From NCBI GenBank assembly GCA_001793095.1, contig MGHG01000009.1, positions 90,391 through 154,390 of the forward strand: a DNA stretch of 64,000 nt, read 5' to 3'. The translations under genes were made by a program, and so were the position numbers. The notes beneath the pieces were generated by a model. It was not told the origin of the DNA. It saw only the letters and a list, made by a program, of their open reading frames with translations, and did not search any database. Below are positions 1 to 64,000 of the stretch, in pieces (the stretch's first letter is position 1; the number at the start of each line of letters is the position of its first letter). Origin of the DNA: Candidatus Woesebacteria bacterium RIFCSPLOWO2_01_FULL_39_23 (GTDB lineage Bacteria > Patescibacteriota > Microgenomatia > UBA8517).

Positions 1-672
1 TGGAAACCAATAGACGACAATAAATTCCTGGAACTCATTTCTATTAGCGACCAACACATAGAGTTGCCATTAAATTATGATCTTAAAAAAGCCAAAGCAG
101 AAAACATTCCAATATTATTTACTACAGGTGGTGATGCTACCAACAAAGGCAGTCAAGAAATACTTCAGGCTTTGGCCTTAACCGATAAAAAAATTAAATG
201 GATTTACTTGATCAAGACATGGCCATCTCCCGGAAGCTTTCGAAGGGGAATTGAAGAGCTGAATTTGGCTATAAAAGAACATTTTTGGGAACGTATACGA
301 TACATCAGTGGTGAATTTTCCAGAGAATTTATGAGAAATTTAATGAATATCTGCGATATCTATATTGCTTGTTCTAGAACAGAAGGTTTTGGTTTGCCGT
401 TAGTTGAAGCCCAAATGTGCGGCAAACCAGTAATAACTATGAAGGCAACTTCTACCCAAGAAGTGGTTATAGATGGTGTTGGGGGATTAGTTTGCCCATC
501 AATTGAAACCGTTCAAGGACCTAGAGCAGATATTCATGGATTATCTGTTGTGTTAGAAAAGCTTTTACTTGACAGAGAACTAATAGTAAAATTGGGAACC
601 GGTGGTCAGCAATTTGCCAGAAACAATTTCTCACCGCAGGTAATAGCCAAAAAGTTTTTAAGTTCAATATGA
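1..672 (+). CDS. Glycosyltransferase family 1, C-terminal part; 5' end truncated by the window edge
   Basis: The reading frame is open from base 1. The EGFGLPLVEAQMCGKPVI motif is typical of the GT1/GT4 C-terminal domain. The stop overlaps the next start (ATGA). Confidence 0.6.
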   Translation, partial: WKPIDDNKFLELISISDQHIELPLNYDLKKAKAENIPILFTTGGDATNKGSQEILQALALTDKKIKWIYLIKTWPSPGSFRRGIEELNLAIKEHFWERIRYISGEFSREFMRNLMNICDIYIACSRTEGFGLPLVEAQMCGKPVITMKATSTQEVVIDGVGGLVCPSIETVQGPRADIHGLSVVLEKLLLDRELIVKLGTGGQQFARNNFSPQVIAKKFLSSI

Positions 673-1865
673 AGGATCTTGAACTGATTCTAGGAGTTAA
701 AAGAAGACCTATTCGGGTAATATATGTTTCTTCATATATTCCACGAAAGTGCGGAATTGCTACCTATACCAAGGATTTAACTAATGCCATCAATCTTTTG
801 AATCCATACGCTCTGGCAGAAATAATGGCCGTTAATCGACCGAGAGAAGATTTGAATTATCCGTGGGAAACAAAATTCAAAATTAATCAGGAAGAGTTAA
901 CTTCTTACCTTCAAGCGGCAGATTATATTAATCATTCGGGAGCGGATATAGTCTCTCTACAGCATGAATTCGGATTATTCGGTAGCCATTTAGGAGAAAA
1001 TATAATACCTTTTGTGGAATCTCTTAAACGCCCATTAGTCACGACGCTGCATACCGTGTTTGTTGAACCCAACAGTAGTGGTGGAGTTATCATTAAGAGA
1101 TTGATAGAAAAATCAAAAGTATCAATCGTTATGATGGAAAAAATTAAAAACGAACTTATTCAAAAATATCATGCATCGGCCGATAAAATTGTTACCATAC
1201 CTCACGGTACGCCGGACTTACCTTACGCTCCTACCGACGGATACAAGAAAAAGAAAAGACTATCAGACAGATTGGTTTTAGGAAATATCAATCTTTTAAC
1301 ACAAAATAAAGGAGTTGAATATATATTGGAGGCGGTTTCTCTAATTGCCAAAAGATATCCAACTGTATTATATTTTGTGATCGGCCAGACTCACCCAGTA
1401 GATTTGCAGTATAACGGGGAGACATACCGCAAGTCTTTAATAACAAGAGTTAAAAAGTTAAAGATTGAAAAGAATGTCAGGTTTATTAATAAATACATAT
1501 CTCTAGACGAACTAATTGACTGGCTTGGAGTAATGGACTTTTACATCACTTCCTATCTTGATCCTCAACAGGCATCTTCAGGGGCCTTAGCCTACGCAGT
1601 TGGTGCCGGTAAATGTTGTATTTCAAGTCCATATATTTATGCTCAAGAGGTTCTTTCGCATGGGAGGGGAATTATTGTTCCGTTCCGAGATGCAAAATCC
1701 ATTGCTTCAGCAGTAATTGATTTATGGGAAAATAAAGACAAAAAGATGAAAATAGAAAAAGACGCATACGAATACGGTAGATTGATGACGTGGTCAAGCG
1801 TTGCGCTTCAATATCTGGATCTATTTAGAACTATATTACACAACGGCAGTTACGTAAATCATTAA
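669..1865 (+). CDS. Glycosyltransferase group 1 (GT4-like)
   Basis: 398 aa. The N-terminal domain is GT-B like and the C-terminal region (VIGQTHP...GAGKCCISSPYIYAQE) resembles the GT1/GT4 nucleotide-sugar binding domain. It is translationally coupled to the upstream GT. Confidence 0.55.
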   Translation: MKDLELILGVKRRPIRVIYVSSYIPRKCGIATYTKDLTNAINLLNPYALAEIMAVNRPREDLNYPWETKFKINQEELTSYLQAADYINHSGADIVSLQHEFGLFGSHLGENIIPFVESLKRPLVTTLHTVFVEPNSSGGVIIKRLIEKSKVSIVMMEKIKNELIQKYHASADKIVTIPHGTPDLPYAPTDGYKKKKRLSDRLVLGNINLLTQNKGVEYILEAVSLIAKRYPTVLYFVIGQTHPVDLQYNGETYRKSLITRVKKLKIEKNVRFINKYISLDELIDWLGVMDFYITSYLDPQQASSGALAYAVGAGKCCISSPYIYAQEVLSHGRGIIVPFRDAKSIASAVIDLWENKDKKMKIEKDAYEYGRLMTWSSVALQYLDLFRTILHNGSYVNH

Positions 1866-1874
1866 AAAGGTATC

Positions 1875-2948
1875 GTGGTAAAACTTGAAGATTATTCACT
1901 TACCCACATTATACGTATGACAGATGATGTTGGTATCTTTGAACATTGCATTTTTGCAACCCCCGATAGATTAGAAGGTTACTGTACTGACGACAACGCA
2001 CGAGCTTTACAACTTGCACTTCGTGTGAAAAAAGAATCATTAGTAAACACGTATCTCAGATTTATAGTCTCAGCACGGACCCCTAAAGGTTTCCATCAGG
2101 ATTTAAAATCAGACTTTACATGGAGAGATGATGATGGGGTAAACGAAGGTTTTGGGCGAGCAATGGCAGCTTTAGGAGAAGCATCGATTAGTGCTCCGAC
2201 GGATGATCAAAAATTAACCGCGGTTTTTATTTTCGACAAACAAGCAATTTTAATAAAAGATGCAAGAGAACCTAGAACTATCGCTCAAGTAATAACCGGA
2301 ATTTTTCACAGAATGAAATTTGAAGCTGCAAACTCTAATTTAGTACCACTACTTGTCATGCGTAAAAAACTAGAGGGAAATACGTTAGTTGGGTTGTCAG
2401 GAAATTTAGAAATAGAATTGATCCGTCTTGCAGACAGATTAACAAAATTTTACCTTACTAATTCATCTTCTTCTTGGAAATGGTACGAAGATCTAATTAC
2501 TTATGATAATGGCAGACTCCCTTTAGCCTTGTTCTATGCTTACCAAACCACCGGAAATAAAAAATATCTCGAAGTTGCCAAAGAATCCTTAGATTTCCTG
2601 ATAGATAAAACTTACGATAACTCGAAGGACTACTTTTCCTTTCCAGGCTATAGAGGATGGTTTCCTAAAGACGGTGAAAAGGCCCTTTTTGGCCAACAGC
2701 CAATAGAAGCAGGAAGTATTGTTGAAGTTTGTTCTGAGGTTTTTAAGATCACAAAAGAACGTAAATATTTAGATTTTGCAAAAATCGCGTTATCCTGGTA
2801 CTCGGGCAAGAATATTTTAGGGATCTCGCTGATTGACAAAATAACTTGTGGAATATATGACGGTTTGGAACCCTGGGGTTTTAATCCTAACCAGGGTGCT
2901 GAGTCTACAATTTCCTACCTCTTGGCCCGCTCTTCTTTCGAGAGTTAA
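1875..2948 (+). CDS. Hypothetical protein, possibly glycosidase-like (alpha/alpha-toroid); function uncertain
   Basis: 357 aa ORF with a GTG start, co-directional and tightly linked to the two GT genes. No firm motif was recognised. Confidence 0.3.
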   Translation: MVKLEDYSLTHIIRMTDDVGIFEHCIFATPDRLEGYCTDDNARALQLALRVKKESLVNTYLRFIVSARTPKGFHQDLKSDFTWRDDDGVNEGFGRAMAALGEASISAPTDDQKLTAVFIFDKQAILIKDAREPRTIAQVITGIFHRMKFEAANSNLVPLLVMRKKLEGNTLVGLSGNLEIELIRLADRLTKFYLTNSSSSWKWYEDLITYDNGRLPLALFYAYQTTGNKKYLEVAKESLDFLIDKTYDNSKDYFSFPGYRGWFPKDGEKALFGQQPIEAGSIVEVCSEVFKITKERKYLDFAKIALSWYSGKNILGISLIDKITCGIYDGLEPWGFNPNQGAESTISYLLARSSFES

Positions 2949-3043
2949 AACTAGTATTTATTTTAAGCATTCGAGAATACCAGAGGCGTTAGCCTCAGTA
3001 TGAATCGAACGCGCAAAAACAAACTTGTTGAGCCTGAAAGGCG

Positions 3044-3075
3044 AAACTACTCATGTTTTTAGGCATGAGTAGTTT
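3044..3075 (+). terminator. Perfect 12-bp stem hairpin (AAACTACTCATG/CATGAGTAGTTT) downstream of the GT cluster; possible terminator
   Basis: Inverted repeat seen directly in the sequence. It is followed by TATATG rather than a clean U-run. Confidence 0.25.
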
Positions 3076-3498
3076 ATATGTTGACAAAAATCGCCTCTTG
3101 ATTCGGGTTTACTTCGGGATAATAATAGAGTGGAAGAGCGAGAGAGCAGGAGAGTTTAAGTTTTTAAATACCGATACTCTTACACTCTTTTACTCTTCTA
3201 CTCTAATGTCATGATTGAGAAAATCTCGACGCCAGTGTCCGTATCGATGACTTTTGACAGCACTAGTCGACGTGTCCAGCCTAAAATTGTGATTTGGCAT
3301 GGCCGCCTCTACCCTATCGTTAAGACTGGACTTCACCACACTTACAGGCAGGGGCGAACTCTTTTCCATGTTTTCTCCGTTGCCAGCAAGACGTTATTTT
3401 TTAGATTGGTTCTAGATACCGAAACCCTGTATTGGAGGTTGGAAGAGATTTCCGATGGAATGACAAATTAGCGCTTAAACTTATTATAATAAAAAAGT

Positions 3499-4134
3499 AT
3501 GGAATCTGATGAAAACATGTCGGCATACCCGTTTCGAGTTCAGCCGGGAGAAGAAATAGCGAGAGGATGGTCTGAATCGCGGGTGTACAGACACGAACCC
3601 GGTTGGGTTTTGAAAATTACTTATAGGAAATCCAGAAATAGTAAAGAGCAACTTGCAGAGAATAAAGCTGACTATGAATTTTTTAAAAGCAGACTTGGCG
3701 AATATGTACCTGAAACGCAATTTTTAATCGGACAGGATGAAAAAGGAAGAAGGGTTAATATTGTCAGACAAAAAGAAATTGCCGGCAGAACTTTATTATC
3801 TTTTACAGATGAGGAAATTAAGGAAAATATCCAACTGCAACGAAATTTAGTTGTGTTGTTTGAGAGAATAATTAAAATGTGGGAAGAGGATGGAAGAATT
3901 CCCGACCTCGTTGGACCCAGAAAGGGTGGTAGGTCATTTTTGACAAAATTTACTCCAGGTACCCATCCGGAACATACACCCAATATTATAGTTGAAGAAG
4001 GAACTAGTAAGCCTTATTTGGTTGACACCTCTGCTTCAGTAAGGTTTCAATCCAAGGATTCCCCTTTCCCCTACTTAAAGCTTAGCGAAATGATTGTAGC
4101 GAATATGCGAAGGTTTGTTAGTAAATATACTTAG
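3499..4134 (+). CDS. Hypothetical protein with weak protein-kinase-like features
   Basis: 211 aa. It has a glycine-loop-like GWSESRVY...VLKI segment, a catalytic-loop-like HTPNIIVEEG and a DFG-like LVDTS. The assignment is tentative. Confidence 0.3.
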   Translation: MESDENMSAYPFRVQPGEEIARGWSESRVYRHEPGWVLKITYRKSRNSKEQLAENKADYEFFKSRLGEYVPETQFLIGQDEKGRRVNIVRQKEIAGRTLLSFTDEEIKENIQLQRNLVVLFERIIKMWEEDGRIPDLVGPRKGGRSFLTKFTPGTHPEHTPNIIVEEGTSKPYLVDTSASVRFQSKDSPFPYLKLSEMIVANMRRFVSKYT

Positions 4135-4178
4135 CAATTATTATATACGGAGGTTGAGAAAAGTTTAGCAGAATAAAT

Positions 4179-4817
4179 ATGGCATACATTTTTTTGGACG
4201 AATCTGGTGATTTGGGTTTTGATCCTAAAAAGAAAAATTCAAAATTCTTTTTAATAACAATGGTCTTTGCTGCCGATAAAAAACCTCTGGAGAAAATTGT
4301 TAAAAAGGTACACAAAATGCTGAGAAAAAAAGTAAAAAGACTGAGTGGCGGTGTGTTGCATTGTGCTAAAGAGAAGCCAATAACAAGAAAACGTTTGTTA
4401 AATTTTTTAAAAGGACACGATTTCCCCGTGATGCTTATTTGTTTAAATAAGTCAAGGGTTCACACGAAGCTGCAGAATGAGAAACACGTGCTTTATAACT
4501 ATGTGGCTAATATATTAATTGACAGGATACTTACAAAGAGGTTAATTGACCCAGAGGGGAAGATAATTTTAATTGCGTCGAAAAGAGAGACTAACAAATT
4601 TTTAAATTTGAATTTTAAGAATTATCTTCAAAATCAAGTAAAAAATAGACACAGGCTTAATTTGGATATTGAAATCAAAACACCCGCTCAGGAAAAAACC
4701 CTTCAAGCTGTTGATTTTGTAAGTTGGTCAATTTTTCGTAAATATGAACATGGAGACCCAAGTTATTACCACCTTATTAAAGATCTTGTTGTTGAGGAAA
4801 ATAACTTGTTTAAGTAA
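4179..4817 (+). CDS. DUF3800 family protein
   Basis: The N-terminus MAYIFLDESGDLGF matches the DUF3800 hallmark (YIDESG). 212 aa. Confidence 0.45.
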   Translation: MAYIFLDESGDLGFDPKKKNSKFFLITMVFAADKKPLEKIVKKVHKMLRKKVKRLSGGVLHCAKEKPITRKRLLNFLKGHDFPVMLICLNKSRVHTKLQNEKHVLYNYVANILIDRILTKRLIDPEGKIILIASKRETNKFLNLNFKNYLQNQVKNRHRLNLDIEIKTPAQEKTLQAVDFVSWSIFRKYEHGDPSYYHLIKDLVVEENNLFK

Positions 4818-4946
4818 AACAAAACCCCGTGTGCTATTTACGAGCAACCATCCGGATGCCCACACACGAGGATTTACTTGCTAACTACATAGTACTAGAC
4901 GACTACTTTAATGTCAAGCATTACCGAATAATATACGAATACTGGT

Positions 4947-6305
4947 ATGGAAAATATTCTTAATTTTAATCCCAGGCCATCTACAATCCTACATATTGAT
5001 CTTAATTCCTGCTTTGCGACTATCGAACAGCAGGCAAACCCACATCTCCGGGGGAAACCCGTTGCTGTTGCGGCTTACACGAGCTCTAATGGCTGTATCC
5101 TTGCTCCCTCTATTGAGGCTAAGAAATATGGTGTAAAAACCGGAATGAGAGTAAAGGACGGGATGCTTTTGTGTCCTAATTTAATAATTTTACCTTCCGA
5201 TCCCTGGAAATACCGCAACGTCCATCTTAGCCTAAGGCAATTGCTTTCAAACTACACACCTGACGTTATGCCTAAGAGCATAGATGAGTTTGTATTAGAC
5301 TTTCAGAGAGTTGGAGGGATCAGAGGATCGGAAAACTCGGAGTATTCAGATGGTCAGATAGCCAGAGAGTCAGAATTCCGGAAATCTGGTGATCCGATGC
5401 TCGGGTCCCCTGAGTTTTCTGAGGGCTCCGGTTCTCCGTTATGTCGAGTTGCTCAAGAGATCAAGCAGCGTATCAAGCAAGAGGTTGGAGAGTGGCTGAC
5501 TGTTTCGATTGGAATTGCCCCGAATAGGTTTTTGGCAAAACTTGCGTCGGGTTTGCATAAACCGGACGGCCTCGATGAAATTAATAAAGGTAATTTCTTG
5601 GGAGTTTATTCTCAACTTGAACTTACTGATTTGCCTTATATTAAAATGCGTAACGCCATTAGGCTTAATCGTATGGAAATTTTTAGTGTTGTCGATTTTT
5701 ATCATGCACCGCTTTGGAAATTGAAAGCAGCTTTTGAGTCAGTTAATGGTTATTATTGGTATTTGAGGTTAAGGGGGCAGGAAATAGATGATGTCGCTTT
5801 CGGAAGACGAAGCTACGGCAATTCGTATGCGCTCCCCCGCCCTCTAGCCACACCGGAAGACTTGTCGCCTATTTTGACTAAGTTGGTAACTAAGACAGGT
5901 GCCCGTCTTAGGCATGCGGGGTATGCTGCCCGCGGAGTGCACGTTGCCGTAGGCTATAGGGACGGTAGTTTTTGGCATAAGGGTGTGACTTTCAGTAAAA
6001 ACTTATTTGAGTCACGAGAGATTTATAAGTGTTCACTTAGAATTCTTTGTCAGTCTCCGTATCGTAGGCCGGTCAGAGATTTGGCTATTTCGGTCTTCGA
6101 TTTGCGAAGAAAGGAGAGCCTTCAGCTTGAACTTTTTGAGGATGCTGTTGCTAAGGAGAATTTAGCTAAAGCGGTTGATCGGGTGAACGAGCGTTGGGGT
6201 GATTTTGTGGTTACACCGGCGCGCATGGTTAGTGCTTCGAGCGAAGTTCCAGACAGAATCGCGTTCGGCGGGATTAAGGAGCTAGAAGAATTTGCACTAA
6301 GCTAA
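4947..6305 (+). CDS. dinB: DNA polymerase IV (Y-family translesion polymerase) with a ~45 aa lineage-specific insertion
   Basis: Matches ILHIDLNSCFATIEQ..GKPVAV, SIDEFVLDF and SIGIAPNRFLAKLAS. 452 aa against the usual ~360; the extra segment is GIRGSENSEYSDGQIARESEFRKSGDPMLGSPEFSEGSGSP. Confidence 0.8.
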   Translation: MENILNFNPRPSTILHIDLNSCFATIEQQANPHLRGKPVAVAAYTSSNGCILAPSIEAKKYGVKTGMRVKDGMLLCPNLIILPSDPWKYRNVHLSLRQLLSNYTPDVMPKSIDEFVLDFQRVGGIRGSENSEYSDGQIARESEFRKSGDPMLGSPEFSEGSGSPLCRVAQEIKQRIKQEVGEWLTVSIGIAPNRFLAKLASGLHKPDGLDEINKGNFLGVYSQLELTDLPYIKMRNAIRLNRMEIFSVVDFYHAPLWKLKAAFESVNGYYWYLRLRGQEIDDVAFGRRSYGNSYALPRPLATPEDLSPILTKLVTKTGARLRHAGYAARGVHVAVGYRDGSFWHKGVTFSKNLFESREIYKCSLRILCQSPYRRPVRDLAISVFDLRRKESLQLELFEDAVAKENLAKAVDRVNERWGDFVVTPARMVSASSEVPDRIAFGGIKELEEFALS

Positions 6306-6328
6306 CAAAAACCCTTTGGTGATTACCG

Positions 6329-6925
6329 TTAAAGCTGTGACAAATCAACGCTGTCTCCTAGCTTTACTCCGTATTTATCGGAAAAGCCTGTATTGACTTC
6401 AAGAACATATCTAATAGGTTGCGTAGAAGAATATGTGGGTAGTTTTGAATTTGGAGTATCCAAAGATGGTTTGGGTACATTTTTATCAATATCAGCTATG
6501 ATTCCTTTGTTATCGATCCAAATCATGTCGAGCGGAAAAAGCATTTCTTTCATCCAGAAATGAGGTATGGAGTCTGAAGCGAAAATGAAAATCATTCCTT
6601 CTTCGTCGCTGATCGGTGCATGTCCCGAAAGACCCAATGTTTGTAATGCTGGAGTATCTGCCACTTCAACGGTAAGAGTTTTATCCGCAATTTTGATCTC
6701 CTTTTTCTTAGCTTTTTCTACAACGGTTTTTGTGTCTTCGGATGATATATCTTTACCCGCCTGCAACGCTTGAGGCGTCCCGCTCGCATCGCTACGCGAA
6801 ACGTTTCGGGTGAGAGCATCTGCGGGCAGGTATGTAACATTGGGGTTGCGAAATGCGAATTTATAGAAAACAGCAATCACGATAACGAGAGCTGCAATTG
6901 CTATCGAGATTTTATGTTTAGTCAT
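6329..6925 (-). CDS. DUF192 (COG1430) family protein with N-terminal TM; carries a 33-aa in-frame inserted element
   Basis: The C-terminal HFWMKEMLFPLDMIWID..G..RYVLEV pattern is typical of DUF192. It has an N-terminal hydrophobic helix. Confidence 0.5.
   Translation of the reverse strand: MTKHKISIAIAALVIVIAVFYKFAFRNPNVTYLPADALTRNVSRSDASGTPQALQAGKDISSEDTKTVVEKAKKKEIKIADKTLTVEVADTPALQTLGLSGHAPISDEEGMIFIFASDSIPHFWMKEMLFPLDMIWIDNKGIIADIDKNVPKPSLDTPNSKLPTYSSTQPIRYVLEVNTGFSDKYGVKLGDSVDLSQL
6742..6841. mobile_element. In-frame palindromic inserted element, copy 1 (~100 bp, 33 codons) inside the DUF192 gene
   Basis: About 94% identical to 28041-28140, which lies inside an unrelated gene. It contains nested inverted repeats (CGCCTGCAACGCTTGAGGCG and the perfect palindrome CGAAACGTTTCG). 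Confidence 0.6.
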
Positions 6926-6930
6926 TCAGA

Positions 6931-7194
6931 CTAGTATGAAGCATTAAGTTCTTTTTCAATAGCACTGATTTCTCTGTCAATTTCACTCAAATCGGTGTCA
7001 TTAATATCTTTTTCTATCGCTTCTACATCATCGGACTGTGATTGCGTTTGGATTTGACGGATTTCAGTAGAGGCTTTTTCAGGAGTAACAGGAGCTCTCT
7101 TTTGAGAAAAGAAAGAAAAAATAACTATACCCATTAATATTAATACGATAGATAAAGTTAAGAGAAAATTATTATTTTTATTTTTTAATATCAT
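6931..7194 (-). CDS. Small membrane protein (N-terminal TM, acidic C-terminus)
   Basis: 87 aa ORF tightly packed between neighbouring minus-strand genes. Confidence 0.35.
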   Translation of the reverse strand: MILKNKNNNFLLTLSIVLILMGIVIFSFFSQKRAPVTPEKASTEIRQIQTQSQSDDVEAIEKDINDTDLSEIDREISAIEKELNASY

Positions 7195-7196
7195 AA

Positions 7197-7877
7197 TTAA
7201 GGTGTTGGGACTGGCGTTTCACTTGGTTCGGGTGTCGGTGTATTAGTTGGTACCGGGGTCTCAGTGGGAGTAGGCGTTTCACTTGGTTCAACTATTGAGG
7301 TAGGAGCCGGCGTTGTATTGCCTACTCTTAACCCTTTTATTTGGCCGATAACTTGTACTAGAATTTTATGAACTTTTGTCAGATTATCCTTTATTTTTTT
7401 GATATTGTCTTTGACCTCTTTGAAGGCTGTTTTTGGATTTTCGGAAGCAAGAACTTCTTCTAATTTAGTTTTAGTATCTTGTAAAAGAAGTTGTGTGTCA
7501 GCTAATAACTTTTTAGCGTCAGCTATTTGGGTTTTTACAGATGGATCTACCGGAGTTCCAGAAGCTTCAATTTTGGCAACACGGGATTCAATTCTTCCAG
7601 CTAACTTATCAAGCCTTAATATAAGTGCCCCAATTCGTGTCACCATTTGATTGAAAAATGCTCTTACGTGTTCTTCTTTTGCTTGGCTGACACGAGCAGA
7701 GTTAGTAGCGCGTTTTTCTGCATTTTTTTCCTTTATTTCAGAGAGTTTAAGTTGCCTTTCTTCAGTACGCTCCTCTTTTGTTGGTTTAGATGAATCACTT
7801 GAAGTAGTTGCAAATACAAAACTTGGAGTAATTCCCAGAAGAATTATAGTTGCCAGGGCAGTAATAAATTTTGGCAT
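7197..7877 (-). CDS. Secreted coiled-coil protein with a C-terminal Pro/Thr-rich repeat linker
   Basis: It has a signal-peptide-like N-terminus and a long heptad-rich region. The 3' end encodes TPxPTETPVPT repeats from a tandem DNA repeat at about 7200-7300. Confidence 0.45.
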   Translation of the reverse strand: MPKFITALATIILLGITPSFVFATTSSDSSKPTKEERTEERQLKLSEIKEKNAEKRATNSARVSQAKEEHVRAFFNQMVTRIGALILRLDKLAGRIESRVAKIEASGTPVDPSVKTQIADAKKLLADTQLLLQDTKTKLEEVLASENPKTAFKEVKDNIKKIKDNLTKVHKILVQVIGQIKGLRVGNTTPAPTSIVEPSETPTPTETPVPTNTPTPEPSETPVPTP

Positions 7878-8105
7878 GAATATATTCTATGAAAAAAACT
7901 ATCGTTTTGTCAAGTTCGTTAAGTGCCTTAAAGATTATTGAAGAGTGTAGTGAAAATAAGGAGAGTGACGATAAAGACGATAAATGGGAAGAAGTATAAA
8001 AGTACGGCGATATTATTATAAGGATGCTTGGGGTAAATATGAATTTTATTATCCATTAAATAAAATTATAAATAATAATTCGGGGAATTGTAAGTTAGAG
8101 TTATG

Positions 8106-8188
8106 TGCCCTCGAGAGGATTTGAACCTCTACCCCTAAACGGGACAGGATCCTAAATCCTGCGCGTCTGCCAATTTCGCCACGAGGGC
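8106..8188 (-). tRNA. tRNA-Leu (anticodon TAG), type II
   Basis: Cloverleaf reconstructed by hand. It has a GCCCTCG/CGAGGGC acceptor stem, a long variable arm, a TTTAGGA anticodon loop and an A discriminator. Confidence 0.8.
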
Positions 8189-8225
8189 ATTACATATAAT
8201 TCGTAGTTTGGAAGTATTATAACAT

Positions 8226-8753
8226 TTATAAATCGAATTCGAGCGGTGTCGAATCAATTTTGCTCATGAAAAATTCGACTTTTCCACCCCAAGTTGAACT
8301 TGGAGGAGCATAGCGGCGTGCAATGCTTTTAATTGTTACTGCTCCCTTATCCTTATATTTAAGTCTTAAGGTTTTGGTAACATGTTCAATTGAATCCTCC
8401 CACGAACTAAAACGGTATTCTCCGTTCGCCCAACCATATGCATTAAATGAATTTTTGGGTATTCTTTTACCGAACGTAGATTCTACACCACTTATTGCCG
8501 GAATCAGCCTCCAGTCAATATTATAAACGTCAGCCCAATAAACAAAGTACTTTGCATAAGGAGTAAGGGGTGAATTATATTTTTTAAAGAATATTTTCAG
8601 TTTAAGTGTTCTATAATCCATCTCATAGTTACCAATATTGGTTATAGTATAGGAATCAGAATAATTAGGTACGCTAACAGCTGCCCTTGCGTTGGGTGTA
8701 AGTGTTGCATATAGAATAAACATCACAATTGAAAATACTTTTACATTTCTCAT
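8226..8753 (-). CDS. Membrane-anchored lysozyme-like / lytic-transglycosylase-like protein
   Basis: It has an N-terminal TM and the motif ISGVESTFG...YGW. The ORF-track start at 8798 is probably an N-terminal over-extension; the Met at 8753 is preferred. Confidence 0.4.
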   Translation of the reverse strand: MRNVKVFSIVMFILYATLTPNARAAVSVPNYSDSYTITNIGNYEMDYRTLKLKIFFKKYNSPLTPYAKYFVYWADVYNIDWRLIPAISGVESTFGKRIPKNSFNAYGWANGEYRFSSWEDSIEHVTKTLRLKYKDKGAVTIKSIARRYAPPSSTWGGKVEFFMSKIDSTPLEFDL

Positions 8754-8899
8754 ATAATCTTTCCAAAAAGAAGGGAGGTACCGTCTGGTACCTCCCATAA
8801 AAAATTCTGACGCTTTTCAAGACTATAAGTCTGAATTGCCTCAGAACATGATGCTAATATAGCATAATACTACAGGATTGTCAAGCTTGTGGGGGTTGA

Positions 8900-9688
8900 T
8901 TACGTCTTTTTTGCAAGTATGAAAATAGAAGGACCGAAATTGATTCTGGAGAATGGTTTCTGAAGCTGATTTTCCAAGAAAAGAAGAGTTTCTATAGTTA
9001 AAAGTTTTTTTATGAAGTTACTTCTTATATTAGAAACAGATCTTTGTTCTATTATTGTAAAGCCGCTATCTCTAAGCTTTTGTCTTATAATATCCGGGTG
9101 ATAGTTAAAAAACGGTAAAGTTTTTTCTTTTTTTGATTTACTACTTCGAACATCTTTAGGGTAGATATCCAGAAAAAAAGTTAAATTGCCTCTTAATAAT
9201 TCTGTAATAGCCGCCTTGAGGTGAATTTTATTTGGAAACTCAATGATTAAATAGCCATTTGGTTTTAATAGGTTGTGTATTATTCTTATTGATTTATCCA
9301 GATCTTTAATATGATGGAGAACTCTGACAATCAGGATTAAGTCGACTGAATTTTTTCTTATTTTTGACGGTAGTTTTTCTATCGGTGAGCGTATGAATTT
9401 TACGTTTTTTCTGTTAAATTCTTTTTTCGCTATCGCTAATAGTTTGGCCGATGGGTCTGTCAAAATGATATTCTTACCTCGAAAAATATATGTCGGTGTA
9501 AGGCGGCCAAAGCCGACCCCAATATCGAGTATTTTACCTATCTTTTTGATTTTAGAGAGAAAGCCGGAAATTGCGATTACTTCAGCCTTATGTTCGTATT
9601 CGCGTCCAACCCAATAATTCGGATAATCAAATGTGTCGTATGCTGCAGACATATATATTACACCACAAATTATACTTGGAATATGCAA
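8900..9688 (-). CDS. Class I SAM-dependent methyltransferase
   Basis: It has a glycine-rich SAM motif (ILDIGVGFGRL) and LKPNGYLIIEFPN. Confidence 0.65.
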   Translation of the reverse strand: MHIPSIICGVIYMSAAYDTFDYPNYWVGREYEHKAEVIAISGFLSKIKKIGKILDIGVGFGRLTPTYIFRGKNIILTDPSAKLLAIAKKEFNRKNVKFIRSPIEKLPSKIRKNSVDLILIVRVLHHIKDLDKSIRIIHNLLKPNGYLIIEFPNKIHLKAAITELLRGNLTFFLDIYPKDVRSSKSKKEKTLPFFNYHPDIIRQKLRDSGFTIIEQRSVSNIRSNFIKKLLTIETLLFLENQLQKPFSRINFGPSIFILAKKT

Positions 9689-9701
9689 ATTTGCAGAAAG
9701 A

Positions 9702-10316
9702 TCACTGCATTTCGGAGATAAACTTATTTACGCCTTCCGCCCAACTGCCGTTACTGGACGGAGTATATTTTGCCATAATTTCTTCAGGATTAGTGTAGCC
9801 TTTGTCGATATACTCTGTCTTTAACCCTTTTGTGACGGTTTCGATTCCCTCCTCAAATGAAGAGAAGCCCAAAGTACCCCTACTATGTATCCCCCACCCG
9901 TAGCAATTATAAGTTCCTTCTGGATAATTTTTACAAAGGTTTGATTCCTGTTGAGATATAGCAGTAAGCAGGCGAAAGTCAACCTTATATTTATCTGCTG
10001 TATTAACGATTAAATGTGCGTATGGAACTAACGGGGATTGATATTTTTCAAGATATAACTTGATAATCTCACCTCTTGCATCACCGGCTAAAATGTTTCC
10101 GGTTATACTCGGGTAGGAGCTTGGAACCGATGCAAATATTTGGGTACCCGTAGTTTCGTAAGAAAGTACTTTATTGTTAATTGGCCTGGATTCATTTTGA
10201 AGAGAGTTCGAATTCGTAAGCGTTAAATAAACAAAAACTGTCCCGATGACCAAGGGTGTAATTATAAAAAATAAAACTGTAAATGTAATTTTGTTGAAGA
10301 TCGAAAAGATATGCAT
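9702..10316 (-). CDS. Membrane-anchored lysozyme-like protein (paralog of 8226-8753)
   Basis: Its AISQQESNL...YGW region matches the other copy, and it has an N-terminal TM. Confidence 0.4.
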   Translation of the reverse strand: MHIFSIFNKITFTVLFFIITPLVIGTVFVYLTLTNSNSLQNESRPINNKVLSYETTGTQIFASVPSSYPSITGNILAGDARGEIIKLYLEKYQSPLVPYAHLIVNTADKYKVDFRLLTAISQQESNLCKNYPEGTYNCYGWGIHSRGTLGFSSFEEGIETVTKGLKTEYIDKGYTNPEEIMAKYTPSSNGSWAEGVNKFISEMQ

Positions 10317-10366
10317 ATCTAGCTATTGAGTATAACTTAAGCAAAGCATGACATAAATTCAGTTTA

Positions 10367-10936
10367 TTAGTCAAGATTCGGCTTCGTTTTTAAGAAAACT
10401 ACATACCCTGCGTATTCTTTTTTGTAATTTTTGTTATGTAATACTCTCCAATTATGGAAGTCCAAATTATGCTTATTTTTGTTCTTTAACCACTTATTAT
10501 AATCAGAGAAATATTCTTCTTCATTTCCGACTACATTGTAAGCAAAATTTGTTATTTTATTTACTTTTGAAAAATCTCCTGTATTTAGTGCAACTTTGTA
10601 GAGAACGGCATAAGAATCAGTATTATATTTTATTTGCGCTGTATTATTAGCGTTACATAATAGATCATAAAACCTTCTAGATATGGGTTTAATATTTTCT
10701 GCTACTTCGGTGGAAATCGTTCCATAAGCTAGCGAAACTATAAAATTAACATCGGAGAAATTTCCGGAATTATTAGCCTTATTCCACAAATCCAAAAAGG
10801 AATTTTCTTTAAAAAAGTTTTGTGTAAAGACGTCTACGCTTTGAACAAGCTTATGAAAAGCCAAGGTTTTCATATACGGGTGTTTATCAAGATCAGTGGT
10901 TATTTTTATGTGTTTACCTCGACGTTCCTTTGACAT
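10367..10936 (-). CDS. Hypothetical protein with an internal duplicated ~40-aa segment
   Basis: 189 aa. The repeat GNFSDVNFIVSLAYG / GDFSKVNKITNFAYN is visible. Confidence 0.3.
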   Translation of the reverse strand: MSKERRGKHIKITTDLDKHPYMKTLAFHKLVQSVDVFTQNFFKENSFLDLWNKANNSGNFSDVNFIVSLAYGTISTEVAENIKPISRRFYDLLCNANNTAQIKYNTDSYAVLYKVALNTGDFSKVNKITNFAYNVVGNEEEYFSDYNKWLKNKNKHNLDFHNWRVLHNKNYKKEYAGYVVFLKTKPNLD

Positions 10937-11017
10937 TTAAGAATGAAGGCAGATAAATCTTAACTATATTAATGCGACGTGGTGTAAAGTTAGGAAATTT
11001 CGTTTAAGTTTATATTG

Positions 11018-11089
11018 TGAGCCTGGAAGGACTCGAACCTTCAACCGTTACCTTAAGAGGGTACTGCTCTACCATTGAGCTACAGGCCC
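11018..11089 (-). tRNA. tRNA-Lys (anticodon CTT)
   Basis: Cloverleaf built by hand: GGGCCTG acceptor, CTCTTAA anticodon loop, GAAGG-TTCGAGT-CCTTC T-arm. The top pair of the anticodon stem is weak. Confidence 0.7.
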
Positions 11090-11236
11090 GCGGCGTCGGA
11101 ATGTGCTTCACTTTCGGTATACCGCAAAGCTTTACACCTATCGTTTCGCAATTCCTCCTTTCAATTCCTCGCCATGCTCGGAATTGATATTAGAACAGAT
11201 ATAATTTTATCAGATTCAGGTTCAAATTGCATTTAA

Positions 11237-12526
11237 TTATGAACCATCCTCCTTAAAGAGGTAACTACCAAGAATATTAGGAGCTATTTTATAGGAGTTT
11301 AGGGGATTGATTTCTCTTGTCAGTAATATCCCGGAGTGACCGGGTTCGATGTCAAAGAATAAAGGACCATTTGTCTCGATTTTGGTTCTGTCATCGAGGT
11401 TAATCTGATAACTTGATCCCTTTTGCCAGATCACCTGACCTGTGTTTTCAAGAATAGTGACGCCGTACATTTTACCGTCTTTTTTTATAAATTTCGGGAT
11501 TAACGTAGCTTCAAGTTTACCTTTGTCTAATCGGGCAGGCTCCCCTGTTTTTTTAGGCATGCTTTGAACTGTTTGATAAAATGGATAGAATCCGTCACTT
11601 CCTTTCCATGAAAATTTATTAAAGGGTACCTCTTGATAATTCAGGATAAACGGAGTTACGGCAACAATGTTTTGATCGTTGGACCAAAAGTCGTACGCTT
11701 TTATCCAATTTTCCTGAAGTTTTTCCATTTGAATAGTATCGTTAACCCACCCCGTTTCTGAAATAAATACCGGCAGGTCCTTTTTTATTTTCAAGCTTTT
11801 TAATAAAGTTAATTCCCAAAGATAGCTTTTAATTGTATTTGCTCCGGAAGCTTCGACAGATCCTGAAAAATTGGGATTGGGATAGGAATGTGAAGACCAA
11901 CCGTCTATAAAGTCAAAAATATCCGGTTCTTTATTGATCATTTTCTTGATAAAGAGAAACTCGCTCATATGAATCTTATTATTTGGTGCAGCTGAATCAA
12001 ATCCTGCTGGAATTATGAAAAAATCGTTAGATGAACTCTTTAGTTCGCTGGATATCGATTTTAAATATGAGGCATACTCCTCCGGGTTAACCTCTCCACC
12101 CCATTCGGCTGCATGATTTGGTTCGTTGCCTATTATGATGTAGCGATTTTCTACCACCCAATTTAATGAGTTTAAAAAATTCGTCCAATTTTCAATATCT
12201 TCAAATTTAGGTTTTGCCCAACCTCCATTTTTCTGGCGAGTAGCAAGCCTGATTATAGGTATAAGGTGCAATTTCCTCATCTTGTCAAAAGCATTTTGCC
12301 ACCTGGTTTTATCTCTCTCGTCTTCTCTTATTACGATAGTTACGTATCCCCAATCCCCATCAGCTGAATTGACCAATGCAGCCGCATCTTCGAGATCATT
12401 TTCGTCAAAAATATGGATTCCGAAAATATTATTGGCATTCAATCTCGGGTCGCTTAGTGCATACGATGCGTGGCTAGAAGAAGTTAGAAATAACACCGTA
12501 AGTATAAAGAGTAAATATTTTTTCAT
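11237..12526 (-). CDS. Secreted glycoside hydrolase, clan GH-A-like (GH5-type NEP motif)
   Basis: It has a signal peptide and IIGNEPNH with a catalytic-acid-type Glu in NEP. 429 aa. Confidence 0.4.
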   Translation of the reverse strand: MKKYLLFILTVLFLTSSSHASYALSDPRLNANNIFGIHIFDENDLEDAAALVNSADGDWGYVTIVIREDERDKTRWQNAFDKMRKLHLIPIIRLATRQKNGGWAKPKFEDIENWTNFLNSLNWVVENRYIIIGNEPNHAAEWGGEVNPEEYASYLKSISSELKSSSNDFFIIPAGFDSAAPNNKIHMSEFLFIKKMINKEPDIFDFIDGWSSHSYPNPNFSGSVEASGANTIKSYLWELTLLKSLKIKKDLPVFISETGWVNDTIQMEKLQENWIKAYDFWSNDQNIVAVTPFILNYQEVPFNKFSWKGSDGFYPFYQTVQSMPKKTGEPARLDKGKLEATLIPKFIKKDGKMYGVTILENTGQVIWQKGSSYQINLDDRTKIETNGPLFFDIEPGHSGILLTREINPLNSYKIAPNILGSYLFKEDGS

Positions 12527-12604
12527 GTCAGTTTACGATTGTAGTATTATTGTAGTTATTTTAATATTTGCTGGTTTAAAACGAATCATTATATAATTTA
12601 GTGC

Positions 12605-13696
12605 ATGTTTGGTAAAGAAGGTAGAGGATTTTACATAGCGTTATTGGTTATCTTTTTAGTACTTCTGACTGTATTAATATTTTTGATACGCAAGGGTAAG
12701 GTTCCAAATTATCAATTTAAAAATGAGGTATCCAGTAGTATTACGGAAAAACCGGAAATTATTTATAAGTCACCCCCGGAGATATCCGGTTGGATAGCCT
12801 GGTGGAAAGAGAAAGAAGCTTATGATTTGGTTGTTAAAGTCGGTGTAAAAAGTATTAGGTCAATATCACCCGTATGGTATATGGTATCCACTAATTTGGA
12901 GTTGCTCGAGGTGGGGCAAAATGATAAAAAAGAGGTAGTAAATAAATATAAAGATAAAGGAATTATAGTTTTGCCTACACTTGGGTCTGAATTAAGCGGT
13001 AAGAAGTTAACCCCTTTCTTTACAGATAACAAAAAGACAAAAACATTATCCGAAAAATTAACGACCGATATTATAGAACTTGGTGCCGACGGTCTCGACA
13101 TCGATCTTGAAGGCATTGAATTAGAAAATAAAGAACTATATGAAAGTTTTTTAGTCGGTCTTTCTGGAGCACTAAAATCAAATAATTTGTATTTATCGGT
13201 AACCATTCATGCTCAGACTTCAACACCGGACTGGGAAGGCGTATTGGGGCAAGATATTAAAAATATCTCGGAGATTGCGGATGAGGTACGTATTATGACG
13301 TACGATTACCACAGTGGGGATTCTGATGCGGGTCCCATTGCTCCTCTTTCTTGGTTAAGTGAAGTTGCGAAGCACAATCTTTCAATAGTTACCAACAAAA
13401 ATAAATTAGTTTTCGGAATTCCATCATACGGGTACGTTTGGGGTAATGCTGAGACAAAAGGACTTCAATATGATGAATTCGAAAGGTTTATTGATAATGT
13501 AAATTATACTTCGGAGCGTGATGCAGATTCGGGTGAATTAATTATTAAATCCCTTGGGTTTACTGGATACTTGTCAGATTCAGAAAGTATGATACGAAAG
13601 ATTGATCTACTGAGATCACTCGGAATTAATAAATTTGTTATTTGGCACCTTGGGGGGATGGACGAAAAATTCTTTGAAACGCAGTGGTCGAATTAA
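12605..13696 (+). CDS. Glycoside hydrolase family 18 (chitinase-like) with N-terminal TM anchor
   Basis: It has the catalytic DxxDxDxE motif DGLDIDLE and a TIM-barrel-like periodicity. Confidence 0.6.
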   Translation: MFGKEGRGFYIALLVIFLVLLTVLIFLIRKGKVPNYQFKNEVSSSITEKPEIIYKSPPEISGWIAWWKEKEAYDLVVKVGVKSIRSISPVWYMVSTNLELLEVGQNDKKEVVNKYKDKGIIVLPTLGSELSGKKLTPFFTDNKKTKTLSEKLTTDIIELGADGLDIDLEGIELENKELYESFLVGLSGALKSNNLYLSVTIHAQTSTPDWEGVLGQDIKNISEIADEVRIMTYDYHSGDSDAGPIAPLSWLSEVAKHNLSIVTNKNKLVFGIPSYGYVWGNAETKGLQYDEFERFIDNVNYTSERDADSGELIIKSLGFTGYLSDSESMIRKIDLLRSLGINKFVIWHLGGMDEKFFETQWSN

Positions 13697-13795
13697 TTAG
13701 TATACTGCCAACTTGCCTTTTTAAATAAAAAGTAAGGTTAATTAGAAGGCTTAAAATTAAAGATACGCCTCCTATTTGAGGTCCTGCCATTGCCA

Positions 13796-14881
13796 TTATT
13801 GACTTCCTCCTTCCGTTAAACTATAGCGATTGCTGTCCCAAACAAAGTCTTTCTGATTGCTTAAGAAACCTGCAAAATAGCATTTTAAAAATATCAGACT
13901 TGATAATAATCTTAGAAAATAAAAGTGCAGCACGTATCGTATTTTTGAATAATCCCTATCAGAAACAGAACTCCAAAGTATTGTGGGCAGGAAAAATGCA
14001 AAAAAGTCGATATATAACGGCGCCTTGAAAATAGTAATTTTTCCCAAGGATGCAATTGGAATTATCGACATCAGAAAAAATATAACTATTAAACCGTTAA
14101 ATATACCTTCCATTGCGAGTAATACTACGACAAGATCGAGGGTTTGTGCATGCCATGGTATCTCGTGTTTTTTAACAGACTGCCAAAATCCTGTATACCA
14201 TCTGGTAATTTGTTTTACGAAATCTTTTATATTTCTGGGGTCTTGTGTGTATACGACTGCTTTATCCTCAAAAATCATATTGTTATACCCCATCCTGTGA
14301 AGCAGGAAGGTAAAATCCATATCTTCTGTCATTGTACCGTAGGGAATTTTAACCTTATCAAAGATATAACTGCGGTAGATAGTAGCGCACCCAGGAACTA
14401 CCAATATACTTTTTAAATTAGCCTGTGCACGTTTATGGATAAAATGCGATATATAGTATTCCCATTGTCTGTATTTTGAAATCCAATTTACGCCAATTCC
14501 TTCCACCCGCCCGACAACGCAGACTATTTTTTTATGTCGATCATTTTGAAAGTGAAGTAATGCATATGTAAGAAAATTTTCATCAGGAGAGGTATCAGCA
14601 TCAACGAAAAAAATGTATTTATATTTTTTAGTCAGTTTGAATTTTTCTATAGCAGTGTTTAAGGCGTGTGCCTTGCCTTGATTGGGAAGAGTCAGAACAT
14701 GGTGTGTAAATTTTCTAGCAACTGTTGCTGTTTTATCTCGAGAGCCGTCATTGACGACATACAGATCCTTTTTCTTGATAATTTTTAATACTGCTTTAAG
14801 TGTCGTGCCGATTACTTTAGCCTCGTTGAAAGCTGGAATTATTACTGCGACTTCTTCCTTGTGTGTATAGTATTTTTTCAT
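13796..14881 (-). CDS. Family 2 glycosyltransferase with C-terminal TM helices (processive synthase-like)
   Basis: VAVIIPAFNE...NDGSRDKT...FFVDADT are GT2-A motifs. Several C-terminal hydrophobic segments are present. Confidence 0.7.
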   Translation of the reverse strand: MKKYYTHKEEVAVIIPAFNEAKVIGTTLKAVLKIIKKKDLYVVNDGSRDKTATVARKFTHHVLTLPNQGKAHALNTAIEKFKLTKKYKYIFFVDADTSPDENFLTYALLHFQNDRHKKIVCVVGRVEGIGVNWISKYRQWEYYISHFIHKRAQANLKSILVVPGCATIYRSYIFDKVKIPYGTMTEDMDFTFLLHRMGYNNMIFEDKAVVYTQDPRNIKDFVKQITRWYTGFWQSVKKHEIPWHAQTLDLVVVLLAMEGIFNGLIVIFFLMSIIPIASLGKITIFKAPLYIDFFAFFLPTILWSSVSDRDYSKIRYVLHFYFLRLLSSLIFLKCYFAGFLSNQKDFVWDSNRYSLTEGGSQ

Positions 14882-14882
14882 A

Positions 14883-15770
14883 TTATGATTTGTTAATTAT
14901 CTGACTTGGCGTAATTACAGTGATATTGTTTTCTTGAACATACTTAATAATGTCCTCAAAGTCATCTTTATTAATGTCGTAACGTTCACTGTTGACATCT
15001 TTAATTGGTTCGCCGACCTTATGGAATAAAAGGATCAACCATGCTTTATCCTTTTTAGTTTGGTCGATCCATAACTTTATATCATCAACCTTTGTATTAT
15101 TTTCGATATTTTTAACCTTCATGTTATAGGGATCTAGTGTATCTACAGGATTAAAACCGGGATCGACAGTACGATATCCTTGAAACAGTTTACTGGCTTC
15201 ACTGCGGAGCGTCGGACTGTCTACCCCACACGGTGTAACAAAGACAGTGGCGGATAATTTTTGACTCCAAAGTATATTCCTGGCGGTAGTTAAATCTGTT
15301 TTTATTTGATCTTCGCTTAATGACTGCATGTTGCAATCATGTTTCAAACTATGATTTGCTATTTCCCAGCCGTCGTCTTGGATAATTCTTAACTGTGCCC
15401 AATTCATGTAATCTTTTTGGCCGATTGCAACAACCGGGACTGCAATGGTTCCCTTTAACCCCGCTTCTTTCATTAATGGATAGGCAACCATGTATTGTGA
15501 CAGCCACGCATCGTCAAACCAAAAGGTTATGTAACCATCGGTATTATTTGGTAACGCGGCATAATCTTTAAAAAAAGGATTAGCAGGATTTGTCGTACTG
15601 TAATTTTGCACACTCCTCCAAATAGGAGTATCGGATACTGAACCGAAAACATAACCAATGACAAGCCAAAGGATTATTAATGGTACTACTAACCAAAACA
15701 GGAAAGAATGTTGGCCGTCTTTCGGGCTACCGATTTTTTGAACTAAATTATTTATTTTCTTGTTTTTCAT
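14883..15770 (-). CDS. Polysaccharide deacetylase (CE4, NodB homology) with N-terminal TM
   Basis: FWFDDAW...NHSLKHD motifs. The ORF-track start at 15869 reads into the intergenic repeat element; the Met at 15770 (MKNKKINN) is preferred. Confidence 0.65.
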   Translation of the reverse strand: MKNKKINNLVQKIGSPKDGQHSFLFWLVVPLIILWLVIGYVFGSVSDTPIWRSVQNYSTTNPANPFFKDYAALPNNTDGYITFWFDDAWLSQYMVAYPLMKEAGLKGTIAVPVVAIGQKDYMNWAQLRIIQDDGWEIANHSLKHDCNMQSLSEDQIKTDLTTARNILWSQKLSATVFVTPCGVDSPTLRSEASKLFQGYRTVDPGFNPVDTLDPYNMKVKNIENNTKVDDIKLWIDQTKKDKAWLILLFHKVGEPIKDVNSERYDINKDDFEDIIKYVQENNITVITPSQIINKS

Positions 15771-15960
15771 GACATCCTCCCTGCTCTTACAAGCAGGGTT
15801 TCCTTCTCTAAAGAAGGATGATACTTCGACAAGCTCAGTATCATGCTGAGTATCGTCGAAGCATGACATATCAGGCTCGATTCTCTACGAGTCAGAGACT
15901 CTTAGAGTCGGCGACATCCCCGAGCTAACGCTCGGAGTTTTCTCGAGATCTGCTATAAAC
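15771..15960 (+). repeat. Modular structured intergenic element, copy A (full length, ~190 nt)
   Basis: It shares a 5' hairpin module, a 45-nt palindromic module, a GCTCGATTC linker and a 3' GC-hairpin + TTTTCT + GCTGTTATAA tail with copies at 17504, 38557 (minus) and 61594. The stems co-vary between copies. Confidence 0.65.
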
Positions 15961-17418
15961 TTTAAAAAAACCTTCTTCATATATTAATTTGTATCTTCCG
16001 TCTATTTCTGTAAGAATTTTCATTGCCAGTTCTTTTTTCGCTTCGTTTTTATTATCTAGCTCTATGTAGTCGAAATACTTATCCCTTATTGCTTGGATAT
16101 AGGCTGTATCATCGCTCATGCCTGAATACTCGATCCAATCCAGAGTGAAGATATTACCCGGGGGATATGTTTTATTATATAAACTTAAAACAACGTCGGC
16201 GCCGGTTTCGGCAAGTACTTTGTCTCCCATTTGCACATTCGTACTTAAGAATTTTTTGAGATTTGCTGTATTTATCCAATCGTGTTCAAGTCGGTAAAGG
16301 TTTTTAGGTAATATAGCTAAGTAAATTATTGCAAGCACTAAAACGGATAATCTTATAACAAAAGCAATAATTTTGTTTTTGCTGTCCATTAGGTAAGCGA
16401 ATGTATAGCCAATAATTGGCGACAAGAAAATAATTGTCAGATAAATATGTTTGTTCAGCGTTGGATAGCGCATGAGAGATATATGAAAAATCGGAATTAT
16501 TAGCGCGAGTGCCAATAAACCCAAGACACTTTTAACTCTCCTGATTAGAAGAAGAATATAGAGCGAAATACAAGACATTATTAAAGTTACATACGAGTTT
16601 TCCCATATCACATGAATAATCGATTGAAGAAAGTCAGAATCTCTGGTTGTTTGGGATGATGCATAAATAAGTATGTCTCTACCAAAAAATAAGGCATAAA
16701 AAAGTATTCCGAGTACAAAGGGGACTAAACCGTACAAATACCATAATTTTTTATGGAAATTATTTCTTTTTCTAATTTCTATAACTGATAAAATGAATAG
16801 AACCGGAAAAAAAAGTGCAGTAACTATCTTCATTAAAAAAGCAGCCAATAAACTGACAGCTGCCAGAAAGTAATATTTTCCATTATTAAAGTAATTAGCT
16901 TTTATAAAAGAGTTGATTGAAAAGAGCATTAAAAAATAAGTTGGTATATCGTAGGTTGCAAGTTTTGAAACAAAAATTCCGACGTAGGAAAATGCAACGA
17001 TGAATGATGCAATTAAAGCCGCAGGAAGGTTGTATTTTTTGCTATTGAAAATATTAAGCATGCGGGTAAAGCGGTAAACTTCTTCTACAAGAAAAACTCC
17101 AAAGAACACGTTCAAAAGTCGGGATCCGATTATGCCTCCAACCTGATATGCCATTGCAGTTAAACTGGGATACAGATAAGGTAAACCCGCCATCCAAAGC
17201 CTGGCACCATAACTCCACCAGTCATTTGCAAATAACCCCATTTTCCCTACAACGACATATATTGCCTCGTCATTAAAAGGTGTATTGTAATTCAAATTAA
17301 TGATGCGGACTATTAAAGCTGGAAATATTATCAGGTAGAACAGAAATTTCTCCTTGTTAACTTTTCTAAAGTATTTGTTTTTAAGTAACTTTATAGTTTT
17401 TAGCATGCACGATATCAA
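15925..17418 (-). CDS. GT-C fold membrane glycosyltransferase (GT39/GT83-like; PMT/ArnT-type)
   Basis: About 12 TM helices and a first-loop DE motif (NTPFNDEAIYVV). The last ~10 codons overlap the repeat element. Confidence 0.55.
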   Translation of the reverse strand: MISCMLKTIKLLKNKYFRKVNKEKFLFYLIIFPALIVRIINLNYNTPFNDEAIYVVVGKMGLFANDWWSYGARLWMAGLPYLYPSLTAMAYQVGGIIGSRLLNVFFGVFLVEEVYRFTRMLNIFNSKKYNLPAALIASFIVAFSYVGIFVSKLATYDIPTYFLMLFSINSFIKANYFNNGKYYFLAAVSLLAAFLMKIVTALFFPVLFILSVIEIRKRNNFHKKLWYLYGLVPFVLGILFYALFFGRDILIYASSQTTRDSDFLQSIIHVIWENSYVTLIMSCISLYILLLIRRVKSVLGLLALALIIPIFHISLMRYPTLNKHIYLTIIFLSPIIGYTFAYLMDSKNKIIAFVIRLSVLVLAIIYLAILPKNLYRLEHDWINTANLKKFLSTNVQMGDKVLAETGADVVLSLYNKTYPPGNIFTLDWIEYSGMSDDTAYIQAIRDKYFDYIELDNKNEAKKELAMKILTEIDGRYKLIYEEGFFKVYSRSRENSER

Positions 17419-17503
17419 TATAGGTCATGTATTATACATTATTAGGGATAATTATAAACATAATATGGGATATTAATTAAATATGTACTAACTTAAATGT
17501 TAT

Positions 17504-17661
17504 GACATCCTCCCCGCCTTGAAAGGCGGGGTTTCCTTCAAAGGAGGATGATACTTCGACAGGCTCAGTATCATGCTGAGTATTATCGAAGCATGACATA
17601 TCAGCGTTCAATTCATCCCCGGGCTGAAAGCCCGGAGTTTTCTTGAATGCTGTTATAAGCC
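17504..17661 (+). repeat. Modular structured intergenic element, copy B
   Basis: Same module order as copy A, with compensatory stem changes (CCCCGCC-TTGAAA-GGCGGGG against CCCTGCT-CTTACA-AGCAGGG). Confidence 0.65.
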
Positions 17662-17716
17662 TTGCTTCACTTTATTATACAATTTAATGAAGCAGTAATT
17701 TTTCGTACAATATTAT

Positions 17717-18037
17717 TTGGGTGTAAAGCAATATTCCCCCACTTCAATCAAACATGTTAATAATTTATTAGAAATTTTAAAAGGCGTAAGGGATGTTTAT
17801 GCAAAATGTATTAAAATAAAGTTAGAGTATTTTATGAATCAAAGTTCTGTTCAATGCCCTTTTTGTAAGGGTAAGAATATTGGTGATGCTTTACCGAGCT
17901 GGAAGCGTAGGTTGTTTTATATATTTATTGCAACAGCAAAAAGATATACACCTGATAATGAAAGATTGAAATATTGTTATAAATGTAGGGATTGTGGATT
18001 TACATGGGAAAACAAAAAAGCTAATTTCCCTATGTAA
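17717..18037 (+). CDS. Small zinc-ribbon protein (2x CxxC)
   Basis: CPFCKGK...CYKCRDCGF. 106 aa. Confidence 0.35.
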   Translation: MGVKQYSPTSIKHVNNLLEILKGVRDVYAKCIKIKLEYFMNQSSVQCPFCKGKNIGDALPSWKRRLFYIFIATAKRYTPDNERLKYCYKCRDCGFTWENKKANFPM

Positions 18038-18112
18038 TTATGTAATATAGTTAATGATTAGCTAATTTAATAATTCGTGGCCCAAGATTCCTCTGCTTCA
18101 AACGGAAATTTG

Positions 18113-18185
18113 TGACCCAGGGTAGAGTCGAACTACCAACCTACTCGTTAGAAGCGAGTTGCTCTGTCCATTGAGCTACTGGGCC
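18113..18185 (-). tRNA. tRNA-Arg (anticodon TCT)
   Basis: Cloverleaf built by hand: GGCCCAG acceptor, CTTCTAA anticodon loop, GGTAG-TTCGACT-CTACC T-arm. Confidence 0.8.
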
Positions 18186-18299
18186 TCGTCAAAACAAATT
18201 ACGCTTTCAGCAAATCGCAAAGCTTTTTGCTTTACGCTACATTGTTTTCCTCTCAAAATTGCATGCAATTTTGTTAATAACTATTATTTTACTAAATTA

Positions 18300-18614
18300 G
18301 AAGTAATAAAGAAAATTTAATATTATTACAGGGTAGTTGAGTCTGACTCGCTTGACTTTAATTTATATAAGGTCATATAATTCAGAAAGTCGAAATAAAC
18401 TAAAAGCGTTTGAACTTGGCTAACACCGAGTGAGCTTAAGGAAGAAATCCATATTTGGAAATTAGAACCTTGCGGGAAGTGCCCGTTACAGCACAAAGGG
18501 TTTGCTGCCTGAATAAGTCGATAACCTAAAGAGAAAATAAGGGTGGTACCGCGGGTTTAGAAGACTCGCCCCTTTTCCGAATGAATTTGTTTCGGAGTGG
18601 AGGCGAGTTTTTTT
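18300..18614 (+). promoter_or_regulatory. T-box riboswitch leader (transcription attenuation) upstream of the aminotransferase
   Basis: Canonical T-box sequence AAGGGTGGTACCGCGGG at 18539-18555. A terminator follows (CTCGCCCC...GGAGGCGAG + T7 at 18565-18614). The Stem-I-like hairpin 18349-18408 has a 3'-side internal loop ...AAAC CUA A|AGCG. Confidence 0.65.
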
Positions 18615-19769
18615 ATGGTTACAAAAAATATTGGTAAAATAGAACCTTCACCCACTTTAGAACTAGCTGCAAAAGCAAAACAACTTCAATCGGCCGGTGT
18701 TTCCGTGATAGATCTATCTCTTGGTGAACCAGATACTATTACTCCCGAACATATAAGAAGAGCAGCGATACTTTCTATAAAAAAAGGCTTTACTCACTAC
18801 ACCAATACAGCTGGAGTTCTTGAATTGAGGGAAGCAATTACTAAAAAATTATTGACTGAAAACAAAGTTAAATATACACCTAAAGAAGTAGTTATTGGAG
18901 TAGGAAGTAAGCAACTTCTCTATCATGCCTTTCAGGTGTTATGCGAAAAGGGTGATGAAGTTTTATTGCCCGTTCCCACATGGAGTACTTACTTTGAGCA
19001 GATTAAGCTTTCTAAAGCGACACCTGTCTTAGTACGACTAAAACCACCATTTAAATTAAAAGCATCAGATTTGCTCGAAAAAACCACTTCAAAAACTAAA
19101 GTTATACTATTAAATACCCCTTCAAATCCCACAGGTGCAGTTATAGAAAAGAAAGAGTTGGAAAAGATCGCAGACATTGCTGTTAAGAAAAATATTTTTG
19201 TAATTTCCGATGAAATTTATGAGAAAATTCTCTACTCTGGGAAGCACTATTCTATTGTTTCGTTTGGGCATGATATTAAACAACAAACAATTACAATTAA
19301 CGGATTTTCAAAGGCGTATGCTATGACTGGTTGGAGAGTGGGGTATGCTGCGGGTCCAGAAGAAATCATTGAATCCATGGTTGCTTTGCAAAGTCAGACG
19401 ACTTCTAATACCTCATCGATAAGTCAGATGGCAGCTCTTGCTGCCATCAATGGACCTCAAAAATCTGTGCATTTAATGTTAAAAGATCTCAAAAGGCGAC
19501 GTGACATTATCTTGAAACTTCTTTTTGAAATTGATGGTTTATTTATTACGCGGCCTGAAGGGGCATTCTATTTATTTGTGGGTATAGAGAAGCTACTTAA
19601 TAAGAAATATCCGACATCATCTATTTGGTGTACTAAGCTATTAGAAGAAAAGGGTGTGGCACTTGTTCCCGGTGAAGCATTTTTATATCCTAGATATTTC
19701 CGCCTCAGTTTTACTAATTCTATAACTAATATTTCTGAAGCGGTGAGTCGCATAAAAAGTTTTATTTGA
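18615..19769 (+). CDS. Class I (fold-type I) aminotransferase, aspartate/aromatic family
   Basis: NTPSNPTG, SDEIYE and a GFSKAYAMTGWRVGY-type PLP-lysine region. The ATG at 18615 sits right after the leader terminator; the ORF-track start at 18597 lies inside the terminator. Confidence 0.8.
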   Translation: MVTKNIGKIEPSPTLELAAKAKQLQSAGVSVIDLSLGEPDTITPEHIRRAAILSIKKGFTHYTNTAGVLELREAITKKLLTENKVKYTPKEVVIGVGSKQLLYHAFQVLCEKGDEVLLPVPTWSTYFEQIKLSKATPVLVRLKPPFKLKASDLLEKTTSKTKVILLNTPSNPTGAVIEKKELEKIADIAVKKNIFVISDEIYEKILYSGKHYSIVSFGHDIKQQTITINGFSKAYAMTGWRVGYAAGPEEIIESMVALQSQTTSNTSSISQMAALAAINGPQKSVHLMLKDLKRRRDIILKLLFEIDGLFITRPEGAFYLFVGIEKLLNKKYPTSSIWCTKLLEEKGVALVPGEAFLYPRYFRLSFTNSITNISEAVSRIKSFI

Positions 19770-19773
19770 AGCT

Positions 19774-21282
19774 ATGACAAGAAAAATACCGTCAACTATG
19801 ATTTCTCAACACCCAGATCATGCAAGTAAACCTTATTGGCTGGAAGAAGAGTTTATTGGAACTCACAACGAATCTAAAGAGTGTTTTTTATCTTTTTCTG
19901 AGCTGGGTTCCTCTGAATATAAATGGGACTGGGAAGGAAAACTTGTCGATGAGTCAGTTGTAGAAAGGCTATTCATGGATCATTATGACTATTTTCAAAA
20001 ATATCAATTAGGTAAAGAAAAGTTTCTTACATTTCGTTTGCCTAACCCAAGAGTAGAAAGCGAATACAGACTGGGTCGAGCGTTTATGGGTCTACTCAGC
20101 GCTGCCGGTTTAGCTAAAGGAGTGGGTTTACACACACCTCCTTTATTTGAGGCTATACTACCAATGACAGAATCTGCAAAAGAGATAATTGAAATACAAG
20201 AAGCGTTTGCAGAAATATCTTCACTTAAACACCGTTTAAATAGTTCTAAAAACGGTTCATTGAAGCATGTTGAGTTAATACCTCTTTTTGAAAAAGTAGA
20301 CACGATTATAAGATCAGATGAAATTTTGAATGAGTATATTGATATACACAAGAAAAAGTTTGGAAGACAGCCTGATTATATAAGACCTTATATTGCGAGG
20401 TCTGATCCGGCTCTAAATTCAGGATTAATTCCGACAGTATTAGCAATTAAAATGGCTCTCTCCCGCTATAGACGATTCGAATCGGTTAAAAACATTAAGC
20501 TATATCCAATAATCGGTTCTGCTTCGCTACCTTTTCGGGGTGGGCTTACCCCAGAAACAATAGGTAATTTTACAAGGGAATATGGGGGTGTAAGAACGGC
20601 ACTACTGCAAAGTGCTTTTCGATATGACTATGATAAGGACAAAGTAATAAAAGCCATAAAAGAATTGGAGTCTATCCTCCCTTATACAAAAGCGGTAGAG
20701 ATATCAAAAGTTGAGGAAACAAAATTAATGAAAACAATTTCTCTCTTAGAGAAGGATTATAAAGAGACCGTTGAAGAAATAGCTACCATTATTAACGATA
20801 TTGCATCGAAACTACCTAAAAGAAGAGAACGCGTCCAACATATAGGACTATTTGGCTACTCAAGAGGCGTTGGTAGAGTGAAGTTGCCAAGAGCAATTGG
20901 CTTTACTGGTGCTTTATATTCTTTAGGTGTTCCTCCTGAAATTATTGGGACAGGGCGAGGTCTTAAGAAAGCTGAGGAATTAACACTTTTGAAATATATT
21001 GAACAGCATTATCTTAACCTAAAGCAGGATCTTATTAAAGCAGGTTTGTACTTGAATAAGGATAACTTATATAAGTTATCCTGTTCAAACCCAATATGGA
21101 CTGGGGTAATGGAAGATGTAAAGTATATTGAGCAATTTTTGGGTAAAGAACTGGGGCCTCAAAACACAGATCATGTAGAACACTGTAAAATAACTGGTAA
21201 AATATTTAAGTTACTCGTTGCAGGAAAGGATTTCAGCCAGGAATTATCACAGGCGGCGGTATTGCGAAAAAGTATAGGTTAA
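19774..21282 (+). CDS. Phosphoenolpyruvate carboxylase, archaeal type (PepcA)
   Basis: N-terminal ...STMISQHPD, FRLPNP, IELIPLFEKVDT, YPIIGSASLPFRGGL and LLQSAFRYDYD match archaeal-type PEPC signatures. About 500 aa. Confidence 0.8.
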   Translation: MTRKIPSTMISQHPDHASKPYWLEEEFIGTHNESKECFLSFSELGSSEYKWDWEGKLVDESVVERLFMDHYDYFQKYQLGKEKFLTFRLPNPRVESEYRLGRAFMGLLSAAGLAKGVGLHTPPLFEAILPMTESAKEIIEIQEAFAEISSLKHRLNSSKNGSLKHVELIPLFEKVDTIIRSDEILNEYIDIHKKKFGRQPDYIRPYIARSDPALNSGLIPTVLAIKMALSRYRRFESVKNIKLYPIIGSASLPFRGGLTPETIGNFTREYGGVRTALLQSAFRYDYDKDKVIKAIKELESILPYTKAVEISKVEETKLMKTISLLEKDYKETVEEIATIINDIASKLPKRRERVQHIGLFGYSRGVGRVKLPRAIGFTGALYSLGVPPEIIGTGRGLKKAEELTLLKYIEQHYLNLKQDLIKAGLYLNKDNLYKLSCSNPIWTGVMEDVKYIEQFLGKELGPQNTDHVEHCKITGKIFKLLVAGKDFSQELSQAAVLRKSIG

Positions 21283-21414
21283 CCTATGGAATATTACGCA
21301 GTTAGTCAAGAAATCGAAAATCTATAAAGGGAAAATTATTACACTGACATAATAGGGTTATAACTTCATCATTGACATTTGAGGTAAATAGTTTTTAATT
21401 GTAAATGAATTCAA

Positions 21415-22488
21415 GTGCAAAATATTACGGTTAGTCCATCAACAAAAAACGGTTATGAATTCCCCAAAAAGGTAGGGATTGTCTATAGCGATGTTAAAAG
21501 AGAATATTTTCCTACGGAAGCTCAATACCTAACTGAAAAAGATGCCGATAAAGATGCCAAAACAATTGCTTCATATTTAGATAAATTAAATATTGAAGTA
21601 TACCTTTATGCAGGGAATTCTCGCTTGACAAAATTTCTCAAGAAAGCTAAACCGGACATGGTGATAAATCTTGTCGATTCTGTAAAGGGTTTTGAAAGTT
21701 TAGCGTCTTCAATTCCGGGGGTTTTGGAGCTTCTGGATTTTCCTTATACAGGAGCAGACATCTTGGGCATGTCTTTGGATACAAATAAATTTTTAATAAA
21801 AAAAATTCTCCAGCAAAACGGCGTACCGGTTCCCCATTATCAACTTATTACTAGCCCAAATGACTTTATCGATCCGACTCTACGTTATCCGTTAATCTCG
21901 AAATTAAACGAAATTCACGGCGCGGTTGAGATAACAGAAAATTCAGTATCAGATACTGAGAAACATTTAAAAGAGAGACTGAAGTTTTTAATTAATACTT
22001 ATAAGCAGGGTGTTTTAATAGAGGAGTTTATTGTTGGTCGTGAGGTTACTGCAATACTATTGGAGGGGCTCAATAAAAAGGTTTATCTTGCTGAGAAGGT
22101 TTTTAAAAAAACTGATGGGAAATATATTTTTTCAACTTTCGAAGACCAGTGGCTTAAAAAAGGTTCTGAGACGTTTGTTTACGAAAAATATGAAGACCCG
22201 ATATTAAGGGAGTATGTTAAACGGGCTTTTGATGTAGCCAAGATGTATGATTACGGAAAATTTGATGTAAGAATTGACCAATCCGGTCGTTATTTTTTCA
22301 TCGATTCAAACTGCAATCCGGCATTCGGGCCGAAAGAACTCGACGTTGCGATGTCAACAATTCTTGACATGTATGGAGTAAATTTCCAGGAAATTTTAAA
22401 AAGACTACTCTTGAATACCATGCGAGATGCCGCTGGTAAAGAAAGGCTGCCATATACTACAAGTGAGAAAGATATTTCCTCGAATTAG
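21415..22488 (+). CDS. ATP-grasp domain protein (D-Ala-D-Ala ligase-like fold)
   Basis: EEFIVGREVTAILL and GKFDVRIDQSGRYFFIDSNCNPAFG resemble ATP-grasp C-terminal motifs. Confidence 0.5.
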   Translation: MQNITVSPSTKNGYEFPKKVGIVYSDVKREYFPTEAQYLTEKDADKDAKTIASYLDKLNIEVYLYAGNSRLTKFLKKAKPDMVINLVDSVKGFESLASSIPGVLELLDFPYTGADILGMSLDTNKFLIKKILQQNGVPVPHYQLITSPNDFIDPTLRYPLISKLNEIHGAVEITENSVSDTEKHLKERLKFLINTYKQGVLIEEFIVGREVTAILLEGLNKKVYLAEKVFKKTDGKYIFSTFEDQWLKKGSETFVYEKYEDPILREYVKRAFDVAKMYDYGKFDVRIDQSGRYFFIDSNCNPAFGPKELDVAMSTILDMYGVNFQEILKRLLLNTMRDAAGKERLPYTTSEKDISSN

Positions 22489-22508
22489 GAATAAAAGTTT
22501 TTCTAAGC

Positions 22509-22760
22509 TTATTTAAGAGCTTCATCAACTAATTTATTTACTTCTTCTTTACTTAACAGTTGTGGTGGTCTGTGTCTTCCTATGAATGGCCAATGAGAAA
22601 CAACTTTCATTGGCTTACCATGTTTTACCTTTACCAGCTTTCTTCGCTCATTAATCCGCATTTCACGAATAGATTCGATTATATCTCCAACTTGCCTTTC
22701 AATTGCAAGTTCAAATTCAGTTTTTGCTTCATTGTTAGGAATTGGTTGGCCTTCTTTCAT
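22509..22760 (-). CDS. Hypothetical small protein
   Basis: 83 aa ORF convergent with the ATP-grasp gene. Confidence 0.3.
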   Translation of the reverse strand: MKEGQPIPNNEAKTEFELAIERQVGDIIESIREMRINERRKLVKVKHGKPMKVVSHWPFIGRHRPPQLLSKEEVNKLVDEALK

Positions 22761-22914
22761 CTTTTTATATTGTTACTATTCTGTTATTTTATGTAATTTC
22801 CTAGTAACTTTCTATCCATTTCTGTCACTTCTTGAGCGGTGGACCGGATTTGTGCGCACAACTTCTTCAATTCTTGGCGCTTTCAAAGCATTCAACCTGC
22901 TCGAGGGAACCGAG

Positions 22915-22986
22915 AGCGGTGGACCGGATTTGAACCGGCGACCTTCTCCTTGGCAAGGAGACATTCTACCGCTGAACTACCACCGC
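22915..22986 (-). tRNA. tRNA-Gly (anticodon GCC)
   Basis: Cloverleaf built by hand: GCGGTGG acceptor, TTGCCAA anticodon loop, U73 discriminator. Confidence 0.85.
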
Positions 22987-23004
22987 ATTTCGGAGATAAA
23001 CTCC

Positions 23005-23253
23005 TCAATGTAAACTATTAATCAAATTTTGCTTTTTAAGTCTACTCCAACCTTTGATCTCTTTTTCTCTTCGAGCGGCTTTATACCTATCTGTTAGCTT
23101 TTCCCAATAAACTAATTTGACCGGTATCTTACTTAATTGTAAGCAAGACTTGATTCTTAAGTTGTGCTCTTTGATACGTTTCTTGAGATTCCAACTAATT
23201 CCCGTATAGTAGGAATTATCTTTGCACTTAAGTATATAGACAAACCAAGACAT
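23005..23253 (-). CDS. Stand-alone GIY-YIG nuclease family protein
   Basis: FVYILKC.DNSYYTGIS.NLKKRIKEHN is the GIY-YIG signature. 82 aa; starts 18 bp from the tRNA-Gly 5' end. Confidence 0.6.
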   Translation of the reverse strand: MSWFVYILKCKDNSYYTGISWNLKKRIKEHNLRIKSCLQLSKIPVKLVYWEKLTDRYKAARREKEIKGWSRLKKQNLINSLH

Positions 23254-23307
23254 TGCAATGTTAAACCCTAAATAGTTTACATTGAGCCTCAGCTAAGAGG
23301 CGAAATG

Positions 23308-23380
23308 TGCCGAGGTGAGGAGTCGAACCTCAATCTCATGTTCTTCAGACACGCGCCGTGACCACCTTGGCTACCTCGGC
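23308..23380 (-). tRNA. tRNA-Phe (anticodon GAA)
   Basis: Cloverleaf built by hand: GCCGAGG acceptor, CTGAAGA anticodon loop. Confidence 0.75.
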
Positions 23381-23511
23381 AAGGAAATCATTCCCCACGG
23401 AACATTATCTTGCGTCATATTATAGCAAATTTGTCAGAAGAGATAACAGATAAATTCCGATTCTATTTAATCTGAGGTTTAAGGAGGTTTATTTTATTTT
23501 AAATAGTGAAG

Positions 23512-23820
23512 CTATTCTTCTTCATTAGGAATTTCTTCTAAGAAATCGGCAAACTGTCTGCGAACAGCAAAGGCATCTTCCCTATGCCGAGCATACATAA
23601 CCTTTCCACCATAATTACCTTGCGACACTTGATAAGATTTTAAAGGAATACCAACAGGTTTGTTAGCAATTTCCCAAACACTTGAAACACCTAAATGTAA
23701 TCCTCCTTCGTGTCTTGGTAATTTAATACCTTCGTCCTTTAATTTTTTAACCAATTCTGGAATTTTGTCTTCTTTAACTCTTACTTTTCTATCTAACGGT
23801 ATTGGATTTTCTACTGGCAT
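23512..23820 (-). CDS. Hypothetical protein
   Basis: 102 aa. A promoter-like TCTCAA-N18-TATAAT with a palindromic spacer lies upstream at about 24010-24040 on the minus strand. Confidence 0.35.
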   Translation of the reverse strand: MPVENPIPLDRKVRVKEDKIPELVKKLKDEGIKLPRHEGGLHLGVSSVWEIANKPVGIPLKSYQVSQGNYGGKVMYARHREDAFAVRRQFADFLEEIPNEEE

Positions 23821-24112
23821 ATTTTGTCGTGTTTTGAATTATACTTTTTACAAAATTAAATGGCAAATAATATAAAGGAGAGTGAACTTAAACTAACAAT
23901 CCTGACTACCTCGGCTTGTCGAAATGGACTTCGCTTTCTGTAAAACGCTAACGCTTTTTACTTAACGCTTCGTCATTTCTCCACTCAAAATCTCAAAGAG
24001 ATTTTGTTTATACATTATACAAGATTGCATTGCAATCTTGAGAGGAAGAGCCAACTAGTAAGCGAGGTTTCAATATAATTGAAACAAAGCGGTAAAGTTG
24101 ATCTCTGATGAG

Positions 24113-24186
24113 TGGTCGCTGAGGGATTCGAACCCCCGACCTTCTCGATGTAAACGAGACGCTCTAACCAACTGAGCCAAGCGACC
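24113..24186 (-). tRNA. tRNA-Val (anticodon TAC)
   Basis: Cloverleaf built by hand: GGTCGCT/AGCGACC acceptor, TTTACAT anticodon loop. Confidence 0.8.
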
Positions 24187-24427
24187 CAAAGTGCGAGGAA
24201 GTTTCCTAAGATTGAACCAATATTAAGAAATTTCCAGCAGCTTATTTTAGCATATCCCAACTTTGAATCACAGTTTTATTATGCCTAAATCACTCTATAG
24301 GGAATCTTCGTGATGAAGAGAAATACATGGATAATGATTTGTTATGTAGGGATTTAAACAAATATAGAGCAATTCAGAGTTAATAGTTTAAAAATAAAAA
24401 AGCTTAATTACGGAAGATGAATAGGAT

Positions 24428-24697
24428 TTATAGTTCTATTTTTGTCTCAGAACCAGCACAAAACATACGATAAAATACACAAACATTATTAACACAAGTA
24501 GTATACCCTATTACTGTTTTTTTATCTGATTGAAGAATCTTTTGAATACCCATTTCGATATTAATGTTTGTATCAGCATTACCATCTCTAGGGTCATAGT
24601 CAGTACATAAAATTTCATCCTTTCGACTTGTAAGTCTTACTTTAGGTGCTTCACCAGAAATGTTACTTTTATCGCATCGGTATATTTCTAAATTCAT
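24428..24697 (-). CDS. Hypothetical Cys-rich small protein
   Basis: 89 aa ORF between tRNA genes. Confidence 0.25.
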   Translation of the reverse strand: MNLEIYRCDKSNISGEAPKVRLTSRKDEILCTDYDPRDGNADTNINIEMGIQKILQSDKKTVIGYTTCVNNVCVFYRMFCAGSETKIEL

Positions 24698-24803
24698 TAG
24701 ATGAAATTATATTATTATAGGGTTCTATTGTCAATATTGAATCATAAGATTGAAACAAGACTTTGAGCAATTCGGGACTTAATAACCCCATGTCAACGTT
24801 AGT

Positions 24804-24885
24804 GCGGGGAAGAGGACTTGAACCTCCACGGATTACTCCACAGCCTCCTCAAGACTGCGCGTCTGCCAATTTCGCCATCCCCGCG
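24804..24885 (-). tRNA. tRNA-Leu (anticodon GAG), type II
   Basis: Cloverleaf built by hand: GCGGGGA acceptor, TTGAGGA anticodon loop, long variable arm. Confidence 0.8.
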
Positions 24886-25095
24886 CGTCGTAACACGACA
24901 CGCTAAATTTCATTCTGCTTTTGCAGAACTCCATCCGCTTATCTGTTGCTCCCTTTCAATACTTTGACTTCACTCACGATTGTCTTTATATTCTAACAAA
25001 ATTTGTTTATACAAATTTTGAGAGGAGAAGCAAACGTAAGCTAAAGTTTTGAGCAAAAGCTCAAAACAAAAGCTGCAAGTTTAGATTCGACTTGG

Positions 25096-25179
25096 TGCCC
25101 TCGAGAGGATTTGAACCCCTACGAGCTAAAGCTCATAGCGTCCTGAACGCTACGCGTCTGCCAATTTCGCCACGAGGGC
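25096..25179 (-). tRNA. tRNA-Leu (anticodon CAG), type II
   Basis: Cloverleaf built by hand. Near-identical acceptor/D-arm to tRNA-Leu(TAG); TTCAGGA anticodon loop. Confidence 0.8.
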
Positions 25180-25301
25180 AATATTATATTTAAAAGGACG
25201 GTTAATATTATATCAGATTTTTACTAAAACAGCCTTATTTGTAATTATTTTTACCGATTAAAAATATTATATATTTCAAAATTAATGTATTCTTAGATAT
25301 A

Positions 25302-25928
25302 TTGAAAAGTATGAATTATAACGACTTAGCCAGTGACATTTCTGTAAATAAAGTAACCAAGGCGCTTCAAAGAATTGGTTACATCGTTTACAGGGTTGAA
25401 GAAGGCTCTGAAGCTTTAAATAAGATTAAGAAAATAATTACGCGAGGTTCATCCGTAATGAACGGAAGCTCGGTTACATTGGAGCAGATTGGGTACATTG
25501 ATTATCTTAAATCCGGTAAACACGGCTGGATTGATTTACACGCAAGGGTTAACGCAGAAAACGATAAAGAAAAAAGGGCTAAACTACGAAAAGAATCAAC
25601 TTTATCCGATTATTATTTAGGAAGTGTTCACGCACTAACAGAAGATGGTGAATTTGTAATAGCGAGTAATACCAGTAGTCAGCTTCCGCACGTTGTTTAC
25701 AACTCCCCAAATTTAATTTTTGTAGTCAGTACTAAAAAGATCGTTCCCGCTCTTGAAATAGCTATGAGGCGTTTGGAGGATTATGTTTATCCCCTAGAGG
25801 ATAAAGCGTCAATGGCGAAGTATAATAGCCACACAGGTCTGAATAAAGTTTTAATTTTTAAAGGCGAGGTGACATCGAGTACCAGAAAGATTAATTTTAT
25901 TCTTGTAAATGAAAATTTGGGCTTCTGA
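25302..25928 (+). CDS. LUD-domain (LutC/YkgG-like, DUF162) protein
   Basis: Central ...ALTEDGEFVIASN...VVYNSPNLIFVVSTKKIV... pattern. Moderate resemblance only. Confidence 0.35.
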   Translation: MKSMNYNDLASDISVNKVTKALQRIGYIVYRVEEGSEALNKIKKIITRGSSVMNGSSVTLEQIGYIDYLKSGKHGWIDLHARVNAENDKEKRAKLRKESTLSDYYLGSVHALTEDGEFVIASNTSSQLPHVVYNSPNLIFVVSTKKIVPALEIAMRRLEDYVYPLEDKASMAKYNSHTGLNKVLIFKGEVTSSTRKINFILVNENLGF

Positions 25929-25967
25929 AAATTATATTTATTTTCCTGCGATTTTTATTTAGGCATA

Positions 25968-27737
25968 ATGAAAAGTATATATAAGATCATAAAACTAGCG
26001 AAACCGCAACATAAGTTAATTATTGTTGCGTGTGTATTGATTACAATCCAGGCGATTCTGCAGCAATTAACTCCAATCACACTAAAATATGTTGTTGATG
26101 AATTATCAAAGCAAATTAGCCAAGGTAATGGCAATTTCCAGAAATTAACATATTTATTTGTTCTTATTCTTTCAATCAATATTGCAATTGTAATTATTAA
26201 TGCTGTCAGTCAGCGTTTGGGCGACTACATATCCTCCCGACTAGCCAGACATCTTACCGAAATTTACTACCGTAAAATCTTTACCTTATCTCAGGTATAT
26301 TTTGATTCGGAAATCTCGGGGAAAATCGTTAATCAACTTAATCGGGGAATTCTGTCAATCCGTGAATTTGTCGGGACGTCGACAAATTTTATTTTGCCTG
26401 CCTTGCTCCAGGCAATATTCGGAATAGCAGTTCTTTCCTATTTTGACTTAGGTATTGCTGTTATGGCGCTTGCTGTATTTCCTGTCTACATAGCTATTTC
26501 AAGTTACTCGACACGTAAATGGGGTGAAATTCAAAAAGAGAAAAATATTCACGAGGATGCGACCCGGGGACGTATCCAAGAGGTGATAAGCAATATTAAA
26601 TTGGTAAAAACTTACAATACCCAGGGGCACGAGTGGAAGTATGTTTCAGATGAATATCAAACTATTAATAACCTATACGATAAACAGTCGCTCCAGTATC
26701 ATATTCTAAACTTCATTCGTGAGTTTGGTTTGGAAATTACATTCGTAATCATCCTTTATATAATATTCCGCAAAACTTTCTTGGGGGATCTGACACTCGG
26801 AGAAATGGTTTTAATTATTCAAATTCTAAATCAACTGCGCTGGCCGCTTTTTGGCATGAGTTATATTTTAGAGCAGATTCAGCGGGCAGGGTCTGATTCT
26901 AAAGAGTTTTTTGAAGTTTTGGATCTTCCGAGTCGTGAAGTTTTTCATACAAAAAAACTTTCTCCATTAATAAAAAATCCTGAAATTAATCTAGAGAAGG
27001 TAAAATTTGCTTACGAGGACGGTTCGCCCGTTTTGTCAGGTGTCTCACTTGATCTGAAAAATCACGAAACCGTCGCATTTGTCGGACATTCCGGTGCCGG
27101 TAAAACAACTTTGGTTAATTTAATTTTAAAGCTGTATGAACCGACGAGTGGAAAAATGATGCTGTCCTCAAAGGATTACTCGAAAGTAAGTCACGCCTGG
27201 ATACGTGACCACATCGCACTGGTTTTCCAAGACAATGAGTTGTTTTCTTCAACAGTCCGGGAAAACGTTACCTATGGAGCCAATAAAGTAACAGATACGC
27301 AGATTATTACTGCTCTTAAACAGGCAAATGCTTATGATTTTGTCATGAAATTCAAAGACGGACTTGACGCAAAGATTGGTGAGCGGGGAGTTAAACTTTC
27401 GGGAGGACAAAAACAACGAATACAAATTGCCAGAGCAATTTTGCATAATAAGCCTATATTAATTATGGATGAGGCAACGAGTAGCTTAGATTCTAAATCC
27501 GAAAGACTTGTTCAGGATGCGCTACAAAAATTATTCCAAAAAAGACTTGTAATTATTATAGCCCACCGCTTCTCAACCATCCAAGACGCTGACCGAATTG
27601 TTGTTATCGATAAAGGTAAAATTGCCGATATCGGAAGACCAAGCGAGCTTGCTAAGAGAAAAGGCGTATATTCTGAACTCCTCCAGTACCAAATAGAAGG
27701 AAATAAAAAACTTCTAAGCGAATATGAACTGCAGTAA
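25968..27737 (+). CDS. ABC exporter, fused permease + ATPase (MsbA/type I exporter-like)
   Basis: Six N-terminal TM helices. Walker A GHSGAGKTT, ABC signature LSGGQKQRIQIARAIL and Walker B ILIMDEATSSLD. Confidence 0.85.
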   Translation: MKSIYKIIKLAKPQHKLIIVACVLITIQAILQQLTPITLKYVVDELSKQISQGNGNFQKLTYLFVLILSINIAIVIINAVSQRLGDYISSRLARHLTEIYYRKIFTLSQVYFDSEISGKIVNQLNRGILSIREFVGTSTNFILPALLQAIFGIAVLSYFDLGIAVMALAVFPVYIAISSYSTRKWGEIQKEKNIHEDATRGRIQEVISNIKLVKTYNTQGHEWKYVSDEYQTINNLYDKQSLQYHILNFIREFGLEITFVIILYIIFRKTFLGDLTLGEMVLIIQILNQLRWPLFGMSYILEQIQRAGSDSKEFFEVLDLPSREVFHTKKLSPLIKNPEINLEKVKFAYEDGSPVLSGVSLDLKNHETVAFVGHSGAGKTTLVNLILKLYEPTSGKMMLSSKDYSKVSHAWIRDHIALVFQDNELFSSTVRENVTYGANKVTDTQIITALKQANAYDFVMKFKDGLDAKIGERGVKLSGGQKQRIQIARAILHNKPILIMDEATSSLDSKSERLVQDALQKLFQKRLVIIIAHRFSTIQDADRIVVIDKGKIADIGRPSELAKRKGVYSELLQYQIEGNKKLLSEYELQ

Positions 27738-27750
27738 ATTTTCTTTCATA

Positions 27751-28941
27751 TTAAATAAATCTAACCTGCATGCCGTCAAGAGCCTGTAAGGATAGGGAGA
27801 CTTCTTGGCCGGGGAATTTTGAACCGATAGCCCAGATTTTTGCGTGCGTTCTTTCTTCTGCGAAATCAGGCCCAATTTTTTGTGCAACTTCGAATAAACT
27901 TGCCCCTTTTTTCATAACGATAGGGCTATTAAAATTCGGCTCTTCATCGAGGCGAACAAGATAAACATTGATAAAACCAAGAGTTTCCCAAATCCTTTCT
28001 TTTAAATGGTCTAGTCCGTAATCTTTTACTGCACTTATGTATGATATATCATTACCCGCCTGCAACGCTTGATGCGTCCCGCTCGCATCGCTACGCGAAA
28101 CGTCTCGGGCGAGAGCATCCGCGGGTAGGTATGTAACATTATCATTCGGCTGCATAATAATTTCTTTGTTTAACATGTCCGATTTATTTATAACAGAAAT
28201 TGAGGGGGTGTAAACGCGATTTAGTGATAATGCATCGATTAATCTTTCCAAACTTAAGTTTTCATTGATTGTTATTTCCGCGTTTTTTATTCCAAGTTCA
28301 CTAATAACACTTTTAAAAGTTTCTCTCGTGAGGTCTTGTTTAATATTGGAGTGAATGATAAGTCCTCCAGAAACTTTTTTGTCCACTATTATATTTGGTC
28401 GCACAATATCAAGTCTAATTCCGTTTCTTTCGAGTGCAGCCTTAATTCTTTCAATAGCCTCAGGTCTGTCGATGTCCGTCATTAGAATTATCAGGTCAGC
28501 CCCTCGAGCTACCGACAAAACTTCACGTCCTCTTCCCTTCCCTTCTTCTGCACCCTCAATTAGACCAGGAACATCCAAGATTTGGATTCTGGCATTTTTA
28601 TACTCCATCATGCCCGGAATAACTGATACGGTTGTAAAAGAATAGGGAGCCACTCTGCTTCTTGCGTTTGTAAGTCTATTCAGAAGAGTTGATTTTCCGG
28701 CTGACGGTGGACCTATTAATATTACAGTTGCATCTCCCTGGTGCTTTACTGCATAGCCTTGACCTCCTCCACCTCTTGATTTTGAGGATGTTTCTATTTG
28801 TTTATCTTTCAGCCTTGCAATTCTAGCCCTGAGCCTTCCGATATGGTGCTCGGTACCTTTATGGTAAGGTGTGTCGCGTATTTCTTTTTGAATGGCTGAA
28901 ATTTGTTCACCTATATGATCAATATCGGAAAAATCACTCAT
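27751..28941 (-). CDS. DRG/Obg-family GTPase with C-terminal TGS domain; carries a 33-aa in-frame inserted element
   Basis: G1 GPPSAGKSTLLN, DVPGLIEGA and a C-terminal TGS-like ...QVRFI. The N-terminal helix region resembles eukaryotic/archaeal DRG. The ORF-track start at 28998 overlaps tRNA-Arg(TCG); the Met at 28941 is preferred. Confidence 0.65.
   Translation of the reverse strand: MSDFSDIDHIGEQISAIQKEIRDTPYHKGTEHHIGRLRARIARLKDKQIETSSKSRGGGGQGYAVKHQGDATVILIGPPSAGKSTLLNRLTNARSRVAPYSFTTVSVIPGMMEYKNARIQILDVPGLIEGAEEGKGRGREVLSVARGADLIILMTDIDRPEAIERIKAALERNGIRLDIVRPNIIVDKKVSGGLIIHSNIKQDLTRETFKSVISELGIKNAEITINENLSLERLIDALSLNRVYTPSISVINKSDMLNKEIIMQPNDNVTYLPADALARDVSRSDASGTHQALQAGNDISYISAVKDYGLDHLKERIWETLGFINVYLVRLDEEPNFNSPIVMKKGASLFEVAQKIGPDFAEERTHAKIWAIGSKFPGQEVSLSLQALDGMQVRFI
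28041..28140. mobile_element. In-frame palindromic inserted element, copy 2 (~100 bp, 33 codons) inside the DRG GTPase gene
   Basis: About 94% identical to 6742-6841. It encodes DNVTYLPADALARDVSRSDASGTHQALQAGNDIS between conserved GTPase and TGS segments. Confidence 0.6.
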
Positions 28942-28983
28942 TTGAGGTATAATTATACAGGTTTTGAGCTTTGCCTGTATTAA

Positions 28984-29059
28984 GCGCCTGTAGTTCAATG
29001 GATAGAACGGCGGTCTTCGGAACCGACAATTGGAGGTTCGACTCCTCCCAGGCGCACCA
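28984..29059 (+). tRNA. tRNA-Arg (anticodon TCG) with encoded 3' CCA
   Basis: Cloverleaf built by hand: GCGCCTG acceptor, CTTCGGA anticodon loop, GGAGG-TTCGACT-CCTCC T-arm, A73 + CCA. Confidence 0.7.
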
Positions 29060-29106
29060 CGTCAAATAATGTGCTATATTTGAGGGTGTGAAGTTTACAT
29101 CGTGAG

Positions 29107-30810
29107 ATGAAATTTATAATAGTTTCCGGTGGCGTTTTATCCGGTCTTGGTAAAGGAGTTACGGCAGCTTCAATAGGACTTCTTCTTAAATCCTACGGAA
29201 TAAAGGTTACAGCGATGAAGTGTGATATGTATCTCAATATTGATGCAGGGACAATGAACCCGATTGAGCACGGTGAGGTGTTTGTCACCCACGACGGCGT
29301 GGAAACAGATCAAGACTTGGGCCACTACGAGAGATTTATTAATGTTACTCTGACTCGGGAGAATTATTTAACAAACGGATTAATATATAAGATCGTGTTG
29401 GATAAAGAGCGTGCACTAGAGTACGACGGTAAATGTGTAGAACCATATCATCATCTCCCCCCAGAAATAATATCCCGCTGGTATGAGGCCGGTAAAGTAC
29501 ATAATGCTGATGTTGTTATTGTTGAGCTTGGTGGTACTGTCGGCGAATATGAAGGTCTGCTTTTTTTTGAATCGGTGAGGAGGCTAAAACTTCAGAAACC
29601 CGGTGATGTGATTCTTGTACATGTGGGGTATCTACCTCTACCGCCATCGATAGGTGAACTAAAATCTAAACCGCTTCAGCAATCAATTCAACAACTGAAT
29701 TCGTTAGGGCTGCATCCAGACATTATTGTTGGCAGGGCTGAGAGAGAAATTGACAGTAAGAGAAGAGAAAAAATTGCTTTAGCCTCAGGGGTTCCAGTAG
29801 AAGATATCGTTTCGGCTCCTGACGTTAAAAGCATTTATTTAGTTCCGGAAGTGCTAAAAAAACAAAAAGTTGACAAACGGATTATGACTAAACTTGGGTT
29901 GAAAGCTACCAATAAGGATTTTGAAGAATGGCATATGATGACAAAAAGTATACTGGCAGCAAAGGGGCAAGTTAACATTGCGATTGTAGGCAAGTATCAA
30001 AAAACCGGAGATTATACACTTGAAGACAGTTATGTTTGTGTTGTAGAAGCGCTTAAGCACTCCTCATGGAGGAGTGGTGTAAATCCACACACAGTGTGGA
30101 TAGATTCAGAGATCTTAGAAGCTAAAAGCGATAAAGAAGTTACTGATGTATTTTCTGGGATAGATGGAATTATCGTACCTCAGGGTTGGGGAACTCGGGG
30201 AACAGAAGGAAAAATTAGAGCCGCAAAATTTGCAAGAGAGAATAACATACCCTATTTGGGCTTATGTTTTGGCATGCAGATGGCTTCAATTGAATTTGGC
30301 AGAAATGTAGTTAGGTTGAAGGGTGCAAATACCGAAGAGGTTGATTCCAAAACGGCATATCCGGTTATCCATATTATGCCGAATCAGGTTGAGTATCTTA
30401 AAAATAAACAATATGGCGGGACGATTCGACTCGGTGCGTGGCCGTGCGTAATAAAAAAGGGAACTCTACTTGAAAAAACCTATCGTGATAATAGTAATGG
30501 TCGGACTGCTCCTTGGTACCAACCGAATCCCTTATCTAAAATAAACCCCAATGATACATCAAACAAACTTATTATTTATGAACGCCATAGGCATAGATAT
30601 GAATTTAATAATAAATACAAAGATATGTTTGAGAAGTCCGGTTTTATTATTTCGGGTGTATCCCCCGATGGTGAATTGGTTGAAGCGATAGAGCTTAAAG
30701 GTCACCCGTTTTTTATCGGTACCCAGTTTCACCCGGAATATCTTAGCCGTCCACTAACCCCACATCCGATATTTTTAGCTTTTATCGATACCATAATTCA
30801 CAAATTGTAA
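29107..30810 (+). CDS. pyrG: CTP synthase
   Basis: N-terminal ...SGGVLSGLGKGVTAASIGLLLKS... plus a C-terminal glutamine amidotransferase domain (GLCFGMQ). 567 aa. Confidence 0.9.
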   Translation: MKFIIVSGGVLSGLGKGVTAASIGLLLKSYGIKVTAMKCDMYLNIDAGTMNPIEHGEVFVTHDGVETDQDLGHYERFINVTLTRENYLTNGLIYKIVLDKERALEYDGKCVEPYHHLPPEIISRWYEAGKVHNADVVIVELGGTVGEYEGLLFFESVRRLKLQKPGDVILVHVGYLPLPPSIGELKSKPLQQSIQQLNSLGLHPDIIVGRAEREIDSKRREKIALASGVPVEDIVSAPDVKSIYLVPEVLKKQKVDKRIMTKLGLKATNKDFEEWHMMTKSILAAKGQVNIAIVGKYQKTGDYTLEDSYVCVVEALKHSSWRSGVNPHTVWIDSEILEAKSDKEVTDVFSGIDGIIVPQGWGTRGTEGKIRAAKFARENNIPYLGLCFGMQMASIEFGRNVVRLKGANTEEVDSKTAYPVIHIMPNQVEYLKNKQYGGTIRLGAWPCVIKKGTLLEKTYRDNSNGRTAPWYQPNPLSKINPNDTSNKLIIYERHRHRYEFNNKYKDMFEKSGFIISGVSPDGELVEAIELKGHPFFIGTQFHPEYLSRPLTPHPIFLAFIDTIIHKL

Positions 30811-30855
30811 TTACTTCTATTTAACTTTAATATTAACTATGCGGGGCGGATTAAT

Positions 30856-33402
30856 ATGGAGAAATTGTGGAATTTAAACGGTGACAGGGTTTTAGAATTA
30901 CTTCAAACAAGTGATGATGGTTTAAGCACCGAGGAAGCTATAAAACGCTTCGAAAAATATGGTGACAATATAATCGGCGAGAAAAAACCTCCAAGCGCAA
31001 TAAAAATTTTTTTCAACCAATTTAAAAGTTGGCTCATATTAATTTTGTTATCTGCTTCAATCCTCTCCTTCTACTTAGGTGAACATATCGATGCCCTTGT
31101 AATTATATTTTTAGTTTTACTAAGCGTCACCTTCGGTTTTTTACAGGAATACAAGGCCAATAAGACAATTTTTGATCTTAAAAAATTCATTACTAATAAA
31201 TGCAGAGTATTAAGAGACCATAGGTGGGTATTAATTGACAGCAGAACCGTTGTTCCGGGAGATATAGTTGAGGTTCGTATCGGGGATAAAATTCCGGCTG
31301 ATATACGGATTCTTTCCGCTGATTCATTGCTGATAGATGAATCTATCTTAACGGGAGAGTCTTTACCTGTTAATAAAACTGATAGTACATTGACTGAGGT
31401 TTCCGAGAATCCATCGAAGCTTAAAAACATAGTTTTTATGGGTTCGACCGTATCTTCCGGAAAAGCTACAGGTGTGGTTATCGCCACAGGGAATAAAACT
31501 TTTTTTGGCAAAACTGCTCAAATATTAGAGAAGAGCGAACCTGAAACAGATTTTCAACAACAAATAAAAGCCTTCAGCGCCTTTCTTTTTAAAGTCATAA
31601 TTATTATGACCGTATTCATATTTATAAGTAACTCTTTACTTAAAAAGGAAATACTCGAATCTTTTCTTTTTGCACTTGCACTTGCAGTCGGGATAACTCC
31701 TGAAATGCTGCCTGCAATAATTACTGTGACGCTTTCACAGGGGGCCATTAAAATGGCTAAGAGAAAAGTTATAGTTAAAAGATTGATTTCTGTTGAAGAC
31801 TTCGGGAATATTGACACTCTTTGCATGGACAAAACGGGCACACTTACTGAAGGAAAATTCTCGCTTGATAATTATCAGGATTTGGAAGGAAAGAAGTCAG
31901 AAGAAATAATACTTTTTGGACTATTGTGTACCCGCGGTTTAGGAGAGAGATTACAGGGTGTAATTTCGGATCCTATTGATCGTGCAATTTGGCAAAGCGT
32001 TCAATCACATAGGCTTAAAGCTAAGCTGGCAACATATAAGTTTATTGATGGAAATGAGTTTGATTACGAAAGAAGAAGGATGAGCGTTCTGGTAAAATCC
32101 GGCGCCGAAAGTTCGTTAATTTCGAAAGGTGCGCCAGAGTCTATATTATCAATATCGACTCACGCAAACATTAACGGTAAAAACGTGAGACTTACTCCGG
32201 AGATTAATAAAAGAATCGAACAAGACCTAAATAAGATGGAAAAAGATGGTTTTAGAGTAATTGCTATTTCTAAAAAAGATCTGGCATCACGTACTTCGAG
32301 TAAAAACGATGAAAAAGATATGGTATTTATGGGATATTTACTTTTTAGTGATCCTGTTAAAATTTCTGTCAAAGAAGCAATCGAGCGTTTTACTAATTTG
32401 GGAGTTTCTTTAAAAGTACTTAGTGGTGACAGCCTTATAATAACGAAAAATATTGCATTTGAAGCTGGATTAAACTTTAAAAATAATGAAATGATAAGCG
32501 GTGATGAACTTGAAGGTATGAGCCAAGAGAAGTTTTCAGAAACAGTAAGAAGGGTAAAAATTTTTGCGCGTGTAACTCCGGAGCATAAATATAAAATAAT
32601 CAAAAGTTTGAATTATGAAGGTCATATTGTCGGATTTTTAGGGGACGGGGTCAACGACGCTCCCGCGTTGAGGGAGGCAGATGTTGGTATTTCTGTAGAT
32701 TCAGGAGTCGATATTGCCAAAGATGCATCAGACATTATTCTACTTAAAAAAGACTTAAAAGTACTTTCTGAAGGTATCGAGGCCGGTAGAAAAACCTTCG
32801 GTAATATTATGAAGTACATTCTGAATACGATATCTGCGAATTACGGTAACATGTTTACAGTTGCCCTTTCATCTTTGTTTCTGAAATTTATACCCCTCCT
32901 GCCTTCACAAATACTTTTAAATAATTTTATCAGTGATGTTCCCCTATTCGCTGTAGCCACGGATAATGTAGATCCCGATTTTGTCAAAAAACCCAAGCGA
33001 TGGAACATTTCTTTTATTAAGAATTTTATGGTTTCGTACGGATTTGTAAGCTCCGCTTTTGACTTGGTTTTAATTCTTCCGATGATATTTTTCTTTAACG
33101 TAAGTGTTGACGTATTCAGGACGGCCTGGTTCGTTGAGTCGAGTCTATCCGAAATGTTAGTAACTTTTACCATCAGAACAAAACTCCCCTTCTATAAAAG
33201 TAGGCCAAGTAAGTGGTTAATTGGGTTGAGCATGGGTTCTGCAGCAATAGTTCTAGCTCTATCATTTTTAGAGGTAAATATTTTTAAATTTGTGCGGTTG
33301 CCGATGTATGTTTGGGGGCTAATTATCGTTGACCTTGTTTCATATTTTATTGTTACGGAAATCTTCAAGAAGAAATTCTTTACAAAACTCGAAGAGAAGT
33401 AA
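30856..33402 (+). CDS. P-type cation-transporting ATPase (type II/IIIB, Mg2+/Ca2+-type)
   Basis: CMDKTGTLTEG phosphorylation motif, TGES-like TGESLPV and GDGVNDAPAL hinge. 848 aa with N-terminal cation-ATPase-N and 10 TM helices. Confidence 0.85.
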   Translation: MEKLWNLNGDRVLELLQTSDDGLSTEEAIKRFEKYGDNIIGEKKPPSAIKIFFNQFKSWLILILLSASILSFYLGEHIDALVIIFLVLLSVTFGFLQEYKANKTIFDLKKFITNKCRVLRDHRWVLIDSRTVVPGDIVEVRIGDKIPADIRILSADSLLIDESILTGESLPVNKTDSTLTEVSENPSKLKNIVFMGSTVSSGKATGVVIATGNKTFFGKTAQILEKSEPETDFQQQIKAFSAFLFKVIIIMTVFIFISNSLLKKEILESFLFALALAVGITPEMLPAIITVTLSQGAIKMAKRKVIVKRLISVEDFGNIDTLCMDKTGTLTEGKFSLDNYQDLEGKKSEEIILFGLLCTRGLGERLQGVISDPIDRAIWQSVQSHRLKAKLATYKFIDGNEFDYERRRMSVLVKSGAESSLISKGAPESILSISTHANINGKNVRLTPEINKRIEQDLNKMEKDGFRVIAISKKDLASRTSSKNDEKDMVFMGYLLFSDPVKISVKEAIERFTNLGVSLKVLSGDSLIITKNIAFEAGLNFKNNEMISGDELEGMSQEKFSETVRRVKIFARVTPEHKYKIIKSLNYEGHIVGFLGDGVNDAPALREADVGISVDSGVDIAKDASDIILLKKDLKVLSEGIEAGRKTFGNIMKYILNTISANYGNMFTVALSSLFLKFIPLLPSQILLNNFISDVPLFAVATDNVDPDFVKKPKRWNISFIKNFMVSYGFVSSAFDLVLILPMIFFFNVSVDVFRTAWFVESSLSEMLVTFTIRTKLPFYKSRPSKWLIGLSMGSAAIVLALSFLEVNIFKFVRLPMYVWGLIIVDLVSYFIVTEIFKKKFFTKLEEK

Positions 33403-33446
33403 TTTGTTTCGACACGCTCCCGCGAATGTTGAGCTTGTCGAAACAG

Positions 33447-33517
33447 AGCGGGTAGGGGGAATCGAACCCCCATAAAGAGATTGGAAATCTCTTGTTCTAC
33501 CATTGAACCATACCCGC
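33447..33517 (-). tRNA. tRNA-Gly (anticodon TCC)
   Basis: Cloverleaf built by hand: GCGGGTA acceptor, AGAGA/TCTCT anticodon stem, TTTCCAA loop, U73. Confidence 0.75.
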
Positions 33518-33538
33518 ATATGTTACATATTTTCAATG

Positions 33539-33670
33539 GCCAAGCTCCGCTTACAGCGCGTAGCGATGCCAAGCTTTGCTTACAGCGCGTAGCGATGCCA
33601 AGCTTTGCTTACAGCGCGTAGCGATGCCAAGCTTTGCTTACAGCGCGTAGCGATGCCAAGCTCCGCTTAC
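33539..33670. repeat. Tandem minisatellite, 29-bp unit x ~4.5 (GCCAAGCTYYGCTTACAGCGCGTAGCGAT)
   Basis: Directly adjacent repeats with no spacers. It sits between tRNA-Gly(TCC) and a duplicated 20-nt copy of the tRNA 5' end (33668-33687). Confidence 0.8.
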
Positions 33671-33816
33671 CATTGAACCATACCCGCGCGTCGTAACACG
33701 ACGCACTAATCGTATCACAATGCCTTTGCGTAGGATACTAACGCTAGTCGGTTACTCCTTTCAATCCTTCTGCTTTGCTCAGGATTGGTTTCTAACAATC
33801 AAATAATATGTTTTTG

Positions 33817-33888
33817 TCGGGGACCCGGGAATTGGACCCGGTGCCTCTCGCTCCCAAAGCGAGCATTCTACCGTCGAACTCGTCCCCG
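33817..33888 (-). tRNA. tRNA-Pro (anticodon TGG)
   Basis: Cloverleaf built by hand: C1-G72 acceptor, TTTGGGA anticodon loop. Confidence 0.8.
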
Positions 33889-33894
33889 GATCGG

Positions 33895-33980
33895 TGTCGG
33901 GAGGGAGACTCGAACTCCCACGAGACTAATGTCTCATCAGCTCTTAAGGCTGAGGCGTCTGCCAATTCCGCCATCCCGAC
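33895..33980 (-). tRNA. tRNA-Leu (anticodon TAA), type II
   Basis: Cloverleaf built by hand: GTCGGGA acceptor, CTTAAGA anticodon loop, hairpin variable arm. Confidence 0.8.
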
Positions 33981-34040
33981 TCGTCGAAAGGAACAAAGAT
34001 AGTATATTTTACTATTGAGACGTGTAAAGAGGCAAATATA

Positions 34041-34910
34041 TTATTTTTTTGTGCCGACGATTATAATTACGTCATAAGAAGAGCTGGAAGCGACTTTAGT
34101 GTCAGATTTGGCCACGGAGTATGTAGACTTAAGTAGTTCTTCGATTTTATCGTATACTTTTGATGGCGTATTTTCTTTGAGCTTAACCTCGGTATCTTCA
34201 TAGTCATAATTGTCAGCATTAGCAGTATCAGTCTTTTTAAATTTAGCTGAAGCTAAAAGATCCTTTACCTTTCCAGCTTCTCCTGGAATACCTGAGCCGT
34301 TAAGTATTTGAATGCTGTAGTCAGAAAATTTAACTTCACCCGATTCGGTGGCTCCCGGAGTTGTAGTAGGGGTAATGGTAATAGTAGGCGTACTTGTGGG
34401 TTCTGTATCTCCTTCGTCCCCCGTCTTTTTAGTCATATTCTTTTGGTAGTAAAGGAAACCGCCAGTGATAATTGCCAAGAGTGATAAAACCAAGAGTATT
34501 ATTAAAAATATTTTGAAAAAACTTTTTCCTTCTTTTTTCTCCGGAGTTTTATTTGTTTCGTCGTAATTTTCTATCCATTTATTCACACTGTCTTTTGAAA
34601 AGTCAGTCGACATGATATCTTTTTCAGGAACACTTCCGGTATCAGCTTGGGCTATTGTTGGAACCTTTGATTTTGCAGATGCATCCTCTGCCGGTTTATC
34701 TGAATCAATGAGACCAAAAGATGTCACCTTTGGAGCGTCCTCTGCAGCAGGCTCGGCTTTTAAATCAGGAACGAAACTCTTTTTTGGGGGGTCTGCCGGA
34801 TCCGGATCGTCATTTTTGGCTAGTTCCGCCGATTTCAGAGTATCCCCTGTTTTTACGGTAATGACTTCCTCCTCCTCGTTGTCGCTTGTCTTTTTACTAT
34901 CGGCAGCCAT
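34041..34910 (-). CDS. Hypothetical membrane protein with acidic low-complexity N-terminal region
   Basis: 289 aa with a single central TM helix and Pro/Thr-rich linkers. Confidence 0.35.
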   Translation of the reverse strand: MAADSKKTSDNEEEEVITVKTGDTLKSAELAKNDDPDPADPPKKSFVPDLKAEPAAEDAPKVTSFGLIDSDKPAEDASAKSKVPTIAQADTGSVPEKDIMSTDFSKDSVNKWIENYDETNKTPEKKEGKSFFKIFLIILLVLSLLAIITGGFLYYQKNMTKKTGDEGDTEPTSTPTITITPTTTPGATESGEVKFSDYSIQILNGSGIPGEAGKVKDLLASAKFKKTDTANADNYDYEDTEVKLKENTPSKVYDKIEELLKSTYSVAKSDTKVASSSSYDVIIIVGTKK

Positions 34911-34939
34911 ATATTAAACTAATATACATTTTTATGCAT

Positions 34940-34969
34940 AAAAGAATCTTTGTCAACACCCTATCAAAT
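34940..34969 (+). promoter_or_regulatory. Sigma70-like promoter for tRNA-His (TTGTCA-N18-TAAAAT)
   Basis: Hexamers read directly from the sequence about 20 bp upstream of the tRNA 5' end. Confidence 0.4.
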
Positions 34970-34990
34970 TTGGTAAAATACGATATACCT

Positions 34991-35064
34991 GGTGGGCATA
35001 GCTCAACGGTTAGAGCGCTTCCCTGTGGAGGAAGAGGTTGCGCGTTCGAATCGCGTTGCCTACC
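34991..35064 (+). tRNA. tRNA-His (anticodon GTG) with genomically encoded G-1
   Basis: G-1 followed by GTGGGCA...TGCCTAC acceptor, C73 discriminator, CTGTGGA anticodon loop. Confidence 0.85.
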
Positions 35065-35137
35065 CCCGAGTCAAACTCGGTTCCCCCGAATTTGAGGAGG
35101 TGTCGCGTTTGACGCGACCAATCAAATATATAGTTAA

Positions 35138-35425
35138 ATGAAGGAAACGTCTGACGTTTCCAAAATGAGATTTTATGTTTATATACCCTACTCCTTAAGA
35201 GATAATGGATTTTATATTAGTCTTACTTATAATTTAAAACGAAGACTTCTTGAACACTCGCATAGAATGGTGGACGCAACAAAAACTGGGGTTCCTTTAA
35301 AGCTTATCCATTACGAATATTTTATTAATCTGGAAGATGCGAAAGCACGAGAAAGATTTTTAAAAAGCGGTTATGGTCGTAAACAGCTTAAGGAAATTTT
35401 AAAAAGAACACTTCAAAAAATATAA
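35138..35425 (+). CDS. Stand-alone GIY-YIG nuclease family protein
   Basis: FYVYI..S..DNGFYISLTYNLKRRLLEH is the GIY-YIG signature. It lies 74 bp downstream of tRNA-His. Confidence 0.55.
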   Translation: MKETSDVSKMRFYVYIPYSLRDNGFYISLTYNLKRRLLEHSHRMVDATKTGVPLKLIHYEYFINLEDAKARERFLKSGYGRKQLKEILKRTLQKI

Positions 35426-35479
35426 GTCTTTCGAACTGTCCTATCGGCCACCCAACAGGAGAAAAGTGTCGGTTTATAA

Positions 35480-35686
35480 TTATTCATCACCTAGTCTGTT
35501 AATTATCTCGTCGTAAGGATTTTTTGCTTTTCTAGTATCATCATCGGAGTATTTGACTCGAACACCTTCAGGTAAATTTACAGCATCCCAGGTCAACATA
35601 GGTCTTTTGCCTTTTGCTCGAGCTTTATCAAACCTTTCTGCCGCTTCAAACAAATCTTTTGTTGGTGCTTGCGGAACATCTTTCAT
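35480..35686 (-). CDS. Hypothetical small protein
   Basis: 68 aa ORF in the AT-rich islet. Confidence 0.25.
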   Translation of the reverse strand: MKDVPQAPTKDLFEAAERFDKARAKGKRPMLTWDAVNLPEGVRVKYSDDDTRKAKNPYDEIINRLGDE

Positions 35687-35796
35687 AGAGTTAGTTTTAT
35701 TGTCATACCCGTTTTATTCTTCAATATCTCTAGGTATGTAAATTTACTTTTAGTATATTCCTCAAAATATATTTTTTCGTATCTTCTTAAGTAATA

Positions 35797-36060
35797 TTAT
35801 GATAAGGAATGCATTCCATTCGGATGAATTTTTTCTAGAGCTTCAATTTGATCACTATGCTTTGATTGTCTTTCTGATACTATGTCCATAGACCCTTCGA
35901 GATTGTCAAGTTTTTTTAGTATTTTTACGGTTTGTTCATAAAAGTCATCTTTAGTAGGAAGGTATTTTAGGTCGTCTTTTCTAACAAGTGTTTCGTCTTC
36001 GCTAATTGTTACTTTTATTAAATCCTTTATATTGTTTAGATCTTTATTTGTAAGACTCAT
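35797..36060 (-). CDS. Small coiled-coil protein (paralog of 37104-37313)
   Basis: Shared TxxDLxxIxxxI...TKDDF...LxKLDxI pattern with the plus-strand ORF at 37104. Confidence 0.35.
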   Translation of the reverse strand: MSLTNKDLNNIKDLIKVTISEDETLVRKDDLKYLPTKDDFYEQTVKILKKLDNLEGSMDIVSERQSKHSDQIEALEKIHPNGMHSLS

Positions 36061-36233
36061 GTTTTAATTTATGACATTTTATCTTTTTCGTCAATGATTA
36101 GTTCGGAATAATTTGATATTCAAAAGTTATAAAATCGTCCCCCACCAGAGGCGGGTGGGCACCACGCACCCCGATAAAATTAAACTTCTAACATTTGTGT
36201 ATACCCTTGATGTAGAGATATAATACCCCAAAT

Positions 36234-36536
36234 ATGCTAGAACGTACGCGTATTCCTCAACCCAAGGAACCAATTAAGAGAGTGAAAGGATTACCAGAAG
36301 ATAGACAGTGTTTAAAATTTCCAGGGTATCTGTGTAATTGTGTAATGTCGGATACCGATTTAAGAAAAAAAATACTTAGAGAACTTAGACAGGAATTAGG
36401 TGTTTATTCATTTATAAATTTGCTTGATACGGGTGTTGCAGAAATGTATGAAGATAGAAGAAAAAAACTATGCGAAGGTGAACCCCCAAAACTTATACAG
36501 AGAATTAAAAACTTTTTAACTATACGAATTGTTTAG
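36234..36536 (+). CDS. Hypothetical protein
   Basis: 100 aa ORF in the islet. Confidence 0.25.
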   Translation: MLERTRIPQPKEPIKRVKGLPEDRQCLKFPGYLCNCVMSDTDLRKKILRELRQELGVYSFINLLDTGVAEMYEDRRKKLCEGEPPKLIQRIKNFLTIRIV

Positions 36537-36715
36537 GAATAATTTGTAAATTTATTAGTTTCCCAATATCTTCAAAAGAAATAACAAATTCAACTTCTCT
36601 GGTTCTAAATAAGTCTGTTAAGCGACCTCAATCTATTTAATTTATAGTAAATCAATTGGAAAAATAGAGTTTCTGTGATATGATGTAGTCTAAAATTAGA
36701 ACTCGAAGAGAAAGA

Positions 36716-36922
36716 ATGGAAGAGATATCGGGAGATGCTGTTAGTAAACTAACTAATGACCCTGATGTTAAGGCTGACGCAATAAACTTATTTATGAGTT
36801 ATGTAGGTGTAAGAAGTTATCAACATGCTGTGGAAATTGCAATAGAAAGAAAAAATGTAGCTACTGGTGGAACACCTACTTTGCATAAACAATTATTCCC
36901 AGGATTAGATATACCCCGTTAA
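36716..36922 (+). CDS. Hypothetical small protein
   Basis: 68 aa ORF. Confidence 0.2.
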   Translation: MEEISGDAVSKLTNDPDVKADAINLFMSYVGVRSYQHAVEIAIERKNVATGGTPTLHKQLFPGLDIPR

Positions 36923-37103
36923 ATTATTAGAATTTTCTGAAAGAAGTTAAGCCCTTAATATCTCCTATTCTTTCGAATCTGCGGCTAAATTAGTTCGAAC
37001 GTCGATTAATGGACGACTAAAGGTTTCTATCTTTAAACAACAAGACTAGTTATGTCATTTTAACATTCTTGACTTTGTTTAAATAAAACGCTTTAATCTA
37101 ACC

Positions 37104-37313
37104 ATGGCAATAACTCAAAGAGATTTAGACGAAATTGAAAATAGATTAAGTGAAACGTTTGTTACAAAAGATGACTTCACTGAATATAAAAGTGAATTAT
37201 TTAATAAATTAGATGAGATTGTAAAGAATACTTCAGATACTAACCGAGAAGTTGAATTAATTGAAAATAGAGTAACTAATATTGAAACGAAACTTCAGGT
37301 TACAGCAGAATAG
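37104..37313 (+). CDS. Small coiled-coil protein (paralog of 35797-36060, opposite strand)
   Basis: A paralogous pair in inverted orientation. Confidence 0.35.
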   Translation: MAITQRDLDEIENRLSETFVTKDDFTEYKSELFNKLDEIVKNTSDTNREVELIENRVTNIETKLQVTAE

Positions 37314-37452
37314 AAAGTTTTAAAATCGTAGTTCGGTTTTACTCACCATTGTAATCCCCCCTCGATTCCTTTGACTGAGCACAAGATCAAGATTCGTTCA
37401 GCATATTTGGCGTGGGGGTAAGTTACCAGGCAGTAGGTTAAGTCTTTTGAGC

Positions 37453-37776
37453 TTAGTTTTTACGAACGATGATTCTTTTCCAGTCAGAGAAGGATAACCC
37501 TTGGAGAATTCCACCCACTAAATAACCTTTTGCAAAAATATTATCGAGAAAATTGATGTTGAAAGTTAAAGTAATAACCAGAACAATAGTAAAATAAAGC
37601 CAATGGTGCAGGTGCAGTGTTTTGTTTTTAAAATGTATGTGAATTTCCGGGCTGAATTGAAAAAACTTTATTTTCATGAGCGGAAGTTTTTTATTAATAA
37701 TGTCTCCTTCCTTTGATATCAATTTGCTTAGAATATACCCCAGCATCAGTGCAAATATGAAGATAATAATATTCAT
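37453..37776 (-). CDS. Small membrane protein (3 TM)
   Basis: 107 aa hydrophobic ORF. Confidence 0.3.
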   Translation of the reverse strand: MNIIIFIFALMLGYILSKLISKEGDIINKKLPLMKIKFFQFSPEIHIHFKNKTLHLHHWLYFTIVLVITLTFNINFLDNIFAKGYLVGGILQGLSFSDWKRIIVRKN

Positions 37777-38168
37777 TAGATGTGTTTAATAGTACCATAT
37801 AATAAAAAGATTTAATTAATATATTCGCTAATTAATAAAATTTCAATTCATACTTTCAATATCATGAAAGTTGCAATAATATTTCCTCACGTATTAAATA
37901 AGCAAGATATCAATTAAAATAAGCATGTATTGCTCTATTGTTATATAGCAATAGAGCAATGTAACTTAACAAATTTGAATTAGCTGAATGCTTTAAAGTT
38001 TTACTTTAGTGAGTTTTGTGGGGTCTTTGTAGAATGTTACTGTCCTAATTTCATTACAATATTGTCGTCTAATCTTTCGGCGAGGCTTCCGAAAATACCG
38101 GGACTTTTTCTTAAAACAATGGCGGTATTTCCCAAATTAAAATAAGAATGTATTTTATCTTTATCTCC

Positions 38169-38381
38169 TTATGAACTGTAAAGTATATTTGTTATCAAGC
38201 CGTTGGAACACTGATTTACTATTGCTTCATCTTGCATACTTGACAGTACATCTTTAGCATCTTCCTGGTCAATTCGACTATCAGCTGCTGCATTTCTAAT
38301 TTGCAAAACTTTTTTGGGTCCTGTGCAAATGCTGTTTTCATTCATAAAACAACGTTTATTACAATATTCCTTATCTGACAT
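38169..38381 (-). CDS. Hypothetical Cys-containing small protein
   Basis: 70 aa. Copy D of the structured element lies just upstream, co-oriented. Confidence 0.25.
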   Translation of the reverse strand: MSDKEYCNKRCFMNENSICTGPKKVLQIRNAAADSRIDQEDAKDVLSSMQDEAIVNQCSNGLITNILYSS

Positions 38382-38556
38382 AATGCTATATTGCTACACC
38401 TATAGAAGAAGTTCAAGTAGTTTAATTATTGACTCGGTAGGTTAAGTAAACGGTGATGAAAAGGTGCATTATTAAAAAAATTAGAGCGGGAGATCTTCTG
38501 ACAAGCTCCTTCTTTACTACTCTTTTATCAAAATAATCCATTAACTTTAGTGCTGA

Positions 38557-38667
38557 GGTTATAACAGCGTTCAAGAAAACTCCGCTCTTCAGGGCGGAGA
38601 TGAATTGAACTCTGATATATCGTCCTCCTTAGAGAAACCCCGCCCTTGAGGGCGGGGAGGACGTCAT
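38557..38667 (-). repeat. Modular structured intergenic element, copy D (minus orientation, lacks the central palindromic module)
   Basis: The reverse complement reads GACGTCCTCCCCGCCCTCAAGGGCGGGGTTTCTCTAAGGAGGACG ATATATCAG AGTTCAATTCATCTCCGCCCTGAAGAGCGGAGTTTCTTGAACGCTGTTATAACC. This aligns module-by-module with copy B. Confidence 0.6.
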
Positions 38668-38993
38668 TTAGAATCCTGCCAGAGACAATACATCGCAACA
38701 ACCCATATTCTCTCCTCAGGATGGCTCCAAGAACCATTTCCTCCTTCTACAAAATATTTATAAGTGCCGCCTTCTTTATCTCTTTTAATTTTCATCAATC
38801 GGCCTCCCCGATCAATTCCTTGAACCGTCTCTGCTCCCCTTACAAAACGCCTTCTTAAGGCCTGTGACGCACGCTCATAGGCGTTCATATCGTCCATTAG
38901 CCTCTTTGCGGTTTTATCTAAACTATCAGCGCTGGTGATGTCTAGTGAGTTTAAATAATTCGAGGTTTTAGGAAATGTTTTATGTAAATCCAT
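38664..38993 (-). CDS. Hypothetical protein
   Basis: 109 aa ORF. Confidence 0.3.
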   Translation of the reverse strand: MDLHKTFPKTSNYLNSLDITSADSLDKTAKRLMDDMNAYERASQALRRRFVRGAETVQGIDRGGRLMKIKRDKEGGTYKYFVEGGNGSWSHPEERIWVVAMYCLWQDSK

Positions 38994-39008
38994 ATTCAGG
39001 CGATTATA

Positions 39009-40328
39009 TCACTTTCTTTCAAGATTATACCAGTTTGGATGATATAAAAAGATTGCCGGTGCATCTTCCAAGAGGTATTTTTGAAAGTCCAAATATATTC
39101 GTTTTCTTTCTTCGAAATTTTCTTGTGTACGGCCATCTTCCAGAAGTTTGTCAATTCGTGGATTTTTATATTTTGTAATGTTCGTATCGATTTGTGTTGA
39201 ATGCCAAAGAGTGTATTGATCTGGGTCGGTTGGTATATCGAAAATAGTAAGATAAGCCTGATAGTCGGTGGGAATAACCGAACTGACTAAGGCTTGGCCG
39301 TCAACCCCGACATCCTTCCAGTCTTTAACAATTTTTTCTGCGATGCCGATTAACGATGGAGTGCTCACGAGCTTAACATTTAGTTTGCTTCTTACTTCTT
39401 TTGGGAGAGCGGTGATGATTTCTCTTGAACGAGCTGGGTCATAGTCGTAGAGTTTCACCTGGGGATTGAAAGCAAACGAATTTGGGTCAATAGGACTTAT
39501 TGCACGCTCAGATGAAAGAATGTCTTTATTGATAGCGTAACTTAAAGCTTGTCTTATGTTTTTTTCCGAAAGTACTGGGTCTTGAGTATTGAAAAATATT
39601 ACTACGGCTTCATGTTTATTTACGATATTTGTGACTTTAGAGTTAATCCATTTGTCAAAAGGTTGCGGATTTAAAACGTTAACCATTTTGTTTATCTCAC
39701 CCATTTTATATGCGAACTTAACTTGATCTTCGGATGGATAGAATTTATATATAATTTTGGATTTACCTTTTATTAATATAATTTTTTGTATATATTCCCC
39801 CGTAACCGTAATTTTATCTACTTTCCACGATCCCGTACCCAATAAACCCTTTTTAAAAACAGGACGCGAAACGACTGATGGAAATGCAATGTAGGGCTCT
39901 TTCAAGTTAAAAATTATAGTGTCCGAGGAGGGATATGTAACATTGACTTCAGAAAAATTATATTTAATGTCTTGACTTTGTAAGGGTTTGCCATCGTGCC
40001 AATAGACGCTTTCATTTAATTTAAATTTCCATGTTTTACCCTTATCATCAGTTCCCCACGATATCGCAAGTCCCGGCTGAGGAATGCCTTTATCATCTAT
40101 TTTAGTTAACCCCAATCCTATCGTGTTTAAGATGTCATCTGGAAGCGTATTTACATGAAATCTGCCTGTAATACCGATAACCTCGGTTTTTGTACTTATT
40201 ACAAGTGGGGAAATAAAGATATATAAAAATAGAATGATAATTCCAGCGAAGGAGCTTAACAAAATTATACCCTTATACCTACTTAAAAACGCCAATAATA
40301 ATCTTAAATAGTAACGAAGTATATGCAT
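39009..40328 (-). CDS. ABC-transporter solute-binding protein, family 5 (peptide/nickel type), short form
   Basis: N-terminal TM/signal, then ...ISWGTDDKGKTWKFKLNESVYWHDGKPL... typical of SBP_bac_5. Confidence 0.5.
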   Translation of the reverse strand: MHILRYYLRLLLAFLSRYKGIILLSSFAGIIILFLYIFISPLVISTKTEVIGITGRFHVNTLPDDILNTIGLGLTKIDDKGIPQPGLAISWGTDDKGKTWKFKLNESVYWHDGKPLQSQDIKYNFSEVNVTYPSSDTIIFNLKEPYIAFPSVVSRPVFKKGLLGTGSWKVDKITVTGEYIQKIILIKGKSKIIYKFYPSEDQVKFAYKMGEINKMVNVLNPQPFDKWINSKVTNIVNKHEAVVIFFNTQDPVLSEKNIRQALSYAINKDILSSERAISPIDPNSFAFNPQVKLYDYDPARSREIITALPKEVRSKLNVKLVSTPSLIGIAEKIVKDWKDVGVDGQALVSSVIPTDYQAYLTIFDIPTDPDQYTLWHSTQIDTNITKYKNPRIDKLLEDGRTQENFEERKRIYLDFQKYLLEDAPAIFLYHPNWYNLERK

Positions 40329-40350
40329 TTAAATAAAGGCTTATTAATAT

Positions 40351-40563
40351 TTAAAGGGTTGTTTGCAGGATTGAAATGATTATAAATAAGCCTACAGTAA
40401 TAAATGTAAATTTGAATAAGGCTTTTTCTAATCCCCGCCTTGAAAATGAAACGCTGCTTCCTCCCCAAACCCGACCTAATCCTGTACCTTTGTTTTGAAT
40501 TAAAATAAAAATTATTAAAAGAATAGAAATTATTATTTGTATTGCAATAATTATGTTTTGCAT
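40351..40563 (-). CDS. secG: Preprotein translocase subunit SecG
   Basis: 70 aa with two TM helices and a central glycine-rich loop (KGTGLGRVWGGSS). Confidence 0.6.
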   Translation of the reverse strand: MQNIIIAIQIIISILLIIFILIQNKGTGLGRVWGGSSVSFSRRGLEKALFKFTFITVGLFIIISILQTTL

Positions 40564-40582
40564 ATTCGAATTATATACCTTT

Positions 40583-40984
40583 TCATTTTATTAGCCAATA
40601 AATTGCTGAGCTGGTTAAAGAAAGTAAAAATGAAAAACCGATAAACGCGCCGATGCCTTGTAGATTAATTTGAGGAATGTCGATCCATTTTGTTGATAAT
40701 GCTGAAAAGTAAAAGGCTATTACTTTAAAACCGGGTACGAGAAGAGTTGCAAGGTATATTACAACAGATGACGCGACCCATCTGAAAAGTCCGAAAGTAA
40801 CTAAATTAATAGGTAATAAAAGTATGTTAATTATTGGTTTTGCGATCAAAGAAACGGTCGTAATTGCTATGCCAGTAAGTAGGAATGTTTTTGCTCCGCC
40901 GGCAAATTCAAGACCAGTTGCAAGTTGGGAGACGAGATATAGACAAAATGTGTCGATAACAAAATGCCTTAATATTCTTTTCAC
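40583..40984 (-). CDS. Four-TM membrane protein (phage-holin-4_2/DUF-like)
   Basis: 133 aa with a hydrophobic periodicity. The assignment is tentative. Confidence 0.3.
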   Translation of the reverse strand: MKRILRHFVIDTFCLYLVSQLATGLEFAGGAKTFLLTGIAITTVSLIAKPIINILLLPINLVTFGLFRWVASSVVIYLATLLVPGFKVIAFYFSALSTKWIDIPQINLQGIGAFIGFSFLLSLTSSAIYWLIK

Positions 40985-41038
40985 TAATACATTATCAGGC
41001 TTTTTTTTTAAAAAAGAAAGTCGGGCAAAGAAAATTAT

Positions 41039-42364
41039 TTAATTTTGTAATAAAGCTTTCGATAATAATAAATGGTGATATCTTCGTGCGAAACGGTGAG
41101 CTTCGTTTCTAATTCTTTGGACGAGATATTTTGCCGGCGGAGATGCTTTTATCAGCTGGAATCTGTATTTATCGAAAGATTTTATCGGTATAACGAGCAT
41201 TTCTTCTCTTTTGGCGATACCGAAAACAGGTATGGCGTACTCAGAAAAAATGGTGTTCATCGCAGACGCTTGAGATTTTCCTCCATCGACCAACACTAAA
41301 TCAGGCTTACCCCACTTTTTAAAATATTTCAGTCTTCTACCGGCAACTTCACTTAAAGAACTAATGTCGTTATCACCACGGTTTCGTCTTATTTTAAAGT
41401 GCCTGTATAGTTTTTTTTCCGGAACCCCCCCAATAAAAGTAACCATTGAAGCCGCAGGGTAGGAGGAAGCAAGGTGTGCAACATCGTAACATTCAATTCG
41501 ATTAATTTTATCGACTTTAATGTAATTATGTAATATCCGATGTAAATGCTCTAATTCGAAGTTAATAATATCTTCCGCAAAGTTAGGGTTTTTTATAAAT
41601 TCATCGATTTGATTTATCGGCTGGGTAAGGTAATCCAATCTTTTTATTTTTTCTCTGACCCGTATGGCATTCTCATAATCGTTTAAAGTAGAATACTCGT
41701 CCATTTCGGATTTTAGATCTTTTATAACTCTTGAAAATTTACCCGATAAAATAGTTTTTACAGATTTGATATTAGTCAAATATAACCTTTTCTGAAATAA
41801 TATTTCTTCACCATTTTCCAAATTTTCTATATCATTTGGACACGGATTACAAAGTTTTATTTGCTTATACAGGCATGCTTTATGTCCTATTGTATGTTGA
41901 GAAAAAGGAAATATTTTTCTCAACATTTTAAGTGTGGAATAAATTGCGGTGGAGTTAGGAAACGGTCCGAAGAGTGCGAGAGACGGTAGTGTATCGTTTT
42001 TTCGAACGGTTAATATTCTCGGGTATTTTTCTTTCGTAATTTTTATATAAAGAGGGTGTTTGTCGTCTTTGAGGGCTGAGTTGTAAAAAGGGTCCAATTT
42101 TCTTACCATTTTTGCTTCTAATAAAAGTGACTCAAGTTCACTCATGACTTGTATTATGGATAGATGGTCTGCTTTGGATATCATTTCTTTTGTTTTAGGT
42201 AATAGTTTATTTCCGTAGTATGATCGGAGTCTGGCTTTGAGGTTTTTTGCTTTGCCAACATATAAAGCAACATGTTTTTTATCTGAAAATATATATATTC
42301 CGGGACCTTCCGGGAGGGTAGAAAGATTAATTTCAGATAAATTAATATTAATGAATCCTCGCAT
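41039..42364 (-). CDS. uvrC: Excinuclease ABC subunit C, short form lacking the C-terminal (HhH)2
   Basis: GIY-YIG (GIYIFSDKKHVALYVGKAKNLKARL), Cys-rich CLYKQIKLCNPC and RNase-H-like DLVLVDGGKSQ. 441 aa. Its stop overlaps the start of the upstream operon gene. Confidence 0.7.
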   Translation of the reverse strand: MRGFININLSEINLSTLPEGPGIYIFSDKKHVALYVGKAKNLKARLRSYYGNKLLPKTKEMISKADHLSIIQVMSELESLLLEAKMVRKLDPFYNSALKDDKHPLYIKITKEKYPRILTVRKNDTLPSLALFGPFPNSTAIYSTLKMLRKIFPFSQHTIGHKACLYKQIKLCNPCPNDIENLENGEEILFQKRLYLTNIKSVKTILSGKFSRVIKDLKSEMDEYSTLNDYENAIRVREKIKRLDYLTQPINQIDEFIKNPNFAEDIINFELEHLHRILHNYIKVDKINRIECYDVAHLASSYPAASMVTFIGGVPEKKLYRHFKIRRNRGDNDISSLSEVAGRRLKYFKKWGKPDLVLVDGGKSQASAMNTIFSEYAIPVFGIAKREEMLVIPIKSFDKYRFQLIKASPPAKYLVQRIRNEAHRFARRYHHLLLSKALLQN

Positions 42365-44225
42365 GCTTTTTTTTGTTAATTTTAACTAAAGATGTAAAAA
42401 TAACTACGATAAAGAACAAAAACATGCTTATAATTTGAAAGAGTAAGTCCTGATTGTGTAGAGTTGGAATTTCGATGGATTTATTATACGCTTCGACTTT
42501 AATTACTTTAGGTGTTTTTTTTGCTAACAATGAAAAAGGAATGGTTAAATTTTTTTGATAATTGCCAAAAGGCGGTAGTGTTTCAATACCGATGTCTTCA
42601 AAGTGATTATTATCAAAATATATTTTTATAGACGTATTATAAACAGTAACTGAGCCGGTATTCTCTAATTTTAGATTTACCTTTCGGTCAACGAAAAACG
42701 TTTTACTGTAAGATCCCGTAACGGTGATATCTTCATGTCTGTCCGTGGGCAGTTGACTGAATCCTACAAAAACATCCTTTTGTGGGTTACTGCCAAGTTT
42801 ATATGAGCCTGCAGATACAGGACTTTCTGAACTTACGCCATGAATAACAAAAGCGAAGTGCCTTAAATCAAATTTATTAAAGTAATCTATCCCGCTTGTT
42901 GATCCCCAAGTTGGATCGACAGGGACCCAGGCTTTTAGTTCATCGTTCCAGTATTCGGGCCATGAATGCAGAACATCGTTAACAAGTGATAAGGGTTGTA
43001 TTTGCGGATTTTCAGTATAAGCGTAACCGTTTATCTCTCTCGCTGGAATACCAGCTGCTCGTGATAAGGTTATAAAAAGATCGGTAAATTCCATACATAT
43101 AGCGTTTTGTTTGTCAAAGAGAACTGCTTTCGCCCCCAATCTTTGAGTTTTTTCACTTATTTTTGCGGAATTGTACTTTAAATTTTGCGTCACAAAGTTG
43201 TAGATTGCTTCAGGGGTTTTAAGCTCTTTTGCGAGGTTTTGAATATTCGTATCGTCTACCTCCCAGTATTTTTGAGGTTTCAAATTTGCAAAAAGTTCAA
43301 TCGGCATCGGGGTTAAATATTTTCTCGGATTTGCAAACACTTGAACGTCACCACTAACCTCAACATCTATTCTCTCTTTGGGCTTAAGGTTATAAATGGC
43401 TATCCAATTTCCGTCTTTATCGGTAACAATATTTACGGGTTTTGGAGAAATGTTTGTGTAGTACATCCTTTGGTATGACGTGTCAGGCGGTATGCTAATT
43501 TCAACAGGATCATATTTATTTTTAGTGTTTTCTAAATGGTATCCCAACTTGAAAGAAAATACCTGAAATGTACCAAAGCCTGCAACTATCCCTGAGGTTT
43601 CCATATTTTTTTTGTTATACACATAAGTTAAGCTATTTTCTGTTTCAGATACTGTACCTGGATTAGGTGAAATATATGCTTCGTTGCCGAAAGACTTAGG
43701 AACGATAATCGATATTGAATAGTCTCTATAAGAGCCAGCATCACCCACCTTAGGAATCGAAATTTCCCAAACCTCCCCGGATTTCCGGGCGAAATTGTTT
43801 GATGTATAAATAATTTCAAGAAGTCTTTTTTTTCCTTTACCCACGACTTTATCATCGAAGTTAATCGTGAGCGTTAAATTATCCCCGTCTTTATTTTGTA
43901 TTACATTTAGTTCATGACCGTTTTCTATAGCCTTTAAGTCGCTTAGATTTATATTATTTAAATTGAGATTATATTGCAGCGAATACTTTTCTGTAACTTT
44001 ATTTTCTATTGTAATCTCATTTGTAACGCTAGTTTTTCCGTCGCCATTAATGGAATAAGAAATATGCAAATCAGCGTCAAAGTAATCATCGGCTAAGGCA
44101 ACGCTGGTAAATATAAAAAAATTAAATAAAAGAAATATTACTAAAGTTATTATTTTCTTATACATGTTAAAGTGTATTTGAGAGGAACTTTGCAGTGTGC
44201 GAACCTTTAATTTTTTTGATGTCAT
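42348..44225 (-). CDS. Transglutaminase-like (Cys-His-Asp) domain protein with N- and C-terminal TM
   Basis: Core CMEFTDLF..L.RAAGIPAR..NGY. 625 aa. Embedded in the uvrBA-uvrC operon. Confidence 0.55.
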   Translation of the reverse strand: MTSKKLKVRTLQSSSQIHFNMYKKIITLVIFLLFNFFIFTSVALADDYFDADLHISYSINGDGKTSVTNEITIENKVTEKYSLQYNLNLNNINLSDLKAIENGHELNVIQNKDGDNLTLTINFDDKVVGKGKKRLLEIIYTSNNFARKSGEVWEISIPKVGDAGSYRDYSISIIVPKSFGNEAYISPNPGTVSETENSLTYVYNKKNMETSGIVAGFGTFQVFSFKLGYHLENTKNKYDPVEISIPPDTSYQRMYYTNISPKPVNIVTDKDGNWIAIYNLKPKERIDVEVSGDVQVFANPRKYLTPMPIELFANLKPQKYWEVDDTNIQNLAKELKTPEAIYNFVTQNLKYNSAKISEKTQRLGAKAVLFDKQNAICMEFTDLFITLSRAAGIPAREINGYAYTENPQIQPLSLVNDVLHSWPEYWNDELKAWVPVDPTWGSTSGIDYFNKFDLRHFAFVIHGVSSESPVSAGSYKLGSNPQKDVFVGFSQLPTDRHEDITVTGSYSKTFFVDRKVNLKLENTGSVTVYNTSIKIYFDNNHFEDIGIETLPPFGNYQKNLTIPFSLLAKKTPKVIKVEAYNKSIEIPTLHNQDLLFQIISMFLFFIVVIFTSLVKINKKKHARIH

Positions 44226-47169
44226 TAGGAGTACCTTGTGCGATAATTTCTCCTCCTTTTTCTCCTCCTTCAGGGCCTAAATCTATAATCCAGTCGGCAT
44301 TTTTTATGACATCAAGATTGTGTTCAATAACATAAACACTGTTTCCTTTTGATACTAATCTTTTTAATACTCTCAGAAGCTTTTCAACGTCTGAGAAATG
44401 AAGTCCTGTTGTCGGCTCATCAAGTATATAAGCCGTTCTCCCCGTCGCCTTTTTTGTCAGTTCGGATGATAATTTAACCCTTTGTGCTTCACCACCTGAT
44501 AAAGTCGTCGCCGACTGGCCAAGTTCAATGTACCCCAAACCCACCTCTTGTAGCGTTGACAACTTGGATACAATTTTGGGATGGTTGTGAAAAAATTCTA
44601 AGGATTCGTCAACCGACATTTTTAACACGTCGGCAATGTTTTTACCTTTATAACCTATCTCCAAAGTTTGTGTATTATAACGAGTCCCTTTGCATATATC
44701 GCACGTAATCCAAATGTCACTCATAAATTGCATTTCAAATCTCTCTTGACCTTGGCCTTCGCATGCTTCGCAGCGACCACCCTTCATATTAAATGAAAAT
44801 CGGCTCTTTTTAAATCCTGCAGCACGTGCCTCGTGAGTAAAACTGAAAACGTCTCTAATGCTATCGAAAACTTTTGTGTATGTTGCGGGGTTACTTCGGG
44901 GAGTTCTGCCTATTGGAGATTGGTCGATTAAGATTACTTTATCTATTTTTTCCAAGCCTTCAATTGTTTTATATGTACCAACATCTCCCCTAAATCTGGA
45001 GTTAAATTCACGCTCCATCGCAGCATACAGAGTTTCAACAAGAAGGGTGGATTTGCCGGAACCGGAAACTCCGGTGATTACAACTAATTTACTTAATGGG
45101 AAAGTAACATTAATGTTTTTTAGATTATACTGTGAGCAACCAAAGATTGTAAGTGACTGGTGATTGGTGGATTTTGAAAGGTGATTGGTGATATGTGATT
45201 GGTTGCTTGCAGTACTTGTGCTACTTGTTATACCTGCGCTACTTTTTGATATATCAATTTTTTTCTTCCCGCTCAAATACAGTCCGGTAATGGATTTTGC
45301 GTTAGTGGATATTTCAAAAGGAGTTCCTGCAGCAATTACGGAGCCGCCGAGCTTGCCTGCTCCCGGACCGAAGTCAAAAATATAATCTGATTGAGTCATC
45401 ATTTCTCTGTCGTGTTCGACAACGATTATTGAATTACCTAAATCCCTTAATTTTTTAAGGGTATCTATTAATTTTTGGTTATCCTTTTGGTGTAGACCAA
45501 CTGTTGGTTCATCGAGTACATAAAGAACGCCAGTTAAGCCAGATCCAATTTGACTAGCTAAACGGATTCTTTGGGCTTCGCCTCCAGAAAGCGATCCTGC
45601 GTTTCTGTCAAGCGTCAAATAATTCAAACCGACTGAAATTAAGAAACTCAGTCTCAATAATATTTCCTTTAAAATTTCATTTGATATATTTATTTCCCGG
45701 GAATTAAGTGGCGACGTACCATTTGTAAGAAGTATGTTAATCCACGAGTAAGCACCCCCGATGGTGAAAGAACTAACTTTGGCGATTGAGAGTTTATTAA
45801 TTGTTACGCTTAGCGACTCCTTTTTGAGTCGAGTACCATGACAATCCGGGCAAATATTTTCGCGCATATATTTTTCAATTTCCGATCTAACCCAATCCGA
45901 AGTACTATCCTTGTGCTTTCTTTCAAGCTCAGGCATTATGCCCGAAAACGCTTCATAAATTTTAGTTACTCTCCCGAATCTATTCGTTCCTTCAACTTCG
46001 TACACTTTATCTGCGGTTCCGGCTAGCAGAAGATTTTTTGCATCACTACTCAGTAATTTAATAGGCAGTCTTGTATCAATATCATAATCGAGGCAGACTT
46101 TATTAATTAGTCTTGAGTACCAGGTGTCGTGTTCAAACATATTAGAAAACGGTAATATTCCACCTTCGCGTATACTAATTTCAGGCGAAAAAACGAGGTT
46201 ACTGTCAATCTTAAGAATTTTCCCTATCCCCGAGCAGGTAGCACATGCTCCGTGAGGAGAATTAAAAGAGAATGATCTGGGTTCGATTTCTGTAATTTGA
46301 ATATTGTCATTTGGGCAAGCAAACTTTTCAGAAAAGAGATGATCGTCGAATTTTTTTGGAAACTCGGGCATAACCAGTGCGTCATCATTGACCTCAGTCG
46401 CAATAATTTTACCGTCAGACAATTTTAATGCCTGTTCAATCGAATCTGTAAGCCGTGCTTTTAAATTATCGGCAAATATTTTGTTTTTTAAATCTTTGAA
46501 AGAAAATGAGATTTTATCAATAACTGCCTCTATTGTGTGTTTATTGGTTTTAATAAGAAAAAAATCCTCGCCAGTATTTTTAATGATATTATCAACCCTA
46601 AGTTGTTTGTAGCCTTTTGATTTAAGGTTGACGAAAAGTGAACTAAACTCACCCTTTTTGTCGCTTATGACGGGAGATAAAATTAAAATCCTGACGATCC
46701 TTTTGTCTTTAGCTTTATCCAATAATAATTTTAGTAATGAGCTTACAATTTCATCGACCGTCTGGCTGGCTATTTCTCTTCCGCAGATAGGACAATGGGG
46801 GTGACCGATGCGCGAAAATAAAAGCCTTAAATAATCGTAAATCTCGGTAACTGTACCTACGGTTGAGCGAGGATTGCGTGAAGTTGTTTTTTGATCAATT
46901 GAAATTGCCGGAGATAAACCTTCTATTAAATCGATATCCGGTTTTTCCATAATCCCTAAGAACTGCCTTGCATACGTCGAGAGACTTTCGACGTAGCGTC
47001 TTTGACCCTCGGCGTATATGGTGTCAAATGCAAGCGAACTTTTTCCACTTCCCGAGACACCCGTAAAAACGACAATTTTATTTTTGGGTATATCCAGATC
47101 GATATTTTTTAGATTATGCTGTCTCGCACCTCTTATACGTATTGTATTTTCCATATCATCGGACGCCAC
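44167..47169 (-). CDS. uvrA: Excinuclease ABC subunit A with a ~35-aa low-complexity insertion in the inter-domain linker
   Basis: Two ABC modules (GVSGSGKSSLA / GVSGSGKSTLL; LSGGEAQR x2) and zinc-finger CxxC pairs. 1000 aa. Confidence 0.9.
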   Translation of the reverse strand: MASDDMENTIRIRGARQHNLKNIDLDIPKNKIVVFTGVSGSGKSSLAFDTIYAEGQRRYVESLSTYARQFLGIMEKPDIDLIEGLSPAISIDQKTTSRNPRSTVGTVTEIYDYLRLLFSRIGHPHCPICGREIASQTVDEIVSSLLKLLLDKAKDKRIVRILILSPVISDKKGEFSSLFVNLKSKGYKQLRVDNIIKNTGEDFFLIKTNKHTIEAVIDKISFSFKDLKNKIFADNLKARLTDSIEQALKLSDGKIIATEVNDDALVMPEFPKKFDDHLFSEKFACPNDNIQITEIEPRSFSFNSPHGACATCSGIGKILKIDSNLVFSPEISIREGGILPFSNMFEHDTWYSRLINKVCLDYDIDTRLPIKLLSSDAKNLLLAGTADKVYEVEGTNRFGRVTKIYEAFSGIMPELERKHKDSTSDWVRSEIEKYMRENICPDCHGTRLKKESLSVTINKLSIAKVSSFTIGGAYSWINILLTNGTSPLNSREINISNEILKEILLRLSFLISVGLNYLTLDRNAGSLSGGEAQRIRLASQIGSGLTGVLYVLDEPTVGLHQKDNQKLIDTLKKLRDLGNSIIVVEHDREMMTQSDYIFDFGPGAGKLGGSVIAAGTPFEISTNAKSITGLYLSGKKKIDISKSSAGITSSTSTASNQSHITNHLSKSTNHQSLTIFGCSQYNLKNINVTFPLSKLVVITGVSGSGKSTLLVETLYAAMEREFNSRFRGDVGTYKTIEGLEKIDKVILIDQSPIGRTPRSNPATYTKVFDSIRDVFSFTHEARAAGFKKSRFSFNMKGGRCEACEGQGQERFEMQFMSDIWITCDICKGTRYNTQTLEIGYKGKNIADVLKMSVDESLEFFHNHPKIVSKLSTLQEVGLGYIELGQSATTLSGGEAQRVKLSSELTKKATGRTAYILDEPTTGLHFSDVEKLLRVLKRLVSKGNSVYVIEHNLDVIKNADWIIDLGPEGGEKGGEIIAQGTPNDIKKIKGSHTAKFLSNTL

Positions 47170-47218
47170 GCAAGATCCGGAGCGGTTTCCCGGAGCGTTC
47201 TTAATTATACACGCTTAA

Positions 47219-49306
47219 TCAAAGTTCCAGTTCTTTTATTTTGTCTCTTATCACGGCCGCGAGTTCGAAGTTCAAATCTTGTGCCGCTATTTTCATTTCT
47301 CTTCTTAACCTGGTGATTAACCTTTGTTTATCAATCGGCGCTAAACTTTCCGTGTCAATATCAGGCAGTGTTTCGAAATGTGATAAGTCACGCTTGAAAA
47401 GTTTCTCGACATCGCTGTCTTCTTCTTCGTCAACAAGTCTTTCACGGATAGGTTTTTCTATTGATTTCGGTACAATACCGTATTTTTTGTTCATTTCTCT
47501 TTGGAATTTTCTTCTTCTGTCAATTTCATCCAAGGCTCTTTTCATGGAATCGGTTTTCTTATCGGCATATAAAATTACTTTTCCATTTACGTGTCGTGCG
47601 GCGCGCCCCATCGTTTGTGTTAAAGATACTTCGCTTCTTAAGAAGCCTTCTTTATCTGCGTCAAGAATAGCGACTAAAGACACCTCAGGTAAATCTAGCC
47701 CTTCGCGCAGAAGATTAACTCCGACAATACAATCGTAATTTCCCTTTCTTAAATCCTCCAGTATATTAGTACGCTCGAGAGTTGCGATATCGCTATGTAA
47801 ATAATGGACATGTATGCCTTGTTCTTTCAGGAAATTTGATAAATCTTCAGCTGTCTTTTTAGTCAAAGTTGTAATAAGGGCGCGTTCCTTATTTTTATCC
47901 TTTGGCGGGTTAGCGCGAATTTTTATTTCCTCGATAACGTCTTTTACCTGGGTTGCGGTTGGTCTTATATCGACTTTAGGGTCAGGAATACCTGTCGGTC
48001 TTAAGAGTTGTTGCACTACTCCAATGTTTTTGTTATTTAGCCTCTTAGTTTTTGAGTTTTTTAATTTTAAAGCATCATCATTAGCCATATTAATTTCCCA
48101 AGGTGAGGGTGTTGCTGAGGTTGCAATAAAACCCGGAATTTTTCGTACAAATTCTTCAAACATCAAAGGGCGGTTGTCTAATGCAGCTGGAAGCCTGAAA
48201 CCATAATCGATCAGTGTTTTTTTGCGTGATACATCACCGATGTACATACCCCTGATTTGAGGAAAAGTTATGTGACTTTCATCGATGAAAAGTAGCCAGT
48301 CGTTTTTATATGGTTCACTGAAATAATCTAATAGCGTGAAGGGGGGATCGCCCGGATTTCTTCCGTCGAAATAGCGTGAATAGTTTTCAATGCCTTTAAC
48401 GTAACCCACCTCTTTGATCATTTCCAGATCGTACGTAACCCTTTGTTTAAGACGGTATGCTTCTAGTATTTTTCCGATTTTTGTTAATTCATGACATCTT
48501 TTATTAAGATCCGACTCGATCATGTTAAAAGTGTCCTTATTTTTCGCGGGATCGGTAATGTAATGTTTTGCTGGGTATAGTACGTATTTGTCAATATTTT
48601 CTGAAGGTTGAATATTATCTCCGGTAACTGTGTTAATGATATCAATATTTAATATTTTATCGGTATCAAGGATAATTCTTAAACCTTCGTCTTTATAGGC
48701 AGGATAGATGTCTATCGTATCCCCTCGTACTCTGAAAGTTCCTCTCCTGAAGCCGAAATCACCCCTTTCATATTGAAGATCAATCAGTCTGTCGATTATT
48801 TGTAAGCGATTGATTTTCATGCCTTTAACAAATTCAAAAATGAATTTGCCGTATTCACGAGGGGAACCGATATTATAGATACAGGATACTGAAGCAACGA
48901 CGATAGTATCGGATCTTGTTAACAAATTTGAAGTTGCAGCAAGTCGTAATTTATCAATTAACTCATTAATATCAGCGTCTTTTTCGATATACGTATCGGT
49001 TGACGGTATATACGCTTCGGGTTGGTAAAAATCATAGTATGAAACAAAATATGAGACCGCATTATTCGGAAAAAAGTCCCGAAACTCCTGATAAAGTTGT
49101 GCTGCCAACGTTTTATTATGAGAAAGGATCAGGGCGGGTTTTTGTAAACGCTCGATAACATTGGCAACGGTAAATGTTTTTCCGGAGCCTGTAACTCCTA
49201 GAAGTACCTGACGGTTAATTCCTTGAAGATGGCGTTCAACTAGAGAATTAATTGCTTTTTCCTGATCCGGTATCGGTTTATAGTTCGTTTGAAGTTTAAA
49301 TTGCAT
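47219..49306 (-). CDS. uvrB: Excinuclease ABC subunit B
   Basis: Helicase motifs GVTGSGKT and DESH, a beta-hairpin region and a C-terminal UVR coiled coil (KIKELEL). 695 aa. Confidence 0.9.
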   Translation of the reverse strand: MQFKLQTNYKPIPDQEKAINSLVERHLQGINRQVLLGVTGSGKTFTVANVIERLQKPALILSHNKTLAAQLYQEFRDFFPNNAVSYFVSYYDFYQPEAYIPSTDTYIEKDADINELIDKLRLAATSNLLTRSDTIVVASVSCIYNIGSPREYGKFIFEFVKGMKINRLQIIDRLIDLQYERGDFGFRRGTFRVRGDTIDIYPAYKDEGLRIILDTDKILNIDIINTVTGDNIQPSENIDKYVLYPAKHYITDPAKNKDTFNMIESDLNKRCHELTKIGKILEAYRLKQRVTYDLEMIKEVGYVKGIENYSRYFDGRNPGDPPFTLLDYFSEPYKNDWLLFIDESHITFPQIRGMYIGDVSRKKTLIDYGFRLPAALDNRPLMFEEFVRKIPGFIATSATPSPWEINMANDDALKLKNSKTKRLNNKNIGVVQQLLRPTGIPDPKVDIRPTATQVKDVIEEIKIRANPPKDKNKERALITTLTKKTAEDLSNFLKEQGIHVHYLHSDIATLERTNILEDLRKGNYDCIVGVNLLREGLDLPEVSLVAILDADKEGFLRSEVSLTQTMGRAARHVNGKVILYADKKTDSMKRALDEIDRRRKFQREMNKKYGIVPKSIEKPIRERLVDEEEDSDVEKLFKRDLSHFETLPDIDTESLAPIDKQRLITRLRREMKIAAQDLNFELAAVIRDKIKELEL

Positions 49307-49417
49307 ATTATTATCCCGAAACTATACCGAAAATTATACCATATGGTTGTTATCTACTTTCTTTGAGCGGTTGCAAACATATTTATCATGGGTATAACAT
49401 GTAAACGAAAGAAAAAC

Positions 49418-50680
49418 ATGGACAGCAAAATTAGATCTATTAAAGCGAGAGAAATATTAAGCTCAAACGGTTTACCGACACTTGAAACAACTGTCTTGTG
49501 CGCTAATGGTACAAATTCTTCTGTTTCTATTCCCTATGGAGAATCTGCCGGTAAATACGAGGCTGTGACGATTTTTGATGAAGATAAGTCAAGATATGAA
49601 GGCTACGGCATGCTTAAGGCAGTCAAAATTGTAGACGAAATTATATCCCCTCAACTTGCGGGAGTTGATGTAACCGATCAAAAACAGATTGATCAGAAAC
49701 TTTTTGATTTAGACCCAACACCACAAAAAACTAATTTGGGCGGTAATAGTCTGTTGAGTGTTTCTCTTGCGTGTGCTAAAACTGCCAGCGTTATCGAAAA
49801 GCTGCCTCTTTATATTTATATTCAAAAAACTTACGGATTCGATGGTGGTATTACTAACATGCCTAAACCAAACATGGTCGTGTTAGAAGGAGGAAAACAT
49901 GCTGATAATTCAACAGATTTTCAGGAATATTCTGTTTCAGTAATCGGAAAATTTAACTGTTCTGATTCTGTGAGAGCCGGTATAGAAATATACAGATCTT
50001 TAGGGCGTGAGCTAAAGCTTAACGGTTTCAATATTAATGTCGGAGCAGAGGGTGCGTATGCGGCGGTCTCAATGAAATCGAACATTGACCCTTTGCTATA
50101 TATAAAAAATGCAATAGAAAAAACTAAATATATTCCCGAAAAAGACGTAGGAATTTCACTCGATCCTGCCGCTTCTGAATTTTACGAATCGGGTTTTTAT
50201 AATTTGTCTAAAGATCAGAAAAAATTTAATTCATCGGAGATGATTACTTATTACGAAAATCTTTTAGATAATTATCCGATAATTTCGATAGAAGACGGAT
50301 TGGCAGAGGAGGATTGGGACAACTGGAAGCCTTTATTTACGAAACTCAGTGAAAAAATAATGATCGTAGGTGATGATCTAACGGTAACCCAGGAAAAAAG
50401 ATTAAAAAGAGCGATCGACGAAAAGACGATAAATTCAATAATAATTAAGCCTAATCAGGCGGGAACCTTAACTGAGACTATGGCGACAGTCATGTTGGCT
50501 AAAGATAATAATATTAAAACAATAGTTTCGCACCGCGGAGGTGGCGAAACGACTGATACTTTTATTATAGATTTAGCTGTAGCAATAGGAGCGGAATATG
50601 TTAAGGTCGGTCCAACCAGGGGCGAACGAACGCAAAAATATAATCGATTGATGGAAATAGCCGCCGAATTAAATCTGTAA
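49418..50680 (+). CDS. eno: Enolase (paralog 1, more divergent)
   Basis: IKAREILSSNGLPTLE..., KPNQAGTLTET, SHRGGGETTD. The start is moved to the Met at 49418 (MDSKIRSIKAREIL). Confidence 0.75.
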   Translation: MDSKIRSIKAREILSSNGLPTLETTVLCANGTNSSVSIPYGESAGKYEAVTIFDEDKSRYEGYGMLKAVKIVDEIISPQLAGVDVTDQKQIDQKLFDLDPTPQKTNLGGNSLLSVSLACAKTASVIEKLPLYIYIQKTYGFDGGITNMPKPNMVVLEGGKHADNSTDFQEYSVSVIGKFNCSDSVRAGIEIYRSLGRELKLNGFNINVGAEGAYAAVSMKSNIDPLLYIKNAIEKTKYIPEKDVGISLDPAASEFYESGFYNLSKDQKKFNSSEMITYYENLLDNYPIISIEDGLAEEDWDNWKPLFTKLSEKIMIVGDDLTVTQEKRLKRAIDEKTINSIIIKPNQAGTLTETMATVMLAKDNNIKTIVSHRGGGETTDTFIIDLAVAIGAEYVKVGPTRGERTQKYNRLMEIAAELNL

Positions 50681-50701
50681 TTTTCTTCTTATATTTCCCA
50701 C

Positions 50702-50730
50702 TTGACATATTCGGGTTTTGTTAGTATATT
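50702..50730 (+). promoter_or_regulatory. lexA promoter (TTGACA-N17-TATATT)
   Basis: Near-consensus hexamers about 80 bp upstream of the lexA ATG. Confidence 0.5.
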
Positions 50731-50742
50731 GATTTAACTCAT

Positions 50743-50792
50743 AACTTAGAACTCAAATGTTAAAACTAAAATACAATTTTGAGTTATAAGTT
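50743..50792. promoter_or_regulatory. 15-bp inverted repeat AACTTAGAACTCAAA ... TTTGAGTTATAAGTT (20-bp spacer) between the lexA promoter and start; candidate LexA operator
   Basis: 14 of 15 positions are complementary. The repeat lies in the promoter-proximal leader of the autoregulated repressor gene. Confidence 0.4.
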
Positions 50793-50811
50793 TCTAGTTT
50801 TGTGTTGACTT

Positions 50812-51435
50812 ATGGCACCAGTAATTTACAAACGCCAAGGACAGATATTAGATTTTATCAGACAACATATTCAATCTACCGGTTCAGCCCCCACATTAAA
50901 GCAAATAGCAGAGGCAATCGGGGTTTCTTCACTCGCTACAGTACACGAGCATTTAACCACGCTTGAAGAAAAAGGTTTAATTAAACGAAAATACGGAAAA
51001 AATAGATCTATAAAACTAGCCGATAATGATATTAATTTTTCACCCGAGGGTATTGCTGTCCCAATTCTTGGATATATTGCAGCGGGGACGCCCATCGAGC
51101 CCTATACTGATCCAAATGCGAGCATGGCAATACCCTACTCTTTCGTTACAGGAACAAAACGCACATTTCTTCTTCAGGTAAAAGGCGAGTCTATGATTGA
51201 AGAACAGATTCGGGATGGCGATTATGTGGTAATTGAGCAGTCTGAGATTGCCAATAATGGAGACATTGTTGTAGCGCTACTTGATAATGGTATGGCAACA
51301 TTGAAACGATTTTTTAAAGAAGCTACACGCATACGACTTGAGCCGGCAAATGCTAAAATGAGTCCTATATTTGTTAAAAATGTAAGAATACAGGGAAAGG
51401 TCGTAGGGCTTATAAGGAAGTACACTAGGAATTGA
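50812..51435 (+). CDS. lexA: LexA repressor (S24 peptidase)
   Basis: N-terminal wHTH (LTTLEEKGLIKRK) and C-terminal S24 with VKGESM and a catalytic K. 207 aa. Confidence 0.85.
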   Translation: MAPVIYKRQGQILDFIRQHIQSTGSAPTLKQIAEAIGVSSLATVHEHLTTLEEKGLIKRKYGKNRSIKLADNDINFSPEGIAVPILGYIAAGTPIEPYTDPNASMAIPYSFVTGTKRTFLLQVKGESMIEEQIRDGDYVVIEQSEIANNGDIVVALLDNGMATLKRFFKEATRIRLEPANAKMSPIFVKNVRIQGKVVGLIRKYTRN

Positions 51436-52075
51436 CTTCCCCTTTTTTTCTTTTAGATTTAGCAACCTCTAGTAAAATTGGAAATAGTGAAATAATTATT
51501 ATTACGCCAATAACTATTTCGAAATTATTCTTAACAAAAGCTATATTACCGAAATAATAACCTCCAAAGACAAAAATGGAAGTCCACAGAAATCCGCCAA
51601 CGATATTGAATATTATAAATTTTGTGTACTGCATGATGCCAACGCCGGCCACAAAAGGTGCAAATGTTCGGATTATCGGAACAAAGCGTGCAAGAATAAT
51701 TGTTTTTCCTCCGTGCTTAGTGTAAAATGCCTTAGTCTTATCTAAATAATCTTTTTTTATAAATTTAGGGTCTTTTTTAAATACGGCCGGACCTATTTTG
51801 TAACCGATCCAATAATTTACTGTATCTCCAAGAACAGCAGCAATAAAAAGCACGAGAAATAAAAGATAGATATTCATCGAGCCGAGTGCTGCTAAGGTAC
51901 CTGCTGCAAAAAGTATCGAATCTCCCGGAAGAAAGGGCGTAATAACAAAACCGGTTTCCATAAAAATTACAAAAAATAAAACGACATATACTCCTACCCC
52001 GACATGTGAAATTAATATCGATAAATAGTTATCAAGATGAAGTAAGATGTCGACAAGATAGGAAAAATTTATCAT
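51425..52075 (-). CDS. DedA family membrane protein
   Basis: The VTPFLPGDSILFAAG motif is a DedA/SNARE-associated signature. About 6 TM helices. Confidence 0.7.
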   Translation of the reverse strand: MINFSYLVDILLHLDNYLSILISHVGVGVYVVLFFVIFMETGFVITPFLPGDSILFAAGTLAALGSMNIYLLFLVLFIAAVLGDTVNYWIGYKIGPAVFKKDPKFIKKDYLDKTKAFYTKHGGKTIILARFVPIIRTFAPFVAGVGIMQYTKFIIFNIVGGFLWTSIFVFGGYYFGNIAFVKNNFEIVIGVIIIISLFPILLEVAKSKRKKGEVNS

Positions 52076-52079
52076 GAAG

Positions 52080-53351
52080 TTACATCCGACCGCTTAGAAG
52101 TTCAACTTCGATTGCAGATAAGCGATTATATTTAGCGACCCTTTCTCCCCGCGACGGAGCACCAAATTTGACAAAATCCGCTCCAATACCTACAGCGAAA
52201 TCTGCTATAAACCATTCGTTAGTTTCTCCGGAACGATGAGAGACAATTATTTTCCACGAAGACGCAAGTGCTTTTGAGATAACCCTTAACGTTTCCGTAA
52301 TTGTTCCTAATTGATTTGGTTTGACAAGTATTGCATTACAGGCTTTCTCTTTAATCGCTTTGACTACTCTTTCCGGATTTGTCGCGAGCAGGTCATCACC
52401 GACAACGGTTAGTTGCTCAGACATCTCAGTATAAAGCTTTTTCCAGCTATTCCAGGCATCTTCCTGAAAAGCGTCTTCGAGTATTGCTAGATGATACTGA
52501 TTATTTAAGGTTTTATAGTATTCAAGCAAATCATCATCAGTCAAAGGAGACGATTTATCCCTTATTGAGTAATTACCATTTTTATAGAAGACAGATGCGG
52601 CAGCATCAAGACCGAGAAAGACATCGCGACCCAATTGATATGGGGTTTCTTTAATTGATTCAACGAGTATTTCGAAAGCGTCAGCATTAGTAAAAAGATT
52701 GGGGGCATATCCGCCCTCGTCACCAACAGAATGAATTGCTCCCCGTCTCTTAAGGTTGTCGCCGATAGTCATGTAAGTTTCGACGCCCATTCTGAGTCCT
52801 TCGCTGAATTTTTTGGAGGTTGCTGGTATTACATGGAATTCCTGAAAATCCAGATTACCAGCACCATGTAATCCGCCATTTATCATGTTAAAAATAGGAG
52901 TTGGTATGTGTTCTTTTGCTTTGATACCGAATTTAGCAGCCATTTGGTTAATGTAGGAGTATAAGGTTTTACCAGCAGAAAGTGATCCAGCCTTTGCGGT
53001 AGCTATCGAGACTGCGAGGATTGCGTTAGCACCGTATTTTGATTTATTTTTTGTTCCGTCGGTATCGATGAGTTTTTTGTCTATTACTTCCTGGTCGATT
53101 GGATCCATGCCTATAAGCACCTGACCTAAGATATTATTTACATTGTTAACCGCTTTTAATACACCCTTACCGTGATATCTTGAAGTGTCCTGATCTCTAA
53201 GCTCAAGAGAATCGTATTTTCCGGTCGGTGTAGCTGACGGTACTGAGGCAATAGCCACTTGTCCGGTATCTAAAAGACAAGACGCTTCAACAGTAGGAAT
53301 GGCTCGCGAATCCAAAATTTCTCTTGCCCATATTTTTGATATTTTTGACAT
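52080..53351 (-). CDS. eno: Enolase (paralog 2, canonical)
   Basis: SKIWAREILDSR, KPNQLGTITET, SHRSGETNEWFIADFAVG. 423 aa. Confidence 0.85.
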   Translation of the reverse strand: MSKISKIWAREILDSRAIPTVEASCLLDTGQVAIASVPSATPTGKYDSLELRDQDTSRYHGKGVLKAVNNVNNILGQVLIGMDPIDQEVIDKKLIDTDGTKNKSKYGANAILAVSIATAKAGSLSAGKTLYSYINQMAAKFGIKAKEHIPTPIFNMINGGLHGAGNLDFQEFHVIPATSKKFSEGLRMGVETYMTIGDNLKRRGAIHSVGDEGGYAPNLFTNADAFEILVESIKETPYQLGRDVFLGLDAAASVFYKNGNYSIRDKSSPLTDDDLLEYYKTLNNQYHLAILEDAFQEDAWNSWKKLYTEMSEQLTVVGDDLLATNPERVVKAIKEKACNAILVKPNQLGTITETLRVISKALASSWKIIVSHRSGETNEWFIADFAVGIGADFVKFGAPSRGERVAKYNRLSAIEVELLSGRM

Positions 53352-53353
53352 AG

Positions 53354-55639
53354 TTACTTGTGCGAATTTAATGCAATTGCTTTTTCTGATTCATATATTA
53401 CACTTCTAACACGATCAATAGCATCAGGATTTACGGAAATGCTTGTTACTCCATATTTTATCAGTTTTTTAACAAAGTCTTCATAAACCGAGGGTGCCTG
53501 TCCGCAAATTGACGAGGTGACATTGGCGGCATTACAGTGTTTAATTACGCGCCGTAATGACCATAAAACAGCTGGAGATCTCTCATTAAATGATTCAGCA
53601 ACTTCGGCGTTATCTCTATCGGTTCCTGTTATAAGCATCGTGAGGTCATTCGATCCTATCGATACCCCATCAATGCCGACTTTTAAAAACTCGTCAATTA
53701 AAATAACATTTATCGGTATTTCAACCATCATCCAAAATTTAAATGTAGGACTGTCGAAAAGTCCAACCGAAGTGACAATTCTTCTGACCCTAGAAAGCTC
53801 CTCTGGCGATCTGACAAATGGAACCATTAGCCACAAATTTTTATATTTTTCGCGAACAATTTTTATTGCCTGTAGCTCTAGGTTAAATACTTCCGGATTT
53901 GAAATATAGCGAAATGCACCCCTAAAACCTAACATTGGATTTGCTTCCTTCGGCTCCCAGGCCTCTCCTCCCGGAAGCGAGCGATATTCATTAGTTTTAA
54001 AGTCTGTCGTCCGATATACAACAGGTCGGGGATCGAACGCCTTACAAAAAGTAATCATATCCGAAGCAAGTTTTTGAATAAAATGCTCTTGTTTTTTCTC
54101 TTTAATGGCTTCTTTTGGATGAATTCCTATATTTGCTATCATAAATTCAGCTCGCAATAGCCCGACGCCATCGATATTAAACTTTGATACCTCAAGTGCT
54201 CTTTCGGGTTCGGCTAAATTAACATACAAACGCGTGGCAGTCTTTAATTTTTTAAGTTTTAATTTTTTATGAGGTTTTACATTAATTTCTTTGACAATAT
54301 TGCTTCCTTCATAAATAAAACCCTTACTACCGTCAACAGTTACGATCGTATTTTCTTTTAATTTTTTAGTAGCCTCTTTTGTGCCTACGACACAAGGTAC
54401 GCCCAGCTCCCTACTGACAATCGCTGCATGCGAAGTTAAACCGCCTTCATCTGTTACAATTCCTGCGGCCTTTTTCATCGCCGGAACATAATCGGGAGAG
54501 GTCATTTTAGCTACGAGTATATCGCCCTGTTTTACTTTTTCAATTTCTTTAGGACTCTTTAACACCTTAACGATTCCTGTTCCGATACCTGGACTTGCAG
54601 CGGTACCAACAAGTATCGGTATTGCCGCCCCCATCATGGTCTCCTTTTTGATTTTACTTATTTTTTTGACATCACCTATTGTTGTTACCGGGCGTGTTTG
54701 GACTATATAGATTTTGCCTTTTTCCTTAGCCCACTCGGTATCTTGAGGGAAGTAATAATGTTTCTGAAGTTTATCGGATATTTTTGCTAATTCAATTATG
54801 TCGCTATCACTAATTTTTTGCTTTGTTTGTAATTTCGAAGGGACTTTTGCTTCTTTAGTCACTAACCCTTTTCGTATATAAGCCACTTTTTGGTCGGCAA
54901 TTTCTTTTGAAAGTACTGAATAGGTATCTTTTTGAACAACAAACTTATCCGGAACAACCGATCCCTGAACAATATATTCTCCCAGTCCCCAGATTGCTTC
55001 GATAATGATTTTATCTTTTTCATTTGTAACTGGATCGATTGAAAACATAACACCCGACGCTTCGGACTGAATCATTTTTTGAATAATGACCGAGATCTTT
55101 ACTTTATCGTGATCAATTTTATTCTGTACTCGATAAAATATTGCTCTGGCTGTAAAAAGAGAAGCCCAACATTCTCTTACGGCCATAAGTAAGTTATTGA
55201 AGCCTTTGATATTTAGGAAGGTTGCCTGTTGTCCGGCGAATGAGGCACCGGGTAAATCTTCAGCTGTAGCGGATGACCTGACAGCGACAAACGCCTGTTT
55301 GAAAGTTCCGGACAATTTTTTGTAAGCAGATGTAATTTCGCGGGCAACATCATCAGGTATTTGTGAATTATTAACAATTTTTTGTATTTTTTTGGAAGCT
55401 AGATCAAGTTGTTCGGCGTCATTAACATCAACTTGTTTAAGGAGGTCATTTATTTGTTCTGTAATCCGGTTAAAATCCAAAAACTTTTGGTATGAAGCGA
55501 CGGTTATTGCAAAGCCGCCGGGCACCGGAAAACCAGCTTTTGCCATTTCTCCGAGGTTCGCACCCTTTCCTCCTACAAGAGCAAGGTCATTTTTATCGAT
55601 ATCTTTAAAGAATAAAATTAGGTCAGTATTTAATGTCAT
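53354..55639 (-). CDS. ppsA: Phosphoenolpyruvate synthase (pyruvate, water dikinase)
   Basis: N-terminal ATP-grasp-like ...GGKGANLGEM..., phospho-His domain GGLTSHAAIVSRELGVPCVVG and a C-terminal PEP-utilising TIM barrel. 761 aa. Confidence 0.8.
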   Translation of the reverse strand: MTLNTDLILFFKDIDKNDLALVGGKGANLGEMAKAGFPVPGGFAITVASYQKFLDFNRITEQINDLLKQVDVNDAEQLDLASKKIQKIVNNSQIPDDVAREITSAYKKLSGTFKQAFVAVRSSATAEDLPGASFAGQQATFLNIKGFNNLLMAVRECWASLFTARAIFYRVQNKIDHDKVKISVIIQKMIQSEASGVMFSIDPVTNEKDKIIIEAIWGLGEYIVQGSVVPDKFVVQKDTYSVLSKEIADQKVAYIRKGLVTKEAKVPSKLQTKQKISDSDIIELAKISDKLQKHYYFPQDTEWAKEKGKIYIVQTRPVTTIGDVKKISKIKKETMMGAAIPILVGTAASPGIGTGIVKVLKSPKEIEKVKQGDILVAKMTSPDYVPAMKKAAGIVTDEGGLTSHAAIVSRELGVPCVVGTKEATKKLKENTIVTVDGSKGFIYEGSNIVKEINVKPHKKLKLKKLKTATRLYVNLAEPERALEVSKFNIDGVGLLRAEFMIANIGIHPKEAIKEKKQEHFIQKLASDMITFCKAFDPRPVVYRTTDFKTNEYRSLPGGEAWEPKEANPMLGFRGAFRYISNPEVFNLELQAIKIVREKYKNLWLMVPFVRSPEELSRVRRIVTSVGLFDSPTFKFWMMVEIPINVILIDEFLKVGIDGVSIGSNDLTMLITGTDRDNAEVAESFNERSPAVLWSLRRVIKHCNAANVTSSICGQAPSVYEDFVKKLIKYGVTSISVNPDAIDRVRSVIYESEKAIALNSHK

Positions 55640-55700
55640 ATCCAGCTTATATCATAGTGGCAGATAATTATTTCTTTTTCAACTACATTCTTTTGCTTAA

Positions 55701-56789
55701 TTATTTACCGAGGGGTTGGCCAAGTTGTTCTTTGAAGTAGTCAACCCAGGGAATTGGAGCCGGATCGGTGTCATAGAGCATGGACAAGTAAAAATTCGTA
55801 TATGCTCCAAATTGAATAAGTTCGAACGATTGTGTAAGTTTATTTATAGAATTCAAAGTATATTCAAAATAACCAATATTATTTTTTTCAACAACTTCCT
55901 TTGTAATAGTAAACCTCTTTTTAATCCTTTCCGGATAAAGATTCGAGTCGGCGAAAATGAAAAAAAGGTTTTGGGGGTTCATTTCCGGATGTTTTAATCC
56001 CTCCATAAGATGATGATTAAGTTCAGGAATAAAAACATCCGTAGACATATTTTTTGTATTTTCATTCAACTGATTATTTACAGTATGCATTGCTCCGATT
56101 AGGTGACCGGAAGAGACGTAGATAATAACTTTTCCATACATGCTTCTTGCAAGTTGTTTGGCGGGATTATCGTTTTCAGTTATTTCAGAATGGCTTTTTG
56201 TTTGAATAGTTTTCATGATTTCTGCAGACTCATCAATGTCGCTTTTTTGGAGTTTGAAAAGACCAACTTTTGAGGCTAAAACCAATTGACCGACAATTGA
56301 ATAGCCGATGGCCATTCTAGGCTGATTTGATGGATTATATTTTGCATCAATTATATAACATGGAACACCTTTCTCTTGAGCTAGCTTTATAAGACTATTA
56401 CCACTCCCGATAGCCATCCATTTGCATTTCCTATCTATTGCTTCTTTGGCATTTTGCAACGTTTCCTCGGTTTCTCCAGAATAACTCGAACATATAACTA
56501 GCGTATGAATGTCACTAAAACCAGGTAAGTTATAGTCATTCACTCTAACTAAAGGCAATCTTAGGTCACTTCCATATACAGATTCAATTACTCGTGCACC
56601 CAAACCGCTGCCTCCCATACCACACATAACAACATTTTGGATATCTTTGTAAAAGTCGGGTACGTCAACCTTCTCTGCTTCCTCCCACGCATGGAGACAT
56701 TGGTCAGGTAGCTCGTCAATAGATCCCAACACATTCTGGCTATCGAGTTTTTTAATGTCTTCACTTGCATCAATATTTACCATCTTCAT
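55701..56789 (-). CDS. SIS-domain bifunctional phosphoglucose/phosphomannose isomerase (archaeal-type)
   Basis: Two SIS-like halves (MCGMGGSGLGARV; ICSSYSGETEET). 362 aa. Confidence 0.55.
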   Translation of the reverse strand: MKMVNIDASEDIKKLDSQNVLGSIDELPDQCLHAWEEAEKVDVPDFYKDIQNVVMCGMGGSGLGARVIESVYGSDLRLPLVRVNDYNLPGFSDIHTLVICSSYSGETEETLQNAKEAIDRKCKWMAIGSGNSLIKLAQEKGVPCYIIDAKYNPSNQPRMAIGYSIVGQLVLASKVGLFKLQKSDIDESAEIMKTIQTKSHSEITENDNPAKQLARSMYGKVIIYVSSGHLIGAMHTVNNQLNENTKNMSTDVFIPELNHHLMEGLKHPEMNPQNLFFIFADSNLYPERIKKRFTITKEVVEKNNIGYFEYTLNSINKLTQSFELIQFGAYTNFYLSMLYDTDPAPIPWVDYFKEQLGQPLGK

Positions 56790-56820
56790 ATGACAAGGTC
56801 CGACCTTGTCAATAGTTTAT

Positions 56821-58254
56821 TTATTTTACAAAATCTATATTCACACAAAGGGGATCATCCCAAATAACTTCTTTGTAACTATGTAGTATATCTTTAATAT
56901 ATTGCCTCCTTTTTTCAAAAACATCCTGTGTCTTAGCCTCAAACTTGACTGTAATATATGGTCCATTTTGTGAATATCGTATAACTAACATTCCATCTTC
57001 AAAATCTGCACGTATACCATCATCACCAGGAATTACATTTTCGTCAGTAATTTCCGCCCCAGAAAAATCTTTTTTAAACTTTACTGATAAGTCTTTTATT
57101 ACAGCTTTCTTTTTACCGTCCGGGCATCCAACTTTTATTTCAGGAGAAGATATAAATTGAGGAAAAGTTTCGTAAAGTTGACTTAGAGTCATATTTTTTT
57201 CTGATAAATATTCAAGAACTCTCAATGTTGCATATGTGCCATCGTCGTGCCCATATGCATTATCGGCGAAAAAGAAGTGTCCTGAAAGTTCTCCACCAAA
57301 AGCTGCACCCACTTCAGCTATCTTAGCCTTTATAAAAGCATGTCCAGTAAGCCACATAACGGGAGTACCTCCATTTGCTTTAATAACTTCTCTTACAACT
57401 TGAGAGCAAAGTGTATTGTATACAATTTTGGAATTAGGGAATCTTTCGAGAATGTCTTTTGAAAAAATTGCGACGGCTACATCGTTCCAAAGTACGCGAC
57501 CCTTCTCATCAACAAAACCAATTCTATCGCCATCTCCATCGTATGCCAATCCTATATCTGCTTTATTCTCTAGAACTACCTTCGACAAACTTTCCATTAA
57601 TTTTGCGTCAGTCGGATCTGGTGTTCCTGCGGGGAAAGAACCGTCTACTCCGGAATTAATTTCTATTACTTCACAACCTGTTTTTCTAGCAATTTCAGGA
57701 TTGAAGAGAGTTGTAGTACCTTTATGAGTATCCATAACAATTCTGTATGACTTTTTTATTTCAATTCGTTTTAAAACATCATTAATATAATCTTCTTTTA
57801 TATCTGCATTCGTAACATTACCCACCCTTTCAGATTGAAAAAAGTTTTCAGTTTCAACAATACGTTTTAATTCTTGAACCTCTTCCGGACCGGTAGTCAA
57901 AGAGAATCCTATTGCTAATTTAAAACCATTATAATTCCATGGATTATGAGAGGCGGTTATCATAACTCCGCCGTTAGTTTGAAAACGATATTGCCCATAA
58001 TAAACCATTTGAGTCATAACCATTCCCAAATCTATAAGATCGATTCCACAACTCGCTAGACCTTTTATAAATGATTCATGATATGAAGGTCCGCTTAATC
58101 TGCAGTCATAACCAATAACAGCTTGTTTTATCTTTCGCTTTCTAAGGAATGTTCCGTAAGCTTTTGCAATTGCTTCGACTTTAACTGGATCCAGATCGAC
58201 GTCAACAATTCCTCTTATGTCATAATTTCTAAATATTAAAGGATTTATTTGCAT
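56821..58254 (-). CDS. Phosphoglucomutase/phosphomannomutase (alpha-D-phosphohexomutase)
   Basis: Active-site ITASHNPWNYNGFK, Mg site DGDGDR and a sugar-binding GELSGH. 477 aa. Confidence 0.85.
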   Translation of the reverse strand: MQINPLIFRNYDIRGIVDVDLDPVKVEAIAKAYGTFLRKRKIKQAVIGYDCRLSGPSYHESFIKGLASCGIDLIDLGMVMTQMVYYGQYRFQTNGGVMITASHNPWNYNGFKLAIGFSLTTGPEEVQELKRIVETENFFQSERVGNVTNADIKEDYINDVLKRIEIKKSYRIVMDTHKGTTTLFNPEIARKTGCEVIEINSGVDGSFPAGTPDPTDAKLMESLSKVVLENKADIGLAYDGDGDRIGFVDEKGRVLWNDVAVAIFSKDILERFPNSKIVYNTLCSQVVREVIKANGGTPVMWLTGHAFIKAKIAEVGAAFGGELSGHFFFADNAYGHDDGTYATLRVLEYLSEKNMTLSQLYETFPQFISSPEIKVGCPDGKKKAVIKDLSVKFKKDFSGAEITDENVIPGDDGIRADFEDGMLVIRYSQNGPYITVKFEAKTQDVFEKRRQYIKDILHSYKEVIWDDPLCVNIDFVK

Positions 58255-58261
58255 ATCATAA

Positions 58262-58936
58262 TCATTCTAAGTATTTTATTATTAGTAAATCAAGAGACGG
58301 AAGAAGTTCGGCTTCGGATTTTTTAACTTTGACGTCTATTTTGGCTAATTTTGAAATAATTTCAGTTATTTTTTTGACTGAAAACTTTGATGCCTGATTT
58401 TTTAATTTACTTACCCTCCAATCTTGATAAGGAATAGAAGAAGGCTCCAATTTTACCCAGTAAAAATCTCGCATGAGTTTGGCTAGTAGACTGAAGATAA
58501 ATTCAATAGGCATATTACTTACTGAACTATGCAGTAGTTTGAGAATATTTAACGAATTTCCGGGGTAGAAAGAGTCCAGTAATCTCCAAATATATACGGG
58601 AAGCTTGAATTCTTCGACCTTAGAACCTTCGGGGAACGAATTCAGTACAGTTTTTGTAATAGGTGAATCCGAATAGATTAGAAGCATTCTTTCCTCCAAA
58701 TCTTTATTCTTTTTTACCCAAATAACATCATCCTTATTAATAAGCGAAGACGATTCAACCAAAACTAATCTTTTTGTATTAAAAAGTCCTTGTGATACAA
58801 GAGCTTCTTTTACGTTTTGGTTTTTATTGTCGATCTTTTCGATTTCCCACCCTTTGTCCTTGGCTTTTCCTAATAAAGTTTGAAGTCTAGTATAACTCTC
58901 TATCGTATTATCACCGTGAATTAGAATAATGTGCAT
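58262..58936 (-). CDS. Possible DNA polymerase III delta subunit (HolA-like), short
   Basis: N-terminal ILIHGDN...E.L.S..LF..KRLVLV pattern. Weak. Confidence 0.3.
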   Translation of the reverse strand: MHIILIHGDNTIESYTRLQTLLGKAKDKGWEIEKIDNKNQNVKEALVSQGLFNTKRLVLVESSSLINKDDVIWVKKNKDLEERMLLIYSDSPITKTVLNSFPEGSKVEEFKLPVYIWRLLDSFYPGNSLNILKLLHSSVSNMPIEFIFSLLAKLMRDFYWVKLEPSSIPYQDWRVSKLKNQASKFSVKKITEIISKLAKIDVKVKKSEAELLPSLDLLIIKYLE

Positions 58937-58937
58937 T

Positions 58938-59348
58938 TTAATATTTTATATTTTTCAGATACTGAGCGAACAATTCATCTACCCTATCGTGGAAATTTCT
59001 TTTACCGCGGGAACGTGTATGAGGAAGCAAACTCCCAGAAAAGTTTTTTGGAATATGGGCTAATTCATGGAGCAGAACCTTGTCCTGTTCTTTTATAGGT
59101 AATTTATCAAATCTTTGTGAGATAACTTCAACGATATATGAGGGATTAGTTTTTAGTGCTAATTGCCAAACCCTCGATAGGCCCCAGATCCTTGCATAAG
59201 CGCGTGTTGAGGAAGTGGTCGATCTGAACGTATAAATATCTGAAGATTTTAACCAACTTAAATCCAACGACGATATTAATATTTTGACTCTTTTTTTAAT
59301 ATCAGGAGCATGCTTCCAGTCAACACTAACCCATTTCTTTTTTCGCAT
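58938..59348 (-). CDS. SprT/DUF45-like putative zinc metalloprotease
   Basis: HELAHI (HExxH). 136 aa. Confidence 0.35.
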   Translation of the reverse strand: MRKKKWVSVDWKHAPDIKKRVKILISSLDLSWLKSSDIYTFRSTTSSTRAYARIWGLSRVWQLALKTNPSYIVEVISQRFDKLPIKEQDKVLLHELAHIPKNFSGSLLPHTRSRGKRNFHDRVDELFAQYLKNIKY

Positions 59349-59507
59349 TAAGTTATAATACTAATCTACTAATATATGCGAATGCAACTAATTCCTAATA
59401 ATAGTGATGATCAAAGAACATTCTCTAAAGTCAAGGTAATTAGTATTCTTATACCAGACTGCCAACGATCGCGGTCAGGTAGCTTAAGTACAGATATATA
59501 ATTAGTA

Positions 59508-59762
59508 TTATGAAACTTTGTAAACCTCAGCCCCCTCTTTTAATTCATTACTAACTTTTAGACCGACTATATCTCCTTTACTTGCCGATTGAATATTATT
59601 GTGTTCAACCTGCATTGAATCGACGTTTTCTTCAAACAGATCTTCTCCACCTCTAACAAATTTAACTTTGTCACCGACAGCTAAATTACCATCCAACTCA
59701 ACTATCGCAACTTTGATTTTATCGTAATAATGAGTAACTACACCGACTTTAAAATCTGCCAT
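59508..59762 (-). CDS. Small beta-barrel protein, EF-Tu-domain-2-like (hypothetical)
   Basis: 84 aa with a G..V..G.I..G..V...GD pattern and a strong GGAGGTGA RBS. Confidence 0.3.
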   Translation of the reverse strand: MADFKVGVVTHYYDKIKVAIVELDGNLAVGDKVKFVRGGEDLFEENVDSMQVEHNNIQSASKGDIVGLKVSNELKEGAEVYKVS

Positions 59763-59835
59763 TTATATCACCTCCCCCTGTGAGATAGTCACGTACGTGA
59801 CATCTCACGGGGTCCCGTTAGATGTCGCAGACTAT

Positions 59836-60339
59836 CTAACTGGGACCTTTCCTACTCTGAAATACATGTGTCAGGGCTACCGCCAATGCATCGGCAGCAT
59901 TATCAAAATGGGTTTTCTTGTGTGCTTTACTTTTAATATTATTACCTAATATTTTTCTTATAGATCTTTGAACATCTTTCTTATTGGCTCGACCACTACC
60001 GGTTATCATCTTTTTAATTGTTCCGGGTGCGTATTCAACTACTTCTACTTTTGTCTTTGAAGCTGCCAATAAAAGTACACCTTGTGCCTGGCCAACTGCA
60101 ATGGCTGTTTTTGCGTTTGTAGCAAAGAAGATTTTCTCAAACGCAAAGACATGTGGATTATAACTTTTTATAATAGCTAATATTTCTTTATAAATTATTT
60201 CCAGTCGGTTTTCTTTGAAGCCGTTTTTATCAGTTTCTATTAACCCCCAATTAATTACTTTAAAGTCGCCTTTGCCGTTCGTTTCAATTACTCCGTATCC
60301 TGTAGTAGCAGTACCGGGGTCGATACCTAAAATTATCAT
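59836..60339 (-). CDS. ruvC: Holliday junction resolvase RuvC
   Basis: MIILGIDPGTATTGYGVIE... catalytic-Asp N-terminus. 167 aa. Confidence 0.85.
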   Translation of the reverse strand: MIILGIDPGTATTGYGVIETNGKGDFKVINWGLIETDKNGFKENRLEIIYKEILAIIKSYNPHVFAFEKIFFATNAKTAIAVGQAQGVLLLAASKTKVEVVEYAPGTIKKMITGSGRANKKDVQRSIRKILGNNIKSKAHKKTHFDNAADALAVALTHVFQSRKGPS

Positions 60340-60656
60340 TAATCAATTATACCCTTTTTTGTTTTCTTTAGGGATGTCTTAGATTCTTCAAGATTTAAAT
60401 TTTTCTGAAAGAACTTAAGGTATACCAATTCAAAAATACCCAAAGTATTTAACAAAAGCAAAATAATAAACCAATATCTCTGGTTATTTCTGGAAGCTTT
60501 CCAAAGTGTATAACCTTTAATAAATAAAGACCAGGCAACAAGCAGTAAAGCAAAAAATTTATTATTAACGGGCAAGTAACTAAAGTTCTGTAAAAACTGA
60601 GACATGATTACATGAAGTACTTCACTTTTAAGTTGGTACGTTTTTCTTCGATCCAA
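60339..60656 (-). CDS. Small membrane protein (3 TM)
   Basis: 105 aa. Its stop overlaps the ruvC start. Confidence 0.35.
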   Translation of the reverse strand: MDRRKTYQLKSEVLHVIMSQFLQNFSYLPVNNKFFALLLVAWSLFIKGYTLWKASRNNQRYWFIILLLLNTLGIFELVYLKFFQKNLNLEESKTSLKKTKKGIID

Positions 60657-61294
60657 CTCCTGTATAAATCGGATAATTTCTCCTGAAATATCTGAGCTTT
60701 TAGCGATTCTTTTACGTCATCATATTTAGTTTCAGGAGAGTATGAACTTTTATTATCGTCAAACCGTTGTTGAATTTCTTCATCAGAGATACTTATTTTA
60801 TGCTGAAGTAATTTTTCCAATATTTTTTGAATTTCTATATTTTCTCTGAGTTCTTCAAGAGTCATGCCTTGTAGTGCAAGAACGTCGTTAAGGTTGCTTC
60901 CCTGTTGATTAATGCTTTCGGAAATTTTTGCCAACTCACTAGTTATTTCGTCTCGAGATATTTTAATATTATTGTTTTTGGCTTCCTGAAAAATAATTTC
61001 TTTTGTAATAATATCTTCAAGAACTTTGCCTTTATCTTTTTTTTCTAGTTCACTGTAAAGTTGGTGTCTGGCTATCAATCTACCGTTCACTGACGCGATG
61101 AAGTATCTTCTGAATAGTGCGTTTAAAACAATAACAAGAAGTATTGCAACAGATGCAAGAATTATTATTCGATTACTTTTAATTTGAGGAAATAAAGCGT
61201 TTTTATTGTTGTTACTTTTTTTGGCCAAAGACTTTTTAGTACCAGCAGAACTTACTTGTTTTTTATTTTTGGATTTAATTGCTTTTTTTGCCAT
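60608..61294 (-). CDS. SurA-N-terminal-domain-like periplasmic chaperone (no PPIase domain)
   Basis: TM anchor followed by a SurA_N-like helical region. The start is placed at MAKKAIKS (61294) rather than the ORF-track 61360. Confidence 0.35.
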   Translation of the reverse strand: MAKKAIKSKNKKQVSSAGTKKSLAKKSNNNKNALFPQIKSNRIIILASVAILLVIVLNALFRRYFIASVNGRLIARHQLYSELEKKDKGKVLEDIITKEIIFQEAKNNNIKISRDEITSELAKISESINQQGSNLNDVLALQGMTLEELRENIEIQKILEKLLQHKISISDEEIQQRFDDNKSSYSPETKYDDVKESLKAQIFQEKLSDLYRSWIEEKRTNLKVKYFM

Positions 61295-61331
61295 GCGCAA
61301 ATAGTAACACAAAAAAATATAAATTACACAG

Positions 61332-61550
61332 TTAAAATAATTTAAACAGAAACTTAACAATAATAAAAAGGACTATGGCTAGATAAAAAGATGTTCCGGT
61401 CGGTATGTAAAGAACTTTAGACATTTTTCTAATATAAATATCTCCCGGCAAAACCATTGGATTTCCAGGTTTAGAAAACTGGAAATACGCGATAGCAGCT
61501 GAAATTGCCCAAAGCAGAAAAAATAATTTAATACCTCCTAATTGCGCCAT
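61332..61550 (-). CDS. Small two-TM membrane protein
   Basis: 72 aa. Confidence 0.3.
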   Translation of the reverse strand: MAQLGGIKLFFLLWAISAAIAYFQFSKPGNPMVLPGDIYIRKMSKVLYIPTGTSFYLAIVLFIIVKFLFKLF

Positions 61551-61593
61551 TTCTTAATAATAATAGTTTAATAGACTATTGACAAGAAGATAT

Positions 61594-61685
61594 GACATAC
61601 TCGCCTCGCCGTGGCTTGAGCGAAGCGGGTCAGGGCTCGATTCATCCCCGAGCGTAAGCTCGGGGTTTTCTCGAAACTGCTATAC
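61594..61685 (+). repeat. Modular structured intergenic element, copy C (short form)
   Basis: Shares TATGACAT 5' context, a 5' hairpin (CGCCTCGCC...GCGAAGCGG), the GCTCGATTCATCC linker and the CCCGAGC-GTAA-GCTCGGG TTTTCTCGAAA CTGCTATAC tail. It ends 8 nt before the ATG of the next gene. Confidence 0.6.
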
Positions 61686-61692
61686 TTAGCGA

Positions 61693-62472
61693 ATGAAAAG
61701 ACGACTTTTATTGTTAATATTTTTAGTAATATTTATTTATTTATTTTTTCAGAAACACATTGTTAATGACAGCTCAAATCTCGTCCAGAAATCGGATCAA
61801 ATTGCATCTCCTACTCCAGTTATAAATCAGGCTCAGAATGAGATATCGAAAGAAAACATTACTTATTTTATTAATTGGTTTCGTGTTGAAGACACCAAAA
61901 ATTTCTTTTTAATACCTAATTTCCAGGAAAAATTAAGTTCCGAAGAAATTATAAAGAATAAGTCATGTAAATATTTGTCTAGTGCGGGTTTTTACACAAC
62001 AGACAACAAACCCATTGGCCTGTTTTATACAAATAACAAAAAATATTCTCAAGACACAGAAAACACAATATTTAATGGTTTTTTTTATGTTTCTGGCGAC
62101 GGATCTATTTTTATTGATCAAAAAGCACCTACAGAAAGTTATCGCATGGCAATACAAACGGGTCCGCTTATTAAATTTAAATCTAACTATCTTGATTTAT
62201 CTAACCTAAATAACGATTCTGCACGAAGAAATGTACTAGCCCTAAGTAATGATGGAAAAATTATTATTCTCAGTATTTATAAAACCAACTCTTTCTTTGA
62301 CGGGCCGAGATTACAAGATTTACCAGAAATATTAACTAAATATGAAAAAGAAAATCATTTTATATTAAGTGACGTTATTAATTTAGACGGTGGCTCCGCT
62401 TCGGTTTTTAAAAACGACTATGCATATTTAACTGAGTTAACAGTTGTTGGAAGTTTCTTGTGCTACATTTAG
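61693..62472 (+). CDS. Secreted protein, possibly phosphodiester-glycosidase-like (DUF2233-like)
   Basis: Signal peptide and a C-terminal NLDGGSAS motif. Weak. Confidence 0.3.
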   Translation: MKRRLLLLIFLVIFIYLFFQKHIVNDSSNLVQKSDQIASPTPVINQAQNEISKENITYFINWFRVEDTKNFFLIPNFQEKLSSEEIIKNKSCKYLSSAGFYTTDNKPIGLFYTNNKKYSQDTENTIFNGFFYVSGDGSIFIDQKAPTESYRMAIQTGPLIKFKSNYLDLSNLNNDSARRNVLALSNDGKIIILSIYKTNSFFDGPRLQDLPEILTKYEKENHFILSDVINLDGGSASVFKNDYAYLTELTVVGSFLCYI

Positions 62473-62852
62473 TCATACCTTATAATTTTACTTGAAGTTA
62501 TAATTCCTGCATCAGCTTCTAATGCAACTATTTCTATTTTATAATTTTTTATATTTTTTAAATTATGCATTAACAGATAATAATCAATAGTTTTCTTAAT
62601 TTTTCTAATTTTATTCGGTGTTATTGATTCCTCTGGTTTTCCGTATTTCTTAGACCAACGTGTTTTTACTTCCAAAAATGATAATGTATTTCCATCTTGT
62701 GCAATAATATCTATTTCGCCGAACTTTGAATGAAAATTCCGTTCTATCAAATTGTAACCTAAGTTACTAAGAAGCCGAATCGCAAATAATTCGCCGATGT
62801 CACCTTTAGAGCGCTTACTAAGCATTAAATCACTTTTGGCGTTTAGAAGCAC
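62469..62852 (-). CDS. YraN/UPF0102 family endonuclease
   Basis: GELFAIRLLSNLGY.LIERN......GEIDIIAQDGNTLSFLEVKTR. Confidence 0.65.
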   Translation of the reverse strand: MLLNAKSDLMLSKRSKGDIGELFAIRLLSNLGYNLIERNFHSKFGEIDIIAQDGNTLSFLEVKTRWSKKYGKPEESITPNKIRKIKKTIDYYLLMHNLKNIKNYKIEIVALEADAGIITSSKIIRYD

Positions 62853-63177
62853 GCGAATATATTAAATCAATCTCCTTTTTGGATTTGTTCCGTATGAAAT
62901 AAAGTTTTGCTTTTCTGACACCCTTTACTCCCATTTTAGTAACTTCTACATTCGTTAAAGTTGGAGATTTTGCAGGAAATATCCTCTCAATGCCTATCTG
63001 ATTAGCGCCAAGTCTACGAACGGTAAAACTTTTATTGTCAACGTCTCCCTTTATTTTAATAACGATACCGGCGAATATTTGAGTACGTTCTTTATTTGCT
63101 TCTTTAATCCGTTGATATACTTTAACTTTATCGCCGACTCCGAACATATTTTCACCGAACTTTAGTGTTAACGACAT
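62830..63177 (-). CDS. rplS: 50S ribosomal protein L19
   Basis: FGVGDKVKV...RIQIFAGIVIKIKG...FTVRRL...GIERIFP is the L19 signature. Confidence 0.85.
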   Translation of the reverse strand: MSLTLKFGENMFGVGDKVKVYQRIKEANKERTQIFAGIVIKIKGDVDNKSFTVRRLGANQIGIERIFPAKSPTLTNVEVTKMGVKGVRKAKLYFIRNKSKKEIDLIYSRASKRQK

Positions 63178-63210
63178 AATATGATATTTTAGCTTAAACC
63201 TAGCTACTTC

Positions 63211-64000
63211 TCAAGAAGAAATCGTATTCCTTTGTAAAATTAAATCGATCTCATGTGCAAGATTTTCGCTCCATGTAATTTTTATCGGAAGATCTAAGCT
63301 GTTTTTCTTGGGCGTCATGAATACCAAACTTACTTTTTGGCTGCCTGGATTATTAATTAAAATCCGCTTCAGTTTATCCAAACTGGTCTTATTTGTATTT
63401 TCGGGGATTTTTATATATAAATGGTCAGACCCCTTAACAGAATCTTTTGTGTAAATATTTTCGACAATTATCGACGGAGTCTCGTCCCTAATATCTATTT
63501 TTCCACTTACCAAAATTGCAGTGTTGTCGATAAGTGTATTTCTGATTTTTTCAAAAAGTCTCGGAAAAACGACTAAATCGATGCTCCCCGTTTCATCTTC
63601 TGCTTTTACAAATGCCATTTCCTGTCCCGTTCTTTTTGTTACTATAATACGGACATCCACAATAACGGCGGCAATTTTAATATTGTCTTTGATCTCATCT
63701 TCAGTCGTAATTTCAAAGATTTTATGAGTTGCGGAATTTTGTAAATTACCGATTACAATATTTAGAGGTTTTGCTGAAAGAGAAAAACCCAGGAGCTGTC
63801 TCTCAAGTAAATTTATTTCATCGTCATTAAACTCCTCACCTTCCAAAGACACATCTTGTATCATTGTTACTTTTTTAACATCCTCCGAACTGAAAAGACC
63901 TTGTTGATTATTTACCAAGCTTTTGGGAGAAATTCTGCTTCTAATTTCGTCCAATTTTGCAAGAAGAGAGGCTCGTTTTCCAAAATCAGAAAATACCCCG
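63211..64000 (-). CDS. dnaE: DNA polymerase III alpha subunit, C-terminal part (OB-fold region); 5' end beyond the window
   Basis: The frame is open to the window edge. The C-terminal OB-fold-like segment is ...IAAVIVDVRIIVTKRTGQEMAFVKAEDETGSIDLVVFPRLFE... Confidence 0.5.
   Translation of the reverse strand, partial: GVFSDFGKRASLLAKLDEIRSRISPKSLVNNQQGLFSSEDVKKVTMIQDVSLEGEEFNDDEINLLERQLLGFSLSAKPLNIVIGNLQNSATHKIFEITTEDEIKDNIKIAAVIVDVRIIVTKRTGQEMAFVKAEDETGSIDLVVFPRLFEKIRNTLIDNTAILVSGKIDIRDETPSIIVENIYTKDSVKGSDHLYIKIPENTNKTSLDKLKRILINNPGSQKVSLVFMTPKKNSLDLPIKITWSENLAHEIDLILQRNTISS

Follow-up and report, generated by a model that had tools for sequence, protein, structure and literature searches.

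A T-box leader upstream of an aminotransferase gene

The leader that precedes a class I aminotransferase gene in the window, the 64-kb stretch of DNA analysed here, raises the questions of whether it is a T-box riboswitch, which tRNA it senses and how it acts on the genes behind it. In E-value mode, the Rfam T-box model RF00230 matched positions 18400-18576 with 50.6 bits (E-value 3.2e-10 when the region alone is searched, 3.9e-8 when the search covers the entire window), and this match is the sole T-box in the window. The check proposed in an earlier note on this DNA thus gave a match, but one under the gathering cutoff of 93 bits, and Rfam in its default mode, which applies this cutoff, reports no T-box in the window. 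Alignment with the model revealed that 75 of its 219 positions are absent, all of them in Stem I, with 7 nt in their place; this clean deletion alone accounts for the low score. Orthologous leaders are matched at the same position, likewise below the threshold (L001, 60.6 bits; L015, 31.2 bits; L105, 29.4 bits). The RF00230 match, the T-box sequence and the antiterminator/terminator alternative bear out the earlier note in its identification of a T-box riboswitch, and judged by its sequence the leader is a T-box leader.

Two genes follow the leader:

18615..19769, + strand: probable class Ib aspartate aminotransferase (aspC-like), 384 aa (PF00155, 1e-75)
19774..21282, + strand: archaeal-type PEP carboxylase, 502 aa (PF14010, 3e-128; TIGR02751, 462 bits, cutoff 146)

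The T-box probably controls the downstream class I aminotransferase, as proposed before. With 100% identity, the protein matches one of Candidatus Woesebacteria; the leader, from a groundwater bacterium with a tiny genome, thus extends the distribution of T-boxes to a small-genome lineage in line with the earlier note. The best NCBIfam matches are aspartate aminotransferase (AspAT) models, at 393 and 360 bits against equivalog cutoffs of 550 and 617, and the nearest PDB chains are nearly all AspATs, in addition to Asp/prephenate aminotransferases. The PEP carboxylase gene begins 4 nt after aspC, and the pair is kept in nearly all CPR relatives examined. This conserved operon supports the AspAT role, and most likely provides a route from PEP through oxaloacetate to aspartate. 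Both the grouping of the enzyme with AspATs and its coupling to PEP carboxylase speak against the leucine transaminase that had been suggested. Further genes follow in two relatives: a non-discriminating aspartate-tRNA(Asn) ligase (468 bits, cutoff 353) in the operon of L018, and a YbaK-like protein and an AspRS in that of L015.

The leader is conserved by compensatory changes

Comparison of the loci of CPR relatives gave seven full leaders (the window, L001, L015, L017, L018, L019 and L100), two decayed leaders and five loci without a leader. Only Stem I is left in L012, and a tRNA-Pro gene stands in place of Stem I in L105; unlike these two, the window leader has all elements intact. In a hand-set, N-padded register of only 7-8 related sequences, 95% of the cells of the core alignment pair and 17 of the 29 pairs show compensatory changes, a level reached by none of 500 shuffles, with a covariation score of 0.50 versus at most 0.23 for slid controls. 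As MAFFT, applied to full leaders, sets the Stem I sequences of the two length classes out of register, the hand register was cross-checked by RNAalifold on automatic alignments, which recovered Stem I with its 6-nt loop, distal Stem II, IIB and the antiterminator with its 7-nt bulge. The proteins behind the leaders are 59-71% identical, yet the helices are kept by compensatory changes.

These comparisons bear on the idea that the leader is a non-functional T-box remnant in a reduced genome, with aspC-ppc expressed constitutively or simply attenuated. Such decay would fit the score under the Rfam cutoff, and it has taken place in the close relatives L012 and L105, several other CPR orthologues being without a leader. 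However, every element is intact in the window, the compensatory changes span leaders of proteins as divergent as 59-71% identity, the low score is accounted for by the Stem I deletion, and a strong terminator without an antitermination route would silence the operon. We consider a decayed leader highly unlikely.

A profile of the seven leaders, run against the window and 562 kb of loci, found no further match. Searching genome contigs with the aminotransferase protein yielded only two close relatives, and a metagenome search with a 25-protein alignment returned mostly aminotransferases of at most 46% identity from other phyla, none of them with a leader of this type.

The antiterminator and terminator are mutually exclusive

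The 3' part of the leader comprises the following elements:

18540..18573, + strand: T-box sequence and antiterminator (-12.6 kcal/mol; covariation; RNAalifold)
18564..18614, + strand: intrinsic terminator, a hairpin at 18564-18607 followed by U7 at 18608-18614 (-26.9 kcal/mol, z = -5.6)
18599..18603, + strand: SD-like GGAGG in the terminator 3' arm, 11 nt 5' of the ATG

The T-box sequence placed at 18540-18554 by the earlier note is present there as AGGGTGGTACCGCG(G). For the conserved T-box sequence AGGGUGGNACCGCG, the window has AGGGUGGUACCGCG at 18540-18553, and seven orthologous leaders carry it with minor variation. The antiterminator is composed of helix A1 (AGGG/CCCU), a 7-nt bulge UGGUACC (18544-18550) and helix A2 (GCGGG/CUCGC), with covariation at all five pairs of A2 and two of the four pairs of A1. 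A G.U wobble at the base of A2, next to the bulge, is the primary steric sensor of the aminoacyl group (PMC7583486). This bulge-proximal pair is G-C in the window and four of the six other leaders, A-U in L019, and G.U in L017 alone. It also appears to be G-C in an unrelated T-box core at L055, in view of which G-C may be a tolerated variant.

In the terminator, CUCGCCCC (18565-18572) pairs with GGAGGCGAG (18599-18607), and U7 follows; none of 200 shuffles folds as well. Because the terminator 5' arm is at the same time the antiterminator 3' strand, the two folds exclude each other, in agreement with the alternative described before. The terminator itself is thus present as claimed, but it does not end 2 nt before the ATG, since its U-run extends directly to the start codon at 18615. 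A simple terminator scan with a hairpin loop limit of 8 nt called nothing in the leader because the hairpin loop exceeds this limit, whereas folding shows the terminator clearly.

The hairpin might instead serve as a reversible RBS sequestrator, as in actinobacterial class II T-boxes, with an incidental U-run. The combination of an ultrashort Stem I with Stem II and IIA/B has so far been tied to translational control, and in the window, L018 and L015 a GGAGG- or AAGG-type SD-like motif lies in the hairpin 3' arm with the ATG directly after the U-run. Nevertheless, U5-7 comes straight after a GC-rich stem in all seven leaders, as is characteristic of intrinsic terminators, and in four of them the hairpin lies 10-129 nt from the start codon and thus does not mask the RBS. 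In L100 it is located 129 nt upstream of an ATG that has its own GGAG at -8, and in L001, L019 and L017 a distance of 21-34 nt separates the SD-like motif of the hairpin from the ATG, more than an SD allows. Even in the window, the 11-nt SD spacing is at the long end. Translational control in place of termination is thus unlikely; we favour transcription termination, by a hairpin that could also mask the RBS in read-through transcripts of the window.

An ultrashort Stem I follows closely on the promoter

The 5' part of the leader comprises a promoter and a minimal Stem I:

18352..18381, + strand: sigma-70-type promoter TTGACT-18-TATAAT (11 of 12 consensus positions), with the -35 box at 18352-18357 and the -10 box at 18376-18381
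18404..18437, + strand: ultrashort Stem I (Rfam alignment with 7 nt for 75 positions, MFE fold, covariation, RNAalifold)
18422..18425, + strand: specifier AAC (Asn) at 18422-18424 with the 3' purine A (loop conservation, codon-purine-helix geometry, C rule)

According to this predicted promoter, transcription should start near 18388, about 16 nt 5' of Stem I. A promoter matching 10-12 of the 12 consensus positions is found 13-24 nt 5' of the Stem I base in eight of eight orthologous leaders, and among 90-nt windows taken from these loci just 0.4-3.8% score as high. The promoter sits too close to leave room for a long Stem I with a distal platform.

Stem I consists of a base helix (AAGC/GCUU), a K-turn (bulge GUUU and tandem GA/GA), a 6-bp helix (ACUUGG/CCGAGU) and a 6-nt apical loop (CUAACA). 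Among the seven leaders, five of the six pairs in the upper helix covary. The K-turn has a canonical tandem G.A in the window, L001 and L018, and the other leaders carry variants of it. The G-C pair that closes the loop is invariant, so that the effective apical loop may have 6 or 8 nt. The long Stem I, internal specifier loop, AG bulge and distal double T-loop platform are all absent. Folding Stem I for a specifier loop and a distal platform, as had been suggested, therefore gave no platform, and a codon in the 6-nt apical loop.

The earlier note had assigned Stem I to a hairpin at 18349-18408, in which CUA in a 3'-side internal loop would be read by tRNA-Leu(UAG) with A73, in front of a leucine transaminase. 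This hairpin can be drawn and appears in the centroid fold, at -8.8 kcal/mol; however, it does not stand out from shuffled sequences (z = -1.74), of which 16 in 200 fold equally well. The region holds the -35 and -10 boxes of the promoter kept in eight of eight leaders, and the closing helix of the hairpin competes for nucleotides 18404-18407 with the base helix of the covarying Stem I, which Rfam places at 18405-18434. L019 has insufficient room for a hairpin of this kind because its -10 box ends just 13 nt 5' of Stem I. The closest relative, L100, may have part of the hairpin in common with the window.

The specifier is most likely AAC

The apical loop of Stem I is CUAACA in the window and AUAACA, ACAACA, UUAACA, CCAACA, AAAACG or UUGACA in the orthologous leaders. 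Loop positions 3-6 read AAC-A in six of the eight Stem I sequences, AAC-G in L015 and GAC-A in L017, corresponding to the pattern NNAAC-R in seven and NNGAC-A in one. In contrast, CUA is not kept, being replaced in the orthologues by AUA, ACA, UUA, CCA, AAA or UUG, and the CUA of the earlier hairpin (18400-18402) lies 5' of the true Stem I. As AAC or GAC with its purine is conserved and CUA is not, the specifier is most likely AAC (Asn) here and GAC (Asp) in L017, with tRNA-Asn as the most likely ligand. The Stem I model hence points to a codon other than the CUA (Leu) called before. Reading loop positions 2-4 gives UAA, CAA, AAA and UGA, an inconsistent series with stop codons among them.

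Between Stem I and the antiterminator lie three further elements:

18438..18471, + strand: Stem II with the S-turn strands AAGAAA (18442-18447) and AAUUAGAA (18460-18467)
18473..18494, + strand: Stem IIA/B pseudoknot with the F-box CCGUUA (18483-18488) (IIB covariation)
18495..18539, + strand: linker purines AAAGG, Stem III (18498-18526) and an A-rich 3' flank

The AAGAAA strand of the S-turn is invariant in all seven leaders, and the opposite AGUAGAAC-like strand is near-invariant, with the columns A-UA-AAC invariant and variants such as ACUAGAAC in L018. Both the proximal and distal helices of Stem II covary. In the pseudoknot, IIA is formed by CGGG/CCCG and IIB by GUG(C) paired to (G)CAC, while the F-box is CCCGUUACAG; the IIB pair varies in concert as GUG/CAC, AUU/AAU, GUA/UAC and GUU/AAC. 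A Stem III hairpin is predicted in seven of seven leaders, and the AAAGG on its 5' side in the window agrees with the RRRxG motif (PMC7583486). All known T-boxes share the order codon, purine, helix, and a Stem II S-turn is associated with C at the third codon position, the 'C rule' (PMC7583486); the AAC frame is supported by both.

Sensing of tRNA-Thr by the same short Stem I has also to be weighed, with the codon at loop positions 4-6. These positions read ACA (ACG in L015) in eight of eight Stem I sequences and are thus as conserved as the AAC frame, and control of aspartate synthesis would still be sensible, as threonine derives from aspartate. This codon, however, abuts the helix with no purine between, against the known T-box geometry, and its third-position A breaks the C rule that a Stem II S-turn entails (PMC7583486), the leader having the S-turn motifs. 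Moreover, the change from ACA to ACG would be an isoacceptor switch, which under the AAC frame is merely purine to purine, and the A-to-G change at loop position 3 of L017, coherent as Asn to Asp, would be a coincidence. The operons of L015 and L018 contain AspRS genes rather than thrS.

The antiterminator bulge provides a further criterion for the ligand. It is UGGC or CGGC in five of the seven leaders, and UGGU in the window itself. The C in five of seven implies a tRNA with G73, a discriminator that fits tRNA-Asn and tRNA-Asp and not tRNA-Leu. For tRNA-Asn(GUU) we assume the corresponding anticodon and G73. The UGGU of the window fits G73 by wobble as well as A73, and the latter, which had been held to be implied by UGGU, would suit tRNA-Leu or tRNA-Thr, whose discriminator is A73; the C in the other bulges argues against both. 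A tRNA-Leu(TAG) gene with A73 does lie in the window, as reported before, at 8105-8188 on the minus strand, with its CCA not encoded. No tRNA-Asn, tRNA-Asp or tRNA-Thr gene was found in the window or in any relatives' locus examined. Taken together, the Leu assignment is already contradicted by the comparative data and retains hardly any likelihood, and sensing of tRNA-Thr is distinctly unlikely. In our view, the leader is probably a T-box with an ultrashort Stem I, in which an AAC specifier binds tRNA-Asn and which controls aspC-ppc by transcription termination.

A proposed mechanism

We propose that transcription would start about 16 nt before the minimal Stem I, the apical loop of which would present AAC and its 3' purine, so that the anticodon of tRNA-Asn(GUU) could pair with AAC (18422-18424). 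An uncharged tRNA would pair through its 3' end with the UGGU bulge and stabilise the antiterminator (18540-18573), allowing RNA polymerase to read into aspC-ppc. With a charged tRNA the antiterminator would fail, and the terminator (18564-18607 with U7) would form and stop transcription at the start codon. In read-through RNA of the window, refolding would hide GGAGG and might thereby add a translational block.

In lineages that charge tRNA-Asn with aspartate by a non-discriminating AspRS, followed by an amidotransferase, uncharged tRNA-Asn would signal aspartate shortage in the same way as tRNA-Asp; the ND-AspRS/GatCAB route is documented (PMC4206432). Such a role as aspartate reporter would explain the GAC (Asp) in one orthologous leader, and the same transamidation logic may apply to the Woesebacteria genome. 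As a tentative proposal, with somewhat less than an even chance of being right in full, the leaders could represent a CPR lineage of T-boxes that act co-transcriptionally without contact to the tRNA elbow, use tRNA-Asn as an aspartate sensor where Asn is made on the tRNA, toggle between Asn and Asp specifiers, and employ one hairpin as both terminator and RBS mask.

Comparison with known T-boxes

A literature search found no description of T-boxes in CPR or Patescibacteria, and no paper in which an aspartate aminotransferase is connected with a T-box in a comparable way; the survey of Wels et al. (PMC2494555) contains no aminotransferase or carboxylase linked to T-boxes. An operon of PEP carboxylase and aspartate aminotransferase would be a new kind of T-box target. 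It suggests that metabolically minimal bacteria still tune their de novo aspartate supply via tRNA charging, and would place T-box regulation in the Candidate Phyla Radiation. As the TBDB class II model is applied only to Actinobacteria and to class I matches with a truncated Stem I, its scope, like the Rfam gathering cutoff, would probably overlook such elements.

In ligand class and in the preference for a C-ending codon, the leader resembles the Asn/Asp T-boxes of Firmicutes (PMC7778990; PMC2494555). However, the latter stand before tRNA ligase genes of the asnS/aspS type and have a long Stem I. The switch between Asn and Asp specifiers among the orthologues would illustrate clearly how a specifier can evolve in connection with the tRNA-dependent route to asparagine.

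The class I transcriptional T-boxes (RF00230), such as Bacillus subtilis tyrS and glyQS, share with the leader the T-box sequence, the terminator/antiterminator with U-run and the K-turn at the base of Stem I; tyrS-type leaders also have Stem II, IIA/B and Stem III in common with it. They differ in the internal specifier loop, AG bulge and distal double T-loop platform, all three of which the Woesebacteria leader lacks. 

In architecture, the leader is similar to the ultrashort-Stem-I T-boxes of actinobacterial ileS (Mycobacterium tuberculosis, M. smegmatis and Nocardia farcinica; TBDB class II), the background of which is given in PMC7583486, PMC11297988, PMC7778990 and PMC7913692. They all possess a short Stem I with a basal K-turn and an apical-loop specifier followed by a 3' purine, lack the distal elbow-binding platform, and contain a Stem II S-turn, a IIA/B pseudoknot with F-box, Stem III and a standard discriminator whose bulge is UGGN (PMC7583486, PMC11297988). 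In such T-boxes, the purine strand of the S-turn and the IIA/B pseudoknot compensate for the missing elbow contact. Despite this similarity, the ileS T-boxes are Ile-specific, located upstream of ileS in Actinobacteria, and act by SD sequestration without a terminator, whereas the Woesebacteria leader has an Asn codon (Asp in one relative), belongs to CPR/Microgenomates, where it stands before aspC-ppc, and has at its end a hairpin of -27 kcal/mol with U7. All seven leaders possess such a hairpin, and in four it lies at a distance from the start codon.

Reviews tie a long Stem I with platform to transcriptional T-boxes and a short Stem I to translational ones, on the grounds that the tRNA must be captured before the polymerase reaches the terminator; the elbow platform is accordingly held to be required in transcriptional T-boxes for fast tRNA capture. 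In view of this required elbow contact, termination control by an ultrashort Stem I remains a proposal. This rule on Stem I length can naturally be tested on a family that conserves both an ultrashort Stem I and a strong terminator, and if our reading is true, the Stem I platform would not be generally required for T-boxes of the termination type.

Overall structure of the T-box leader

The window contains one T-box, as the earlier note had claimed, and it is real and intact. Under permissive filters, the Rfam T-box model matches 18400-18576 with 50.6 bits (E-value 3.2e-10 for this region alone, 3.9e-8 when the full 64 kb is searched). The leader does not attain the gathering score, solely because 75 Stem I positions of the model are replaced by 7 nt.

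Elements of the window leader
18404-18437: Stem I; base helix AAGC/GCUU, K-turn (bulge GUUU, tandem G.A/A.G), helix ACUUGG/CCGAGU, apical loop CUAACA
18438-18471: Stem II; S-turn strands AAGAAA and AAUUAGAA
18473-18494: Stem IIA/B pseudoknot, with the F-box CCGUUA inside
18498-18526: Stem III; 5' purine flank AAAGG
18540-18573: discriminator; T-box sequence and antiterminator
18564-18614: terminator; hairpin and U7

The T-box sequence AGGGTGGTACCGCG (18540-18553) is followed by a GC-rich terminator hairpin, the 5' arm of which, CUCGCCCC (18565-18572), doubles as the 3' strand of the antiterminator. Its 3' arm GGAGGCGAG (18599-18607) leads into the U7 run (18608-18614), with the ATG immediately after at 18615. 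Folded alone, the terminator reaches -26.9 kcal/mol (z = -5.6; none of 200 shuffles as stable) and the antiterminator -12.6 kcal/mol. The leader motifs are invariant or near-invariant across all seven leaders compared. The basal pair of helix A2 is G-C in the window, compared to the G.U wobble that has been termed the primary steric sensor; read by eye, an unrelated T-box core (L055) apparently also has G-C here.

Promoter and position of Stem I

The earlier note had placed Stem I at 18349-18408, a position that does not hold. This hairpin encloses a promoter, TTGACT-18-TATAAT (11/12, 18352-18381), its stability is at the level of shuffled sequences (z = -1.74; 16 of 200 as stable), and its closing helix takes up 18404-18407, bases of the real Stem I base. 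Eight orthologous leaders carry a 10-12/12 promoter whose -10 box precedes the base of Stem I by 13-24 nt, and scores that high occur in 0.4-3.8% of 90-nt windows from the same loci. The conserved position places the predicted transcription start ~16 nt upstream of Stem I, and the CUA that the earlier note took as specifier (18400-18402) falls in the single-stranded 5' end of the transcript. A tRNA-Arg(TCT) gene (18112-18185, minus strand) lies divergent from this promoter.

Orthologous leaders and covariation

Gene surroundings were fetched from 16 CPR relatives chosen via the homolog list; within the genome collection, a Gottesmanbacteria MAG comes closest. A profile built from the seven full leaders found no further copies in the 562 kb of fetched loci or the window.

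Leader state in the fetched loci (L numbers)
Full homologous leader (seven with the window): L100, L001, L019, L017, L018, L015
Decayed, Stem I retained, then hairpin and U-run only: L012-L014
Decayed, 3' half retained, tRNA-Pro(GGG) gene replacing Stem I: L105
No leader: L101-L104, L106

In a core alignment of the seven related leaders with the register set by hand, pairing holds in 95% of cells and compensatory changes occur at 17 of the 29 pairs, including five of six in the Stem I upper helix, two of three in the IIB pseudoknot and all five in helix A2. None of 500 shuffles attained the observed covariation, and the score of 0.50 compares to at most 0.23 with partners slid. Because of the hand-set register, the test was repeated with RNAalifold on automatic alignments, which independently predicted the base of Stem I and its upper helix (6-nt loop included), the distal portion of Stem II, IIB and, with a 7-nt bulge, the antiterminator. 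The loop-closing G-C pair is invariant, so the effective loop is possibly 8 nt.

The decayed and variant leaders differ in detail. In L012 (2924-3003; likewise L013 and L014), the closest relative, with an AspAT 79% identical, the promoter and an identical Stem I loop (CUAACA) are kept. Stem II and what follows it are deleted, their place being taken by a short hairpin AAAUCCGC...GCGGAUUU with a U-run and the ATG right after; a tRNA-Glu(CTC) gene lies immediately upstream. The leader has the look of a decayed T-box, with a terminator-like hairpin remaining before the gene. L105 (2580-3000; Rfam 29.4 bits) keeps the Stem II 3' strand, F-box, Stem III, T-box sequence and terminator, with the tRNA-Pro(GGG) gene (2706-2782) where Stem I would be; the first ~15 nt of this tRNA (GTCGGGGTGTGGCGC) recur ~125 nt farther upstream, which suggests a partial duplication or rearrangement. 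L100 (2874-3000) has a 129-nt GC-rich self-complementary insertion (CCCCCTTCGCGAAG...CTTCGCTTCGGAGGG...), missing in the window, between terminator and aspC start, possibly a small mobile element or a repeat. L001 (2892-2916), L017 and L019 possess an additional stable hairpin, located after Stem III and before the T-box sequence, that is missing in the window, L100, L018 and L015; in L015 an extra hairpin within the 3' side of Stem I creates a three-way junction.

Specifier codon and tRNA identity

Apical loops of Stem I
Window, L012: CUAACA
L100: CCAACA
L001: AUAACA
L019: UUAACA
L018: ACAACA
L015: AAAACG
L017: UUGACA

Loop positions 3-5 read AAC (Asn) in seven leaders and GAC (Asp) in one, with a purine at position 6 in every leader. 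CUA in the apical loop is not conserved among the orthologues, which argues against the CUA (Leu) specifier previously proposed. Positions 4-6 also form a Thr codon (ACA or ACG) in every leader, yet a Thr specifier seems very improbable: it violates the rules of a purine after the codon and, with a Stem II S-turn, C at its third position (PMC7583486), would require an isoacceptor switch in L015, fits UGGC poorly and makes the Asn-to-Asp change of L017 a coincidence.

The Asn/Asp reading also bears on the tRNA. C in the bulge of five of the seven leaders (UGGC or CGGC) requires a G73 tRNA, contrary to the A73 tRNA earlier deduced, the window bulge itself being UGGU. Bacterial tRNA-Asn and tRNA-Asp carry G73 as discriminator, and tRNA-Leu carries A73; the window tRNA-Leu(TAG) has A73, its gene lacking an encoded CCA. 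Thirteen tRNA genes are scattered over 27 kb (8105-35067), four of them tRNA-Leu and none tRNA-Asn, tRNA-Asp or tRNA-Thr; the fetched loci likewise contain none of these three.

Regulated genes

The ORF at 18615-19769 encodes a fold-type I aminotransferase, 100% identical to a protein from Candidatus Woesebacteria RIFCSPLOWO2_01_FULL_39_23. Among protein families and PDB entries alike, its top matches are aspartate aminotransferases (Thermus, Thermotoga, Rhizobium AatA and bifunctional Asp/prephenate enzymes). The gene that starts 4 nt after it encodes an archaeal-type PEP carboxylase (TIGR02751, 462 bits; cutoff 146). These matches and this neighbor speak against a leucine transaminase; from homology, the two enzymes would convert PEP via oxaloacetate to aspartate. 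The pair is kept in nearly all CPR relatives examined. The next gene in L018 encodes an aspartate-tRNA(Asn) ligase of the non-discriminating type (468 bits, cutoff 353), and in L015 a YbaK-like protein and then AspRS follow.

An ATP-grasp protein (21415-22488, plus strand; weak D-Ala-D-Ala ligase similarity, 90 bits against a cutoff of 243) lies 132 nt downstream of ppc, and is probably outside the regulated operon because it is not conserved beside aspC-ppc in relatives. The same window holds a PEP-supplying glycolytic cluster (49388-58254), with enolase paralogues (49388-50680, plus strand; 52080-53351, minus strand), an adjoining PEP synthase/pyruvate phosphate dikinase-type enzyme (53354-55639; PPDK_N and PEP-utilizer domains), a bacterial-type phosphoglucose isomerase and a phosphoglucomutase. 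In addition, two intergenic matches to the HgcC family RNA of Rfam, both below the gathering score of 50, may be structured non-coding RNAs (17489-17636, minus strand, 33.2 bits, E 7e-4; 38581-38680, plus strand, 28.5 bits, E 0.013).

Proposed mechanism

All seven leaders have a strong hairpin and U5-7 in competition with the antiterminator. In L100, 129 nt separate the hairpin from the start codon downstream, and in L001, L019 and L017 the distance from the purine-rich motif of the 3' arm to the ATG is 21-34 nt, so that the hairpin cannot sequester the ribosome-binding site in these four. These features favor antitermination of transcription in response to tRNA. In three leaders (window, L018 and L015), the ATG comes directly after the U-run and the 3' arm contains an SD-like motif (GGAGG, 18599-18603, in the window), which makes an added, secondary translational block plausible there.

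Some organisms synthesize Asn from aspartate bound to tRNA-Asn (PMC4206432). With such synthesis, uncharged tRNA-Asn would directly report aspartate shortage, which would explain the interchangeability of Asn and Asp codons in these leaders. Judged from sequence comparison, the element is most likely an Asn-sensing, terminator-type T-box with an ultrashort Stem I on the aspartate-synthesis operon of a CPR bacterium.

Comparison with known T-boxes

The decoding module of the CPR leaders matches that of the ileS T-boxes of Actinobacteria with an "ultrashort Stem I", where the absent elbow contact is made up for by Stem II and IIA/B (PMC7583486, PMC11297988, PMC7913692). Reviews tie transcriptional control to a long Stem I, whose elbow contact they consider necessary for rapid tRNA capture, and translational control to a short one. 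An early phylum survey listed T-boxes only in Firmicutes, Actinobacteria, Chloroflexi, Deinococcus-Thermus and a few Proteobacteria (PMC2494555), and the TBDB class II model was run only on Actinobacteria and on class I matches with truncated Stem I (PMC7778990). In the library searched, no relevant paper turned up for T-boxes in combination with CPR, Patescibacteria or aspartate aminotransferase, an absence that is no proof of novelty. Many, not all, actinobacterial short-stem leaders were reportedly described as translational by Sherwood et al. in 2015. The actinobacterial ultrashort-Stem-I T-boxes are translational and Ile-specific; in the CPR leaders, the short decoding module is paired with a terminator.

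What the first reader, a model, noticed from the sequence alone, without database searches (positions are those of the whole stretch)
28041..28140. Second copy of the in-frame palindromic element, in the DRG-family GTPase
This is a separate record for the copy inside the GTPase. It sits between the GTPase domain and the C-terminal TGS domain, so the host protein is probably still functional with an extra loop. The 3' end of both copies is GGTATGTAACATT. The unrelated minisatellite insertion at 33518 begins with the reverse complement (ATATGTTACATAT), hinting at a shared terminal or target motif. The two could have come from a single duplication, so the mobility of this sequence family still needs support from further copies.
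Basis: seen in the sequence. Interest (0 to 1): 0.6.

Follow-up and report, generated by a model that had tools for sequence, protein, structure and literature searches.

The report
In-frame palindromic repeat in Woesebacteria genes
A 100-base GC-rich hairpin-forming repeat sits in frame inside two unrelated genes of an uncultivated Woesebacteria (CPR) bacterium, adding a floppy 33-residue loop to each protein; it resembles the "selfish" palindromic elements of Rickettsia, but only two or three copies could be found.

Summary
Window 28041-28140 is a 100-nt copy, 94% identical, of 6742-6841, with no similarity in the flanks. Both copies lie in the same orientation and reading frame. One is inside a DRG/Rbg-type GTPase and the other inside a DUF192 protein, and each adds the peptide NVTYLPADAL.R.VSRSDASGT.QALQAG.DIS.

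The repeat is about 55% GC in a 36.6% GC genome and is an imperfect palindrome (19-nt terminal inverted repeat, -38 kcal/mol, z about -2.5 to -3). In the GTPase it lies between the G4 (NKSD) and G5 (ISA) motifs, not strictly between domains. That spacer is 47 aa here against 12-24 aa in most of 115 orthologues. AlphaFold models the insert as a disordered loop on an otherwise confident fold.

A short metagenome contig (L008) carries a third sequence variant joined to an unrelated flank. One draft assembly breaks 2 nt past the element.

No copy was found in GTDB representative genomes, JGI metagenome contigs, viral contigs, phages or plasmids. The window holds no transposase and the copies have no target-site duplication.

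The best reading is a low-copy, lineage-restricted, RPE/MITE-like in-frame palindromic element. Mobility remains only weakly supported. The TATGTAACAT "terminal/target motif" idea is weak.

The parts
28041..28140 (-). Element copy 2 (the finding). It is a 100-nt GC-rich imperfect palindrome, read on the minus strand as 33 in-frame codons (28140 down to 28042). The peptide is NVTYLPADALARDVSRSDASGTHQALQAGNDIS.
6742..6841 (-). Element copy 1, 94% identical to copy 2, in the same orientation and frame. It lies in the linker between the N-terminal membrane anchor and the DUF192 domain. The peptide is NVTYLPADALTRNVSRSDASGTPQALQAGKDIS.
28041..28059 (.). Left arm of the terminal inverted repeat (ATGATATATCATTACCCGC).
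   Evidence: 19 nt, 74% complementary to 28121-28139
28121..28139 (.). Right arm of the terminal inverted repeat (GCGGGTAGGTATGTAACAT). It contains the ATGTAACAT motif.
27751..28941 (-). Host gene 1, a DRG/Rbg-type GTPase of 396 aa (the ORF is open back to 28998). G4 (NKSD) is at 28188-28177 and G5 (ISA) at 28038-28030. The insert lies between them.
6329..6925 (-). Host gene 2, a DUF192 protein of 198 aa. The Pfam domain covers residues 85-194 and the insert covers residues 29-61.
33518..33697 (.). Possibly related locus. It comprises the ATATGTTACATAT palindrome, then the 29-nt VNTR (33539-33683), then a 20-nt duplicate of the tRNA-Gly 5' end. It shares only a 13-mer and a 10-mer with the element, so the relationship is unproven.

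Best explanation
The sequence is a copy of a small non-autonomous palindromic repeat, about 99-100 nt with imperfect terminal inverted repeats and about 55% GC in a 36.6% GC genome. The genome is that of a Candidatus Woesebacteria (CPR) bacterium.

Shown: the same 100 nt has been copied into at least two unrelated genes. In both it lies in one of the only two reading frames that have no stop codon. The ORFs therefore stay intact and gain a 33-residue hydrophilic peptide. In the GTPase, the peptide is modelled as a disordered loop in a spacer that varies in length among orthologues.

Inferred: the copies arose by insertion of a mobile or selfish element, in the way of Rickettsia palindromic elements and intragenic MITEs. 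Copies that landed in other frames, orientations or structurally important positions would have been removed by selection. The surviving copies now drift neutrally at the peptide level.

Unknown: the copying mechanism. It could be a transposase acting in trans, hairpin-mediated single-strand transposition, or recombination.
For: Two copies are 94% identical with unrelated flanks, in two unrelated genes 21 kb apart.

Hairpin and composition:
- The plus-strand fold gives z -2.5 to -3.1.
- Among 16 GC-rich coding segments of the window, only the two copies and one dinB insert are significantly palindromic.

Reading frames and substitutions:
- Four of the six frames contain stops, and both copies use the same open frame.
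- The 6 differences between the copies are 2 synonymous and 4 non-synonymous, so there is no sign of peptide-level purifying selection.

Empty sites and tolerance:
- In the 15-sequence alignment, the 14 full-length orthologues lack the insert.
- The G4-G5 spacer is 47 aa here against 12-24 aa in most of 115 orthologues; the next longest is 38 aa.
- The insert has pLDDT below 50 in a model with mean pLDDT 84.8.

Signs of further copies:
- Draft contig MGGU01000026.1 ends 2 nt past the element, as expected where an assembler meets a repeat.
- Contig L008 joins an unrelated 121-nt flank to an element variant that differs from copy 2 at 3 sites and from copy 1 at 5 of 90 sites, again in the same frame.

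The phenomenon is not isolated:
- dinB next door carries an unrelated 126-nt in-frame palindrome. It adds 45 aa that are absent from the DNA polymerase IV structure 7yll, with fold z -3.7.
- Three other Woesebacteria orthologues carry a different palindromic insert in the same GTPase loop, z -3.6 to -4.9.

In-frame insertion of palindromic repeats is established for RPEs and some MITEs (PMC10969869).
Against: - Only two copies were found in 64 kb plus about 12 kb of flanking sequence.
- Nothing was found in GTDB representative genomes, JGI metagenome contigs, IMG/VR, phages or plasmids.
- A HMMER scan of 1.84 billion representative proteins found only the GTPase cluster itself.
- There is no target-site duplication and no common target sequence at the two sites.
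- No transposase, RAYT, reverse transcriptase or integrase lies in the window.
- All sampled strains carry both inserts, so no presence/absence polymorphism was seen.
- After adjusting for GC content, hairpin stability is not an outlier among 110-nt windows of the window.
- L008 is a single 895-nt contig from one sample and could be a chimera.
Confidence: 0.55

Rival explanations
1. A one-off ectopic duplication or gene conversion. A 99-nt segment native to one gene (or to a third locus) was copied once into the other by illegitimate recombination. It is not a mobile element, and the palindromic shape is incidental or merely made the recombination easier.
For: Only two copies lie in the window, and none was found in any outside collection. 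There is no target-site duplication and no transposase. Both loci are fixed in all sampled strains.
Against: - The segment is foreign to both hosts in composition, about 55% GC against 36.6%.
- It is absent from GTPase orthologues.
- In the DUF192 protein it lies outside the conserved domain.
- A third sequence variant with a third flank exists.
- Other unrelated in-frame palindromes occur in dinB and in orthologous GTPases, which points to a recurring process.
Confidence: 0.27
2. A selected functional module. Either the 33-aa peptide is a useful linear motif or linker, or the hairpin acts at the RNA level (for example on mRNA stability, on ribosome pausing, or as an antisense transcript). Under this view the copies are kept by selection, not tolerated as selfish DNA.
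For: - Both copies are in the same frame and orientation.
- All variable sites fall in unpaired or G-U-compatible positions of the plus-strand hairpin (my reading of the structures).
- The inserts are invariant across 49-68 collection blocks.
Against: - Four of the 6 substitutions change the amino acid.
- The peptide is modelled as disordered.
- There is no Rfam match even at E up to 10.
- No related peptide was found in 1.84 billion representative proteins.
- The same frame is expected half the time by chance, because only two frames are open.
Confidence: 0.1
3. Variable repeats of a diversity-generating retroelement. The two copies would be VR/TR-type repeats that differ through adenine-directed mutagenesis.
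For: All 7 variable sites among copy 1, copy 2 and L008 involve an adenine on the coding strand (my count). DGRs are common in CPR (my own knowledge).
Against: - No reverse transcriptase lies in the window.
- The adenine is sometimes in one copy and sometimes in the other.
- The repeats are internal loops of housekeeping proteins, not C-terminal lectin-fold variable regions.
- Each copy is invariant across many samples, the opposite of hypervariability.
Confidence: 0.03

Closest known systems
Rickettsia palindromic elements (RPEs; Ogata et al. 2000, as summarised in PMC10969869)
   Same: Both are palindromic repeats of about 100-150 bp inserted in frame in unrelated housekeeping genes. Each family encodes a conserved peptide in one frame. 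Insert positions are compatible with the protein fold. Both occur in a small, AT-rich, reduced genome, and no associated transposase is evident.
   Different: The host is a different phylum (CPR/Woesebacteria, not Alphaproteobacteria), and no sequence relationship was shown. Copy number here is 2-3 against dozens for RPEs. This element is clearly richer in GC than its genome. Spread across related species was not seen.
Intragenic MITEs of bacteria (ERIC, BOX, QMITE1, Anabaena MITEs; review PMC10969869)
   Same: Both are short non-autonomous repeats with terminal inverted repeats and hairpin potential, and both can form in-frame fusions with host ORFs.
   Different: This element has no target-site duplication and no parent IS with matching ends, and its copy number is very low.
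GC clusters of yeast mitochondrial DNA (recalled from my own knowledge, not checked here)
   Same: Both are GC-rich palindromic mobile clusters in a very AT-rich genome. Some yeast clusters are inserted in frame in a protein gene (VAR1).
   Different: The yeast clusters are organellar, shorter (about 30-50 bp) and highly repeated.
IS200/IS605-derived palindrome-associated elements (PATEs) and REP/RAYT systems
   Same: Both are hairpin-based and lack a target-site duplication. A TTAC-like tetranucleotide lies at one end (AATGTTAC|AT on the coding strand).
   Different: No TnpA or RAYT lies in the window. REPs are 20-40 nt and extragenic. This element has end-to-end inverted-repeat symmetry, not two distinct subterminal hairpins.

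Membership tests
Rickettsia palindromic elements (RPE-like in-frame palindromic repeats) | Palindromic repeat of about 100-150 bp able to form a long hairpin | tested here: met
   The repeat is 100 nt with 19-nt inverted termini. The fold is -38 kcal/mol, z -2.5 to -3.1.
Rickettsia palindromic elements (RPE-like in-frame palindromic repeats) | Inserted in frame in unrelated protein-coding genes, giving a conserved peptide | tested here: met
   Both copies are in the same frame, one in the GTPase and one in DUF192. The peptides are 88% identical.
Rickettsia palindromic elements (RPE-like in-frame palindromic repeats) | Many dispersed copies per genome (tens), shared among related species | tested here: inconclusive
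   There are 2 copies in about 76 kb examined, plus one further variant (L008). None was found in other genomes or metagenomes. The rest of the genome could not be read.
Rickettsia palindromic elements (RPE-like in-frame palindromic repeats) | Insert lies at a position compatible with the protein fold (surface loop) | tested here: met
   AlphaFold gives the insert pLDDT below 50 with no secondary structure, while the rest of the protein is confident. The loop varies in length among orthologues.
Rickettsia palindromic elements (RPE-like in-frame palindromic repeats) | Sequence homology to RPE families of Rickettsia | not testable with these tools
   No RPE library was available. The host is a CPR bacterium, so descent from the Rickettsia families is unlikely.
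Classical MITE | Terminal inverted repeats | tested here: met
   The arms 28041-28059 and 28121-28139 are 74% complementary.
Classical MITE | Target-site duplication flanking each copy | tested here: not met
   The flanks of the two copies show no direct repeat and no common target.
Classical MITE | Parent IS or transposase with matching ends | tested here: inconclusive
   None was found in the window or in about 12 kb of flanking sequence.
REP/BIME with RAYT | Extragenic palindromes of 20-40 nt with a RAYT gene | tested here: not met
   The repeat is 100 nt and intragenic, and no Y1 transposase lies in the window.
Diversity-generating retroelement VR/TR | Nearby reverse transcriptase, adenine-specific differences between TR and VR, and hypervariability of VR | tested here: not met
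   No RT was found. The adenine-involving differences run in both directions. Each copy is invariant across many assemblies.
DRG/Rbg family GTPase (host protein) | Obg-type G domain with MMR_HSR1_Xtn insertion and a C-terminal TGS domain; homology to Rbg1/Rbg2 | tested here: met
   Pfam MMR_HSR1 scores 8e-24 and MMR_HSR1_Xtn 5e-22; TGS is weak at 0.004. PDB hits are 7nrc Rbg2 at 1e-61 and 4a9a Rbg1 at 5e-60.

The most novel reading that the evidence does not exclude
Woesebacteria, and perhaps CPR bacteria more widely, may carry several unrelated families of RPE-like palindromic elements. These would insert in frame into permissive loops of conserved proteins, including a translation-associated GTPase, DNA polymerase IV and DUF192. 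They would be a recurrent source of the lineage-specific loop insertions seen in CPR proteins, and they would move by a mechanism that leaves no target duplication and needs no nearby transposase. The element studied here would be one young, low-copy family of that class.
Probability: 0.35. Interest if true: 0.65.

Novelty: new member of a known kind. Interest (0 to 1): 0.45.

Why it matters
In-frame selfish palindromes are best documented in Rickettsia. Similar elements in a CPR bacterium would show that the phenomenon recurs independently in small, AT-rich genomes. It would also offer a concrete source for the many unexplained loop insertions in CPR proteins.

There is a practical side too. 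These 100-nt repeats break short-read assemblies; one MAG contig ends exactly at the element. They can also produce chimeric contigs and truncated gene calls, such as the 301-aa 'partial' GTPase and the 146-aa fragment.

Tried and rejected
- **Short-peptide word searches.** The doubled peptide and the first 60 residues of P0121 both returned 'no candidate shares three words'. Proteins containing the exact peptide are in that collection (P0001, P0125, P0129).
- **Exact DNA searches.** A 25-mer against genome contigs and a 22-mer against metagenome contigs found nothing. The JGI contig that does carry the element is evidently not in that metagenome collection.
- **Peptide-pattern scans.** Scans of the genome, viral and metagenome collections found no relative.
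- **Other libraries.** Phages and plasmids gave no match. Rfam at E up to 10 gave nothing.
- **HMMER over representative proteins.** The scan of 1.84 billion representatives found only P0121, plus three low-complexity false positives. Clustering at 50% identity can hide inserts, and the DUF192 copy was itself missed.
- **39934 as a degenerate third copy.** Rejected. It is ordinary SBP_bac_5 coding sequence.
- **Extended homology between the element and the 29-nt minisatellite.** None beyond a 13-mer and a 10-mer.
- **DGR reading.** Rejected: no RT and no hypervariability.
- **Promoter and terminator scans.** Uninformative.
- **GC-adjusted hairpin scan of the whole window.** It does not flag the element as an outlier. 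The palindrome is therefore significant only against shuffles of itself.

Full report
**What is there.** Window 28041-28140 is one of two copies of a 100-nt sequence. The other copy is at 6742-6841. The two match at 94 of 100 bases without gaps, and similarity stops abruptly at both ends (family D3; blastn E 1.8e-39 and nhmmer E about 1e-35). A sensitive nhmmer/blastn scan found no third full copy in the window. None was found in about 12 kb of adjoining sequence fetched from public assemblies either.

The segment is about 55% GC in a window that averages 36.6%. It is an imperfect palindrome. The 19-nt termini ATGATATATCATTACCCGC and GCGGGTAGGTATGTAACAT are 74% complementary. The plus strand of both copies folds into one long hairpin of -38 kcal/mol (z -3.07 and -2.52). 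The minus strand folds less well (z -1.45 and -2.29).

I tested 16 GC-rich coding segments of the window in the same way. Only the two copies and one segment in dinB are significantly palindromic. On a GC-adjusted scan of all 110-nt windows the element is not an outlier. The hairpin is therefore real but not extreme.

**Coding context.** Both copies lie in minus-strand ORFs, in the same orientation and the same frame, as exactly 33 codons plus one shared base.
- Copy 2 (28140 down to 28042) encodes NVTYLPADALARDVSRSDASGTHQALQAGNDIS inside the ORF 27751..28998.
- Copy 1 (6841 down to 6743) encodes NVTYLPADALTRNVSRSDASGTPQALQAGKDIS inside 6329..6925.

Only two of the six frames of the element are free of stop codons, and both copies use the same one. 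The six nucleotide differences comprise two synonymous and four non-synonymous changes. That does not suggest selection on the peptide, although the number is small.

**The hosts.** The ORF at 27751..28998 is a DRG/Rbg-type GTPase.
- Pfam gives MMR_HSR1 at 8e-24, MMR_HSR1_Xtn at 5e-22 and a weak TGS hit.
- The best solved relatives are yeast Rbg2 (7nrc) and Rbg1 (4a9a), E 1e-61 and 5e-60.

The insert lies between the G4 motif NKSD and the G5 motif ISA, inside the Pfam MMR_HSR1_Xtn match. It is therefore within the G domain and not strictly between the GTPase and TGS domains.
- In a 15-sequence alignment, the 14 full-length orthologues (60-70% identical) lack the insert.
- Over 115 orthologues the G4-G5 spacer is 12-24 residues in most cases. 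It is 47 here, the longest of all, and the next longest is 38.
- Removing the 33 residues gives 14, within the normal range.
- An AlphaFold2 model built on 116 sequences has mean pLDDT 84.8 and pTM 0.82. Its residues 262-270 and 272-295, which are the insert and the native loop before it, fall below pLDDT 50 and have no secondary structure.

The other host is a DUF192 protein. The insert occupies residues 29-61, between the N-terminal hydrophobic anchor and the domain at residues 85-194. Both positions look permissive.

**Organism and reality of the sequence.** The window matches Candidatus Woesebacteria MAGs from the Rifle aquifer: GCA_001792065.1 contig MGFV01000010.1 (321,868 nt), RBG_16_40_11 and others. 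It also matches ENA and JGI assemblies. The exact insert-bearing DUF192 and GTPase proteins are listed in 68 and 49 blocks of the collection respectively. Every variant in their 90% clusters keeps the insert. The element is therefore not an artefact, and it is fixed in the sampled population.

In the more fragmented sister MAG GCA_001792575.1, contig MGGU01000026.1 ends 2 nt beyond the element. This leaves a 301-aa 'partial' GTPase. That is the behaviour expected of an assembler meeting a repeat.

**Further copies.** I looked for further copies in several ways, and all the outside searches were negative.
- Exact-word DNA scans of GTDB representative genomes and JGI metagenome contigs found nothing.
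- Peptide-pattern scans of the genome, viral and metagenome collections found no relative.
- Phage and plasmid collections gave no match.
- Rfam gave nothing for the region.

A full HMMER pass over 1.84 billion representative proteins returned one real hit, P0121 (E 1.2e-14). P0121 is a 146-aa fragment on an 895-nt contig, L008. From position 122 onward, L008 matches the GTPase copy and its downstream sequence at 99.6%. Its first 121 nt match nothing in the window or the fetched loci.

The three mismatches all lie in the first 40 nt of the element portion. Two agree with copy 1 and one is unique. The reading frame is again the same (…IKD-LPADAL…). L008 is thus either a recombinant or an assembly chimera between the GTPase copy and a third, distinct copy with its own flank. 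Either way it indicates at least three copies in the community. It rests, however, on a single short contig from one sample.

Two protein word-index searches with short queries returned nothing, although exact positives exist in the collection. I discount those negatives. Most of the roughly 1-Mb genome could not be read with the tools, so the true copy number is unknown.

**The motif idea.** TATGTAACAT occurs 4 times against 0.21 expected. ATGTWACAT, which is its own reverse complement, occurs 4 times against 0.64.
- Two of the four occurrences are the element copies themselves.
- The one at 39934 lies in ordinary coding sequence of an SBP_bac_5 protein and again reads NVTY. It is not at any repeat boundary.
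- The one at 33520 lies between tRNA-Gly and the 29-nt minisatellite.

In the element the motif is the outer part of the right inverted-repeat arm, mirrored by ATGATATAT on the left. It therefore reads as part of the element, not as a target. L008 lacks it, which could mean truncation or a junction inside the element.

The minisatellite unit also shares the 13-mer GCATCGCTACGCG with the element, in the same relative order and orientation as the 10-mer. A 13-mer match anywhere in the window is unremarkable (7% of shuffles). A match within that particular 183-nt region is rare (3 of 20000 shuffles). No extended alignment exists. I regard a link as possible but unproven.

'Both sites begin ATGATATATC' simply describes the left arm of the repeat. 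The true flanks share no target sequence and show no duplication.

**Context that supports a class.** Two further observations point to a recurring process.
- The neighbouring dinB gene (4947-6305, plus strand) has a 45-residue segment (residues 123-167) that is absent from the solved DNA polymerase IV 7yll. Its DNA (about 5300-5425) is an unrelated imperfect palindrome of -51.7 kcal/mol, z -3.7.
- Three other Woesebacteria GTPase orthologues (P0006, P0016, P0018) carry a different, mutually related palindromic insert in the same G4-G5 loop. It encodes …KVTGAKL.HP..GG…, its DNA begins AAAGTAACGGGTGC…, and the folds give z -3.6 to -4.9.

In-frame palindromic inserts thus recur in this lineage. 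I found no paper in the held library describing such elements in CPR bacteria. The Rickettsia precedent and in-frame MITEs are reviewed in PMC10969869.

**Mechanism.** The window holds no transposase, RAYT, reverse transcriptase or integrase.

I considered a DGR reading because all seven variable sites involve an adenine on the coding strand. I rejected it for three reasons. There is no RT. The adenines are in different copies at different sites. Each copy is invariant across many samples.

My preferred account is a low-copy non-autonomous palindromic element of the RPE/MITE type. Its surviving copies are those that landed in an open frame in permissive loops (confidence about 0.55). The main rival is a single ectopic duplication with no mobility (about 0.27). 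A selected peptide or RNA hairpin function is less likely (about 0.1).

**Verdict.** This is a new member of a known kind, in-frame palindromic repeats, in a phylum where none appears to have been described. Evidence for mobility is thin. Interest is 0.45.

Noticed in passing
window 5300-5425 (in dinB, 4947-6305 +): An unrelated in-frame imperfect palindrome of 126 nt (-51.7 kcal/mol, z -3.7). It adds about 45 residues (123-167) that are absent from solved DNA polymerase IV structures. It appears once in the window.
   Followed up: partly
window 33498-33697: A 29-nt minisatellite (33539-33683) lies between tRNA-Gly (33446-33517, minus strand) and a 20-nt duplicate of that tRNA's 5' end (33668-33687). 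The arrangement resembles att-like direct repeats. The unit number differs between assemblies: 4 fewer in L001 and 2 more in L005.
   Followed up: partly
window 15740-15960 (-), 17470-17665 (-), 38545-38680 (+); related hairpin at 61643-61674: A three-copy structured repeat with two conserved hairpins that show compensatory changes. It ends in GGAGGATGTCATG (Shine-Dalgarno plus start codon), so it may be a 5' leader or small RNA. The only Rfam similarity is a sub-threshold one to Parabacteroides-1, 32 bits against a gathering score of 93.
   Followed up: partly
L010 about 2215-2330; L012 and L013 at the same loop: Other Woesebacteria orthologues of the GTPase carry a different, mutually related palindromic in-frame insert in the same G4-G5 loop. 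It encodes KVTGAKL.HP..GG, has variable length, and folds with z -3.6 to -4.9.
   Followed up: partly
L008 1-121: An 895-nt MEGAHIT contig joins an unrelated AT-rich flank to the element and the GTPase 3' half. The flank has an ATG-initiated ORF, MDYITLQNKDSLELIDEVIKD. The contig is either a recombinant or a chimera at the repeat. The source of the flank was not found.
   Followed up: partly
L001 10802-10903 (GCA_001792575.1 MGGU01000026.1): The draft MAG contig ends 2 nt after the element, and NCBI therefore annotates a 301-aa 'partial' GTPase. It is an example of a 100-nt repeat fragmenting a CPR assembly.
   Followed up: yes
window 27751-28941: A DRG/Rbg-type GTPase, a family I recall as archaeal and eukaryotic, is encoded in this bacterium. 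It has thousands of close homologues among Woesebacteria-like sequences.
   Followed up: no
window 49388-50680 (+) and 52080-53351 (-): Two full-length enolase paralogues lie 1.4 kb apart, flanking lexA and a VTT-domain gene.
   Followed up: no
window 2931-3230, 8691-8900, 59731-59900: Other strong local hairpins, 4-6 sd below the GC-adjusted mean folding energy. They are mostly intergenic or at gene ends and were not characterised.
   Followed up: no
window 24859-24893, 33662-33696, 33955-33989: A short conserved sequence (…CCCGCGCGTCGTAA on the plus strand) lies immediately 5' of several minus-strand tRNA genes. It may be a shared tRNA leader or promoter element (family D2).
   Followed up: no

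Follow-up and report, generated by a model that had tools for sequence, protein, structure and literature searches.

How a tRNA gene came to be parted from its own leader by a tandem array and an exact copy of its first 20 nucleotides is the question raised by the tRNA-Gly(UCC) locus described here. The locus lies in a 64-kb stretch of DNA from an uncultured groundwater bacterium of the Woesebacteria, within the Candidate Phyla Radiation (CPR; the whole of this stretch is called the window below), which is ~37% G+C, densely coding and dotted with 13 scattered tRNA genes. A sequence-only reading of the window had taken the arrangement to be recent, with a 150-bp minisatellite inserting into the 5' part of the gene and duplicating 20 bp of target, or with gene conversion repairing the tRNA afterwards. 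Comparison with other lineages leads us to lean, on balance, towards another explanation, namely that the locus belongs to a family of small palindromic, REP-like elements which were made at the DNA level and are present in Woesebacteria, Microgenomates and other Patescibacteria.

The anatomy of the locus had been described correctly in its main parts. The tRNA gene is intact, the 29-bp array is detected as such and the first 20 nucleotides of the tRNA (X hereafter) are repeated exactly upstream of it (Table 1). The 20-mer TACCATTGAACCATACCCGC occurs exactly twice in the window, once as the proximal copy inside the tRNA and once as the distal or 'decoy' copy; two matches were obtained in none of 100 shuffles. 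Along the minus strand, the leader ending in GCGTCGTGTTACGACGC is followed by the decoy GCGGGTATGGTTCAATGGTA, which forms the 5' arm of a hairpin and, after GGTA, runs into the first core. Then come AGCGGAGCTTGG, three copies of CATCGCTACGCGCTGTA plus AGCAAAGCTTGG, one CATCGCTACGCGCTGTA plus AGCGGAGCTTGG, the 3' arm CCATTGAA, the linker AATATGTAACATAT and finally the tRNA. If the array is collapsed, a 54-nt module remains, which consists of X, a small palindrome, the reverse complement of X and a linker. The array occupies the tip of the hairpin, between the first core and the reverse-complement arm, and spaces the two copies of X 170 nt apart, against 52-87 nt in relatives that carry the module only.

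Table 1. Coordinates of the features in the window, followed by elements with the same core in other lineages (slashes mark segment boundaries).
Feature	Position	Strand	Remarks
Inverted repeat between ATPase stop codon and tRNA-Gly 3' end	33405-33445		15-nt arms
tRNA-Gly(UCC), intact	33446/7-33517	minus	ARAGORN; Rfam tRNA, 73.8 bits; normal cloverleaf in centroid fold
Proximal copy of X (tRNA-Gly(UCC) nt 1-20)	33498-33517	minus	
AT-rich linker between reverse-complement arm and tRNA	33518-33531	minus	AATATGTAACATAT
Hairpin 3' arm	33532-33539	minus	CCATTGAA; reverse complement of tRNA/decoy positions 11-18 (TTCAATGG)
Tandem array	33539-33670	minus	TRF; 29-bp unit, 4.6 units, 96% matches
Distal 'decoy' copy of tRNA positions 1-20	33668-33687	minus	GCGGGTATGGTTCAATGGTA; exact direct repeat
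Leader hairpin	33688-33704	minus	GCGTCGTGTTACGACGC
Leader upstream of decoy	33688-33800	minus	about 110 nt
Promoter-like site, overlapping box	33764-33735	minus	TTGAAA-18-TAGTAT
Box upstream of tRNA-Gly	33755-33765	minus	ATTGAAAGGAG
Same box upstream of tRNA-Lys	11155-11165		exact match
tRNA-Pro(UGG) and tRNA-Leu(UAA), upstream of tRNA-Gly	33816-33980	minus	
Promoter-like site for tRNA-Leu(UAA)	34028-34001		
L129, tRNA-Gly(GCC) 5' end			X = 20 nt; GCGGGAGTAGCTCAGTGGTA/AGCAAAGCTTGG/CCACTTTACTACTCTCC/.../GCGGGAGTAGCTCAGTGGTA/GAGC
L092, tRNA-Pro 5' end			X = 11 nt; AACGGGGCGTA/AGCGGAGCTTG/CGCCC/.../AACGGGGCGTA/GTAT
L140, upstream of tRNA-Arg(TCG)			decayed tRNA-Arg copy with core after GGATA
L109, tRNA-Gly(TCC) 3' end		opposite to tRNA	GAGCGGGTA/AGCGGAGCTTGG/CCTTCTC.../GAGCGGGTA/GGGG
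L134, tRNA-Gly(TCC) 3' end		opposite to tRNA	GGAGCGGGATA/AGCAAAGCTTG/TCCC/.../GGAGCGGGATA/CGGG
L129, tRNA-Gly(TCC) 3' end		opposite to tRNA	similar to L109 and L134
L140, tRNA-Gly(GCC) 3' end		opposite to tRNA	similar element
L018 and L134, promoter-like intergenic regions			core present; weaker cases

The array consists of five cores of the form (TA)AGC-NNN-GCTTGG with four 17-nt fillers (CATCGCTACGCGCTGTA) between them, each 29-nt unit being one core (12 nt) plus one filler. The core loops are GGA in the outer two and AAA in the inner three, and the three inner full units are identical. Four full copies of the unit are found at two mismatches or fewer, compared with none expected in shuffled sequence, and the rest of the window contains no further copy. 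Two assemblies made independently (NCBI MGFV01000010.1 and a JGI contig) have the same sequence throughout the locus, base for base. In another assembly (ENA, L001) there are 2.5 units against 4.5, that is, 58 bp or 2 units fewer, which may be real variation or a collapse in short-read assembly. Such a collapse aside, head-to-tail units present in differing copy number make the array a minisatellite (VNTR). Folding of the 29-mer is no better than that of its shuffles (z = -0.17), and the idea of a second hairpin in the 17-nt filler was therefore dropped. Derivation of the 29-mer from paralogous tRNA leaders was likewise rejected, as local alignments to these are no better than those of shuffles (p 0.02-0.7).

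Upstream of the decoy, the leader is paralogous to the leaders of tRNA-Leu(GAG), tRNA-Lys(CUU) and tRNA-Arg(UCU). It had been claimed that both its terminal hairpin and its promoter-like box recur upstream of tRNA-Leu(GAG) and tRNA-Lys. The hairpin is indeed present at tRNA-Leu(GAG), where its 5' arm is one base longer (GCGTGTCGT...), but not at tRNA-Lys, while the box ATTGAAAGGAG recurs unchanged upstream of tRNA-Lys and with one inserted base at tRNA-Leu(GAG). Counts of the box 11-mer alone are within chance (4 matches against 2.2 expected); in leaders that align, it stands at an equal distance from the tRNA 5' end. An RNAalifold consensus of four leaders reaches only -2.4 kcal/mol and no shared fold is claimed. 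No terminator-like site is present between the leader and tRNA-Gly, and no T-run follows the hairpin. A second promoter-like sequence, TTGAAA-18-TATGGT in the linker, was rejected as the tRNA promoter because transcription from it would start inside the tRNA. The tRNA-Leu and tRNA-Pro genes lying upstream form, together with tRNA-Gly, a cluster that is conserved in relatives, and read-through from them into tRNA-Gly is possible. The tRNA-Gly precursor probably has a long structured 5' leader of at least about 210 nt.

On the other side of the gene, the inverted repeat between the tRNA 3' end and the stop codon of a neighbouring P-type ATPase may be a two-way terminator; no T-run terminator was called at it. 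The sequence GAGCTTGTC is present within this repeat and could, as a weak candidate, be a remnant of the 3'-side core element that is found at the same position in L129 and L134. The ATPase itself has no homolog above 66% identity and no synteny in relatives, and PyrG was thus taken as the route to them. L140, which is central to the comparison below, was located through PyrG synteny.

In L140, tRNA-Gly(UCC) is preceded by a leader of the same family as that in the window, ending ...CGACGC/GCGGGTAT directly on the real tRNA, and no module is present. The leader in the window abuts the 20-nt copy and not the tRNA, as had been pointed out earlier. Compared with L140, additional DNA is therefore present in the window at tRNA position 20/21, with a 20-nt direct repeat at its two ends. 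Because the L140 leader is joined straight to the tRNA, 'insertion with 20-bp duplication' is a fitting description of the difference, which could be either a gain in the line of the window or a loss in L140 by deletion between the repeats.

A wider comparison was made by scanning one genome per species for the 20-mer (at least 119 loci listed) and metagenome contigs for the junction GGTTCAATGGTAAGCNNAGCTTGGC. The module, without the array, is present upstream of tRNA-Gly(UCC) in at least six other Microgenomates/Patescibacteria lineages (L018/L123, L124, L125, L127, L128 and L104/L126), always in the order X (the first 20 nt), core TA/AGC-NNN-GCTTG(G), reverse complement of X, short linker and intact tRNA. 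Every version folds as one long hairpin, with predicted energies of -16 to -36 kcal/mol. L125 has a single extra copy of the core in the hairpin tip and no array. L128 and the window both have an unusual tRNA-Pro, a short CCATTGAA(C) arm and linkers that look alike (by eye only; ATGTTAATAAT in L128), from which it follows that the module is probably older than the species of the window. It is absent from L140, L081 and L082, the last of which has the same tRNA-Pro and promoter as the module-bearing L124.

These observations change what can be said about the origin of the array. A single recent insertion of a minisatellite element at tRNA position 20 with a 20-bp target-site duplication, or repair of the tRNA by gene conversion, agrees with the exact direct repeat flanking the extra DNA and with the uninterrupted leader of L140. 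However, the duplication and the hairpin exist without the minisatellite in L018, L124, L127, L128 and L104, and with one extra core in L125, so the array is not what caused the duplication; it sits inside an older hairpin and its copy number varies. Nor is the insert arbitrary DNA, since it contains the reverse complement of the 20-mer, which would not result from simple target-site duplication, and a core seen again at the ends of other tRNA genes. A recent date for the duplication does not agree with an arrangement shared among lineages either. It had been suggested that the same arrangement with a diverged duplicate in relatives would mark an old feature; the arrangement was found, the duplicate being diverged in L104 only and identical in six lineages. 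The 29-nt unit also has a homolog in a different element. In L129, one extra 29-nt filler-plus-core unit is present compared with the ortholog in L134, and this unit is identical to that of the window at 22 of 29 positions (76%), the filler at 12 of 17 (hand count on the alignment). The unit thus belongs to the element family and is not private to the window locus. Taken together, a recent minisatellite insertion or a gene-conversion repair is very improbable. Among the sequences compared, the structure is common to several lineages, the array expansion alone being lineage-specific.

The pattern GTAAGCNNAGCTTGGC, a 16-mer with 14 fixed bases for which ~0.006 chance matches are expected in the DNA examined so far, and looser versions of it also match sites unrelated to the 5' end of tRNA-Gly(UCC) (Table 1). 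Clear cases are all ordered X, core, reverse complement of X, linker and X/Y, with arms that match the local sequence. At tRNA sites, the junction is RTA/G near a helix boundary, at positions 9/10, 20/21 or 65/66. X ends at G1 in both tRNA-Gly genes, at -2 in tRNA-Pro and at 74-75 in the 3'-side elements. It extends 0-2 nt past the tRNA terminus, so that an intact tRNA is regenerated beside a 'decoy' copy of its end. Exact repeats of X of at least 9 nt after GTA were seen at 0.2% of control sites. The direct repeats are variable in length (9, 11, 20 and 20 nt, range 9-21 nt), and several linkers are nearly palindromic (TCATATGA, AAATTT, AATCTGATT, AACATGTT and GAAACAGGTTTC).

The inner stem UAAGC/GCUUG is invariant across all these contexts. 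The outer arms vary but keep their pairing: both partners differ at 7 of 13 pairs, yet 89% of cells are paired, a result matched by none of 500 shuffles. Copy number is one locus in the 64-kb window and two or three per ~20 kb in L129, L134 and L140. This 'repeat family' comprises about a dozen sites, the comparative evidence for which is biased towards tRNA-rich DNA by the sampling. The 3'-side elements of L109, L129 and L134 may descend from one event, which would leave fewer independent cases. The plan does not depend on the direction of the tRNA and is also seen at promoter-like sites, for which reason a process at the DNA level accounts for it best, rather than a function of the tRNA transcript. 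Derivation of the core from the local anticodon arm was considered and rejected, because the tRNA-Gly(GCC) and tRNA-Pro sites carry the same core.

The same sites bear on the idea that the upstream copy is a decayed tandem duplicate of tRNA-Gly, that is, a pseudogene with its middle deleted, whose acceptor-stem remains form the hairpin. The 3' arm in L125 ends in TACC(T)CGCTC, like the 3' end of a tRNA, L018 retains ATACCC, and decayed tRNA copies lie upstream of live tRNAs in L104, L027 and L140. However, the 3' arm is also complementary to tRNA positions 8-18, unlike a tRNA remnant, and the core is found at tRNA-Pro, tRNA-Gly(GCC) and non-tRNA sites, whose own anticodon arms differ. A decayed duplicate is therefore quite unlikely to be the source of the module.

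Integration often targets tRNA genes and usually leaves behind a direct repeat of part of the tRNA, so the two copies of X could also be read as attachment sites of an integrase-borne island or prophage that was later deleted almost completely. This general habit of tRNA integration and the direct repeat are what speak for it. However, the duplicated part is the 5' and not the 3' part of the gene, the repeats are separated by only 32-150 nt with no integrase or cargo between them, and the interior contains an inverted copy of the repeat. An overlapping open reading frame of 126 aa has no match to a Pfam family. The module junction and the 29-mer had no match in the viral contigs searched, and phage and plasmid collections matched only the tRNA itself. 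We give hardly any credence to an island at this locus.

Conservation of the decoy is harder to reconcile with a palindromic element. In six lineages the decoy matches the tRNA 5' end exactly, although positions 9-20 were fixed by the search pattern, which left just positions 1-8 free to vary in the metagenome scan; the partner arm and the linker have diverged and yet the arm still pairs. Only in L104 has the decoy changed, at two positions, and there the adjacent tRNA copy is decayed. A second, different tRNA-Gly(UCC) has taken over in L104. Maintenance of the decoy while its partner diverged suggests either selection on it or repeated conversion by the tRNA copy. Such perfect conservation would not be expected under pure neutrality, and this counts against the palindromic-element explanation.

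This raises the possibility that the module is a selected cis-acting RNA, in which the decoy and the antisense arm act as a switch in folding or processing of the pre-tRNA, protect or mark the precursor, or form a stable leader RNA. The antisense arm could otherwise pair with the end of the real tRNA. Besides the conserved decoy and the coincidence of its decay with that of the tRNA in L104, persistence of the module despite 20-nt direct repeats that should favour its deletion is consistent with selection, as is the mirror-image arrangement at tRNA 3' ends. Folding of the full precursor in silico sets the two 5' strands, distal and proximal, in competition for the 3' strand of the acceptor stem, which pairs with the distal copy in the minimum-energy fold and with the proximal copy in the centroid fold. 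However, the same core and arms are also found opposite the tRNA strand and in promoter DNA, which may never be transcribed, and the module is missing from close relatives (L082 compared with L124) and from L140. The leader has no terminator-like site and matches no Rfam family. Two-sided compensatory changes are lacking among the tRNA-Gly(TCC) modules, whose 5' arm is invariant. We therefore regard a selected RNA function as rather unlikely.

A palindromic element made at the DNA level could have arisen at this locus as follows. Either a tiny hairpin element would insert, or the replication machinery would switch template twice at a palindrome, copying forward, back and forward again. The near-palindromic linkers would fit the second tight turn of such forward-back-forward synthesis. 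Selection would keep only those events in which the duplication just suffices to restore the tRNA. If short duplications are much commoner than long ones, this filter would rescue only insertions near the ends of genes. It is possible that processed tRNA, or a tRNA-like DNA structure, is involved in setting the ends of X. The array would then have grown by replication slippage of a tandem duplication. The tRNA would be transcribed from the promoter of the upstream leader or by read-through from tRNA-Leu and tRNA-Pro; during transcription the decoy would pair locally with the antisense arm, favouring the normal cloverleaf, and RNase P would cut at G1 of the proximal copy. We consider the hairpin to be tolerated or at most mildly useful, and not essential. 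Among the reading frames scanned, no transposase or other enzyme could be linked to the element. A Y1_Tnp gene was seen only in L131, a relative without the core. We know of no mechanism that yields a conserved core flanked by a direct and inverted triplication of its target.

It is offered as a tentative proposal that CPR bacteria carry an undescribed, tiny palindromic insertion element with a 12-13-nt core, which enters at RTA/G near tRNA ends and at some promoters and restores the gene by a direct and inverted triplication of its target. A literature search found no description of this arrangement. If the proposal is true, decoy tRNA termini in the leaders and trailers of pre-tRNAs could influence tRNA folding or processing, and these elements could also seed minisatellites. 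The locus would document how tRNA genes of streamlined genomes gain long structured leaders and spare copies of their ends. To our knowledge, few repeat families have been described in this bacterial group, to which another would be added. Should the generating process, with its conserved core and target triplication, prove new, it would have implications for the spread of small palindromes that lack a recognisable transposase. Strains in metagenomes could be told apart by the 29-bp array. For annotation, partial tRNA copies of this kind should not be taken for scars of island integration, and either 5' copy can be mis-called as the start of the gene.

Comparison with known systems sets the object apart from several classes of repeat and leader. 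It is not a CRISPR array, as whole 29-nt units are repeated head to tail with no unique spacers. An attenuator or riboswitch-like leader was rejected: alternative pairings exist in silico, but there is no terminator-like site and no Rfam match, and the module is absent in L140, L081 and L082. A tRNA intron was also rejected, the tRNA being complete and uninterrupted and no intron family being found at E up to 10 in 33350-34050; at these permissive thresholds, Rfam returned for the same region only tRNAs and two chance plastid motifs.

Integrase scars resemble the element in the direct repeat of part of a tRNA and in the regeneration of an intact tRNA on one side. However, such scars repeat the 3' part of the tRNA on either side of an integrase-bearing segment kilobases in length, whereas the element duplicates the 5' part (in relatives also 9-11 nt of the 3' end) around 30-150 nt that include an inverted copy. 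Snap-back or template-switch synthesis, quasi-palindrome mutagenesis and fold-back repair give templated insertions, which likewise contain direct and inverted copies of flanking sequence; in the element, too, both turns look palindromic. Templated insertions give private junctions, whereas the turn of the element is always the same 12-13-nt core across genomes and sites. The palindromic elements of Rickettsia and MITEs are similar in being short hairpin DNA that is tolerated in or near essential genes. However, these either measure 100-150 bp or bring terminal inverted repeats of their own and a target duplication that is short and fixed in length, while the arms of the element differ from site to site and derive from the target, and its duplication is variable at 9-21 nt. 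With VNTRs, the array has in common the head-to-tail 29-bp units, 96% alike, and a copy number that differs in another assembly; unlike anonymous VNTR DNA, its unit combines the hairpin core with a filler of which a relative has a conserved counterpart.

Of the kinds known, REP sequences and BIMEs come closest. REPs and BIMEs are mobilised by RAYT/TnpAREP, a Y1 transposase whose gene often has REPs on its flanks, and reach hundreds of copies per genome, and the REPs within BIMEs alternate in orientation. They are small imperfect palindromes with a conserved stem and a short 5' tag, lie in intergenic DNA at gene ends, and can form consecutive tandem copies or sit inside local palindromes (PMC8266576, PMC3733652, PMC2817692). 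At one end, REPs have GTAG or CGTC as this tag, a conserved tetranucleotide (PMC8266576, PMC3733652). The element shares with them the small palindrome, which falls within the imperfect 20-50-nt stem-loops of REPs, the conserved stem, the 5' tag, the tandem array and the position at gene ends. It differs in that its tag is RTAA (GGTA, CGTA, GATA or TGTA followed by the A of the core), in that the five cores of the array repeat every 29 nt in one orientation and do not alternate, and in an apparently low copy number in place of hundreds, as counted in the 64-kb window and in tRNA-rich DNA. Direct and inverted copies of the target are, moreover, not known from REPs. Judged by its sequence, the object is best described as a putative repeat element, small and palindromic, whose target triplication is unusual and which carries a secondary minisatellite in this genome.

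Comparison of the window with its syntenic relatives (L129-L140) reveals that a gene for an Mg-type P-type ATPase is missing from the interval between pyrG and tRNA-Gly in all of them. The best homologs of the encoded protein are only 66% identical to it, while lower-ranked ones are about 50-52% identical and some of these carry archaeal names. It was probably acquired in this lineage specifically, by insertion directly at the 3' end of tRNA-Gly. The ATPase coding sequence also contains the 11-mer AAGCGGAGCTT (window 33048-33058, 400 nt from the tRNA), which is the core, i.e. the conserved palindrome of the hairpin element found near tRNA ends, with a GGA loop. About 0.03 such occurrences are expected by chance, and its presence there may be a coincidence. 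The close relative L131 has a Y1_Tnp (IS200/RAYT-type) gene (3989-4666) about 6 kb from pyrG, and no core copies are found at this locus.

The tRNA-Gly(UCC) gene itself appears to have been replaced by another in L104 (110-330; the same as L126). Here, the module (the copied tRNA 5' end with its core, reverse-complement arm and linker) and a decayed tRNA-Gly(UCC) of the window type precede another tRNA-Gly(UCC), which is functional and belongs to a second type (GCGGGATTAGTT...). This second type also occupies the syntenic site in L129, L131, L134 and L137.

Small GIY-YIG ORFs of 82-96 aa adjoin tRNA genes in the window, L109 and L129. In the window an 82-aa copy lies directly 5' of tRNA-Gly(GCC), and in L109 a homologous 82-aa copy lies directly 5' of tRNA-Gly(UCC); the two share a common 3' tail, AGTTTACATTGAGGA..CGAAAT|GCGG. 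The arrangement looks like a mobile cassette targeting the 5' flanks of tRNA-Gly genes.

Partial tRNA copies, and one apparently interrupted tRNA gene, are present elsewhere. In Woesebacteria RBG_16_42_24 (L075, ~5390-5650), the anticodon loop of a tRNA-Pro appears to be interrupted by about 150 nt, within which lies another complete tRNA-Pro(UGG). Live tRNAs preceded by partial tRNA copies are found in L027 (4490-4643), where the copy is a pseudo-tRNA-Arg carrying the palindromic insertion TCCGCC-AGCT-GGCGGA, and in the Pseudomonadales genome L051 (3430-3643), where 20 nt of the tRNA-Thr 5' end are copied and REP-like hairpins separate copy and gene.

Over the whole window, the cumulative GC skew climbs until about 52 kb and declines beyond that point (peak near 50-52 kb); a replication terminus may lie inside it.

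Features near tRNA genes in the window and in compared loci
Feature	Location	Strand	Remark
Mg-type P-type ATPase gene	window 30856-33402	+	
Small GIY-YIG ORF	window 23005-23253	-	beside tRNA gene
Small GIY-YIG ORF	L109 5679-5927	-	beside tRNA gene
Small GIY-YIG ORFs	L129 3046-3306, 3436-3720, 11249-11539		beside tRNA genes
Paralogous tRNA leader	window 33688-33800	-	one of four
Paralogous tRNA leader	window 24885-24995	-	one of four
Paralogous tRNA leader	window 11090-11200	-	one of four
Paralogous tRNA leader	window 18186-18290	-	one of four
Antisense leader-related element	window 24003-24111	+	adjoins tRNA-Val
Antisense leader-related element	L134 ~8340-8450	-	abuts tRNA 3' end

Four tRNA genes of the window are preceded by paralogous leaders, each about 100 nt long and abutting the tRNA 5' end. 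The leader shows an extended -10-like TGTTAGAAT, a stem, TTGAAAGGAG and a further stretch of about 75 nt. The same leader family is present upstream of tRNA-Gly(UCC) in the relative L140 (7000-7109). The consensus fold of these leaders is weak, and they have no match in Rfam. A related element lies antisense to the tRNA and directly against its 3' end at other sites; it is composed of an AT-rich hairpin, TTGAGAGGAAG and a stretch of about 75 nt after these. The 'leader' family is therefore tied to tRNA gene ends in both orientations, and in this association it resembles the core hairpin.
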